64,000 bases of DNA, from contig NW_002060946.1 of assembly GCF_000150275.1 (NCBI RefSeq), positions 2,003,454 to 2,067,453 of the forward strand, read 5' to 3'. The notes under the pieces were generated by a model. That model ran no database searches and was not told the origin of the DNA. It was given only the letters and a program-made list of their open reading frames with translations. Source of the DNA: Trichoplax adhaerens. Taxonomy: Eukaryota; Animalia; Placozoa. Below, piece after piece: positions 1 to 64,000 of the stretch; positions within the stretch are counted from its first letter, which is position 1; each line of letters opens with the position of its first letter. A program made the translations under genes and the position numbers.

Positions 1-650
1 CATGGCTTATGGTAGACTTGCAAACTTTCTGCTATCGTTCTTGGTAATTAATTTAACACCTGTAAAATTACAACCACGAGCTATCTAGCTCGATGCGTAA
101 TATCTCTGCTAATTACTGTATTACCTTGCATCAATAGAGGAAATCCAAAATTATCCTACGAATATACGCGTACAAATGTACTTTACGTGTAAATTCTTGT
201 TCAACAACTAGATTAGCGCTTTTCATAGTAGAAAAAGAAATAATCACTTTTATTTCTCATGACTTATGCTAGGCTTGCAATCCTCCTGCTATCGTTCTTG
301 ATACATTAATTAATTAATTAAATCTTAAGGACAAAATCATTCTTAGGAATGGCCGTAACATATACGCATAATTATAATTATTGTCCTGCATCGAATAAGA
401 ATCCAAAGCTGTTCTATATACAAACATTCTTTACGTACGCATATATTCTTGTTCAGCAGATAGATTAGCGCTTTCCATAGTAGAAACAACACAATCACTT
501 TTATTTCTAATTGTTTATGGTAGACTTATAAATCTGCTATCGCTCTTGATATATTAGTAAGTACGTCTAGAATTACAATCACTAGTTATCCCTAGCTAGA
601 TGCGTAACATCTCTGCTAATAATTATCCTACATCATATCGGAAATCCAAA
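1..650. repeat. Degenerate tandem repeat, ~255-bp unit, about 2.5 copies (may continue left of the window)
   Basis: 'ttatggtagacttgcaaa..ctgctatcgttcttg' recurs near 7, 265 and 515; 'tagattagcgcttt.catagtagaaa' recurs near 209 and 461. Confidence 0.85.
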
Positions 651-3009
651 ACTGCAAGGCAAATGATAATAATCAAGCGAGACCTCTGAATCATCTAAAG
701 CAGTTTAAGAAATGTGAAATTTTATAAGGTAATACAGCAATTGCAAATTTGATTTTAGATCATGATCATCTTCTAATTTATACGAGGCATTTTCAGATTA
801 TATGCGTATTAATATTAAAGAAGGAATGAATTATGATATAAATTATATCGAAACCTCCATAGGCCTAAAGATTTAGCGGAAGTTTAATTTCAATTAACTA
901 AAATTAATAAAAGAATATGTGTCCTTATATGACATATCTATAACATCTACATGTCTACATGGCATGCTGTGGTAATTAACATATTAAGATATTTTCTTCG
1001 TTGCACTTCTCTTCAGGCTAAAGCTACAGCGAATTCAATAATTAATGTTATTGCCAGGGGGATAAATTTATGGTTAAAACTAATGAAATCCTTTTTACGA
1101 TCAGCTGATGATCCAACGAATCTTGATATCAATCTGTACTGAAATGTGAAGTACTGTAAATTATCTTAATTTTCTTATTATTGTATCTCTTAATTGCGAG
1201 GCGATAAAGATCGGTCATTGTTTCCTTATTATTCGAATAATCTTTCGACTATATGAAATTGAAAGTCATGATATTATTGCAACCTTCACATTTTATCTGA
1301 TAAATAACTTATCATCGACTAATATCGAAGAAGGTCATTCTGCTATCATAACCAAAATTTACAATTCTTTTAGATTTAGGTCTTTGTATTTATATAACTC
1401 ATGCAAATAACATGATCAAGATCAGTTAGTATTTTATAAACTAATAACTATTGGCGTATCTTAACTTAATAAAGTAATGCTACAGGCATATTGTTATTGC
1501 TGTAGGAAATGACGTTTTAGTATATACGCATAATTATAATAGATAGCCTGCTGCCTATAATTGATCTCAATTTTAGTGTTATTATCGAATAATGGTGGAC
1601 TATTTTATTTATGTATATCCGGCATGCACGCATATTGTATAGCAAGGAATGATTATTAATAGTATTAATATTTAATGACGATGATGGTTATACGTCATAA
1701 TGATATTGAAATTACGCCTACATGATATAACAACATTTTAGTTATTCAATTACATCATAATTAGACCATACAATGCAACTGCCATTTAATTTTGTACATC
1801 TTAAAGTAGAGTTAGCGACATCAGCAACGAAAGGTATTGGTATATATGCCATAAGTGTTCGATCCATACACTGTAAAAGTCATGAGATATTCACAAATTT
1901 TATTACTTAAATCAATTTAAAGACAAAGTTTGTAATGAGGTTGTTCCATCGCTAGATGTGCAGTATTTTAGCAACTGCGAAATTTTTCCAAATTGGATAA
2001 ATGTCATCTAGAGATTATATGATTACACGATTTCTATTTTGGAGCATACGTGTATAGCATTAAAGTAATATTTTCGATCTGTAGTACAGGATTTTAGATA
2101 GCATTATAGCCTTCTAACCTGCTATGTATAATAATATGCATAGTGAGTAGTAAAAGGGAGTGTTTTGGTCATACCAGCATTTATATCATAGCCAAATGGT
2201 AAATGCAGAAAAACCCTTCAACAACTCGACTGATCCAGAAATCGTAAACTTTTTGAAGTTTTATCTAGTCCATATGGGACAAAATAAATGAATCAGATCA
2301 TGAATGAGAATGTCAATATATTTACAAAATAAGCATCATAAATCAAGCCAATAATTATAAATAATTGACTTCGTAAAGTAAAGCTAAAGAGAATATCCAA
2401 CACAGAGAGGTATCTGTGTGTGTCATTATACAGTACAGTATATACAGTTTAGCGTAAGTAGTTTACTTTGGATAGATGTTAGACATAGTTACATCGACGA
2501 AAAACAAGATCTTTCCTCTGTACGACATTCTTCGAGATTAGCCCTAGCAGGTAGGGTAGCTTTTGAATAATAATCATATAAAAAAATACTGTAGTTTTAG
2601 AATAATCTGTTTCATATAAAAATAATTGTAAATAAAATATTGAAGTAGACTATTTGATGTTTCCCATCGAGGAATTACAAAACAAAAATGAATTCTAAAG
2701 TAGTATTTAGATCAAATCGCTCAATTATTGCAAAAATCATTGTTACGCACACATCACCATTTGAAATATCCTTAATGGATAGACATCGAACAATTCTAAG
2801 CCAGTTCTATTTAGAGTTCACGGATTATTTAGCAAAGATAAAAATATCTCAAACAATAATAATGATAGCATTGGTAGCCAATCTATTACCAAGATGTATG
2901 ACAAGATTTTATGTTACTTGCAGTAACATAAAGTGTGAATCATTCTTGTATTCTTCAATGTAATTCTAAAAGAATCTAATTCTTGTCATGAGGACGAGGT
3001 CACTTCACT

Positions 3010-3567
3010 TCACTTTTTGGATTTTCCTTTCTTTTTTTTCTTTTTAGACGCACCCTGCCATTCAAATCCTCGACTAGTTAAAAATTCAGCAGCACTATGG
3101 CATATGTAATAAGCGTTTAGCATAGCAGCAGGACTCTTGATATCGACAACAGGTTCGGGTGGTTTGCTACTTTTAGCCGATTTACGCCCCTTCTTTGTCG
3201 AACCTTTACGCTTAAGTTTTGGACTACCCGTTGTTGTTCGACGACGTACAGTCGGTGATGGGCTTCTAGAACTATTACTTTTACGAGTAGCACCAGATGG
3301 TGCACTCTTGACTTTTTTAGTTACTTTCTTAGTTTTTTTCTAGTAGGAAAAAATCCAACAACAGCGGCGAAAATCAAAATAAAACTTTTTTTCAGCTTAT
3401 TATTACTAATCTTCTATCAACTATCGACTTTTATAACATTAGATTTAACTTTAAGAATATTTATATAGTAACATATACACTGATATCCAATTGTAAATGG
3501 GTTTAATATAATATTATCAAAGATCTATTTTAACCGTTTCTCTTACCTTAGGAGTAGTAGTAGGCAT
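3010..3567 (-). CDS. SMKR1: Small lysine-rich protein 1 orthologue, 116 aa, 2 exons (3567-3547, 3339-3010), with a long basic N-terminal extension
   Basis: Not in the ORF track. Splicing MPTTTPK|gtaag...tag| gives KKTKKVTKK...KPPEPVVDIKSPAAMLNAYYICHSAAEFLTSRGFEWQGASKKKKKKGKSKK*. This matches the recalled human SMKR1 core [35 protein letters not shown]. Confidence 0.9.
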
Positions 3568-3686
3568 ATTTCGTCGTGATGGATATTAGTTGTTGATTCT
3601 ATCCTTTTCTCTTTTAGTAGTAATCGCGTTATTGAAGTAGAGAGAGAGGTTAACTTACTCTTAGATGACGAAAAGAATGCATTATA

Positions 3687-3700
3687 GTTACCATAGCAAC
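3687..3700. promoter_or_regulatory. RFX X-box upstream of SMKR1
   Basis: GTTACCATAGCAAC fits the X-box consensus GTNRCC-N(0-3)-RGYAAC and lies 120 bp upstream of the SMKR1 ATG. Confidence 0.75.
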
Positions 3701-4509
3701 TATTGCAAGCTAGTTAGGCTGTATAAGCTGTAGCGATAGAAATGAATAAATTAAATTAAAAACAATCTATGTAAATAGTTCATAATTAATTCAATCGATA
3801 CAAATGTATCTCTTTCCTTTCTTCCAATATGCAATTTATACAATATCAAGTACCACAGTCTATAGAAATTGCATGATTGAAATACGATTATCTTGAAGTC
3901 AATCTTGATATGATATTTTCTTTAAAACGTAATTTTCCATGGAAGGCTTATACAAGGCGTAGTTATATAGGATTGAGTTACGTAAATCTAACCAATATCA
4001 GTGTAGACTCTTAATATCAAAGATAAATAGTAATTAGTGAAGATAGCTTTGTCATGATATTTCCTTCTGATGCTATCCATAGCATACGGTTAATATTCTA
4101 TATCAGGTTTATTTACGGGAGCGCAAGTACAAACAGAAATTTTCATGTAATAAAATAGATATGGCCAGTATCCAGATAGACTTATGATATATTGGAGAGG
4201 AGTATTAATAAGGTGATCGCTTTCTACTGGTCTCTGCGCATTGGTTGATTTTCCTTAAATTATTTTATTTAAATTACTTTTTTATAAATGGTTCAGCCAA
4301 ATATCTACTGGCATGTCATGTTATAGTAACAAAAAATATTTACAATGAGCTTCACACTAGTTAAATAGCATGGATATATCCATAGAATAATCATTACTAT
4401 ACTAGAATTCATTAAGGAGAGCATCTGATATGGAGAAGCAAGTTATGTTTTCTTCTATTAATAAAATATCGTTTCGATTTTGTTACAAGATTACTGTAGA
4501 AGCATTTTA

Positions 4510-4980
4510 AATAGAGCTATTTATCGCTATCACTTGGATTATCGTAAAAATTTACACTAGATCAATCCTAAGACATTTTATGCTAGGTACGAATAAGGGA
4601 ACAGTAGTAAGGCGCACAGTTGCATGAATTTTTTGTTGATTCCTAAATGATATTTGGAATCTAAGTAAGCAATACTGTAGTCCCTATCTTTTCTAGCTTT
4701 GATATAAAGCTGAACTAATCATATGTCGCGTTGATTTCGTTCAATTATTAGAAACAATTTAAATACAGTTATTTACCACTATCGCTTAGATTATCGCGAA
4801 ATTTTACATTAGACCAATCTTAAGACGTTGATACTAGTTCGTAATTAGAACAGGAGAGCAGTAGCTAGATCGCAAAATGCACAATAACATGAAATTTTCG
4901 CTAATTCCTAAATGATAATTGGAATCATAGTGATACTGTAGTCCCTATCTTTTCTAGTTCTAATCTAAAACTGAACTATA
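4510..4980. repeat. Two-copy degenerate direct repeat, ~250-bp period
   Basis: 'tatcacttggattatcgtaaaaatttacactagatcaatcctaagac' (~4528) matches 'tatcgcttagattatcgcgaaattttacattagaccaatcttaagac' (~4780); 'atactgtagtccctatcttttctag' occurs at ~4672 and ~4933. Confidence 0.8.
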
Positions 4981-5901
4981 ACAACTACCTCCTCACCTAC
5001 ACGAAAAATAAGGGTATAAATTGCTTTAAAATGAAAAGGTAAATAGCTATATTGCATGATCACGCGTATTAATATGGCTAGAGAACCTATTTAATTTAAT
5101 CTGCTGGAACAGTTTATGGTGTACACTAACTCTTCTGAGAAATACCTTGCCGCTATATGTTTATCGTTTTATGGATTCAGAATGCAGATAAATTATTTTG
5201 GTAGTCTTCTAACAAATTACTATAGATGACATCTTTAATCTAGCATCTAAAGCTCTATTTACAGACACTTAGTTGATAAACTTATGTCATGAAACCTTGC
5301 AGTTATTAAAAGAACGTGGTTCACGCTATATCGAAATAATGAAATAGATACTCCATATAATCTATGAATAAGCATTTAAAAATGCCTGCAAAACATTAAG
5401 TTTGTTCATTGTAAATGTTATACAGTAGAGTAGAACGCTTAACGAAGAAGAATTTTTAACGTAGCTAAAGGTGGAAATAAGTAAAACAAAGAACTCCTAA
5501 AATTGTTAATAATTGTTGATGATGTTTACTGACTTCGCTTAAAAATCTATGAGTAAACTCGGGGCTAGAAAAATTTTATTTTCGCTAAATTTTTCAGCTA
5601 TATACAAATATCAACATGATTTAAATTCTATAGATTACAAATATTGGTTGATTATTTTAAAATTTTTGCAATATGCATTTGATTAATTACAGCAAAAGTA
5701 AATCTCCATAATCATACTTTAAAAACATTAATACAAGCTTCATTTTTAATCATTTCACGTTAAACTAACTACATCGTATTATGGATGCCGAGTACACTTA
5801 AATAGTACATCGATAAACAGATATACTTTACTCTTAATATTAGCAAAGATACAACGGAAACAGATTATGCTTATTTATTATTTTAAGTTAAAACTTCGTA
5901 A

Positions 5902-8900
5902 TTATGACTGGCTATTTGATTTACGGCAAAATGGGCACTGTTGATTTTGCAGCTGAAGAAGTTCGTAATCTTCCGTCAAGTAGATCTATAAAAGCAATAA
6001 GTTGAGTCACTCTTTCATAATTTTAAGAATAGGGTTTACTCTTACACTAACTAATGGCTAAAATTAGTGCTGTATATCCATTTAGATTTTAAACTCGCTT
6101 GAGTAAGTGGATATTAACAAGAAATAAAAATTTGATGGCTATAATTGAATTTCAATTATTTCATATTACTTACATGTTGACAATATGGACAAACAGTTAT
6201 GGAAACACTATCCAGCATCAGTTTATAATATCGATATTTTAATGGCAAGGGCCATTTTTGGATGATGACTTCGTTCTTATTTAATTTTTGTAATTGCGAA
6301 TGATTGAGTTGGATAGCAACAAATTCTGATCCTCCTTGCTATAAAATAAGTCATACATGATAAATTTAATAAAAATTTTTCTGCTGGACTAGTCGATGTA
6401 CTTTAATAAACATAATAGTAAATTTTCATAAGACTTACCTCAAACGTTGTCATCTTTGTTGAAAACGGATCAGAAGTGTCGCCAATTTCTTCCTGTACAC
6501 TGTCATCAAGGCGTAATGTCTGAACAGCTAATTAGAGGTTAAGTAAAACATTGTAAACAAAACACTTCAAAAGGGTACTTTTAAGTTGAAAACCTAAGAC
6601 TAGAATCCTGCAGTGATGGCTGTGACGATATCTTGTGACTTAACAGAAGATTTGTTACATAAAGAAGGCTAGAATTGGACTTTACTACTTCCCTATATGG
6701 ATCTTAAAGTCTATACAACTAAAATTTAAAACCATGTCATTATCACATAGTTGTAGCGCATAGCTACCCAAGAAATTGAGATCTAAAATATCCGATCCAA
6801 TCTCACTGTGTACTATAGTACTTCATAAATTGAATAATTTATAAAACTCTACGTTATTATATTATCAGAAAACCAAACTAACTTTTAAATCTTGCGTAAG
6901 ATATAGCAAATAAAATTAGATCCTACGTAATACTCCAATATGAAAAAAATTATTTGATATCACTTTTGGTAACGATTGGATACATTCCGATTCCTGCTCT
7001 TTCCATTCACGACCTTTCTTTTCTTTTCGCACACCAAAATCTTGCTCAATATATTTAACAGCTTCATCATCACTTATACCATCTTCTAGGATAAATTCTA
7101 CTAATGGCAATACTTCAAAGGTATTAAATGAGTTGACAAAAGGTTGTTGGCAATTGATACAGCGATTGCCTTTGCTGTTGAGTAATGGATTGGTTGTAAA
7201 ACAACGGTAGCACAAGGGTAATAATTCGTCAGAATCTTGAAAGGGTTTTGATCTGATTGTTACACTACCTAAATCGACAATTTCTTGCAGCTCACGAGGT
7301 AATTTTAAGGATTGCAATTTATCATAGGCATGTCGAGCTAATTTATAAGCAGCTAAATTTCTTCCTTGCTTCGCTAATGCGAATAATGTAAAAACACGCG
7401 AAATACCAACAGGTAAATCACTCGAAAAAGTCTGTAGTAGATAACGAGCTTGATTAAAGATTGCTTCTGGTTGCATGGAAGTAAACGGCTCTTCAATAAA
7501 GCGATGAATATTGTGATACAAGAAATACATTTCAGCTTTTTGATAGTACTGCTTAAATTTGGTTGCGAATAACTGGATATTTTTCTCTATAATATTTAAG
7601 AAAAAATATTTTCCTTATATTAATACTAATAACATGGTTATTGAACAACGAAAATTACTGCTATTCTCAAAGAATTGTAGTAGCATTTACCAGAGATCGC
7701 TCTAAGCTGTTCTCGAGGGATTACAGAAAATATAACAACATATATTATTGCTATCTTCGAATAAGTATAGTAGCAAGAGCAACAGAGACCAATGCTCATC
7801 TTGATGAATTATAGCAATCACATAAACAAAAACCATTGCTATTGAAGAAATTGTATAGATTGGAGAAGAGGGATCACTACCGTTCTGGACAATCCGACTT
7901 ACCATTCAGTTTATTATCCTTCGTCATATCCAGGCACTGTGAAGCCAATAGCCAGAAATAATAACCCGTATCGGAGAATCTATAGTAAACAATCACGTTA
8001 ATGGTACCACTACAGCATTACTACAGGCTGAGCAAACTAGTTTATATTTTCAGTTTAAGATTTTATTACGACTATAATTGGTTGTGTAGGAATCTGGCTT
8101 AAAATAATATTTAATGTACCTCGATTCTAAGACAGCATTATGAGTTAACTGTTCCAAGACTCTGAAAGCTTCTTTCTTTCTTCCGGCTTCGTAAAATGCT
8201 AACGTTGTTGAAGAATAGCCAATAGCTAAATCAATCTATTTACATACGCTTTATGATACTATAAGGTCCATGATAAAAATTTAGTTGGCCATCTAGCTTA
8301 AACTTTACTAGAAAGATAGTGTAGAATGACTAACTTACCCCGCTGTGCTTCTTCAAATTTATCATTCTCCGCTAGCCACGTAGCATAAGGGACATAAATT
8401 TCATCCTATATATCAAATAATTCAGTGAGATTCGTTATAAATTAGTAATAAATTATAGGTATGGAAATTAAGAAAAATCATAAAACGTTGTATCTATATC
8501 ATAATGTCATCTACTAGCGAATAACTATCATTTACTCATTACATGCATAGTTTAAGATACTGATTTACATGCAAATTCTATTTACCTTCAGTTGCGGATT
8601 ATTTTTAGCTAATTCAAAAGCCTGAAAATTAAAAATAATTATATATAAAATGAGTATCGCACTAGGTAGCTATCATCTGAAGTATTTGCTTATATTTTTG
8701 ACTATCATGATTTACCTCCGTCCATTTTCGTGAATCGATATATAATTTTGCTAGCGCTTTAGAATCGCCAATTTTATTGAGAACTTCGGCAGCATAAACG
8801 GCCTAGAATATAATCCGAAGTAATTACAGTATATTATTCAAGAGTATCGATAGCAGTAGGTGAGAGACATTATACCGTCTCATACTCTACCGCAATTGAC

Positions 8901-11900
8901 TAATTTTTTTTAACTCTTACTTGTCCTAGCTTTTCGAGGTAGGAAGCACATAGCTTTAGCGGTTCAACATCTGCCTTATTTAGTTGCCGAGAGATTTCTA
9001 CAAGTCTGTTTGTAATAGTAACGAAATGCGTTAAGATATCAATTTCAAATTCCGAAATTCACGGCGAATAGTTCAGCATAGAACGTAAAATTATTTACTT
9101 ATCGCCCCAGCCATTTTGCCCAATAATATCAATCGCTTTGCAATATTCTCCTGCTGCTAGATACATCTCGCTGTTAATTAAAGTAAAATAATCCATAAAA
9201 TAGCTATCTTTGTCAGAAAGATACTGATTCTTCACTTCATATTGCTTTTCGTCTCCTCATAAAAATTTCTATTTATTAATCACAGAATTTAGTATACGGC
9301 ACCTGGCAGCTTTTGGATCATCTGTTGTTGAGCACCATTCAGCCTGCTTTTTCATGATCTTCTTCACGTTCAAAGGATCAGTATGGACGACATATTCCTA
9401 ATAATCGCCAAGAAAAAGAACGACCATGAAATAACAACCATAAAACAATAGATGGATATGCTGTAAAATATTAATCTATTACCTTTGCATGTTCGAATTG
9501 CCGAAGATCAGTAAACATATCTACAGCCTGTATATTATACCAATGATGATTAGTTACTTTTAAACCTATATACGTGCGCTAGCTCATGTAATACCTTATC
9601 TTCATTTCCAGTCTTCTTATACAATCGAGCAGCTTCTTGAAATTTACCCTATTAATTGCATAAAGTGAAAATGAACAAGGAAATTATAATCCTTCTCGAT
9701 TAGATATGTTACGAAGTAGTAGTGAAATTATACCATTAAACTGTAAACAGAGATAAATAGAAATTGTATTTCTGATTTTTAAATTGTAATGACCTGGTAG
9801 GCATAAATATCGGCACGAAATAGATCGTCATTATTTTCACCTCTCTTTTTACGCTCCTTAAGGTAAGATTATAATGCAAAATTAAGCATGTGAAACTGAC
9901 AATTAGTGTATTTTTATCATACAGCAATAAATAAATGTTGCAACTAGTTGTGCAGCCTAGAAAATCACCTCAATATTATGAATTAACTGTAGAAAGCAGA
10001 AATCTCGAATTCGGATAAAGGACTTCTTTGCAATATCAAAATTTAGGGACTATATGTGAAAATTAAATTACATTGTGTATTGAGCCTTAGTTATTTTGTT
10101 AATATGCGATATTATACTTAATTCAAGAAAGCATCCCAGCGTAATTTTTAATATCGATTATATAGAAACCTCTATAGCATCCATAGCTAAGTTTCTCCAG
10201 TCTGGATCTGTAACTCCTAAACAGGCAACTTTATATGCGTTCCTAAAGTCGAGAAAGATACGCGATGTACAATGATTAGCTTAAAAGTCTTAAAGCACTC
10301 TATATAAAATTTTTTTGATCTACTTACGCGAAATCTTTCTTTTCTAGATATTGGTACATCGCTGCAGACTGTATAAATAAATGATGCTACTCGTTAAATT
10401 CAATCTTGTTGTAAAGTACACTTATATTCACTTCATTGAGCTATTCGAATGGTTTACCTGCGGAACATCTATAGCTGACATGGAGTAAATATGTAAGCAG
10501 TAGATTTTAGATCCATTAAAGCCTACAACAAAACCCTATCAAAGTAGTGATATAACTATTAGTGTCGCGATAGATTTTAGTGCAGAATTGAATTGCAATG
10601 CTTTCGCATAATAAGAGACCTGTAACTTTTGTAGATGAGGAGGAAATATATTAGCTTTAATACATAGCGTCCCATTTCCAGAGAAACAGAGCATATCCTA
10701 AGTTTTTAATAAGATTTGATCAATATCTTGAAAATTAAAACTGAAATATATAAACTTGTCAAGTATACTGTAACTTACATCGTTTTGTATATTCCACGAC
10801 ACACTATTCGCATTAGGTTCCTATATACATATTTAATAGTAATAATTAATTCGAGAATTTATACATCCAGGAAATTTAAAATTGATGTAATAGACTCTTG
10901 AAAGATGTGTTAATCGAGAATGAACTAGTATTGATAAAAAATGTTAATACCTGATATAGTAATTCTTTAGTTGCTACATCATATACTAAACAAGTGCTGT
11001 GCTCATCCACCACGGCTAATTTAGTATGCCTGATTAATTATATTATTAAAATTAGAAATTATTTTTGGGAGGCGAGGGGCACATTATATCGGGTTAACTT
11101 AAAATTTCTGTTCGAAAGTTAAGAATTTACTGCAGAGTACTATTTACATTGGACTAATATCCAAACATCGGACAGAAGTTTGCTGCTTTAAGGCAGTAAG
11201 TGGAAATGGATTATTGATAAAAATTTTCATAATCTATTAGAATGAGAAAGCAATATTGGCTAATGTTAAATTATTAATCAGCTTTATTTATATATTAATA
11301 CATATATACAACAGTTTCGTAAGAAATAATGCCGATAGCAAATCGGCCAATATCGATAGAATTCTATCATACCAAGCCGTTCTTCAGACCAACAAGAAGA
11401 ACTTCACGGCCAGTTGGTCCGCCTATGACTTTAATGTAACGAATTAAAGATTCCATTACCCATTCTCTGTTATAAGGAAAGGGTATAGATAATAATTTAA
11501 ATGTCAACGAAAAAAAACTTTGCTAACTCCATTTATATTAAAGATCTGGATACTTTTATTACCTTTCTTTGATTCCAGCAAAATTATAGCACTGCAATCT
11601 CTTTTCCTATATCGGTTAAGTTTTCAAATTGATGAGATAAGTATCGTCTTATTTACGAATGTTTTAATATAATTTTTATTATTATTTAGATGATTTTTCT
11701 TTCGAGATAGATTAATCAACAAACCTGACATAAGACAAAATGGCGGGCGCATACAACGAGTAAGTTGCAATCAAATTTCTTATTGATTCTTTCCTATTTT
11801 TTTTCAATCGAATTAACCATAGATATGAGAACAAATGTTTAAGTTTTAAAATTGATAGTTCAGTTTTTACTTAAAATATTCCAATGTATCAATCCAAAAT

Positions 11901-14900
11901 TGTAGATCTATCTGAATACAAACTGAGACAACCGTATGTACAGTATACGATTATATTAAGCAGTTATTTATCCAGTGTTGGATGTAGCTACATTTATTTT
12001 AGGATATTTCTATACAAAACTAGTTACATTTAGCTATAGAAGAATCAATTTATCGAAGTAATAAGCTTGGCTTCTATCGCTGTATCTCCAAACAAACTTG
12101 GATACAGACTAATATGCTTACTTTTACGCGATACTGCATATCATTTTCATCATCAGCAATCAATTCGTAGATGACAATCTTCTCAGGTAATTGAACCTTA
12201 ATATTTCAGAAAAGATTTGCTAATTACTTTATTTTACCTCTTTATAATGTTTAAAAATTGTAAATTTATCTGAAAGTGTAATAACCGAGAGCTTTTGCTT
12301 GTAGATTGCAATCTTCTTAACCAAGTCGCGGCATTTAATTCGAACTAGTAGAAGAAAAAAGACAAAATTTTATTAGCTAAATGAAAAATATATCGCTGGC
12401 AAGAATATTCCAACAAATAGATTATCCCTAAAACTTAAAGATTGTTCATCTATTTATAATATTATCTATTCTATAGGATAGTTAATATTAAAAGTGATAA
12501 TTTAAATAGGAAAATGTGACTCACCTCTTAGGTCTGTAGTCAAATTTTGAATGATGACATCGGTCATATTCTCTCGAAAAGCGTATCTAATATAAATTAT
12601 ACAGTATGATTTGATGTTATTAATTGCCGATACATTCGGTACGATGTGCATAATAGTTTTCCAATGTATTATTATTTAATATCAAATATAAATTTTAGGT
12701 GGTTAGCACGAATAATACAGGAAAAATCAGTTGCACTACCTGTCTCGGTAAAGTCCATGGACTGTACTAAAGAGTAATTGATAATATGCGATAGTCCCAT
12801 CTTGACATCCGACAGCCTATTATTGCGGAGTAATTTTTGAATACCACTCATGTTTAAACATCCGATATTTTACATTAAGATATATAGGATAGCATACCAC
12901 AAAATTCTGATCTGGCTTTACTTTGCAGCACCAGATCCATGACTGCTGCTCAGCAAATGATGTTAATTTTATTCCTTGCGTTGAGCATAAATTAACCTGT
13001 TAAAATAACAGAAATTAACTTCTTTGAATATGAATTATTACGCTTACGTAATGATACTGTAATTTACATATAATTATTTTTGTTTTACCTGATTATTTGA
13101 ACCGCCAATCAAAGTATACTCTCCTTTTGAGAAATATGTTATACAGCAAGCATCAAAACCTAATGATCGATTTTTCCCAATCTATAAGTGAATGAACGAA
13201 AATTTTGCGGGTTGTGACAGGTTGTTAGTAAACAATAATTTCAGGTTAGATTTTATTTAATAATCTGGTACAATTTTTTAAATAGATTGCATTTACATGA
13301 ACAAACCTGTCTTCCACTCAGTTGATAAAATGATAGATTTTGACCCCAGTCGCAAACACAAAGAGTATCTGGCTCATCTCTAATTGAATGATTCGACAAC
13401 AGAATGTTAAGGATGTGTAGTTAAAATACGATTTCTGTTCGATAGTTTGAAGGCATTATAAAAAATCACTGACTTATTTGGGTTCCAGCTTAAGCACCAG
13501 ACTGGCGGCGAGTTTGGTCGATCAATTTTAACCTTTTCTTCACCAAGCTAGGAAAATAAAGATAGATTGTTAGTTCGCAAGTCATATGAAACAATAACTG
13601 AGAATTTTTTATATCGCTTTAAACTTCGTACCTTATTTCTTATACTAATGTTACCATTATGTAATCCTAATGCAAGATATTGGCCATCATTGGTCCAACT
13701 ATAAAATAACAAAGAAAATTGCTTAAAAAGTCTTCATCTCATTTTTATATCTAATCACTCTCTTACCCGCAACATGTGATTCTTGAGTTACAGCGGTGTT
13801 TCGACACGGATTTTTGCTCGGGTGACCATAAACCTGTTGTTAATGTAGATTTTGTAACCATCACTACTAGATTTGTGAGATTATTATCGCTTAAAGTAGA
13901 TTAAATTATACCGAAATCGGTAATAGCGCAACTTGTTAATTGATTCGTCACTGGATTATAGGACAAACACTGAATAGCATCATTGTGACTGGAAATTGAA
14001 AATTTATATTGTCATTAGGAATAGAGAATTATATCACTTAGGCCCTAAATTAAAATCTGATGCATGCTGCTGGTAGATTGTATAACTTACGTATATTTAA
14101 GAATGCCTTCTAGTTTACATGTCCATATAATAACACATTTATCAGCTCCGCCTGATGCAAATCTCTTACCTAATAAATAACGAGTATAGAGAGAAAAAAT
14201 AAGGAGATGATATTATGTTGTAGGTCATACACTTGAGTAGATAAAATGATACTAATCCATTTCACATTATGCCGTATAAAGATATAAGTAGATGCATTGG
14301 TAGATTAACTTTAACTTGCTCGATAATCGATTACAAATATATATATATATATAACATACAAGTAATACCACAGTTATAAATCCATGATGAATGTAATATG
14401 TATTTTAAATCGATAGAGATTAAAGACTTACCGTCACCGGCATAAGCAACACAGTAGACTGTGTCTTTGTGGCCTTTCAACGGTTGTAGTAAAGTTCCAT
14501 CATTAGTGTCATAAACCTGAAATGGTTCAAATTAAAAAAAAAAATTAAATGGAATCTAAGTTAAATCCGTTTGTATTTGTTATATTACCCTAAATAAAAA
14601 TCTATCATAATTATAGTTGATAGTATCATGATAAATTATCGTTGTTATGATAATAAAGTATGTAAATGAGATTATAAAAAACCATGTTATCAAGTTTATA
14701 GCTTATAGCCTAATTGGTAAAAGCTATATGCGTATTTATTAACTAATTTGAAAATTTTATTATATTTGCTGTTGAATGTTTCTATATCTTACCAAAACAC
14801 GATTTCCCGCTGCAACAATCAGTTGAGTCCCATCAGGTCGAAAACACATATCATAAATACTGTAATAAATAATAATAGTAAAAGTTACAATAAAACGTGA

Positions 14901-15163
14901 GATGAGGGCTCGCATACCCATCAACACACCCTACTTTATGCGAATAAATACACCATAAGTAGAACAGGCATAGATATTGCTTTTATCATGTTATAATCTC
15001 TATGCTATGTATCATAATCCAGTTTTGTTGCCATTAACTTCCAAATTTCACATTGATAATTTGAATTTTACGGTTGGTACTTTGGTCAAATAATTGTAGC
15101 TTACCATTGCTCTATTTTATCTTTATCGAAAACCCGATCGACCCATAGAGAAATCGCCCTCAT
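5902..15163 (-). CDS. IFT122: Intraflagellar transport protein 122 (IFT-A core: WD40, TPR-like and C-terminal Zn-binding regions), multi-exon (about 30 short exons)
   Basis: Exon 1 reads [20 protein letters not shown]. Later exons read [35 protein letters not shown] and [25 protein letters not shown] 6916-7530 contains [15 protein letters not shown] and [11 protein letters not shown]. The last exon ends [23 protein letters not shown] (stop 5902-5904). The introns checked were GT-AG. Confidence 0.97.
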
Positions 15164-15301
15164 CGTGAATTTCAATTTCAATATTTGTCGCTGTTAGATG
15201 GAAGAAGATCTACAGTCGTCTATACAGTAATAACTGACTATCTTTAAACCATTCAAGTACAGTAGTCTATGCTTGCCTATTTTCATTTGCCTGGAGAAAT
15301 G

Positions 15302-15346
15302 GTTGACATGGTAATGGGCTGAAGACTCTTAACAACACGCATGCGT
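15302..15346. promoter_or_regulatory. IFT122 proximal promoter: degenerate X-box (GTTGACATGGTAAT, 15302-15315) and NRF1-like palindrome (ACGCATGCGT, 15337-15346)
   Basis: Both motifs lie 140-185 bp upstream of the IFT122 ATG. IFT genes are established RFX targets in bilaterians. Confidence 0.55.
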
Positions 15347-15476
15347 ACAGCTATTCTACAGCCCTGTTTCTGATAGTAATTGCTGTCGCTTGATTTAATT
15401 TCAAGTCAGTATCAAGAATCGTTTGGTATTGTAATCGACAGTATGATCCTACAGCGAGATTCTGTCCATGATCTGT

Positions 15477-16535
15477 TTACAGTACAGTACACTGTGTACA
15501 ATGTACAGTACACTGTACAGTGTACACTGTACAGCTAGTGGAAAAGGATTGACTGACAGATGTTGTTGTGACAAGGGCTTCTACAGTATACGAGCGTAAG
15601 TACTGTACTGTACAGTGTACAGTACAGTATACTGTACAGTACAATAATTAGTTCGATATGCTGTACTGTACAGTACAGTACTGTACTGTACTGTACAGTA
15701 TACACTGTACTGTATAGTTAATGGTTATACTGTACAATGCTGCCTGAAATTCATTGATAGGGAGCGATTTTCTCGACTTATGGATATTGGTTCGGGGTTT
15801 TTACACTCTGTTTACCATTTTACCATGCTGTATGATTTTCAGTGATCCTAGCTACAGTAATAGAATATGATTACAATGTAGTCCTAGGTACTGTACTGTT
15901 GATTACCTAGTACTAGGCTAGTAGTCCCACCAGCTACTTGTAATCCATGCCGACAGCAAACATAACAAAGATCTGCCGCTATCTTGTCTCTATCTCAGTC
16001 CTATCAGATTGTGCAATGTGCATATGGCGGTGTCTTTCCTTTAGAAGTAACTTAGTCTTCTTCCCTTCTACTGTGCAGAACATGCGGCACGCCACCATGT
16101 CGTCGCACAGTACTCTACAGTGTACAGTACTACAGTACAGTATATCATACAGCCTGTATACAGTAGTACACTGTACTGTAGCTGACTGCTGCAGAAGGAC
16201 CTTGGAACTAGCTGTAAATAAAAATTCAGTACAATATTTACTTACTGTACTGTACTGTATATATACAGTATTCCACGAAATCATTAATCCAGTACAGGAA
16301 TCGACGAAAAAAAGTACTTATCCTGAACTTACTGCTTGTCAGAAAGAAGCAATGATCTATTGAATTCAACGAGAAATCTTCTACAGCTCATCAGCGCTAC
16401 TTTGCTTTACGCTGTGCTATATAGTGCACAGTACATGAATAAAACGCAGTCGTGATCGACAGCCAAAGCTCACTTGTAATTGACTGACGACAGGCACACT
16501 CTCGACGACGACGTCCTGCTGTACAGTACAGTACT
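15477..16535. repeat. Clusters of short palindromic CTGTACAG/TACAGTA motifs in the divergent IFT122-DENND6 intergenic region
   Basis: Dozens of TACAGT/ACTGTA copies, including perfect 22-bp palindromes at 15513-15534 and 15669-15690. Confidence 0.85.
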
Positions 16536-16718
16536 ATTCTCAATTCATATAGAAACGATAGACGATACCGACGCGTCAAGCAAGACTAGTGCGTACCTCA
16601 TTGACGTTGAAGCTCGTATCACGTCAAAGCAAAGCGATTCAGTTACCTTCTATTGCTCTCACTCTCACAGAGAAAAAGCAAAAAAATTTCGAGAAGAGGG
16701 AGAGAGACAAGCAAGGAA

Positions 16719-19700
16719 ATGGCGACTAGTACATCAGAATATCAACATGATGAGCCGTCGTCACCGGCATTAGCTCCTTGGGAGCGATTTTCCCGTTGGC
16801 TGCACTGTGTGTGTATTGTGGTATTTGATTTAGAATTGGGCCAAGCTATTGAGGTAAGAGAATACAGTACAGGGGAAGATTTTGCAACCAGTTACTCTTT
16901 CAATGACATTGCATCGTTGTCATTGTAACACAGTCAAAATTTGGTGGTAATGGCAGCCAGTGAACAGCGAGATTCACTATCTTTCAGTGGCTGTTTCTTT
17001 ATGTATAACGTTAGAATTCAATTAGTTTATCTTGTATTTATAGGATATACAAGTCAGTGCAGTATCTGCAGTTATGTACTACTGTCAATATTCGTGGAAT
17101 ATTAGTCTACTGTTATTTTTTCCAGTTCTTTCTGTGGTTTCATTGGGAAAAATAGTGTAGAATAGCTTCACAGTGAATAGGCAGCTGTGGATTGATGCTC
17201 ATGAATCGATAGAATGCTACTGTATGACAGTATAGTTATTGAAATTGAAGGAACAAGTAATGATTCAAGTCATATCCAGTTTTTCTACGTGTTGGTATAT
17301 CTTTATATCGGATAGTAATACATGAAAACATGCCCAACTGTTCTTCAGTATACAATGATTGAAAAGGAGATAGACTTGAATAATAACGACTGAAATTAGA
17401 ATGATTTCACCTGTTACTATTCCTTCTACGTTTAGGATGTCTATCCGGCTGAAGCAGAACTTTCTACCTCGGAGGTGAGTTTCAAAACATGATGCTAGGA
17501 AAGCATATTGGTTAGCATAGGTTGATTATTCTAATACAATATTGCTAGTTCGTATACCTCGTTAGAATATCTTAAATTTTTCTTGTATTTTGTATATGGG
17601 TAATACTATACGCTAGCTATGTTAAAGTACTAATTTTTGACCACAGGCAATGCTAGCTATAACGATTAATTGACTCATTGGTCCTTGAGTAAGATCATTT
17701 TATACTGTACTTTATGGACGCAGAAATTCTATTTGAGTAAAGCTAAACAAACGCAATATTATTTTTGTACTGTAATAGCGCTATCTTAAAACTCTGTCCA
17801 GCATACAAATGCCGTGCAAACGCTGAAGGCAGACAGCACGATCACTTATTTTCATTTGCAATTTCAAAAGGTCTGCCTTTACTTTTAAAAATGATAATAA
17901 TACAGTATATTTATTTAATGTACCTGCTGGAACCGTGGACGGGTTGATAAGGTCACATCAACACGATACTAACTAGTGGTTTACTTGAGCTATTTACTCT
18001 TTCATCTTGAAATTATACAGTAGATGTCTAGCTGAAGTATCGACTTATGTAGACGATGACAAATCTTAATAATCTACAAAGACCGATTATCCTGTAGTAT
18101 TTTATGTTTTTTAAAAACCGTGTATGTTTATATTCTCAGCATTTCCGATCTCCCTAATATTTTTTGATAGACCTTTTTATGTCTGCAAAGATGCTGATCT
18201 TACTATTGATCCCTACAGACACGTAAATTTCTTTTACTGTCGGAGGTGATATAAATCTATAAATTTATTGTATTGATCTATATATATTCGAATACAGAAC
18301 ACTGGTAAACAATGTTGAAACTATTGAAATGCTCACGTATTCAGTAATCATCATGAAAAGCGAAAAGCATTCATTAGTATCCATTTAAACATTAGATTTT
18401 TTATAGAAAATTTATCATATCATATTTCGACAATGTCTTTAACTGACTGTGAATTTATTCAATTTAGCGTAATGTAGCTGGTTAGGAATATTGTCATAAT
18501 TACGATTGACTTCCATGTGATATTCCCATTCTATATCTTGATATCGACATGAGAGAAAGAGGCTGATTGTGATATCCTAATGTTTTAATTATAGTCAATT
18601 TTGCTGCCACTTTAGTCTTACGAAATTTTAAACAAACTTTAGCTAACGATATTTACCAACTTCATTAGTTAATAAATATCCGTTTAAAATAAATTACATG
18701 GTCAAATATTCGCCAGATCTATCAATGCTCTTACGGTGCTAGTAGATAATACGTTCCATGTTCGCATCTGTAATAGTCAATGTTAGGCAAGAAAGGACTT
18801 TATAACCGTTAATGCTATGCAGATTTCAAGCTGATATCGGAGAGCCGTACAATATATACGCGTAGTTGCTTGACTCACCCCAAGCCTTAAAATACTTTTT
18901 ACTAATCTACTGCGTGTTAAACTTTGAAGAATCATCCTAAAGTTTTACATTTGTTTTTGCAAAACCTTTTCTAGAGTAATGATTAGCTTATCAATGTCTC
19001 CCATCTCAAAACAATAGGTTGCTATTTTATTTTCCTTTTAAAAGTAGCCGGTATTTATGATTCTTAATGAATATGATCTGCTGTAAAGTTTAATAAAGAG
19101 GACCGTACTTTGGCAGATATTATACGATTCTGTCTGCAATTAACAGGAAAAATTTTCTTTTTGAACCATATTTAATGAGATTTTTATGTTGGTCCAAATT
19201 ATTGTCGCGGGCCTCGCTATTAATTGTAAATCCGATCATCTGTATCAATTCCATTGAATTAAATGAAAACGCTATCAATCACGATAACCAGGAATGAAAG
19301 TTATCATACAGAAACTGAACCCTCTTTTCCCTTAGTATTCGCCCTTTTTAGTGGATTACTGTAACTTATTATAGGTCTAATGCAAACATTTGACAGCCAA
19401 CTCCCTCATCAAAGTGGCTGTATGAAATTCATGTTAATATGCTGAATAATAAAATTTAGAATTTATGACACTCTAACATATATTTAGCGATTGTAAAGTT
19501 GAATAAATACCGATGTGCAACTTAATGCTGTGTTTTGAAAGTATGACAGAACAATATTCATATTCTACCCCTGGCAGAACGTTGAATATTCTTGATTACT
19601 TATAAATTTAAGACGATTATTTATTAATTGGTGTATTAAATCTTAAAAAAATTACCTGTTTTCTTTTTAGAAAAGGAATATATGTTACTTGTCCTTCCCT

Positions 19701-22700
19701 GATTCCAATTCTGGTTTGTATACGTGCTGTAGATATATTAGTGTATGTCTGCCATTTATTTACTTTGATAATACTTACTCTTGTCTGCTTAGATTTTTTT
19801 ACCAGTACTGTACTAAAGTTATGGAATTTCTTTAATTTATACCTTATTGATCACTGGTTGATATCTTTATATGCACTTGATTGTTGTCAATAACACATTA
19901 AGATCTTGTAAATATTGATTATTTAGCTGCTATGGGCGATACTCAGTTCCACTTCCGGATAAGAAGTGATCGACGTCTTGAACTTGATAGTTCTGAAGTT
20001 TTAGTTGATCGAGACAGCCCTGCAGTATTAAAGGTATTCATCTGGGAAAAAATTTCGCAATTTTTAGATATTAACTAGCAGGATGCTGATACTGTACGCT
20101 TCATAAGCTATCTATTAGATTATAATTATCGTAATTTAGTTACTGTGTTATTAAATCTTTTCCAAAATATCAATAACAAAATTGTCATCTAGCCTGATAT
20201 TGCCCACTATTACGGATTTGTTTACTTCCGACAAGAGAAAGATTCTACTTCCAAAAGGGGCTACATGCAAAAAGTAATGAAACTGTCTTTGTGTAGCATT
20301 GTATAACGATAAAGATACTCTTATTTTACTACAGTATCAACAATGAATGCCAATGATAGACTTACTTTGAAATTAGTAATACTGTTGAGTCTATGATAGA
20401 ATGCTAATAGACAACTACTATTTAATGAATGAGCCCAATATTGTTAAGCTGGCTAAATCCCTGGCTAAATACTTACAACCTCGCTTCTTTTAAATTCAGA
20501 GGCTACATATAACTAATTAATGGATGTATTCTTGTTAATGGTATTAATTTTTGGTTTTAATTATAGTCTGTGGTTCTACTTTCGAGGTTACCATATGTAA
20601 AATTCTTTTCAGTTATTGTAAGTATGAGTATTACAATTTTCTTATATAAGCACAATTCGTTTATCATAATAATTAATGGGTAAGATGCTATCTTAAATCT
20701 ACGTGTGTAGTAATGATCAAATTTAAAGTTACTCTAGCATTTTATAGAAAATTTGTAAAATTATCATACTCTTATAGAGTAAAACTGTAGCGGAAGGATA
20801 TTTTGAACATGGCATGGTGTCTATCGAATCATCATGTCACGATATTGATCAATGGCGTTTGCCGATACCCGGTCGAACACTTCAGTTACCTATTTCGGGA
20901 AAAGTTTTGCAGGTAATTACAAATGCTGATAAATTTCTGTTGTAATAGTTATTTTATCAATATCAAATCTATACTGTACATCACCAGGCCGATTACTAAT
21001 TAATTAACCCATTCTTACATTTTCTTTGTACTTCAGATCCGAATTCCTTCAAAGAAAGATAAACCTGGGGCTGTTTCATCGCCAGAAGTTTACGGAGTCA
21101 ATCCGCTAGAAATTCCGGTAATGCCTTATAACCGGATAATAGCTAATTATTTCTTCTATTAATAATATTTTGTCGTATATCCATTGCTTGAATATAATCA
21201 TCATTTTTATAATGCTATAGCAAGCAATTCCAGCTGTTACTATAGTTTCATCCGTTCAAGATGTTGACTCGTTCAGGTAAGATTATAGTATAAGCTAATT
21301 AAATGCTTACCGTTAACTTGTATTATTTTATAGTTAAATTAATTTAATTTTGGTACTAATCCTCATTTATCATAAATCTTTACTACTTCAGTTGTTTACA
21401 GCCGGTTCTTCCTCACCTTAACGTTCTTTGGGAATTAGTGTTAGTTGGGGAGGTATGATGATTAAAAAATTTTAATCTATTTTTCGATTGTTAATTCTCC
21501 GCTATTCAATCAAAATTTATTGATCTCTTTGTATTTTAAAGCCTATTGTGGTGATGGCATCGACACCAGATATTTGTGCTACAACTGTGCAAGCCTTAAT
21601 AAAGTATGGATAGTTATTCTTTAAGTCATAAATAAATTAATGATAAAATGAGCCGGTTTTAATTAAGTAAAATGTTCTTTTTATCATTCTAAAGCATGAT
21701 AAAGCCTTTAAAGTACGCTTCAGATTTTCGTCCTTACTTTACCATTCATGATAATGAGTTCAAGGAATATACAACCAAGACTCAAGCACCGTACGTCATT
21801 AGGCTATATACATATTTATTATCTTATGCCATAACATTGTATATACTTTAATATCAACTGAAGTGCGAGTTTTTCTTTTTTTAATCAATTTGAAACATAT
21901 TCCTGTTCCAGTCCGAGCATTATATTAGGTGTCACAAACCCTTATTTCGCCAAGACTCTGCAGCACTGGCCTCACGTATTGGTTGTTGATAGCTGCTCAA
22001 ATCCAGGTTTATAAGAATATCTTCATGGTACAATTGATAAGTGTCCTAATCTGTATCGCATTCTATTCAAGGTTTATCGTCAACTATTAAGCGTACGAAA
22101 AACTTAAAAGGTCTCACGACACTTGATACTACGCCCGGTTAGTACCGTCAAACCCTCGTAGTACCTGTTTCTTTTTAAGAATGATTTATATGATATCTAT
22201 GTATTGTTACAAATATTAGGTTTATACACCAAGTACCTCCCAACCATGAAAGAAGACAAATTTATAATTAGAAGATTATTAAAGGTTCTTTAACAATGAC
22301 TTTTACGGTGGTTTTATACGTAGATAAAGGTTGCGCGACTACACTTTCTCTAATAAAAATTAACTTTTTATAGCAAGTACCACCGGGAACGCGACCGCAA
22401 GAGGCTCAGGTTTGCTCATATTTACATATCTGTCGTAGAAATAATAAATCTAAAAAATAGTAGTAACTATTGCAACTATTTTTTTTACGTCATTCTATCT
22501 CATTCCAACTTGTCATAAACTTATCTCAAACGCATTTACCGTACAATATTTCAGAATGCAATGTTAACAAGACATTTCTTGGAACAAACACAAAGCTTTA
22601 TCATTCCTTTGGTTAGTATTTATCTCGGCTATTGACAAGTCCGAAATCACATCTTTACATTTGCTTAGTATTTACAAAAGGCTAAATTACGATTCTTAGG

Positions 22701-23560
22701 AAAGATATATAACAACGTTAATGCCACTTCAAAAGAATATATCACCATGGAAGGTAAGTGCTTGTAAAAATATAACGATGGTTTACATTATCGTTGTATA
22801 TGAAAATAATGAATGTGTAGAATATAGCAGCTTCCCTCGTAAAATATATATATAAATATCGTCTTTTTTTATGTACGCGTAAAGAGTGCACCAAATCTGA
22901 AACCGTTCGACGTAGAAGAATTTATACGTAGTCTGAATAAGGCTGGGCCACAATTGACATCAGATATAAAAGGAAACTGGCAGACTTTATACAGGTACAA
23001 ATAGTATACGTAGTCAAGTATTGCTAAATTTGACTTCTGAAAGTTTAAGGCATAACAATTGAATCTATTCAAGGAAATTTTTTAAATCACCAAATTTTGA
23101 TGGTTGGCTTCGAAGTCGCCAAGCTGAAATACTTGAAGCTCTTCAGCTAAGGCAAATAGAAATGATGGGAGCTGCGGTAGGACAAGAAAACTCATCGCAA
23201 ATTTAAGATATGTAAAATTTAGATCGATCCAACGATTCATTTGAATTTTCTCCTTTACTTTTGTAATTCTGTAGGATATTACCGCATATATAAAAGGCAA
23301 AGCTGAAGTTGAAATAGTTGATTTAATCCTTCGATTGAAAGATAAACTGGTAAATATTAAGTGCAATGTAGTTAAAATTGTTTCTAAGTATTTCGATCAA
23401 ATTTAGCTTTTACTGACCTGCCCTTATTGAAATATTTCATTTTTAGAAGAACTCCAATGTGTCTATTAGTGAAGTTACTCGACATCGTCTTACTGAGCAT
23501 CTAATTTTTGTAGTCAGTATCCTACCTCCCGATTTACAAGGAATACTTAAAAATATCTAG
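16719..23560 (+). CDS. DENND6: DENN domain-containing protein 6 (FAM116 family, Rab GEF), multi-exon
   Basis: Exon 1 (16719-16853) reads MATSTSEY...[26 protein letters not shown]. Later exons read [75 protein letters not shown] and [11 protein letters not shown]. The gene ends [12 protein letters not shown] (stop 23558-23560). Confidence 0.96.
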
Positions 23561-24548
23561 CAATATGTCAAAATCTATGAAGTATAAAATATAGTCACTT
23601 GTACAGTTGCGATGTAAAAATTGAATGATTTAATGATGTTTTATGATCATAACGTCCTTCGTTGAGTAATAGCGATTCACTTCTGTTATATAGTAATAAC
23701 TGAAACGTTCTGTTATCATTTTATCTACAGCGGTATTAATAAGCGTCAGCTTTCCATAGTGCTGATTGCAATACTTATAGTATTGGCAATATTTAACATG
23801 ACTTTCAGAATATGTAGCCATACAACATCTAGTTTTACCGGCGTGTTGTGAATTGTGATCCAAAAGTTATGGATATGTAATCAAATGTAATATATGTATG
23901 GATAAAATATAAGACTCAGTTTTATTCAAATCTATTGTACCGCCTCTTCCGAGACTTCAGAATTAGCTATAACAGTCAACTCCTTTTCAGCTTTTCGAAT
24001 AGCTAGCACATTAATTGCTTTTATTATAGAAATAGTACATTTTAAACGAATTTATTTCATGTCTGTATACTGAACAATTTCAGTTGAAAATGATGTGAAA
24101 CAATGTAAATTTGCAATGCGATTTTGACTTTATCCTTGAAAATTGTGGGTAAAGTTTTATCGCTAATTCAATAAAAATATAGAAGACGGTTTTTGTATCT
24201 GTTGGTAATTGCAATATAACATTTGTGAGGATCTTGGCAAACAATATGCAGTCGAATGGACATACTTGTTAAATAGCAATAACTTGCAATATAAATCCAC
24301 CTATTACAGCTTAAGATACCTTCAAGTTCAATTTTACATGAATAAGAATTGGTATACATGGCCAAAACCTTTATCTCTGATATAACTGCATTCTCTTGCT
24401 TGAGTTAATTCCAAGGATAAAAAATGCGATGATTTAACAGTAAAGCAAATCGAATTAAAAGTGTCCTTAAGAAAATATTATTTTTTACAAAACCCTTATT
24501 CCTTTGGTAGTAACTCCAGGAAAATTTGCGGCAGACAAATCAACTATT

Positions 24549-27500
24549 TTATTTATGTATCCCACGACGAAGAACATGGTGTCTAGCTTTTCTAGCACCT
24601 CCACCAGTAATATGATATGAAAAATCGGTCGATACATACGGAACATGGCCTGTTATGTTCTACAATGTAAGTATAATGTTATTATTGATAATATAATACA
24701 GTAGAACATTAATTCGTAAAGGTGGATTCATTTCTACTATATAAACTGAATTTTTTAGAGGGTTTACCTTAATAATAATAAACAATGATACAAAACATGT
24801 TTTAAATAAATCATGTGGGTACCACAGGATATTTGCACGACGCGTATCATCAGTAACTAGTCAGCTAGTTAAATCTTACCCCAATTAATGAATATATCGG
24901 TAATTCGACTGATCCTTTAAGAATTACATTTATATCCTTTAAATTGCATTCTTTTAGAGGCGTTAAGATATACAACAGTTTTTGCTTAGCATCAATTGCA
25001 CGTACTATTCCTACAAAAAAAGTGCATTTAAAAGCAACATTACCTATATTATCTAATATAGAATCTGCTTACATAAATGTGATTCCAATGGTAGTTACCT
25101 AGTCCATAAGAAGGTAAAAGTAATTGTCTTCCAATAGACTTTGATAATCCTGGTCTCTCACTCTCCAAAAGCTATAGAAATTAAACAATGGTGGTAAAAG
25201 TAATCTAAAAGTGTTACCTGAACAATTTATATTGTACCTTGGAAGGATCACAGCACGATAACGCAACTACACTTCCATTAATTGCATACATGACTTGATT
25301 GGATGTTACCTAATATCGTAGTATAAGCATTGCACAATATAAAGTGAATTTATCAGAACGATGGTAAAAGTGAAATAATCAACATGCCAGTCAAGATTTA
25401 TTACTTCTTGGTGTATGACATGAACAGCTACCGACGGATATGGCACCAGATACGGCATAATAGTTGACAACGGAGGTACAGGTAGCTTTCTGTTAGGACT
25501 CTCGTACAAGTTGGAAAAGTAAGATAACAGTGACATATCACGGTGATCAGCTGGCCGAAAAGTCGTTCTGTTATGAATTTACAGTAAAGCAAGAATCTGC
25601 GGTTAAGAGATAGTAATCTTTCTTTATTGAGATTGGACAAGCTTACAATTGTTTTTTAGCAGAAGCGTTGTGGACAGCATTTACAATTGTTACAACAAGC
25701 GCCATTTCATCGGTTGAATCAACTGATGGTTTTTCATCATCGCCATCAAGTTGGTCAATAGTTTGTACACTTTTTAATGCTTTAGGAAAAGGTCGTTCTA
25801 CATAATTCATGGCTTTTCTTTTTTGGCCAATTGCAGAAGTAATGAAAGCCATATTATCAATTTCTAAAGCATCACGAGGTGACAGGCTAAGATCTACATT
25901 TCCTTGATCATCTTCTATTAATGCATAAATGACCTATTATGACATGATCAATTTACATATTGAAAATAAAGGCGTTTAATTAATTTCTTAGTATTGACCT
26001 GTTTGAGATTGAGCAATTTCTTCGTCGTCAATATTGCTAGGGCTATGATTTGTTTCATTTGCTGTCATTAATCCGTCTAATAGGTTATCCGTTAAAAGTG
26101 TCGTGGAAGTTAACCATCCTTGACAATGATTTAGAAATTGTTTTGTTAGAATAGGTAGATTACGATTCTTAATAGTGGGAGAATGAAACTGAAGAATTCG
26201 AGTAGGTTGAGTGATGCGGATGATATCTAATAGTAAAGGAATTCCTAGGCCTGTAAAAAAATGACGAGAAACATCAATTAAATTATGCACGTAGAAAAAT
26301 TTTATATTGAGGTAATACTAACCGCGTGGCCAACCGTGAGTATTTATAATTAGAGGAATTAATACATTAGATTCTTGAGAAATTGACATGTATCTTTCAA
26401 ATAATTTAGTGATAGCTTGTGAGTAATTAGTTGGACTATTTCTCGCTGAGGCCTCTCCAATAAAGTAGGATCTAGCAGAAATATAAAGTCAGCAAGTAAA
26501 TTAATGCATTTTCTTCGTTGAATAAATTACTGCTGCTATGAAAAATATTAATTAACAGGTAATTCTTACAAGCTAGGCTGTCGAAGATGCGTAAAGGGTG
26601 GGCCTGTCAATGATTTAATAAAATTTAAAGTAGTATACGATTAAATTCTTTACATCCGTAAAAATGAAAGATAAAATGATATCGAGTATTTTTTCACCTT
26701 ACCTAAAACAGGTTTTGTTACAATATTTAATGCAACAAATCCAGAGGGTGTAAATTCGGTCTGACCAATGTCGCTTTCCATGAATGCAACCTGATTAAAG
26801 CTAAAATGACAGATATACGGCTATTAATACAGTATGACCCGACGGCCATTTAATGAAGGGGTCTTACAACTTGGCTTGCTACTTACCATGTTAATAATGA
26901 ATTTAAGAGATATCTACAGAAAGTAGATTTACCGACATCTTTACCGCCACAAATAAGAATTTTACAATCTGTGGGACGATTATCGCAGGCTTGAATTTTA
27001 AATGAAACAAAGTTAATATTACAGTACTCTGTGTGTTATAAGATTTACAAAGTTTCACCTACCGTTCTGATGTAAATTTAATAAATCATTAGTAATCTTT
27101 TGCCAATCTTCTGGAGTATGATGATATGACAATGGACATTTTCCCTTATCCTATATTGTTGCATAATACTTTAGTTCAGTTTATATTATTACTGTTCATC
27201 ATTTGAATTACTAAGACCATATTTCTATCATAATTATAACTTTGTTATGATATGTGATAAAACAGATGACATAAGAGAATAAAAGGGCTTCTTACCAATA
27301 GCTGAAATCCAAGTGTTTTAGCAATATCATTTGCGAGTTTAAGGTTCTGATCTTGACTTTTTTCGCCAGCTTGATTACTTTGATCATTGCTAATCTATAT
27401 AATTGAACTTCAACATTAGCATTCTATTGCTGTCACTATTTAGAAAATATCACTAGGGCATTACTGTACTTACTTGCGGAATATTAATATCAAGGTTAAA

Positions 27501-28617
27501 GAGATTATTAAATGGAGCAAAACTAGTGACATAATCGCAATGCCAATCATCTAATTGCTTGGCTACGATGACAGTAGAACTATGAAGTATACGTTTTAGG
27601 GTTTTTTTACTGAGAGAACTGTAGTCATTTTCAGACTTTAGGAAAGCAATAACTTTGCTGTTTTCATTCGCTTCGATTTCTCGGCCGTGGCATTCTTTCA
27701 TAACGAGTAGGCTGTTACACATAGGGGAGTAAATCTTGATGAAATCAGGCTCATTCTCATTAACTTTATAGCCGAGGATATCCACCGTTCCTAATAGGAC
27801 CTTTATTTGCAATTTACCAGCTATAACCAATTCCTAATTGAGAGAAATTGATATTAGTGTTGCTTGATATCGTCCTATTTCCTAATAAGATATTGCATGC
27901 TATCCAGTTTGCCTCTACTGATGCTATGACTGTTATTTAATTTTTCGTTATTGAGCCTACAGTACAGATTAAACGTGAACTAACGATACCAGAAATGTAA
28001 TCTACTATATGTGTAAACCGTTACATGGTCACTCTGGTTTTATATACTACTCTTATCTATGGATTGAGCTAGGTGCAACAACTGCTAGGAGATGCGATGG
28101 GAATAAGCAGCATCTAAGAAGAATAGTAGGCAACTTCAAGTGTCCAATAAAGAAGGAAAATGTATTTATCGATTTGCAATAGGGCGATGACTATGCTAGC
28201 GCTGGTGATTAGGAAAGCACTACCTTTTTAAGTGCATGAATAACCTAAGATCAGCCTATTTCAGAATGAGCATGGGCAAGTGTCCAATAGAGGTAGAAAA
28301 TGTATCTACTCATATGGATTTACAATGGCCACGATAATTTTACTAACTGCTGTAATTAGAATTCAACAGTATCTTACGCGTATTGGTGAGTCACTAACCT
28401 GTCTACCTCAGTGTATGCGTATATAGGAACAGTAAACAGTTTCAGGTGTCAAATAAAGGTTGTAAAATAGTGCTAGTTTTACAATAATTACGATAGCAAT
28501 GCAAGCGATAGTCACAAATTGATTCAGTTACCTCAGGATATATTGTACCTATCGACAGAATAACTAACCTGTGATTTATTCAAGAACAGCAAACAGCTTT
28601 GAGTATCCTGGCCAAGC
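24549..28617 (-). CDS. NOL9: Polynucleotide 5'-hydroxyl kinase NOL9/Grc3 (Clp1 family), multi-exon; true 5' end not resolved (lies above 28617)
   Basis: Walker A ILICGGKDVGKSTFCRYLLN (~26900-26970); FMESDIGQTEFTPSG; PPFTHLR; C-terminal RAIDAKQKLLYILTP and VPYVSTDF...GIHK* (stop 24549-24551). N-terminal exons read LGQDTQSCLLFLNKSQ (28617-28569) then ELVIAGKLQIKVLLGTVDILGY. A possible first exon MGKGKRCSQTS at 31525 is unconfirmed. Confidence 0.9.
28135..28530. repeat. Degenerate ~140-165-bp tandem repeat (3 copies) in a NOL9 intron
   Basis: 'gtgtc(c/a)aata(a/g)ag' followed by 'aaaat' recurs at ~28140, ~28280 and ~28446. Confidence 0.55.
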
Positions 28618-29289
28618 CTACAAATTAAACTAAGCAAAAACAGACGAAATCATGATAAGTTTTTGCAGACTGCATGAATGATCTGGAGTATTCAAAGAAT
28701 GAGATAGATCATGCAATCAAGAAGAGGATAGCGGATGTTAAATCTACAATTTCTACAGGTTTAGCTAAGATTAAACAACGATTAGTTGCAATGCTAATTA
28801 ACCTATTACGCATCTTTAGCTCCTTTTTACGGCTATCAAGTGGATAGAGGCAGGGCTTGCGTTAAAACTCATCAGGTTGAGTATTAAAATGGAGAGCGGA
28901 AATCCTTTTGCAAATGCTTAGCTAAGCATCGGTTGATTTGAAGTATTAAGACTGCTACTAGGCAATGGACTATTGCAATACTTGTTTCTCTATTACCTCA
29001 GTGTAGATCATGTTTGCGTTACTTGATAGTGGGTGCATGTAATGCTGTAGTTACTCGCTCGACCGTATTGCCTAACCCTATACAAAACACTATTACCAAG
29101 GTCATGTTTGCGACACCTTTTGCTAGTATCCTTGGCAACGATGCCATCGCTGTACCAGTTACTGTATTGTGTCGTAAACATGGCATTGAGGCCTGGAAAA
29201 TCATAGGATAAAAGTAGGATACCTCGACTTAATGCTGTAGATATTTCTGCTTGCAGCTCTTGCTCCTCGGCTGATATACCGAAGATGGA

Positions 29290-30490
29290 TAAAATTCTAG
29301 CAAACATGAATAACCGAGTTTGCATATACAATAAGCTAGAATTTTTCATTTGGAACGGTTGTAGCCATCTTAATCCTATCAGAGCAGGCTTTTCGCAGTG
29401 TGAATGCCAAAAGATTTACTGCGGGAACCCAAATATGATTGCATTTGTGCTATCGAGGCAGACAATTTCAGCTATCTGGAGCATATGCAAAAGATCATGC
29501 ATATTCTAATGTAATGTACAGGCAGACTGGTTATACGCGTATAAATTCTAGCAAACATGAATAAGCGAGCTTGCATGTAAGCTAGAATTTCCACTTGGAA
29601 CGATTGTAGCCATCCTAATCCAATCAGAGCAGGCTTTTCGCAGAGAGAATGCCAAAAGATTTGCTCCAGTAACCTAAATATGATCGCATTTGTGCTATCG
29701 AGGCTGACAATCTCAGCCATCTGGAGCATATACAAAACATCATGCATATTCTAACGTACAGGCAGACTGGTTATACGTAAACATGAATAAGCGAGCTTGC
29801 ATATAAGCTAGAATTTCCATTTGGAATGGTTGTAGCGATCTTAATCCAATCAGAGCACGCTTTGGCAGTGTGAATGCCAAAAGATTTGCTCTAGTAACCC
29901 AAATATGATCGTATTTGTGCTATCGAAGCAGACAATTTCAGCCATTTGGAGCATATGCAAAAGATCATGCATATTCTAATGTACAGGCAGACTGGTTATA
30001 CGCGTATAAATTCTAGCAAACATGAATAAGCGAGCTTGCATATAAGCTAGAATTTCCATTTGGAATGATTATAGCGATCTTAATTCAATCAGAGCAGGCT
30101 TCTCGCAGTGTAAATGCCAAAATATTTACTCTAGTAACCCAAATATAATCGCATTTGTGCTATTGAGCTGGCAATTTCAGCTATCTGGAGCATATGCAAA
30201 AGATCATGCATACGAATTCTGACGTACAGGTTTACTCGTTTTGGTTATATGCGTATAAATTCTAGCAAACATGAATAACCGGGCTTGCATATAAGCTAGA
30301 ATTTTCATTTGGAACGATTGTAGCCATCTTAATCCAATCAGAGCAGGGCTTTTCGCGACGTGAATGCCAAAATATTTACTTCAGTAACCCAAATATAATC
30401 GCATTCGTACTATAGCGGCTAATAATTTTAGCTGTCTGGAATATATGTATAAGATTATGCCTATTCTGACGTACAGACCTACGGTTTATA
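29290..30490. repeat. Tandem repeat, ~240-bp unit, 5 copies, high identity
   Basis: 'aaacatgaataa.cg.g.ttgcat' and 'gaatgccaaaagattt' recur in units starting near 29290, 29541, 29778, 30006 and 30255. Confidence 0.95.
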
Positions 30491-31867
30491 AGCGTACCAC
30501 ATAGTGTTGATCGACATTATGTGGCATAAATAGCATTCGTTGTAGACTTCAATATACTGTACAATATTGGAGACACGCCATTTCAGTAATTATACTAGTA
30601 ATGCCTCCAGCCACCAGCTCTCTGGCTGATCCTGTATTATATATTTCAGTATGTACTGTATTGCATGCAAATGTTTTAGGATGTCATAGCCAATGTTTCC
30701 ACAATTGCTAACGTCTTAGATTCAATAAAGAAGGATCCAGGTCATTATTGTACTATTGCTGCCACTTTAACGCTGATTCTAAAGTAGAGTAGAACTTCCT
30801 TCATTGAGCTAAGCCTACAAGCGCATGCATGACTCAAATGCGACTACACAAATCCTTGCAATAAGACATAACAGAATTAAACGAGTTGCTTGTACACTCG
30901 GAGTTACGAAGCTTAAAGCTCCTTGATAAGTGGCTCGTAGTAAAGCCGTAATAATGCGTATTATAATTTAATGTGATCGATTAGCATCGGGGTATTTGTG
31001 TAACATAGGAGATTACATATAAGCCTGATTATTCATTTTTAATCTCAGCTCCATTGAGGCTACGCTAGAGTATACTGGCACTAAGTTGTAATAGTTAGAA
31101 ATAAATATATATATTTATCAAGCTAAACCTATCGTTGGACTCGATTTCTATAGTATAGGAATAAGTCAATTTCCTTTACTGAGGATCTCTAAAGTTAGTC
31201 GGGGAATCTTAAGTGTAGATAGTTTAGTTTAGGGTCAATCACGAAAGCTGTTTTGTGATTCTCGGCTAAAACAGTGGAAAGTTCTGTCTATAGCCAAAGA
31301 CTTGTAGAAATGAAGATTTTGCCTCCATTAATAAATAAATAATAGTGTATAACTGACAATGGGGTATCTAGTATACTATAAAATCCATTAATTTAGATGG
31401 CTGTATGCGTTGCAGTATAGCGATAAAAATTGTTGTTTTAGCCATAGTGTATCACGATGCTGGTTTCAATTCCATACTGAAGCATATAACCAAGACGTTT
31501 GACTGCAGCGCTTCCCTTTTCCCATAGGGTAGCCATATTCATTTGTACAGTCTTTCAAGCCTATCCTGTAGACAGATGATGATATAGAATATCATAGACC
31601 GACAGCTGGAACAGGCGAAAGGAGTGGCTTGAGAAAGGCCTCCGGAGACGATTGGATTCTAAAAGGCAGAAGTAGCCAGCCCGTTATTCGTTGATTGTCC
31701 TTTATTGCGATCTCTGGCTGCTAAAATTCTTCTCTCGTCATCGCAAGTCTTCTCTACTCTATCTCAGACTATTCGATCGCAGAAATAGAAAGTAGAGCGT
31801 GTGTGGATTCTTTCTCCAATTCTATGACTTGCTGGTTGTTTTGTTGATCGCGTGGATAGGCAAGACA

Positions 31868-34800
31868 ATGGGATCTTGTATTACTTTATTATGCCAATGT
31901 GGCCCTAAAAAACGCGGACGTAATCGTTATATGGAATTTGCACCAAGAAATCGATGGTAAGTTTGTTTTAATTGCTTGAAGATCGATCTCAGTAGGAGGA
32001 ATCCAACGCTATGATCGACCACTATTCATCGATGATGATCGATGACAGTAGAACAAGCCAGAAATCGATATAGCACAAGGTGAAGATTTCGAATCAACAA
32101 CAAGAAGCAAATAATAATCGTGTTAAAACACAGTACTCTCGCATTCGCATAGTAATATCGTCAGAATAATCATCGTAATGATTGATGACAGTAGAACAAG
32201 GTAGAAACCGATATAGCACAAGGTGAAGATTTCGAATCAACAACAAGAAGCAAATAATAATCGTGTTAAAACACAATACTCTCGCATTCGCATAATAACA
32301 CCGTCAGAATAATCATCATGATGATTGATGACAGTAGAACAAGGTAGAAATCGATATAGCACAAGGTGAAGATTTCGAATCAACAACAAGAAGCAAAATA
32401 ATAATCATGTTATAACACAATACTCTCGCATTCGCATAATAACATCGTCAGAATAATCATCGTAATGATAGATGATATCATTGTTAGGCGTTGGAAGCAA
32501 ATTAGCTCAATGTTAGCAGCATCTTTATAGTAGAAAAGGCAATTCTATACCTTTGCCATGACTATTTTGGACGTTAATAATACTTAATCTTTCGTAGTAT
32601 TCATCTTTGTTTCGCTTTCTGTGTCAGAAATCTCAACATGAAACCTTGATGTCATCCTTTTGGGCTGTTACCATTCGTCTTTTTCTTCCGATAATTCTTA
32701 TAACTATATCGAAGAAGAGGATTGTAAACTTGCATCACCTTTCACATTAAGAGTAAATATAGTATATCTACTGTATGAGGTGCTATCCATTTGAATCGTC
32801 TAGTGTCGTGACAAATCAGGAAATCCCAACAACACCTTAATCCTGACAAATGACATGCTTGAGAAGACTTGTAATCTTATCGTCTTATCAAAGTGCCAAA
32901 TCAGGAAGATAAAAAACATCGATAAAGTACCTATCGTTAGCCCTTTTCCAGATCTTCATGTAACTCGTTACTGCGACCATTTCTATGCCTCAATTTATAA
33001 TTTGTAATCGATATCAGTTTTCATTTAAGGATTTAATTCCTCCTGCGTCTTGTGCTAAATTCGACCTACGAATTAGAGTAACGTTGTTATCTTACGTTTC
33101 ATTTTATCTACTTGCCTATCAATTTCTTAGTTACACCATAACAATCCTATCTATGAAATGATAATATTAGTATAACAAGTTATCAAAGCATATTAGGTAA
33201 ATTTCCTGCCAGAAATATCTATTATATCGTCTACCCATTTGCCTTATAGTGATAGAAATGAAAAATACTCTCAATACATCCTTTATATAGTATCTAGCTA
33301 TCAAAAGTGAATTGATCGATGTGAATCGTAGTTATGACTATACTTAATTCCAATTGTTTTGCATCCCTTTTTAACAAATAACTACAGGATGATTACTACT
33401 CAAGATTAATTTCATAATAGAGTTCATTATTGTTAGTGTTTAAATTTATATAAATTTGTTGTAAAACTACGATTACTATTCATGATAAATTCTATCATAG
33501 TATTAGTTAACCTAAGCTTCTAAATTTATATAAATCTTCCAGCGAAATTGCAGGTACTGCTCAAGATTAATCCCACATTAGGGTCCAAATTTTATTTAAA
33601 TGCGTTGTCATCCAGAACTACCATAACTGCTCCATCACCGATGCTATTAGCTAATATTAGTATCTTAACTTTCGATATCAATCCCCTGCACGACAATGAA
33701 CCATAGTATGATTATTGCTCGATGTAAGTTTTATCACAGCGTTAGTTGATGTTATTATCCAAATTTATATAATTTCTTCCTACCCTAGAAAGCAGCTGAA
33801 TTTAAGAATATACAGCATAGTGACATAGCACATAAGTTTATCTTTGTCCAACAGAACTAGACATGCTACTATGCAGTTATCATGATCTTTTGTACGCAGC
33901 AAATTTGTATTCTAGAGGTGGTATGTCCTATTACTACTTTAAAGCATTCATTTAAAAGGAAATACTCCAATTAGCTTAAAAGTGTTTGATATTTTACAGG
34001 TATATCTTAAATTATAAAACTCTTTTACTACTTTTCATCATCTGCGGTACCAACATGCTGTACCTATTATCGCTATACAGTACTTAATATTTCAAAGGAA
34101 TACTGTAGATTATTTACTTACTTCCTTGCCAATCATTTCTTTATTATTGTGACTTCCATTGAAATTACGAATGCTAGTTACTAATAGAGTTTAAGTATCA
34201 AGCTGGAGAAAAATTTTAAATTAATATTATTGTAATAGCGGATAATTCCCCGTAATGGTGTAATGAATTATTCTATAATTACTTAAAAATTTCTAAGTGA
34301 GCAGTAATCATTTTGTGTGGTATATCATCAGGTTATCGCAATTAGATTGTACGCAGTAACCTATGTATATTCATAATAGTGTCGCTAATGGTAATTGCAC
34401 CTGCATCGATTTACCGTATATAATCTCATTTAAATTACGAGCTACTGTAGACAGTAGATGCAATGTTAACGAAACGTTACAAATTTTACCTTGCTTCATG
34501 TACACAAATTTTTTTTGAAATCACTTTAAAATGTATTAACATATGGTAATTTAGCTAGACATGCACCATTTGTTATTACTACATTACCTACTGCAATTTG
34601 CCGGTACTTTACAAACTAAGTAATCTTTCATATCTATTTTGATGGAAAGATTTGATTAAATTATTAATTAAAAACTGTAATGAAAGTAATCGATTTAAGT
34701 TGCTACATTAATTTTATTTCACTATAGACGCTTGATCTACTAGTGTTAGCAATAGATCATATTTCTTATATCTTTGTTGCTTTATTGATATGATTTTGAT

Positions 34801-36200
34801 CTCTGAAATAATATAGTATTAAAGGAAATAGATTTACTATGGTTGGAATAACATATAAGATACTATTGTCATAATAAACTTTGTTATTTTTCCGTTATAG
34901 GAAATATGCAGATGATGAATTATTAGAACGAATGCAAAACGAAGATATCGATTGGTACCACCGAGAAACAAGTAATGCAACCAATCATTTATTTACGAAA
35001 TGTAGATAGATGTGCAATTACGTACTAGCACATAATGTAAATCTATTTGGCATCATTTTCTCAAATTACAGTTTGATATTGGTAATTGCCTCTTATGCGA
35101 TCTACTTTTTCTTTAACATCCTTATATTCTTTTGCACGGTCTATTACTCTACTAAGTAACGTTATTCCTAATTCTAATATAATGCCTCTTTTGGTATTTA
35201 GGTTTAGTTAATGAAAACGCGCAAACGCCTTATGCAAATATCCCTAATGAAGATTTAGAGTAATAAATTATAGGATAGCATTGATCTAATGGCGTATAGT
35301 ATTATTGCAGTAAAGCAGAGCCTTAGTTCATAAATAATTTCCCAAATACTGTATATAGTATAATGTATGTAAAATTTACGTACAGTATTTTAGCATTCCT
35401 ATCATAGTATTATTATTGTGTAGCTATGCAACGGAAGACTATACCACTATATTGTAAAAGTAACAAATTTGTAGACATGAAGAGACCGTGTATAGATCAA
35501 TGGTGATGAGCTTATCAATAATTTATATCGCTTAGAGCGCATTGTATAATAATTTATAATGCCATTCACTATATCTTTTTATCTTTGCTGGTATATTACA
35601 GGATTAGTACAATTCAAGAAATAGCAGATTTATGAAAATTCGTATAGTAGTATGACAGGGCACAAAGTTGAATAGAAAATTAATAAAACATGCCGTACTA
35701 TTATTTCCTTTTAACATTTATACTGAATCTTCATGAAGCTATCAAGAAATTAGTATGCAGTGGATAATAAATTTAGCTCTTATGATATATAATTTTGCTG
35801 TACTATACATGAGCAACTTTAATTTAACAATGATTTTTTTCTTTTACTGAACCATAGCGTTAGCGTGTCAGGCCTCCTGGATGATAACTCTGATGTAAAT
35901 ATTAAATGTTTAATAACGTTACTTAGTAAATGCAATTATAGGACATCAATGGATATAAATTCAATGCTGAATAATGTCGTTAAGCTTCAGTATGCATAAA
36001 GAGAAATTCTTATCTACAATATCGTATAACTGTATTTTCCTCTAATTCACTCTTGATGTGAACCTTATTTATAGAGCAAGAACAATCTGGCAACGGAAAG
36101 CATGGACTTCGTTCTTCACACGTGAGTAGCAGTTATGTTGAAATACTTTTCTTATGATTTAGTCTTATAAACTATATTTCTCTTTCCTTTGTAGGAATAA
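31868..36200 (+). CDS. Unrecognised small multi-exon gene with an N-terminal myristoylation/palmitoylation-type motif; 3' exons uncertain, runs up to the assembly gap
   Basis: Exon 1 (31868-31956) reads MGSCITLLCQCGPKKRGRNRYMEFAPRNR with a strong gtaagt donor. It splices in phase to 34901 (WKYADDELLERMQNEDIDWYHRET), then plausibly to ~35201 (SLVNENAQTPYANIPNEDL). Further exon-like pieces occur at ~35474, ~35857 and 36076-36121. Confidence 0.6.
32040..32478. repeat. Tandem repeat, ~143-bp unit, 3 near-identical copies, in intron 1 of the MGxC gene
   Basis: 'gatgacagtagaacaag...gatatagcacaaggtgaagatttcgaatcaacaacaagaagcaaa' at ~32041, ~32184 and ~32327. Confidence 0.95.
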
Positions 36201-36269
36201 NNNNNNNNNNNNNNNNNNNNNNNNNNNNNNNNNNNNNNNNNNNNNNNNNNNNNNNNNNNNNNNNNNNNN
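36201..36269. other. Assembly gap (run of N)
   Basis: 69 consecutive n characters. Confidence 1.
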
Positions 36270-37810
36270 ATCTGTCGTAAATTATGTAATTATGGAAAAG
36301 CTATACATGAAATTTGGGGAAAAGGAATGAAACTTTTGTAGTGCATTTGGATATACGGATAGCCATTCCAATAGAATGAAAATTGTTTAGTGTTATTTTA
36401 GCTACGTGATAGTGTGTGATATGGTGAATTTATTAATGATACAATATTAATTCTATAAACACTTGACAAGAACGTATCGTAAATCACATAAGAAGCGTTT
36501 CATAATTGCAAACACTTTCAGATTTCATTCTGTAATTCAAAGCATCCTATTATGTAGCAATCTCGTTATAGCAGCTAGTATTTTGAAATTGAAGATAGTT
36601 TATTAAATAGCTACATCTTCTTTTCCGATCGTAGATGTCAACAAAGGAACGAGCACAATGTAGATTTATAAATTAATTGTATTACAGTTGATAAGCTTGC
36701 AATCACAATATAAGTTTGCTTATTCAAACGGATAGAATATTTCATTTAAATAGTAAAGTGTGGATATTATACGGCTACTTTCAATATAGTAACATCGATA
36801 TGACCTATATTAGAATGAAATAGTAATTATTTCATTCATAATATCATTTCAATCATATAAAAATCGTATTTATTGCTAAAATAAAGCAACGTTTCAACAC
36901 AATATTGCAGTTTGCAGAATTTTTTTATTGTAAAGGACAATTACTACAGCATAAAATCACATAAGGTTGATTTACATCCGAGCTTGTCATTTATTAGTAA
37001 CTATTTAAGTCTTGTAGTTATCATCAATCAAATTAGAAAGAGTAGATTCGATAGTCAAGGTTATAATCTGCGCTGACCATTCAGCTTAATGTTGTAGATA
37101 AGCTCTGAAAAATACCTATCACTCCCTGTTTAGGGTATACCTGCTGTAGATTCCAACAGTAAATGTCGAACTCTTTTCTTGCAATCTTAGTGTAGTTAAC
37201 TATATTAATAATACGTGTTAGTCCATTTTTAAGGACTATCCATGTTTACATGTAATAGATAGCAGTTCACGCTACTTCACTTCAAGGTAAAAGAAGAATT
37301 ATCGAACTTAAAGGTTTAGGTTAACACGAGTATTTTAGTGTGTCTCATCCACCGCTTGATGAAATATGTGTTTATAGCATAGCTATAACTTCATGAAGGC
37401 AAAGTCTGACTAAGTTAGATCACAATATATACCGTGACAGCGTCTGGGAAGGTGTACAGAATCGAATACCATCAAAATAAGTTTTAATCAGAATCATCTA
37501 AACAAGATCTAAACAGGAAGATACAATTAATTATTGTAGATTAGGCAGTAATATTTGTTGCATTTATGTAGTGTGACGTTGATAACTTCTCGTTATATAA
37601 AAAATTAATTCTTTCCCTGGGTCTGCTACTTTCACGGTAAGCTTACCCCAGTCTACAACGAATAAATGTAGTTTCTTAAGTAAAATAGTTATATCATAGT
37701 TGAAATATAGCGATTGAGGTCTCAAGTTAACGTAGTCTAAAGCATAACTAAAACGCAGATTAAATTTTCTTCACGCTGTCAAGACCTGATAAAATTACCT
37801 TCTATCTGCC

Positions 37811-38430
37811 TGTCACAACTACGTTTTTGTGACACAGGATCTCTACTTATCGTGTAAAACTTAGCTAAGTACGGTACAATCCCGACACTGAACAAGTGCT
37901 ACTGGAACTACGCTTCCTATTAGAACACTAACTTCTCGGGTGTGGGACTACACTTCTTTGACCGTCACTAGGTTACTCGATTACACAAGTAGTTGAGCGT
38001 AGGCTTTTGAACAGATAACTATCACTACAGTTTATTCTTTTCTATGCCTTTCTCCTCGTCCACATGGCATCATAGTTAGCCTTTATATACTTTCTAAGAT
38101 ATTTACTATTTACATTAATCTCACGTAGGAGATCTCACAACCATAACCTCCTATCCAGTAATAATCTTACAACACGACTACAAATCGTGTCAGCATAAAC
38201 AACTCTCTAACACAAAGGTTGCACATCATCAAGATTTATATTTATCTAGTCTATCCTCCTATTCGAATACATACAAAATAACTAAGGACAGTTGATCATC
38301 AAAACACCTTACTAACAAACATCATAACACATCAATTTCCATCAATAACAAACACCATAACACTTCAATTTCTATCTATAACAAACACCATAACACTTCT
38401 AACTCATCACGGCAAAAAGGTACCGTGACA
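37811..38430 (-). mobile_element. Solo LTR (620 bp) of an LTR retrotransposon with a 5-bp target-site duplication
   Basis: Termini TGTCAC...GTGACA flanked by CTGCC on both sides (37806-37810, 38431-38435). On the minus strand, TATATAAAG (~38089-38080) is followed by AATAAA (~38036-38031). Three ~33-bp internal repeats lie at 38312-38400. Confidence 0.9.
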
Positions 38431-40816
38431 CTGCCTTATTTCTATACCTAGGCTTTTAGTAATAATTTTATACTAACCACCAATTTAACTTTTACTATTA
38501 TTAATTCTAATTGCACTATCTTTGGCACTATTTGGCCCGTCGTGATCAATATCTTACTATTTATAGGTTCAAAGTTTATTATGCAGTCAGTGGAAGCTAT
38601 TTCCTGCACATTATCACTAGATCTGCAGTCTGAATTAGATTGAATAAATAGATAATACAGGCTGCTTGTTTTGGAATTGATATAAAGACTGGTAAAAAAT
38701 CTAGTGTTGTAGTGTCTACTTAATTGATTAAATTATTGACTGAAAAGTTCTACAGTAGATTAGAAATTCTATGTTGACTCGTTTAAGGATTTCTTCATAA
38801 AGTTATAACTGGAAATAGGAAATTTCTTACATACTTATCAATTTATTGCGACTTCAATACGATATCCACACGAGTTGCTAATGTTAAACATTAAGGCTAA
38901 TACTTCAGGACATAATAGTTGATCAAGGTACTGATTAAAGTGTCAGCAATATCTTAAGCAGCGATTGATCACATTTCAGTCAACATATTGTTGGATTCAA
39001 TATAAATCGGTATTTGCTCACTTCGGGTATAAAATAGGATTTTTTAAGCATCATGATTGATAGCTTATTTCAGATTCGATGTAAATTATATTTATAAGAT
39101 TGTCAGAACTACAATATTATAGATATGTTGACAGATATATTATATTTATGTATGAAGATCAGTATTTTCAGAGCTGAGTGATATCAACATATTCTTCCTA
39201 TATCTGAATTTATAAGGCGCAAAATTATCAGAAGAAAGTTATCACACCGTTATTTCGCTATAGTTGGCAATATAGAATAAAATAACTGTATAAAATACGA
39301 TTACTTCTAGAAATAGGGCTAAGCCAAGAAATTCTTTTAGAGTGCAATTGTAATTATTTATTGTTTTTCTCATATGCGAATGTATTTACACTAGAATAAG
39401 AATTAAATGAAATTGCAATATACAAATCCGTAGGGATGATTGATTATAAATTATACACTTTAATATTCCAGGGAATCTAAAAGACCAAGACAATCAATTT
39501 ACTAGAAGATACCAGTAATATAAAGGACCCTAGATCGAGAAATGAGATATTCCAATAAAATAAATCTAAGTAAAAATTATTTAATTGCTTTCATTACATT
39601 TTTTTAATACTGTAGATGGTATTATTCTAAATTATTCTAAAAGTATTTGAAATCAGAAAGATAGCAAGGTATGCATAGACAAAATTAATACAGTAGGCGT
39701 GAAAAGTAAGATTGTCGCTATTTTAAGCTGTATTAACGGCATTGGCTGAGCTATTTTCTTCTATAAGGCCCTATTGCTGCCTAATAGCTTCTGGTGATAT
39801 TAATTCTATTTCATAAGAACAATATTTTACTATTTATAAACAATAAAAATGAATTGGACAGGAACAAATTAGCAATTTACAAGTCTTGTATTGCCATTTT
39901 AAGTTAAATAAACATTTTTGATTATATTCATGAATAATATTCGAGCATGCCATTGTTAATAGTAAACACAAGAAACGTTTTAACATCAAGCTTATTACTA
40001 ATATGACTAAGAGCAACAAACTAAATCTATCCTTAGTTATACACTAGTACTTCTGAAACCTATTAGTGTAATTAAATTAAATTAGATTGCGCAGTATGAA
40101 AAAAGATCACTCGTAATTTAGGCAGGCTAATAGTACGATATAAAAGGCAAGTATTGAATTAAAAAGATATAATCTAATTCAGGTACCCTAGTATTTGCTA
40201 CCATTATGAATTAATCAAATATGATAATTCATTTCGATGCATTCTTATTATTTTTCATGCGAAAAATTGTTACTTTAAATACCATAATCTAATTTACCTG
40301 TAAGGGTATTAAGTGACCGTAGATGGTACGAATTAGAATTGATGTGAAAGGAATTTTCTATGAGCACCTAGGTACTAACATCGTTCATCGTGATTTTGTT
40401 TTCTGTTAAGAATATTGATATTAATTGCTGTCGGGGATGAACAGTGGTATGTCTGTTAAATGTTGGTTTATAGTACGCTCACAAGAATAAACAAAATTAA
40501 TTCGACTTTATTCAAGGTACAGTATACGCATTCCACTTTACTTCATATCTAGTAGAAAGAGGCGGTATAATGCCATATGGTTTCGTTGCTTCTACCCACA
40601 GAATAATGACGATAAAGATGCTGATGATAAAGATTATTTAAACTACCATACCGGTCTTATAGTAAACAAATAGTCTATTCCTTTTAAGGCGCGGTAGTTT
40701 TCCTTTTACATAGCAATAAATATACGTATTAGTAATTAGTACCATCATTTTTTATCGTGAAAATTAGGCCTACGATTGTGATTGTGAGAATATTCTGAAG
40801 TTCAACATTAACCAAA

Positions 40817-43800
40817 ATGAAAATCTTGCTAATAATTTGCATTGCTAGCTGCTGTATCTTCTCTAGCAGTGCTAACGTTAATTATCAGTACTATTCTGAG
40901 CAATGCCAATTATCCATTCCAAGTCATCTATACAAGAATTTTCAAGCTATAACAACGCATTCTTCAACGAAAGTGATGTACCTTGATGTAGTTAATGCAT
41001 CTAACCAACCTCTATACCCTCCAGACGAAAATGTTAAATTAGCATGGATCAAGCTTGATTTTGGCCAAAGCTTAATGATTCTACCTGTCGATTTTACAGT
41101 TATGTCAGCTTTTCTGCCTTATTTTTTCTTTAATAGAATGACATTGGTTATGGCTGAAAAACCGAACAATTGTTTCTCCGATTTACCTGATGAAGTTCGT
41201 GATACACTTGTCTTTACGGCATTGAGGAAATTTGCTCATATTAATTTAAATTGTATCGGTAGCAACTGCGAAACTATATGCAAACGAATTATTGATCCTT
41301 CGACACCACTTGACGATATTACATTCTCATGTTGCCGGATGGTTAACTTTACCGAAGTCTGTCGAATCCCTTACAAGACTTCATCATCAATCATAGCCTT
41401 CCGTTACGTCTCTATCGTCTTAAGTATAATGTTGTCAGCTGCTTTGATCAAATGGTTACTTCGAGATGTACCAGAAATTGAAGCGTAAGCCTATTTTAAA
41501 CTATCTAGCTATAATTGCTTCTCTATATTCATACTTAGCTAATGTAAGAAAGGAAATATTATACCATATTGTACTTTAGCATGCATGTAAAAATAACGCA
41601 AAAGCTATATTAAAAAGCGTTGTATAAAACATACTTTGTCGACTAAGGGCAGTAGTTGTAAGTACTACAAGTAAAAAAGGCAAAGGCTGCAATAAGCGAG
41701 TTAGCAACAGCTATAGACGCAAAATAGTGAATAATTTAAAAATCTATCAGTGAATAGATTCAAACGATTAATCACCCAAATTAGTCGTGAGTACCTTACA
41801 TAAACAAAGTTGTAGATTTTTAGAGTATTTTAATGAGATTTTAGGCTTTCAATTTTCTATCCTCTATTCCATATAAATAGCCAGATACAATGAATAAATT
41901 GATAAGACACCGATTCTATTTCGATCTACTTAAAGCACTGTAAAGTCGATGAAATCATCACCATTCACTATAAATGTGTCAGTTACTATGTTCATACTCA
42001 AATAGTAAACCTACTGCTATTGGCTAATAGATTATAGAGGTTTGCAGAATAAATTGAGAAGACATATGGGTAGCGTACATTTACTTATCTACTTACAAAT
42101 CTATATAACTATACAACCCATAGTAGAAATTAAGTTAAAATGTTAAAGTTAAACTTCTAGCAAGACAACAGTATCTCACTAAGATAGTGATGGAAAGCAA
42201 CTATATTTACAAAATATAGGATATCGATAAATATACTCGGCTAACGAAAATTACCGCATACATAAGACTGTTATTCTGGCCTAGTGCTATTACAGCTAAA
42301 AAATTCTTATGTTTTTAATCCGCTGTTTATAGGACTCATCAAATTGAAACACCAAAAGGGTACGATTATATTGATGTGCGACTTGTATCCAATTATAAAT
42401 CTGAAGATTCTGGTGAAGGCTTTAAACGGTTGTTACATGGATCAGTAATTTCTTCAACTTTATGGCTACGATGTCTGGATCTGTTTGTTCTAGTTATAGT
42501 CGGTTGTGGAATATCAGTTTGGGTACAGACTTTCCCATACTTTTTAGTGCCCTACCCTACCATATATGATACACCTTTCCCCTGGCCTATTGTTCTATCA
42601 TTTCTTACTTTCGCTGGTGTTTATGCTTTATTGACAATTATTATTATTTTGCCGATATTCCACTGCGGTAAAAAAGAATTTGAAAATTCTCTTCGGTACA
42701 AGAATCAAAGTGTCATTAAATATTCAGAAAAAGAGTATGCTTTTCGATTATTATGGTATATGGATAAATTATTTAGTTACATAGCCCATTTGGTAACTGG
42801 AAATATTTTTGATCTTCATCTATGGTGGAAAATAGTTTCCACGCTTATTATAGCCATTCTATGTAGCCCCTTTGCTCTTATTGACAAACTATCGCTACAA
42901 TATTATGCCTTTCGAAAAGCTGATATTTTTACTTGTATACTATGTGATCGATTTCATTGTAGCGGATATAAACTAAGTCATCCTAAGGCGCTATTAAAGG
43001 CAATTATATATATTATATCCGTTGGATATTGTGTCATTTCTGTGATTGGAATATGGGCTTCCATACAAGTTTTCGTTCGAATTTTAATTACATCAACTGC
43101 ATTTATAATGTCGCATAGTAATTTTTTCTCATCTTACTTAGCCATCGGTTTCCCCTTTATTTATTTTATCAAGCAAGTATTTGAGTCCTATTCCGCAGAA
43201 AAAATGACTCTATCTCAAATTATATTTGAAGTGCGAGAAGATGTAGAAAATGAAATCGACGAGTTTTTATCCAGTGACGAAGGAAAATTTGATATCCGCT
43301 TTATTGTTAGCGATAAAGGAGTTCAAGTCGATCTACCAGTAAGGCTAGAAAATTTACGAGATTTCATTACTCAAAAAATGGAATTGTTAACCTACGAATA
43401 TGATACCGATTTACGCTTTGAAGAACAAACTATCATTGTTATATATAAGCTATCTAAAGCCGATGATGAAGGTCATAAAAATTACGATATTGTATTCTCT
43501 CGATTTAATAGTTATTTACATGATTTACGTTTAAAAATTAATGAAGAATTAAGCCAACAGAATAAGGCAGAATTACAAGAACAACTGATTCAAGTTTATT
43601 ACGATATTAAAGATGAGTTTACTAATGAAGGTGATGTCGGTGTACCCATGGAAATTTATAATTATATTGCCTATCAGGCACCCAAGATATCGACTAGTTC
43701 GTGGCAAATGTTTGGCCGAATTCTGACCATTGCTTTAATTGGTGTATGCTTTGTTTTGGCTGTGGCTTCTTTCTATAATATCGATCGAATTAATGCATTA

Positions 43801-44052
43801 AGTGATGCTTTATCGGGCACTATATTATCTTATATAACGATGGTTGCTAGTATGAGTTATGTCGCTAGTGGTGGTATTGAAGAGCATAAGAGACGCATGT
43901 TAGTTAAAAAGCATATCCTTGATTACATTTGTGGTTATCGATTTTTCTACACTCGAGGCAATACTTTTAATCCTTGTACACAGTTATATCAATCATCGCA
44001 TTGGTATAAATTATTGAAGAAATCCAAAGAGTCCTCATCCGATGTCGCATAG
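40817..44052 (+). CDS. Unrecognised multi-pass membrane protein A, 795 aa, 2 exons (40817-41484, 42333-44052): signal peptide, Cys-rich ectodomain, about 8 hydrophobic segments
   Basis: The 223-aa and 558-aa ORFs join in frame through a phase-2 GT-AG intron (EIEA|THQIETPKGYDYIDVRL). The protein is paralogous to the 47240-49892 gene along its length. Confidence 0.88.
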
Positions 44053-44999
44053 AAATGGTTTAATATTTTCTAAGTGTTATGGATAACTTCATTTCTTATT
44101 ACAAATCAATCTTAGGGGTTAGAAATGTCATAAACAGTCAGTTTATAATAAGTAAAGGCTTCCAAGCTAATTCATTACATTCTTTGACCATAATAAAGGT
44201 GTGTAAGAGTTAGAATTATTACTCGATATTTAATCGTGTCGCTAATAGTTTTCTTAACGAAACTGCCCAATTAAATATGTTATCATATCCTATTCTCAGG
44301 ATATATCGTAACAATAATAGCTGAATACATATTATACTCTCCTGTGTGTAGATTACTACTTGATCTCAGCTCTATTGCAAGAAGCTTAACTATCTATCCA
44401 ATCTTGCCTTCGTAACTTATATACTCAATATTTATAAGAAATAAATGTTGAACTTATTCTTATAAGGAAGAAAGACAGGAACGACAAAGAATTTATCATT
44501 GAGCTTCATGAATATAAAGTAGCCAATGGATCTATTTACTGCTCTCAATAGGTTATTTTTTGTTAAGATAAAGTATAAAGAGACCACTTTATCATATTCA
44601 TTATGCCTATCTATGTTAGATGATAGTTAACTTATTCGTTTCTATTTTAATCTTTGATTATAAGCTAACACTTAATGGTCGTATCAAACATGGGGATTAG
44701 TTCTGTGTCGTAATGTTTCTTTTGTCACTAATTTATGATATACTAAGTTTTCCTTTGCTCAAAGTATATCAAAAGATAACTAATTTATTTAATGTACTTC
44801 TTTATTAAGACTTTATTATTGTAAAAATGTCGCCAGTGCGTAGTCTATGAACATTAATCAGTCACTCTTAGTTCTAACTTATTAACTTAATTGCTATTCT
44901 TTGGCCTGTGAGTGAGCTTTGGATCTTTCTTTGCAAATTAGTAATCATTTTACCTTTAATATTATTGTTGGACGGTTGCTATTGGCTTATGGTAACACA

Positions 45000-45265
45000 T
45001 TCATGGATGATAGCGAATATCTCCTAGTTTAATTTTTAGACCTACATTGGAACTATCATGATCATCGGAAGACCGAAGTGTGAGAGTCTCCATATTGGAT
45101 TATGAATCATGCGATAGTAGCTTGTACTAACGCAATCATGGATAATGACAAACATCTCCTGACTTATATTTAGACCTATACTGGGAACTCTCATGATCAT
45201 TGGAAAGCCTAAGTGAAAGAATCGCCATATTGAATTATAAAACATGCGATCATTAGCTGTTGAGT
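45000..45265. repeat. Two-copy ~135-bp direct repeat
   Basis: 'catggat.at..c.aa.atctcct...tttagaccta...ggaact.tcatgatcat.ggaa' at ~45002 and ~45137. Confidence 0.75.
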
Positions 45266-47239
45266 CTCTTCTTCGCCTAGACATTTATTGTGTAATTAAT
45301 TAAAACTAGGTAACCAAAATTCTATTGCCAATTTTGAATCCAAAGTGGTTCGTATCATGATTACATTTTCCCCAGAGCACCATAAGTCTCATGATGATCA
45401 CTCTGAATATTGGTGATTTTAACAAGCAATCTATATTGCGGAATTCGATAAGGTCCTAATTTTGGCTATTAACTTTAATAGGTGTTTAGCTAAGCGTCCA
45501 ATAAAAAAATTTACTTTTACGTTTGCATGATATCTATAAGCAGGTCTAATTGCTAAACTATAAACAAAAGCAGAATCTTTACGTTGTGTCGAGTAAATAG
45601 TCAATAATAAAGAAATTAAACTGCATCAAGACTTGTAATCTTTAGGTAAAGTCGATTAATATATCTAATTTATTTGCCAAAATTGGTTAAAATTCTGCAT
45701 TTTATTTGCCTACATGCAAATTTTATTGTTGAAGTTCACAAAACTTTGATCCTCTTTTATAATAGAACATAGTTTTTGATGTAAAATGTCTCTCTAGGTT
45801 GAAGAGTCGGTAGCAAGTTTTCATTCTGGTGAATACAACGTTATTAATATCAATTATATTATCATTGCAAACTGATGAAGTCTAACTAGCCCATTATTGA
45901 AACATATACATATGCTAACTTATAATAAAGCTTGAATGCGGTATTGGGTATTGACTCATAGTAAGTAATAGTTAAATTCAGAAAACAGTTCGATGACCGG
46001 TATTGCACATCATACCAGAACATATCGCATAAATAATAGCAGATGAGCAACCAAGGACTAGAGAAAATATATAGCGGGGTCAAAGATATTATATTCATGC
46101 GTTATTAGAATAGTAGAGAGCTATTAGTGGGTAATTCAGAAACGATAGCTATAGCCCTAGTTAGATCGCAATCATTTGTGAAATTACATAAGGGTTAGGA
46201 TTAGCGTAAGATAAATATATTACCAAATGACAATCCGTGTACTAATTATGAACTGTGAGATTATATTATCGTTGTAACCGGTACATTATTATCTGTAATA
46301 TCGTGTGAGATATTGATACGTATTATATAGTATGTTAAATTATCAAACCGAACTTCTTTATATACAGTATAATTTATGCATAGCTGGGTATGCAGGTTCT
46401 GCTAGTATCTTATCAAATTCAATTCTATTCTTAATGTTATTCGTTTATATGCTAGTAAATCTTGTTCAATTTTTAGAATTAGTATAGCGTTTAAGGAGAT
46501 TACGATCGAAAATAGTTAGATACTACTAAGTCGTGATAGGTTTATAATACTGTGTTAACAGGAATATTTATTTAATATTTAGCTAAAATATACGGATAAT
46601 TCAATACAAGGTTAGATTTAGGGTAGATTAAAATTTACATATGCGATAGATTTATAACGGAATATTACAGTTTTTTCTTATTGCAAAGAAAAAATATCAA
46701 ATGCTTAATTTAGTTATTCATCGAGCTAAATAAGTTAATTTAGAATCCTAGTGTCTAACTCATACTCCAAAGTGGTAAGGTATAAATAATATTTATATAG
46801 CCATATTACTATTTTATAGGACGATAATTTATCATTTAGTTTATGATAATAACACAATTAATAGCAGTTCCAATTATAGTGTAGTACGGTTAATAAGAAT
46901 ATTAGGTATAGCGTATACGCGGTATATAGGCATATCATTGCTTTCATATTATACCATAACATATTAAGAAGGAAAAAATTTAGCCTCTATTTCTTTGCAA
47001 AGGTATACAGGCATTTCTAATATGTCACAAGTAATCAAACAGAATATAAGAATAAATGCTAATACTTGTGTATGTTGTAAACTAATTTTAACAAATTTGA
47101 AATTGCGGATTACGCATACAAAGAAATACGTACAGTTCCATCACCGATATGAATCTTATTAACTATAATAAGTTATTAGAGATGAAGTTTCCATAGACTT
47201 CTACTAGAAGAGGTCTTAGTTTATATCACATAATCCATT

Positions 47240-49892
47240 TTATACTTCTGTATGATTGCTTTGCATTGACATAGTTGTAATTGGGAAGAGAAATTTCTCA
47301 TCATTTAGATTATCATTGAGGCCTAGTTTTTTTGCCACGACAGTCAATCGGCGATTCTTTCTGGAAGTACTGTTAGCTCGAAGACGAATATCTTGATCAT
47401 CGGATGAACATATAATTTCAGACAATTGAGCGCAATGATTATAGCTTATTCCTCTTGAATAGAAGAATGTATAACCTTTCATATACTTTATGGCATAGTT
47501 TTTAATGGCTTCTTGTCGTTTTTCTGATTTAACATCTTCAGCAATATATTTTAAGCCCAAAAACATGGTAGCATAAGTTAGGACAAAGACAGATACCGCA
47601 TCGCCTAGTGAATTCAATCTTTCTAAGCTGTTAAAAGAAGCAGCAGCTAAATAAAATATAGCTCCAACTACCGTTATAATGGTTATCCTTAATACTAATT
47701 GCCATGGGCTAGTAGATAATTTAGGCAAATGATAGGATAAATACTTGTAGAGATCCATAGGTATAGCAATTTGAAGTTTTCTGGTTTGGATATCGTGATC
47801 TTCGTAATAGATTGGAATCAATGAATTCTGACGCGCTTCTTCTGATAGCAATATCTCTACAATTTGATCGTTTAACTTGGACAAAAAGAAAGAATATTCG
47901 GAAAATACAATTTTGTTTTGTTGATAGTTTTTTATATTATAATACAGAATAACTTGAGTTTCTTCACTTTTTAATTCACATGTATATAAGGAGACTAATT
48001 GCTTAAAAATGTCTTCAAATTCTCCCCTTAACGGTAATAAAATTTTAGGTAAATCAAGTTCCATCGATAAATCTTCATTAATATGTAAGTAAATAGCTAG
48101 TTTGCCGTATAATTTAGTTTGAAATTTTTGACCTTCTGCTTCGACTTGTTCTCTTACTTTTAAAATATCTGTTATTATGGACAACTTCTCTTCAGCATAG
48201 CTGTTCAATACTTGTGTTAAAAAATAAATAAACGGCATAAAGATGCCAATATAAGAGGTAAAATAAGTACCATTAGCCATAACAAATGCTGCCGATGTAA
48301 TTATCATACGCACAATAACTTGATAAGTTATCCATAGAAAGACAACACTGCAAGCATAAAAGATTAAGGTAGCAATATAAATCGTCGGTCGAAAAATGGT
48401 TTCCCGAAAGCTAGGATTAGCGTAACCTTTACTGCATAATCTGGTAGCGATAATTTCTGATTTCTTAAAAACGTAATAATAAAGTGACATTTTATTAATT
48501 AAGAAAAATGGTATAGACAGAATAATTTCCAACAACATGGTCAAGGAGAGCCAACAGCTGCGGCCAAAATATCGACAAGCAAATAATTGACGAAAATGAA
48601 ACCACCATCGAGCAATATATTTTATAAAACGGCGATTTAACTGCGATTCACTGTAGATAAAGATTGCTTCGACTTTATTGATAAATAATCGTTCATATTC
48701 TTCATTACCATAGCGAAAAATGATAGCAATCACGATATATAATGTTGCAGACCCATAAATTGCAGCAATAGCGCAAAAGATATAAAACGTTTGCGATGGT
48801 AAAATGATAGATCCGCGTAAATTAGGATAAATTAAGAAATAGTTAGCATGTAATTGGAACCATACTGAAACTGCTAATCCTGTCATGCTAACTAAGAAAA
48901 CACCAATCATACGTAACCAAATTCTCTTGGTTATAAAATATTCCAGTAGGAAACGTTTAAATCGATAGCCGATACTTTCAGAGCGATAATCAGTAATGAT
49001 TCGGAGATCCATTGCGGTTGATTCTCCGCCTGTATCGTTTTTCCTAAAATAAAATAAAACAGTATAAAATAGTTTATTTCTTCATTATCAAATGCATGAT
49101 CAAAGGATTTTCTGCGTTACCGTTTCTTTAAGTTAACTATTATTTTGATTTTACAGTACTGTTTTTTTAATATATAAGTTACTTCTTAAAATAGAGTAGT
49201 AAAACATCGAACCTTAACGCCGGGGTAGCTTTTAGTGTCCATTTGACAAGGCTTGCGCCTAAAGCACAGCTAACGAGGAGTGATATATAACGAAATGCAA
49301 TGATATAAGTGGATGCTTTATCCGTTGTTGAACATTTTGTCTCATTAGAAATTTTCCAGCAGCATTGTAAATTAATTTTATCAAGACTACTAGCAAGATC
49401 GTATTGACGAGAGCAGACAACATTGCATTTTTCGTCATTAGGACAGGAACGGCCATTATTTGGTAAATCAATTATATAATTTCGAAATAACAGGCGTTTA
49501 CATTGATCATTTAGTAATGACATGCAACGATTTGGTTTTTCAACGGGATAAACACGAATATAATCTTGAAAAACTGCCGGCAAGTATAGATTGATCAAGT
49601 GAAAATCAGCTGGTAACGACAACAAGATTTCACCAAAATTAGGACGACTCCAAGCATAAGTCGTTTTACTATCGGAGTAACTTTCGTTAACTTGAAAATA
49701 AATTACACGAGCGATATTCTGATCTATCTTCGTTTTTAATACTTGATAATCTGATTGTCGAACAGATAGTGAACATTGATGAGTACAAGGGTTTCTTCCT
49801 GTGATAGCATGGCCATAATGGCCCCTCAGGATAACGGCAAGCGACAGATATAAAATCAAAGTAGCGTGATTGATCTTTGTTAACTTGGCCAT
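47240..49892 (-). CDS. Unrecognised multi-pass membrane protein B, 827 aa, 2 exons (49892-49213, 49043-47240), paralogue of protein A
   Basis: A phase-2 intron sits at the same relative position as in A (TPALR|KNDTGGESTAMDLRI). Shared motifs include AWxxxxFGxxLxxLPxDF, EKPNxC, IIAFRY(V/I)S, PM(E/D)xYxY and GYxFFY(T/S)RG. Confidence 0.88.
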
Positions 49893-49949
49893 GACAAAAC
49901 CGTTAATTTTACAATTAGATGATTCAATGACGATCTCCTTCGAGAATTA

Positions 49950-50685
49950 AAGTATTTTTCTTGTTCCTTTCGATTTAAGAAGCCAGAGCCAATAAGAATT
50001 CGATTGATTTTATGCTCAAAGCGACGTTTATGTAGTCAAGTTGAACTCGACACGAATATTAACAACCTGCTGTAGAAGGAATAAGCGAATTAATTAACAT
50101 TATTTACTAAGTCTATACATCATATCATGATGTAAAGATTACTAGAATACAGAAAAAATCTTGCTGAGCTGTAAAAAGGAATGATTTCATGCTCTACTTA
50201 CTCTAGTAATGGTGGAAATTTATCACGGAGAGAAGAAGATGCATAAGTTCAATGCTCCGGATTTCAACATAAAACGCAGTTGTAGATGGGATAAAATATC
50301 TTAATTGTAAGGTTATTTCGAATATTTTTCTTGATCCTTTCGATTTATGAAGCCAAGTCCAATCGAAATTGGATGAATTTTATGCTCAAAGTGACGCTGA
50401 TATAGTCAAGTTAAATTCCACATCAAAATTAACAACCTGCTGTTAAAGGAATAAGCGATTAGTAAACATTTTACTACGTCTAGACTTGATGTCATGATGT
50501 AAAAATTGCTAGAACACAAAAAAATCATGCTGGGTTACGAAAAAGGAATAATTTCATACTCTACTTACCGTAGTAGTCGTGAAAATTTTATCACGGAGAA
50601 AGAACATTCAATGTTCTGGATCTTAATATAAAGGTAGTTGTCGATGGGATAAAATGTGTTAATTGTAAAGATATGTCAATTAATC
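49950..50685. repeat. Tandem duplication (~370-bp unit, 2 copies) of the 5' flank of membrane gene B
   Basis: 'atttttcttg.tcctttcgattta.gaagcca' at ~49954 and ~50324; 'ctctacttac' (minus-strand gtaagt donor) at ~50192 and ~50559. Confidence 0.85.
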
Positions 50686-52847
50686 ACTTTTAGACCGGAA
50701 ACTGAACACAGAATTAGTCTGTTCCTCGTGTAATGGCGTTTTTATAATGTCCGGGTTATTCTATTCTACCCCTCCCATACTACAACAGAAGAACAAAACA
50801 AATCATACTAAAAAAATGTTTTAATGTAAATAATGAGTCAACTACATTCCATCTATCCAATTATTAGCTAAAAGATAATGCTATATATATGAAAGACAAT
50901 GAAAATATATTAGCATCCAGACTTTAATTGTAGTAGAGAGAAAACAGTTCAATAAAATATAGCTTTGATACAATATTATAATCACTTAATAGAGGCAGTT
51001 AAAGGTAATGGAACATCATTACTATTAATGCAGAAAAAAAGTTTCGTTATAGATTTGCGAGTTATTGGCACTCTTTACATATAGAAATTGCGCTAAGCTG
51101 CTACTGCTATGGTAAAGGGACGATGGCGAAGGAGAAGGCGCTAATAAGATCAAAGTATGCAGTTCTCCAGCTAAAATTTTGTATTCTTTCTTTAAATGCA
51201 TTCTGTAGTAATTTTTTTACGTAATTTGAGCTCATTTATTAATGCCATTGACCTTTAGACCAACCTACTGGATAGATACAGTATTTCAGAATAGACTATT
51301 AAGAATACGATGTACAGTTTAGCATCGATCTGCGATAGTTCTTTCGACTTTTATGCATAAATTCACTGTAAACTCTTGTAGTTGATTCAGATTTATAATC
51401 CAAAAATTGAGGCAAGTTGTATTATAATAGATTTCTGTAATTATTTGCGATCTATACATACGATAATTAATTGAGGTAATCTACCATAGTAATGGCCAAG
51501 ATTGCGATACGATAATAAAAACAGTGATAGCTAATTAGTTACTGTTACTAAGGACAAAATATATTATTTTATTTCCAGAATTTGTTATGGCTTCATTTTT
51601 TTGTTTATTCTGGGTATAATTGGACATAATCCGCTAGTCTAAAGCTAAAAGCGTAATACAATTACATGATTTACGAGTTGACAAAGGGTCTGACTATAGT
51701 TCTATCAAGAATACAGAAGATTACATGACGACAATCTTGGTAGTTAATTTCTTAAACAGTCTGATTTTGATTTACTAATATTGTGCAGAAAATGAGAATC
51801 AATCCCAAGATACTGTATAAGTACTCGTATATCAGGAGATGGTATTAAGAATATAAAGTACAGTTTAATACTTATCTGTTTACAGTTATTGTGACTAATT
51901 TATGTATAAACTTGATCGACTTATCAATTTAAGAGCAAAGAATAGTTTATTAAGTGATAAAAAGACCGTTTCATTGTGAATTTTTATTGTTACTTAAGAT
52001 TTCTACGTATAAAAATGGAGAGGAGCTAGGCTGTATTTTATGATAGATTCTTATGATTATTTACAATCTTTAGATAAAGATAAATTGAGCTAATCTACGA
52101 GTTCAGTGACATAAATATGTTATTATAAAAGCGATAATTGTTCATGAGAAGCGTCATTAAAATAAAAGAGACTGTTTAGGCATAGATATTTTTTATAATT
52201 TGATTCTTCCGCTCTTCTCGCGCTTAAAGTTGAGTTAATTGGACAGTGTATGGTAAGAATAGAAGGGATAAATAAGATAAAATTAACGAAGAACTCGGTT
52301 GGAGTTCTATTAAGAATGAAGAGCTCCACCGCGTGATGTCGATTTTTTTGGTATTTTCTCGTGTAAATGATGTTGGGTTACTTACTCTATATTAAACATT
52401 TTAATTAATCGAATACTTAATATAGATACAGAAAACACTATTAAAGATGAAAATTGCGATTTCATATTAATCTTTTAAAATCTATCTTACTCTTTTCTGT
52501 GTCGATGAAGTCGATGTGTAATGAGCAAAACGATTTTAGATATTGAATACGTACTTAATGAAACAAGGCAAAGCATATTATTGTAAGAGTACTTCTTCCC
52601 GCTAATGAAATCATACGTATTGTAAATATAGATTTTCATATACTGTATTGCTGGTAATTATCTGATAAACAGATTTTATTACCATTTCCGTCAATCCCTG
52701 CAAATAAAAAAAATGACCTTCTAGAGGGTAACGCAGTATGGTCGGAGTTAACTCATTGATGAGAAAACATTATCATTCAAGAACTGCTTCTGTATTCAAC
52801 GGTGTCATTCCATCAATCAGTATTTATGTTATAGATTACAAGACTCT

Positions 52848-53450
52848 ACTAGTTATTCCCCGGATATTTGATTTTTAATCACATGATATCCGCTTGTAGC
52901 TATTTCTATATTGGCAAAGGCATAAAGTATACATTAACTTTTAATGAACTGTATATAACATTCAAAAGTAACCAAGTTTTGCAATCTAGATATGAGTAGA
53001 GATACGGAGTGCATAAGTTATACAAATAGCTACAACGGCTTGGTGACATCTTTAAAAGTATATATCCAATTTTATAACGCGAAAAGTTATTCTCATTTAC
53101 GGCTTACGCGTATTATATATCATTAAGATATAATTTTTAGACTGATCATTTCAAAGTAAATTTATTTGCTATTATTCATTATCTATCATCTATGTATTAA
53201 AATGAAGCTATCGCTATAGCTACAATAATAATATGTTCTCGTTTCGAAAAGTTTACTGGTTATTCCCTTTATATTCGATTTTAATCGTATAATATCCGGT
53301 TGTAGCTATTTCTGTATTAAATTTCAAAAACCACCAATGACTCCAAGTTTTGCAAACTGTATGGGAGTAGATATACGGGCTGTATGAAATATATAAATCG
53401 CTACAACGGCTCGGTGATATCTTAAAGTATATATCCAATTCTCTAATGCG
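52848..53450. repeat. Two-copy degenerate direct repeat (~200-240 bp) upstream of the pseudogene C exon
   Basis: 'aagttttgcaa...gagtaga.atacgg...gctacaacggct.ggtga.atctt' at ~52973 and ~53345; 'gttattccc...ttgtagctatttct' at ~52852 and ~53259. Confidence 0.75.
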
Positions 53451-53809
53451 TGCAATGATTTACCGCTTGGTACTTCATAGAATCAATTTTTGAATTACCC
53501 AATTCGATTAATGTTCGTCCTTGCATCGAGTTAATATACGAGTAAATTTCTTTAGCAGCACTTTAGAACTACTGTATTAAACGAAAGTTAAATTTTCAAT
53601 TACTTTACATTACATAATAACTCTGAATCATTCCTGAATTATAATTTTATAAGGTAAATTTTTTACAGCTTCTACATACGAATATCTAATTCTGTTATTG
53701 ATCATAGATAAAATTAGAATTTGATTTAATAGGATTATATTGATTCTTTCCACAAAAAAAACTAAAATATACCTAATCCCAGTATTATTTTTTTCGCCAA
53801 AATCTGTAG

Positions 53810-55289
53810 GATAGAACGTGTCATACGGGGTCTACGGATAACACTCAAGAGCTCACTGTACGAATTATATCTGAGGATGATCGACAAAATGTTAGTAAAC
53901 ACTGTAAAAGATATTATAACGGTATAGCTTCCAAGTTCAAATCATAGCAAGTGCACATCTTTATCTGTATACTGTCAACGGCTGGCATAATTTTATCTGT
54001 ATGGATACAATCAAAACCTTATGCCACGATGCCATATCTTTATGATTTTGCTTAACCTGAAATTTTTGAGATCGTGACAACTATTTTAATTATAAAATAC
54101 ATCCTAGCCGTTATAATAGTAAAGCCAAATTTTTATGGTGATTTAGATATACAAAAGATCGATTTTGAGTATGATCAGATCATAAAAAGCATCGGAAAAA
54201 GAGTTTGTTTTCCATATATTTTGGCATATCAAAAATTTAAAATAGAATTTTCTTCAGATATTGGTACACGGTAGATACAGTCTTGAAATGATCTTTAAAA
54301 CCTGCGCACTTTTATTAATAAATCATAATTGCATCGCCGTTTATTATTATCAATAGATTATCTTTAGTTTATTATATATTCCGTAAAGCGGACATCATTA
54401 CATTTAGATTAAGCTATGCATGTAATTGTCGAGGCGATCATCTAACCTGCTGGAAAGTAATCTTGAAAGTTATTATATATATATTATATCGGTATTACAC
54501 TGTACCATAATAATCGGAGGAATTTGGGTACTTTTACAACTCTTTGCTAAAGTATTTATTATATCGGTTGCTTTTATTGCAACCCACAGTGACTTCTTTG
54601 CTTCTCATTTAGGAGCATTTTTATCACTAATTTATTGTATGCGACGATTATTAAAACTCATTTATTAAAGAGAAGGACATGCTCTATGAAGATATACTAA
54701 ATATGAGGCAAGAGATGGAACACGAAGCCACGGATTATTTTTCATCAGATAATGGAGAATTGGAAATACGATTTGCCCTAACGTATCAAGGTGTTAGACT
54801 AGATTTGCCTGAAAGATTTTTTAATTTACGGGAGGCGATAAAGCAAAATCTTGAAAGGATAGCTTTAAATGATGCAGATGTAATCGAATTTGAAGGACAG
54901 ACTATGAATATCATTTTCAAGCTTATTAGTAGAGAACAGGAAGGAAAAAAGTCGTATAAGGTTACATTTTCTCGATTCGATCATCAGTGGATCATCTACG
55001 CGATATTATCAATAAAGAGTTATCTCGTCAGCAAGAAGAATTTTTACAGTCATCAATCAAACAATTTTATTTTGATATTCCTATGGAAAATTGCAACGAA
55101 ATGGATATTGCTATACCTAACATTCTGCGATATATTCATAGATATACATTTTTTTACACGAAAGGAAGAACCGTCAATCCATTTGCTCAGTTGATTCAAA
55201 TTTCCTCTGGTAGAACACTATCACATGAAACTAAATGTAATCAAGAGCTTTATTTCTCACAGGTCAGTAATAATTTATCGTATTCATAA
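53810..55289 (+). pseudogene. Pseudogene C of the A/B membrane protein family (exon-2 remnant with stops, frameshifts and deletion of the two C-terminal TM segments)
   Basis: After a tgtag acceptor: ELTVRIISE...KS*...AGIILSVWIQSKPY (compare A: DVRLVSNY...GISVWVQTFPY). The fragment ORFs read GIWVLLQLFAKVFIISVAFIATHSDFFASHL, YFSSDNGELEIRF...DLPER and IAIPNILRYIHRYTFFYTKGRTVNP, spread over different frames. Confidence 0.88.
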
Positions 55290-55539
55290 TTTAATATTTC
55301 ACTAGACCAAGATAAATGCTATCAAAATGATTAATAAAAAAATCAATTTATTTCAATGCGAGTTATTTTAGAGATTCGAATAGGTCATAACGATTATTAT
55401 TATTATTCTATTAGGCCATCGTATTACTCAAGTTTAACGGATAAAGGATTTTAGGATGTAAATTGGATTATACTTGTAAAGATAACCCGCTACTTGATAA
55501 CGATTGCGCAATTTTTATGTGATCATATGGGATTTGGAA

Positions 55540-57532
55540 ATAGGTAACGATCGAATTTTGTATTAAGAGATGATTAGTTTCTCAGTCTATTAAGACAAAA
55601 ATTAATTTAAATTCTTCGATAACATAATCTGTCGATATTCTTCCAGTCTGACGAACTTATTCATATTTATATTGTCTTTCCATAATAGTTCCGAATGGAC
55701 AATCATGTAAGTGAACGATATCTCGAAGTATACGTAATAACCAATCGACGTCTGTTACAATAATTCCTCCATCGCCTACTTTATCACAAAATAGAATTTC
55801 GCCTAAATCGTGTGAATACGTTAGCATATCTCTTAATTCTTCATCACTTTCGTGTAAACTGTATTTTTCAGCTAATCGTGTAATTTGTTGTATTGTCATT
55901 ATTTTATCGATTTTTATCAGTAATAATTTGATTGATTAACGATGGCCTGATGTTATTGTCCGTTTGACTGTTAGATTAATTAACATCATTATGTGCTGGT
56001 TTATGCAGTATAGTAGCCATAACGTACCATCGTATAGGAATAGGATCACTCATAAACGGTATCGATTCATCAAATTATTTCATAATATCATGTAGTCGTA
56101 GACAGTAAAATATTCCATCTGTGATATACGGAATTTCATCGTATTCGTATCCAATATGTAGCGGAACTGACAAATAATATAGCGATAAATCAAATGGCTC
56201 AACTTCAGGTTCTAATAAATACGGAACGAGATACTGACACGTAACTCTATCACTTCCATCTCGGATACCGCAAACAATATCATAACTCCATTAAATCAAT
56301 TATACTCTTCTTAGTATCAATATCTAAATGAATTTCTTTACAGTTAAGAACATAATCAGTATAGTCTATCGATATTCTTCCAGTTTGACGAACTTGCTCA
56401 TATTTCCCTTGTCTTTCTAAACTTCCAGATTGACAATCATGTAACTGAATAATTGCGCGAAATATACATAATAACCAATTAATGTCTGTTACAATAATTC
56501 CTTCATCACCTACTTTGTCACAGAATACAATTTCACCCAAATCGTGTAAATACGTTAACATATCTCTTAATTCGTATTTTTGAGCTAATTGTCTAATTTG
56601 TTGTATCGTCATTATTTTATCAATTTTATCACTTATAATTTGATTGATTATCGGTGGCTTAGTTTCATTCATACCTTGATCAATATTATCATACTCGTAC
56701 AGTGATTTATGTAATATGGTAGCCATAGCGTATCATCGGATAGGAATAGGTTTATTCATAAATGGTATTGAATCAACGAATTGTTTCATAATATCATGCA
56801 ATACGAGCCGACCACCTGGGGATGGTTATCACCTAGGACTGCCAATCGAATTTGGAGCGATTTAGCAAACATACTCAGAGCCTCATCATGCCTACCATGA
56901 CTATGATAAACATTTCCTATGTAGCTATAGGAATCGGCAACATGGGGATGATTGTGACTTAGGACTGACAGTCGAATTGTCTTTGACTTGTTGTACATAG
57001 CAAGAACCTCTCCATGCTTGCCTTGACTAGCATAAGCATTCGCACGCTGTTATAGGAATCGGCAACATGGAGATGATTGTCACCAAGGACTGACAATCGA
57101 ATTCTGAGTGAATTAAGATGCATAGAAAGAGCCTCATCATATTTGCTGTCATTATAATAGGTAGTTTCCATGTTGCTATACAAGGTAGCAACATCGGGAC
57201 AGCGTTGTTGATAATACAATGTTTAATGTTATGGCAAAATTGTTTAACATCACTTCAAAATCTGGAAAAAGCTTGTAATTAATTATTTGAAAACTATTCA
57301 TAGATAGAGCCAAATCATAGATGCCACCATTATCGTAGATACGCCCTATTTGATCATAGGAGCCGGCAACAATTTTCTCGCTGATATTCTTGCGCTTTGA
57401 TTTCATTTCAAGAGATTTCTTACTGTCTTTGAGGGCTTCATCCAAGTCTTCTTGCGCTATTTTAATCTCAGCTTGCATGTATATAATATAAACATGTCGC
57501 CAATCTGAATCGATCCTGCAGTTGATTAGCAA
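55540..57532 (-). pseudogene. Mosaic Roco-type pseudogene: decayed TPR repeats followed by two tandem COR-domain fragments, no Roc GTPase seen
   Basis: TPR-like text (EALSMHLNSLRIRLSVLGDNHLHVADSYN, SYIGNVYHSHGRHDEALSM) at 56800-57532. COR-like motifs (PIPIR[W/*]Y, ELRDMLTYLHDLGEIVF, IIVTDINWL, YLVPYLL) at 56110-56800 and again at 55540-56100. Many stops and frameshifts. Confidence 0.8.
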
Positions 57533-57574
57533 AATTACTAATCAATCAAACTTTTATACCGTAGCGATGGAGTT

Positions 57575-57900
57575 AGTACTGTACGGTTCTCAGACGGACG
57601 GAACATCTGGAATTTTGCAGTAGTTGACGGTACTGTACACTCATGTACAGTACTATAGTACAGTACCGTACAGCACAGTACGTACTGTACAGTAAGGCAA
57701 AATCAGCCCAAATACTGTACACTGTACAGCCCTCGCTTGCAAACAAGCAAGACGAGCTTGGCGTGAGCTTGCAAAGTGTTAAGGAAAGTCATCAAGCTTA
57801 GGTGAATTTTTTCCATGCAGATCGAGCTTGCGTAGCACTTTCCAATTGAAATTGGAGAAATTGTCAACTTATTTTAGCACACTGTACATATGTACATCAG
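57575..57900. promoter_or_regulatory. CTGTACAG/TACAGTA motif cluster upstream of MBD4 (probable promoter); a candidate non-coding first exon ends at the gtaagt donor near 57921
   Basis: Same motif vocabulary as 15477-16535, directly upstream of MBD4. Confidence 0.55.
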
Positions 57901-58358
57901 CTATTACTTCAACATCAAACGGTAAGTACTCTACTCTACTCGATAACATGCTGTCAATACCTTGATTGTAATGGGCAATTGAGCTGCAAAAATGCAAACG
58001 TCTGACCTACTCAGCCTTGGTTGATGCTAAAAAGTTGCTTAAAATGTTTATTAAGTTAATGCGTACCCAAGTACGTATAGAGTATGTGCGATTGTCGCAA
58101 TAAAGCAATGAATCACCATAATTTGATACATCATTCTGGCTAAATAATACAGTATTTACTAGTCATCAAATTGTATCAATACTGCATAGTGATAATTTCG
58201 TTCTTAATGTAAAGAACATGGTTTTGCATTGTTTGAGTCATCAAAGACTATTGGCAAACACCTTGCGGAGCTTTACGGGCATTACTGGCCTAATTTGTCT
58301 TCGTTTACTCTTTGATCTAGTGGATGGTGGGGAAGTTGACTTGAATTAAGCGTCGACA

Positions 58359-61121
58359 ATGCCTAAAAGTAGTTTGCCCAAAGGTTGGAAGCTATCTGGT
58401 AAACCAGATAATCCTAGGAATATCTACTTGATAACGTAAGCCAAACAATAATCTTCTTGTACTGTAGTTTGTAGTGTACAGTACAGTCAAAGCTGGGATT
58501 CGTCATTTCAAGTTTACTGCATTAGTCAAACGAATGTCCATGATTACAATAAATAAAATAAATTATTGCAAACAATTCTTTTTCATAGCAACCATAATTA
58601 TGATGTACACTTTGGCACAATTTTAAAATACACGTATTAATTATTACTTCTGGCATATTTCTATCCTTAGTTAATAATTAATCGAACTACGTACATGCTT
58701 CCAGTAATGTAAGCGTAAAAACAAAACTATTTGCATAATGATCCACTAATTTGAATTAATACAGACCAGATGGATGTAAAGTTCGCTACCCGAGCGAAAT
58801 ATGGCGTTATGTTGAGAGGAAAAATTTAAATTTAACGCCTTCCGATTTTGCATATTATCAACGGGTTACCGGTAGACAAATGATTTCCGACGATAAAATT
58901 AACAAAATTAAAGATGCAAACAATGGCCAGCAGGCACATTCGGATGAAAATGATGCTCATACCCGTAGAAGCAGTAGCCTTTCTATCGCAAAGGAAAGAT
59001 GTAAAGTTTTCAATGCAAAAAATAATAACGACAAGTTGGAGAGAAACACTACTACATCTTGTGATAGAATACCTACTGTTGTAGAAATGAGCAAAAATTC
59101 TGCAAGACTTCAATCCAAAAATAGGCAAAAGACAAAAACGCTAATGAATGACACGACAGTTAATGAAGAAGTAAATGAGCAAACAGCCATTGCTAGTCGT
59201 ACAAGACGTTCTATAAGAAATGTAAAGGTAGTGAATCATAGTATGACAACACAAATGGTGGAACTTTTAGAGGAAGATAATATGTTTGATGGTAAAGCTG
59301 TTAACCGCAAATCAGCTAAGTTGCTACTACATCCTATCGGCCAATCAAGTCCAGTAATTGCACACAGTAAGATAAATAAGGTACCGGTAAATACGCTTGA
59401 TAAGGTAATCGGAATCAAACAGCGTCTAAGGCAGTCGAAAGTAAACTTGTTAGCAACCAATAATGGATCTGTACGTATTAATAATAAAACTGCCAAACAT
59501 GTAATGATGCCTGTTGATGAAGAAACTAATATCACTGAAAGCAGCAATGCAGCCCCGTCTCAAACACGTCAAGATAGTCTGGGGCTACGAGACAGATCAA
59601 GGCTAGTTAAAACTTTTAAAGCAAAGGTCCTACAAGAAGAACATACAAGAAAGCTTGAAAAACCTGGCGATTTAGATTATAAAACAACATTCAAAACATG
59701 TGCAAATCAATTGTGTAAGATACCAAAAAGCAGCAGTATTAAAAATACGAAGCTTGATAACACTATACAGGTTAAATCTCCAACTATTCAATTGCGTAGA
59801 ATTTCAAATCGCCGGAATATTGCTATAAAGAATGATGATCAAATGGTTACTGTCAAAGCAGAGGTCATAAATAATTGCAAACAGACCGTAAAGTTGGAAA
59901 GGAAAAATATAATGAAGCGCAAATCATCTGTAAGCAGAAATGCAGACGCAAAAAAGATTAAAATAGCGAAGAGAAATAATAACATTACAAAAAATGTACG
60001 AGAAATTGCCTTGACCAATCTTAAGCTAAAACAGAGCAAGAATAAGTCAGCTAAATTAATTGGAAAGGGGAAAGTTAAAAAAATCGGGACTAAAGAGAAA
60101 ATGAAGAAGGATACTAAAGATTCAGATAGTATTCAAAATGAAGAAAATATTGGTAAGATAAGTAGCCTGAAATCACCAAAAAATAGAAGCCGTCAAATGG
60201 TCATTGAATCAGATGAGTTAGCGATTAAATCAAAATCTAGAAATCCTCGTAAAATTATTAATGGCAAACGTGTCCCTCGCCATATTAAAGGACCCAAATG
60301 GATACCTCCCAAATCTCCGTACAATTTAATTCAGGAAAAGTTATTTGATAACCCTTGGAAACTATTGATTTCAACGTTATTGCTGCACAATATAACAGGT
60401 AAGAGTAGCTAGCTTACAAGCTATTACTCTTCAATAGAATCTTTTAACGTTATTGCATTATCTGTAGTCGTAGAAAAAAAAGCTATTCCATTGCTATGGA
60501 AATTTTTTGGGCATTATCCCACTCCAGAAATAGCAAGTAATGCTAATTGGAAGGAAATGGCAGAGAATTTCTCTGCTCTGGACATGCAACATGATCGAGC
60601 CAAAATAATCATTAAATTTTCCGGTAGATTTATGTCGTTAATGCATGATTGGTATATTTTGAGGCCTTCACTAACTTTATTTGCCAAAATGGAAATTTTA
60701 GATGAATATATTAAAAAAGATTGGTGTTATCCATGTGAATTATTTGGTATTGGTAAATATGGAAACGATTCTTACAGAATTTTTTGCGTTAATGAGTGGA
60801 AGAAGGTATTGTAAGCTAATATAATATTTTGACGTAAGAGGTCATATTAATTTAGATTGTCATTTATATTACTTTATAATTGGCCTTATTATTTTCATCT
60901 GATCATAGTTAATATCTTGTATGTTTATCATCCAGGTCTTTCCCAGAGACTACAATCTGGTTAGGTATCATAAATGGCTATGTCAAAAATATAAATACGT
61001 TCCCCGTAAGCGACCTAACGTTACTTTTGATTATACTGTTGGAACTCATGACATAAACCTTAGCGAACTTAAAGATATGTTTAAACCGAGTTTGCCCGTA
61101 GAGTCAATTCCTGATAGCTAA
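58359..61121 (+). CDS. MBD4: Methyl-CpG-binding domain protein 4 (degenerate MBD, long basic linker, HhH mismatch glycosylase), exons 58359-58435, 58765-60398, 60474-60623, 60702-60805, 60936-61121
   Basis: MBD-like region LPKGWK...[33 protein letters not shown]. Glycosylase region [24 protein letters not shown]...[12 protein letters not shown]...[35 protein letters not shown] closely matches the recalled human MBD4 C-terminus. Confidence 0.95.
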
Positions 61122-62750
61122 TAAATTTTGACGCTTTCCAAGAAGGATTAGAGTTTTTCCAAGATTGCAAGATGATATCGTTTTAGAATAAAGTATTTTT
61201 TTAAGCGATACAGGTTAGTATGCTAACAAATACCTGTAAAAATTATCACTCTTACTATACAATGTTATAAACATTGTGTTGCAACTGAAGGAGACCATTG
61301 AAAGTTCAATAAAATTAGGAATACTACTTTTTCATGTTTATGCTTAATATATTTAGCTCTTTGTATGTAATTTATAAAATATATGTGAATACTGTGAGCG
61401 ATGACAGCTCTACATTTCAGTTACAGGAATCCTATATTGTGTTTGCATTAATAGAGATGTGATCCGATATATATATATTTGGACAAACTTATTCATCGAG
61501 AAAATGTTATATATATATTTTAACCAACTTTACTGGCAGTAACTTATATCTAATGACAAGGTCTATATTTTAACGACTTACATAAATATATTTCAATGTA
61601 CTCACCGAAAACATGCTTGTATAAGACAAAAAATGTTGTTTATATAATGTGCCGTTTTGCAAAATACGAAGGATCTGTAAAAGAGTACAAGAACTATTGA
61701 TTTTAAATCTTTCAACAAAGTAGCGTATTTACTGCAATAAACATTATATGATTAGTAAATACAACTAAGAGTTTTTACTCTAACGATGCTATGTTTTTAC
61801 TTTATTACTACATTCGTATGGGTAAATTTAATGTGTAAAAGTGATAATACAATATTCGGAGGGCTCTAGTACGTATGGACTTTAGGCATTAATCGTATTC
61901 AGGAAATTGGAATCATTTCAGTTGAAGTTAATACCCTTTTAACAATGTGGGTTAATGCTACATAGCGAAATGTATCGTAATCAATTAATAATAATTTAAG
62001 GCCCATACGTCTAAGAATCTACAAGATTATTCCAAGCGTCTTGAGTTCCATAAAAGCAATTATAATGTATTAATACAGCTTTCAATATCTGTTTGTCGAG
62101 TGTATAATCATTATGAAATATATAGAAAACACTCAACTGCATTATCTATCGCATTTTATTGAAAGGTTAGTAAAGGTACAGAAATAGACTCGTGCAATGC
62201 ATAGACAAATAACTGTTTAATGATATCTCTTCGCTGCATCATACTGTTTCGGATCAGTTCGAGTTCAAAATAAGCGACTTAAGACATGTATCGTATGCAA
62301 TGATCAAGTTATCAGATGTAATCTTCAATTGCTTAAATTGAACCAACGGAGCTATTCCATACAGTTACTTCATTGTAATAGAAAATATTTGAAATACGCT
62401 TATGATATTGTTACACCATTCGTGGTCAGTTATGGGATCCATTTCTCTTTCTGATGATTCATAGCTCAGGAGCAATCAGTGCTTCTATCCATGAATTACA
62501 GTATATCATGTTATATTCTGGTAAATGCAGTAGCAAATAATGTTTTTATTGGCTCGGCTTTCCGCTATTATACCTCATTAATGTATTAAAATAACTATAA
62601 CATAGCTTGGCACTGTGAACTAGTATCGCAATTTCGCTAGATATTACCTTCCCTTTAAGCACAATATAACCATTTTGTTGTAGATTTTTGGATTACCTAA
62701 TATAATCTACGATACACATATACATTCGCGCATTTGCAATACTTGAGACG

Positions 62751-63193
62751 AGTAATAATGTGATCTGTATTATAATTAGATATTTATAGACTTTATGTTA
62801 GCGCTATGTTGAATCGGTCGCGAGACTGTTGCTTAGCAGCGATCGTTGGGCTCAGATTGGTCACACCGCAGGCCGAGAATTAGCTGCTTGGTCGGAGATG
62901 AAGTTGTACGTATGGGAATATTTATGTTAAAGTTTTGTTCAAAAACTATGTTGACAAATAAGATAGGCCCGGATCGTATAAAAGGGTCTTAGAGAGAGAG
63001 CTAAAGTAGCCTTTCAGATTTGCTAAGTCGGGATTAATAGACTAACGTTCTACTATTAGCTATAACCTTTTTATTGCTAATATTCTGTAACCTTTTTATG
63101 TATGTAATAAAGCTATTCTTATCCTAAGGCACTCAGTCTCAGCGTTACTGTGAACCAGTAGTTCGGAATAGCTTAGGAGTAGCAATTATTACA
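62751..63193 (+). mobile_element. Solo LTR (443 bp) with a 5-bp target-site duplication, no evident similarity to the 37811 LTR
   Basis: Termini aGTAATAAT...ATTATTACA (inverted repeat, first base A instead of T) flanked by AGACG on both sides (62746-62750, 63194-63198). Internal TATAAAAG (~62977) and AATAAA (~63106). Confidence 0.82.
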
Positions 63194-64000
63194 AGACGAC
63201 AAATGATAGCTTCTTATTATCGCATATTAGCTAAGCATGTGTCCTAGCATTAGCAAAGAAGGTTTTGCACAATGAATAATAAATCGGTCAGAGTAAAATT
63301 TAACCAAAAGATGCAGTATTAACATATACGCGTATATAAATTTATTATGTATTTATACTCAATTTTGTAGCGAACATTGATGGACTCATAATAGCAATCA
63401 TACTTGAAATGCGAATGGGGTGATACAGCATATTCAATATATGAACTTAAAGAATTAATTTCAGAGAGTGTATTTACAGCGAATATCTATTATGGTACAA
63501 ATTTAATTTTCACTGCTGATTACCATACTATAGTTTAATCTCATTGAAAAATTCAAAGCAGTATTGCCATGGCTATTGGCTTTGTTATCATACTAAAATA
63601 TTGCCAATCTTTGCTTATTAATTCATATGATATTTGATGCAGGTATGATTAATAAAACGTCCACTAGGGCTTACTCTTGCCATTTGGCCAAAGAATGCAA
63701 TGACTGACTTTGTTGCTAAGGTCTAAATTTAAGACGTTCATATTGTATGGCGTTGCATATTGTTGGTGATAACTGTACACTGTACATCTTATAGTATAAT
63801 ATCAATATGCTGACCACTATATTGAATATCTAAAAGCTGAATTTTTCAACCGGGCATTCTGCCATTCTAAAAAAACCTAAAGTGGTACTGGTATAGTACT
63901 CTAAACTATCGCTGTTGCTTTGATGTTATGAATAAGATTATGGACTAGATCATTGCATGCATTAGTCTATTACAACTAAGCATCGGAGTCAACGACGATT

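What the first reader, a model, noticed from the sequence alone, without database searches (positions are those of the whole stretch)
40817..55289. Three-member cluster of an orphan ~800-aa receptor/channel-like membrane protein family
Seen: two intact convergent paralogues (A 795 aa, B 827 aa) and one pseudogene (C). A and B share a signal peptide, a ~175-aa Cys-rich ectodomain, about 6 hydrophobic helices, a ~180-aa charged soluble domain, 2 more helices and a YxxGYxFFY(T/S)RG tail. They also share one phase-2 intron just after TM1, so the ectodomain sits on its own exon. I find no rhodopsin DRY/NPxxY, transporter or known channel signature. Inference: an uncharacterised cell-surface sensor or ligand-gated pore family evolving by birth and death, with a modular ectodomain exon. 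The neighbouring TPR-Roco relic and solo LTR fit a fast-evolving, possibly immune or chemosensory, neighbourhood. I have an unverified recollection of similar unannotated proteins in cnidarians and molluscs.
Basis: partly seen in the sequence, partly recalled or inferred. Interest (0 to 1): 0.8.

Follow-up and report, generated by a model that had tools for sequence, protein, structure and literature searches.

The report
Placozoan orphan membrane glycoprotein gene cluster
Two working genes and one dead copy in this Trichoplax window belong to a family of about 25 large multi-pass membrane glycoproteins found only in placozoans; they match no characterised family or solved fold, so they are a good but untested candidate for a lineage-specific surface receptor.

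Summary
The window is Trichoplax adhaerens. Gene A (795 aa, + strand) and gene B (827 aa, - strand, TRIADDRAFT_55359) are intact, convergent, two-exon paralogues. They share a phase-2 intron just after the first membrane helix.

The cluster is not a three-gene family. The genome holds at least 22 two-exon genes in tandem arrays, plus pseudogenes, an ectodomain-only gene and a divergent intronless member. This scan has already reported the same family on other DNA of this genome.

An exhaustive HMMER search of 1.84 billion representative proteins gave 40 hits. Every named hit is Trichoplax, so the recalled cnidarian and mollusc relatives were not found. Pfam-A and PDB sequence searches are blank.

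The genes are under purifying selection, and the ectodomain usually evolves fastest. A surface-sensor role is plausible but untested. Pore formation is not supported by any evidence here.

The parts
40817..41484 (+). Gene A exon 1: signal peptide, Cys-rich ectodomain, TM1. It ends 2 nt into a codon.
   Evidence: ORF; donor GC|GTAAG at 41485; 29% identical to B exon 1, E 2e-31
41485..42332 (+). Gene A intron, 848 nt, phase 2
   Evidence: GT..AG boundaries and frame count
42333..44052 (+). Gene A exon 2 (stop included): helical membrane core, soluble domain, TM8-9, YICGYRFFYTRG tail
   Evidence: own-genome match without stops
49213..49892 (-). Gene B exon 1 (TRIADDRAFT_55359 residues 1-226 plus 2 nt)
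49308..49805 (-). Gene B ectodomain, residues 30-195: 10 Cys, alpha+beta, no PDB neighbour
49044..49212 (-). Gene B intron, 169 nt, phase 2
   Evidence: junction as in P0001
47240..49043 (-). Gene B exon 2 (stop included)
48194..48922 (-). Gene B hydrophobic helix block, residues 268-510. Family-wide polar residues S286, Q290, Q468 and R472 lie here.
47708..48193 (-). Gene B acidic alpha/beta soluble domain, residues 511-672, probably cytosolic
47540..47707 (-). Gene B TM8-TM9 hairpin, residues 673-728; the most constrained part between species
   Evidence: 98% identical to the orthologue, dN 0.008
47450..47485 (-). Gene B tail motif YMKGYTFFYSRG, residues 747-758
53786..55289 (+). Copy C: pseudogene relic of exon 2 only, closest to A and its relatives. 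It has frameshifts (frames 2/3/1/3), at least 5 stops and a deleted TM8-9 region. No exon 1 is detectable.

Best explanation
A and B are real, spliced genes kept by selection. They belong to a placozoan-restricted family with at least 22 intact two-exon genes, several pseudogenes, one ectodomain-only gene and one divergent intronless member.

Each protein has these parts: a cleaved signal peptide; an N-glycosylated, disulfide-bonded ectodomain of ~165 aa whose predicted fold has no solved neighbour; a first membrane helix; a bundle of further hydrophobic helices carrying a few invariant polar residues (S/Q in one helix, Q/R in another); an acidic alpha/beta domain of ~160 aa, most likely cytosolic; a strongly constrained helical hairpin; and an aromatic membrane-proximal tail.

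The most likely working model is a cell-surface (or lumen-facing) receptor family. In it, the variable ectodomain, encoded on its own exon, binds external ligands. The conserved membrane core and cytosolic domain pass the signal inward.

Shown here: gene structure, family size and distribution, selection, glycosylation bias, and absence of known relatives and folds. Inferred: location at the plasma membrane, ligand binding, and any signalling. My probabilities are ~0.9 that this is a genuine placozoan-only orphan family and ~0.4 that it acts as a surface sensor.
For: Gene models:
- Phase-2 GT donors sit at the homologous place in 20 of 22 genes.
- The NCBI model P0001 joins the two exons.
- The intronless 898-aa relative carries the ectodomain and the membrane part in one ORF.

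Selection:
- The B orthologue in another placozoan read set has omega ~0.1. dN is 0.22 in the ectodomain, 0.14 in the core and 0.008 in TM8-9.

Family size and arrays.

Restricted distribution:
- 40 hits among 1.84 billion representatives; every named one is Trichoplax.
- Nothing in JGI metagenomes.

Outside-facing ectodomain:
- N-terminal leader and conserved Cys framework.
- Sequons at 2.49 per 100 aa against 1.02 expected. The soluble domain is at expectation (0.67 against 0.64).

Receptor-like evolution:
- The ectodomain has the highest dN in most paralogue pairs; omega reaches 0.9 in e1/e2.
- d1/d2 are a mosaic: ectodomain dS 0.94, soluble domain dS 0.076.
- Recent duplicates and pseudogenes are present.

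The soluble domain has no enzyme-like constellation of conserved polar residues.
Against: - There is no direct evidence of location, ligand or signalling.
- Topology is unsettled. AlphaFold draws residues 439-483 as one 45-residue helix. Both loops flanking helix 388-408 are net positive. The span count is therefore 7 to 9, and the side on which the soluble domain lies rests on indirect arguments.
- No positive selection was shown. dS is saturated for most pairs.
- One H1/H2 orthologue pair is 822/825 identical with no ectodomain change.
- No expression data could be linked to these genes.
- Only the PDB was available for fold comparison, not AlphaFold DB.
- The membrane core and the soluble domain were not folded and searched on their own.
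Confidence: 0.45

Rival explanations
1. The proteins are pore-forming. They would be a ligand-gated or mechanically gated ion channel family, in which the conserved TM hairpin and the polar Q/R residues line a pore formed by an oligomer.
For: - Invariant polar residues lie inside hydrophobic helices: S286/Q290 and Q468/R472.
- The TM8-9 hairpin is extremely constrained between species.
- A cytosolic domain is inserted between helices, as in several channel families. That comparison is my own knowledge and was not tested here.
Against: - There is no selectivity-filter-like motif.
- The oligomeric state is unknown.
- No acidic residues are conserved in the membrane helices.
Confidence: 0.15
2. 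The proteins are intracellular or housekeeping-type membrane proteins, for example lipid or sterol handling, cargo sorting or glycoprotein processing in the secretory pathway. On this reading the 'ectodomain' is luminal and they are not surface sensors.
For: - UniRef names one paralogue (TRIADDRAFT_60553) 'SSD domain-containing'.
- A signal peptide plus a glycosylated domain fits a luminal location as well as an extracellular one.
- One member is intronless, single-copy and conserved (75% identity between placozoans), which looks less like a sensor.
Against: - None of 46 family members, including the one labelled SSD, hits any Pfam sterol-sensing or Patched model at E of 0.1 or less.
- Patched appears only at Foldseek E 2.1 with TM-score 0.07.
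- A 20-fold tandem expansion with pseudogenes and fast-diverging ectodomains is unusual for housekeeping machinery.
Confidence: 0.15
3. The family is a very distant, unrecognised branch of a known receptor superfamily. Candidates are class B/adhesion/Frizzled-type GPCRs or GOLD-domain seven-helix proteins. The seven helices after the ectodomain would be a 7TM bundle, and the soluble domain plus two helices a later addition.
For: - The N-out topology, with a Cys-rich ectodomain followed by up to seven hydrophobic helices, matches the outline.
- Several GPCRs appear among weak Foldseek rows.
- Placozoans are known for large lineage-specific GPCR expansions (PMC10580291).
Against: - No 7tm Pfam hit was found in 46 members.
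- The ectodomain is alpha+beta with no GOLD, Frizzled-CRD or hormone-receptor-domain match.
Confidence: 0.1
4. The proteins are self/non-self (allorecognition) or immune recognition molecules with polymorphic ectodomains.
For: - The genes form a tandem, fast-turnover family beside a decayed TPR/COR (NLR/Roco-like) gene.
- The ectodomain is the fastest-evolving part in most paralogue pairs.
Against: - The H1 and H2 lineages differ at 3 of 825 residues in one orthologue pair, and none of the three is in the ectodomain.
- Orthologues of A and B are kept one-to-one in a distant placozoan.
- Omega is ~0.1.
Confidence: 0.05

Closest known systems
Pfam PF28478 (DUF8415), a domain of unknown function newer than the local Pfam copy
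   Same: The precomputed label sits on the divergent intronless family member (P0047 and P0048; unmarked, so E of 1e-5 or less, on P0048). It sits weakly on the exon-1 product of B's orthologue (P0003), so it most likely covers the Cys-rich ectodomain. hhalign links that member's ectodomain to this family at 98.7% probability.
   Different: The model could not be run here. P0001 itself carries no label. The taxonomic range of DUF8415 is unknown to me, and it has no function assigned.
Class B / adhesion / Frizzled GPCRs
   Same: Signal peptide, a Cys-rich N-terminal ectodomain, then a block of up to seven hydrophobic helices. These are also lineage-specific expansions in placozoans.
GOLD-domain seven-helix (GOST) proteins such as TMEM87, GPR107/108 and Wntless
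   Same: The outline is the same: signal peptide, ~170-aa disulfide-bonded luminal/extracellular domain, multi-helix core. This resemblance comes from my own knowledge.
Sterol-sensing-domain proteins (Patched, NPC1, Dispatched)
   Same: One paralogue bears an automatic UniRef 'SSD domain-containing' name. NPC1 also starts with a Cys-rich luminal domain followed by TM1 (my own knowledge).
   Different: No Pfam Patched or sterol-sensing hit in any member. Patched comes only at Foldseek E 2.1 with TM-score 0.07. There is no 12-helix pseudo-repeat.
Tandemly expanded chemoreceptor families (insect GR/OR, nematode SR, vertebrate V2R)
   Same: The mode of evolution is shared: tandem arrays, pseudogenes, recent duplicates and a ligand-facing part that changes fastest.
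   Different: There is no sequence or fold relationship. The topology is N-out with a large ectodomain, unlike insect 7TM ion-channel receptors. Function is untested.

Membership tests
Pfam DUF8415 (PF28478) | Significant match to the family HMM | tested here: inconclusive
   The HMM is absent from the local library. Precomputed labels are strong on P0048, present on P0047, weak on P0003 (B-orthologue exon 1) and absent on P0001. An indirect link comes from hhalign at 98.7% over the ectodomain.
GPCR superfamily (classes A, B, adhesion, Frizzled) | Seven-helix bundle superposable on solved GPCRs, or a 7tm Pfam match | tested here: not met
GOLD-domain seven-helix (GOST) proteins | Beta-sandwich GOLD ectodomain on a 7TM core; Lung_7-TM_R Pfam match | tested here: not met
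Sterol-sensing-domain proteins (Patched/NPC1) | Five-helix SSD recognised by the Pfam Patched or Sterol-sensing models, or by fold | tested here: not met
   No such Pfam hit in any member, including P0046, which UniRef calls SSD. Patched 6mg8 scores Foldseek E 2.1, TM-score 0.07.
Membrane adenylyl/guanylyl cyclases | Six-helix block followed by a class III cyclase catalytic domain (Pfam PF00211) | tested here: not met
Insect-type 7TM ion-channel chemoreceptors (GR/OR/GRL) | Cytosolic N-terminus, seven helices, 7tm_6/7tm_7 Pfam match | tested here: not met
   An N-terminal leader plus a sequon-enriched, Cys-rich first domain puts the N-terminus outside. No Pfam hit.
Birth-and-death receptor gene family (an evolutionary kind, not a homology family) | Tandem arrays, pseudogenes, recent duplicates, fastest change in the outward-facing domain | tested here: met
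   There are 22 two-exon genes in arrays of 2 to 9. Pseudogenes include C, e5 and two fragments on C1411. e1/e3 are near identical. Ectodomain dN is highest in most pairs.

The most novel reading that the evidence does not exclude
These genes define a new class of animal surface receptor (or receptor-channel) that arose within Placozoa. It would combine an ectodomain fold and a multi-pass core with no counterpart elsewhere. The family would have expanded to about 25 genes, giving an animal without neurons a private chemosensory or microbe-sensing repertoire alongside its GPCRs.
Probability: 0.3. Interest if true: 0.75.

Novelty: categorically new. Interest (0 to 1): 0.5.

Why it matters
Placozoans coordinate feeding and movement without nerves, and how they sense food, microbes and each other is largely unknown. 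A phylum-specific family of about 25 membrane glycoproteins, maintained by selection and with an unmatched ectodomain fold, is a concrete candidate for part of that sensing. It also illustrates how new receptor architectures arise.

The claim is limited in three ways. The proteins are already in databases as 'uncharacterized'. Orphan families are common in every genome. Function here is only inferred.

Tried and rejected
Family and sequence searches, all blank:
- Pfam-A on all ORFs and on 46 family members found only noise.
- Profile searches of PDB sequences with three alignments found nothing.
- The word-indexed protein search, with B exon 2, the family profile and the intronless member, found only placozoan proteins.
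- A JGI metagenome scan found nothing.

Fold searches, no specific match:
- Foldseek of the full model against the PDB gave no hit at E of 0.001 or less.
- The ectodomain model against PDB representatives, the full PDB and viral models gave nothing.
- The ESM Atlas, for the whole protein and for the soluble domain, gave no usable hit; its own model of the protein is poor.

Literature and other checks:
- A search for the locus tag and for PF28478/DUF8415 returned zero papers.
- The supplements of the placozoan cell atlas hold no TRIADDRAFT identifiers, so expression could not be looked up.
- Rfam and tandem-repeat scans of 40-56 kb were blank.

Readings rejected: GPCR, GOST, SSD, adenylyl cyclase and 7TMIC membership (see the membership tests), a transposon or viral origin (no such domains or viral fold match), and allorecognition-type hypervariability.

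Not done:
- The joined A protein was never built or searched; its two exons were handled separately by reference. For B, the database entry P0001 served as the spliced protein.
Full report
WHAT IS THERE

The window is Trichoplax adhaerens (G000:C1411:2003454-2067453). It is AT-rich, with about 31% GC.

Gene A lies on the + strand.
- Exon 1 is 40817-41484.
- The sequence GC|GTAAG places a donor at 41485, and TTTATAG| places the acceptor at 42331-42332.
- Exon 2 is 42333-44052.
- The two exons add up to 2385 nt, or 795 codons. The intron (848 nt) splits a codon after its second base, so it is phase 2.

Gene B lies on the - strand.
- Exon 1 is 49892-49213, the intron is 49212-49044 (169 nt), and exon 2 is 49043-47240.
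- That is 827 codons, again phase 2.
- It is letter for letter the database protein TRIADDRAFT_55359 (P0001), whose sequence reads ...TPALR|KNDTGG... across the junction.

A and B are paralogues. Exon 2 is 34% identical (E 5e-100) and exon 1 is 29% identical (E 2e-31). They converge on each other.

Copy C is a relic of exon 2 only.
- tblastn pieces run from about 53786 to 55235, in frames 2, 3, 1 and 3, with five to seven stops.
- It shows no trace of an ectodomain exon in the 4 kb upstream.
- It lacks the part that encodes TM8-9.

I did not build or search a joined A protein. A's exons were always handled separately by reference. For B, the database entry P0001 served as the spliced protein.

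PROTEIN ANATOMY

Hydropathy and an AlphaFold2 model of B built on a 46-sequence family alignment (mean pLDDT 80, pTM 0.72) give the following layout:
- an N-terminal hydrophobic leader;
- an alpha+beta domain at residues ~30-195, with 10 Cys in B and 8 in A;
- TM1 at 196-220;
- a positively charged linker;
- hydrophobic helices at 268-291, 310-338, 388-408, 439-483 and 485-508, with two amphipathic helices (341-382) between them;
- an alpha/beta domain at ~511-672, with six strands and four helices;
- helices at 673-698 and 705-727;
- a helical tail carrying Y747xxGYxxFxxxG758.

Family-wide conserved positions are as follows:
- In the ectodomain: the Cys framework plus W81, G87, P94, F108 and R162.
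- Inside the hydrophobic helices: S286 and Q290, then Q468 and R472.
- In the soluble domain: D557-x-P559, Y595, Y639/Y640 and P655.
- In the tail: G750-Y751.

Two points support an outside-facing first domain and a cytosolic soluble domain. Across 22 paralogues the first domain carries N-x-S/T sequons at 2.49 per 100 residues, against 1.02 expected from composition. The soluble domain is at expectation (0.67 against 0.64), is acidic (net -7) and has no conserved Cys.

The number of spans is not settled. AlphaFold draws 439-483 as a single 45-residue helix, and both loops flanking helix 388-408 are net positive. Seven to nine spans are possible.

THE FAMILY IS MUCH LARGER THAN THREE GENES

A six-frame search of the whole genome gives about 30 exon-2 matches and 24-26 ectodomain-exon matches.

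After fetching the clusters I paired them into 22 two-exon genes, always in the order ectodomain exon then core exon on one strand:
- A and B in this window;
- one gene 15 kb past the window's end;
- three genes at C1411 2.177-2.194 Mb (46-49% identical to A);
- five genes plus two fragments at C1411 1.565-1.605 Mb;
- nine genes at C1399 0.369-0.428 Mb;
- two genes at C1397 0.93 Mb.

In 20 of the 22 genes a GT, mostly GTAAG, begins one base before the stop that ends the exon-1 ORF. That is the signature of the same phase-2 intron.

Three further relatives stand apart:
- an ectodomain-only ORF (C1397, 249 aa);
- a distant exon-2-like match on C1413;
- a divergent intronless 898-aa ORF on C1414.

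The intronless ORF has the same ectodomain (hhalign probability 98.7%). By eye it also has the same pre-TM8 and TM8-9 loop motif (IPxxxY..., SFxxLxRLxSL). Because that ORF carries both modules in one reading frame, it independently supports joining the two exons elsewhere.

A maximum-likelihood tree shows three things:
- It puts A with the three 2.18-Mb genes, and B as their well-supported sister lineage.
- A and B each have a one-to-one orthologue in read sets of another placozoan (P0004 and P0002).
- It contains near-identical recent duplicates (e1/e3).

This same family has already been reported by this scan on other DNA of this genome (s1-769869, s1-760860, s1-739349). My results agree with those notes. 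I add the DUF8415 link, the intronless member and the mosaic pair.

RELATIVES ELSEWHERE

The word-indexed search found only B itself and one orthologue.

The orphan claim rests on absence of relatives, so I ran the exhaustive HMMER search of 1.84 billion representatives. It gave 40 hits at E of 0.001 or less.
- All that carry names are Trichoplax adhaerens or Trichoplax sp. H2.
- The unnamed ones come from a few Logan and ENA read sets on short contigs, and they fall inside the family tree as orthologues.

The profile search, the search with the intronless member and a JGI metagenome scan added nothing.

One gap remains. The exhaustive search was run with B, not with the intronless member, which is the likeliest to have distant kin.

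KNOWN FAMILIES AND FOLDS

- Pfam-A finds nothing in any of 46 members.
- PDB sequence profiles find nothing.
- Foldseek of the full model against the PDB has no hit at E of 0.001 or less. The top rows (MukB, adenylyl cyclase 9, GPCRs, TRP channels, Patched) have TM-scores of 0.04-0.10 by query length.
- For that ectodomain model, the best Foldseek E is 0.16 in the PDB and 0.018 in viral models.

On present evidence the ectodomain fold has no solved counterpart. The caveats are a shallow alignment made only of paralogues and the lack of an AlphaFold DB comparison.

The only family label is a precomputed one from a newer Pfam, PF28478 (DUF8415). It is strong on the intronless member's orthologue and weak on the exon-1 product of B's orthologue, so it probably covers the ectodomain. 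I could not run that model and found no paper that mentions it.

The UniRef name 'SSD domain-containing' on one paralogue is not backed by Pfam or by fold.

SELECTION

I compared B with its orthologue (locus L034, with the same two-exon layout) using the Nei-Gojobori method.

Region | dN
--- | ---
Ectodomain | 0.22
Helix block | 0.14
Soluble domain | 0.19
TM1 | 0.06
TM8-9 | 0.008 (98% identity)

dS is saturated (above 1) and omega is about 0.1 throughout.

Among nine paralogue pairs the ectodomain has the highest dN in most. Omega runs from 0.14 to 0.90; the 0.90 is e1/e2.

The pair d1/d2 is a mosaic. Ectodomain dS is 0.94 and soluble-domain dS is 0.076.

One H1/H2 orthologue pair differs at 3 of 825 residues, none of them in the ectodomain. 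This argues against hypervariable, allorecognition-like behaviour.

HOW IT MOST LIKELY WORKS

Shown here: real, constrained genes; an outward- or lumen-facing glycosylated Cys-rich domain; a multi-helix core with a few buried polar residues; an acidic alpha/beta domain without an enzyme-like set of conserved polar residues; and birth-and-death evolution in tandem arrays.

Inferred: the ectodomain binds external ligands, and the core plus the cytosolic domain relay the event inward.

My probabilities are:

Reading | Probability
--- | ---
Sensor | ~0.4
Pore-forming version | ~0.15
Intracellular or housekeeping role | ~0.15
Missed kinship to a known receptor superfamily | ~0.1
Allorecognition | ~0.05

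NEIGHBOURHOOD

ORFs at 55657-57532 (- strand) hit TPR_12 and TPR_10 strongly and COR-A weakly, and they are fragmented. This confirms a decayed TPR/Roco-like gene next to C.

No Rfam family and no tandem repeat was found in the regions searched (Rfam 40-56 kb, tandem repeats 44-54 kb). I did not look for the solo LTR.

VERDICT

The family lies outside every characterised family and solved fold available here, so I rate it categorically new in kind.

Interest is moderate. The proteins are already catalogued as uncharacterised, the scan has met the family before, orphan families are common, and function is untested.

Noticed in passing
G000:C1414:5622031-5624727 (- strand) = L036:1532-4228: A divergent, intronless 898-aa family member. 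It has the same ectodomain (hhalign 98.7%) and a similar TM8-9 loop motif, with a long low-complexity linker after TM1. Its orthologues P0047 and P0048 carry the Pfam label DUF8415. It is the best seed for finding relatives outside Placozoa.
   Followed up: partly
G000:C1397:123632-124381 (- strand) = L037:3132-3881: A 249-aa ORF with signal peptide, ectodomain and TM1 only. No core exon lies within the 3 kb downstream. It may be a single-pass or decoy version of the family, or a remnant.
   Followed up: partly
G000:C1411:2177366-2187048 (paralogues d1 and d2): A mosaic pair. The ectodomain exon is old (dS 0.94) but the part encoding the soluble domain is nearly identical (dS 0.076). This indicates gene conversion or exchange of the ectodomain exon.
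   Followed up: partly
G000:C1399:369039-371886 and 380565-383442 (paralogues e1 and e3): Near-identical copies in inverted orientation, which indicates a very recent duplication inside the nine-gene array.
   Followed up: no
window 55657-57532 (- strand): Fragmented ORFs with strong TPR_12/TPR_10 hits and weak COR-A hits: a decayed TPR/Roco-like gene directly beside pseudogene C.
   Followed up: partly
window 58880-60814 (+ strand): A 510-aa Lys/Asn-rich ORF and a following 107-aa ORF have no Pfam-A hit at E of 0.01 or less. Another first-stage note places an MBD4-like gene here. I did not examine it.
   Followed up: no
window 45042-45284 (- strand): An 80-aa ORF between A and B contains an internal near-repeat (…IWRFFHLGFPMIMRVP… / …IWRLSHFGLPMIMIVP…). 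Tandem Repeats Finder reported nothing here, and it is probably not a gene.
   Followed up: no
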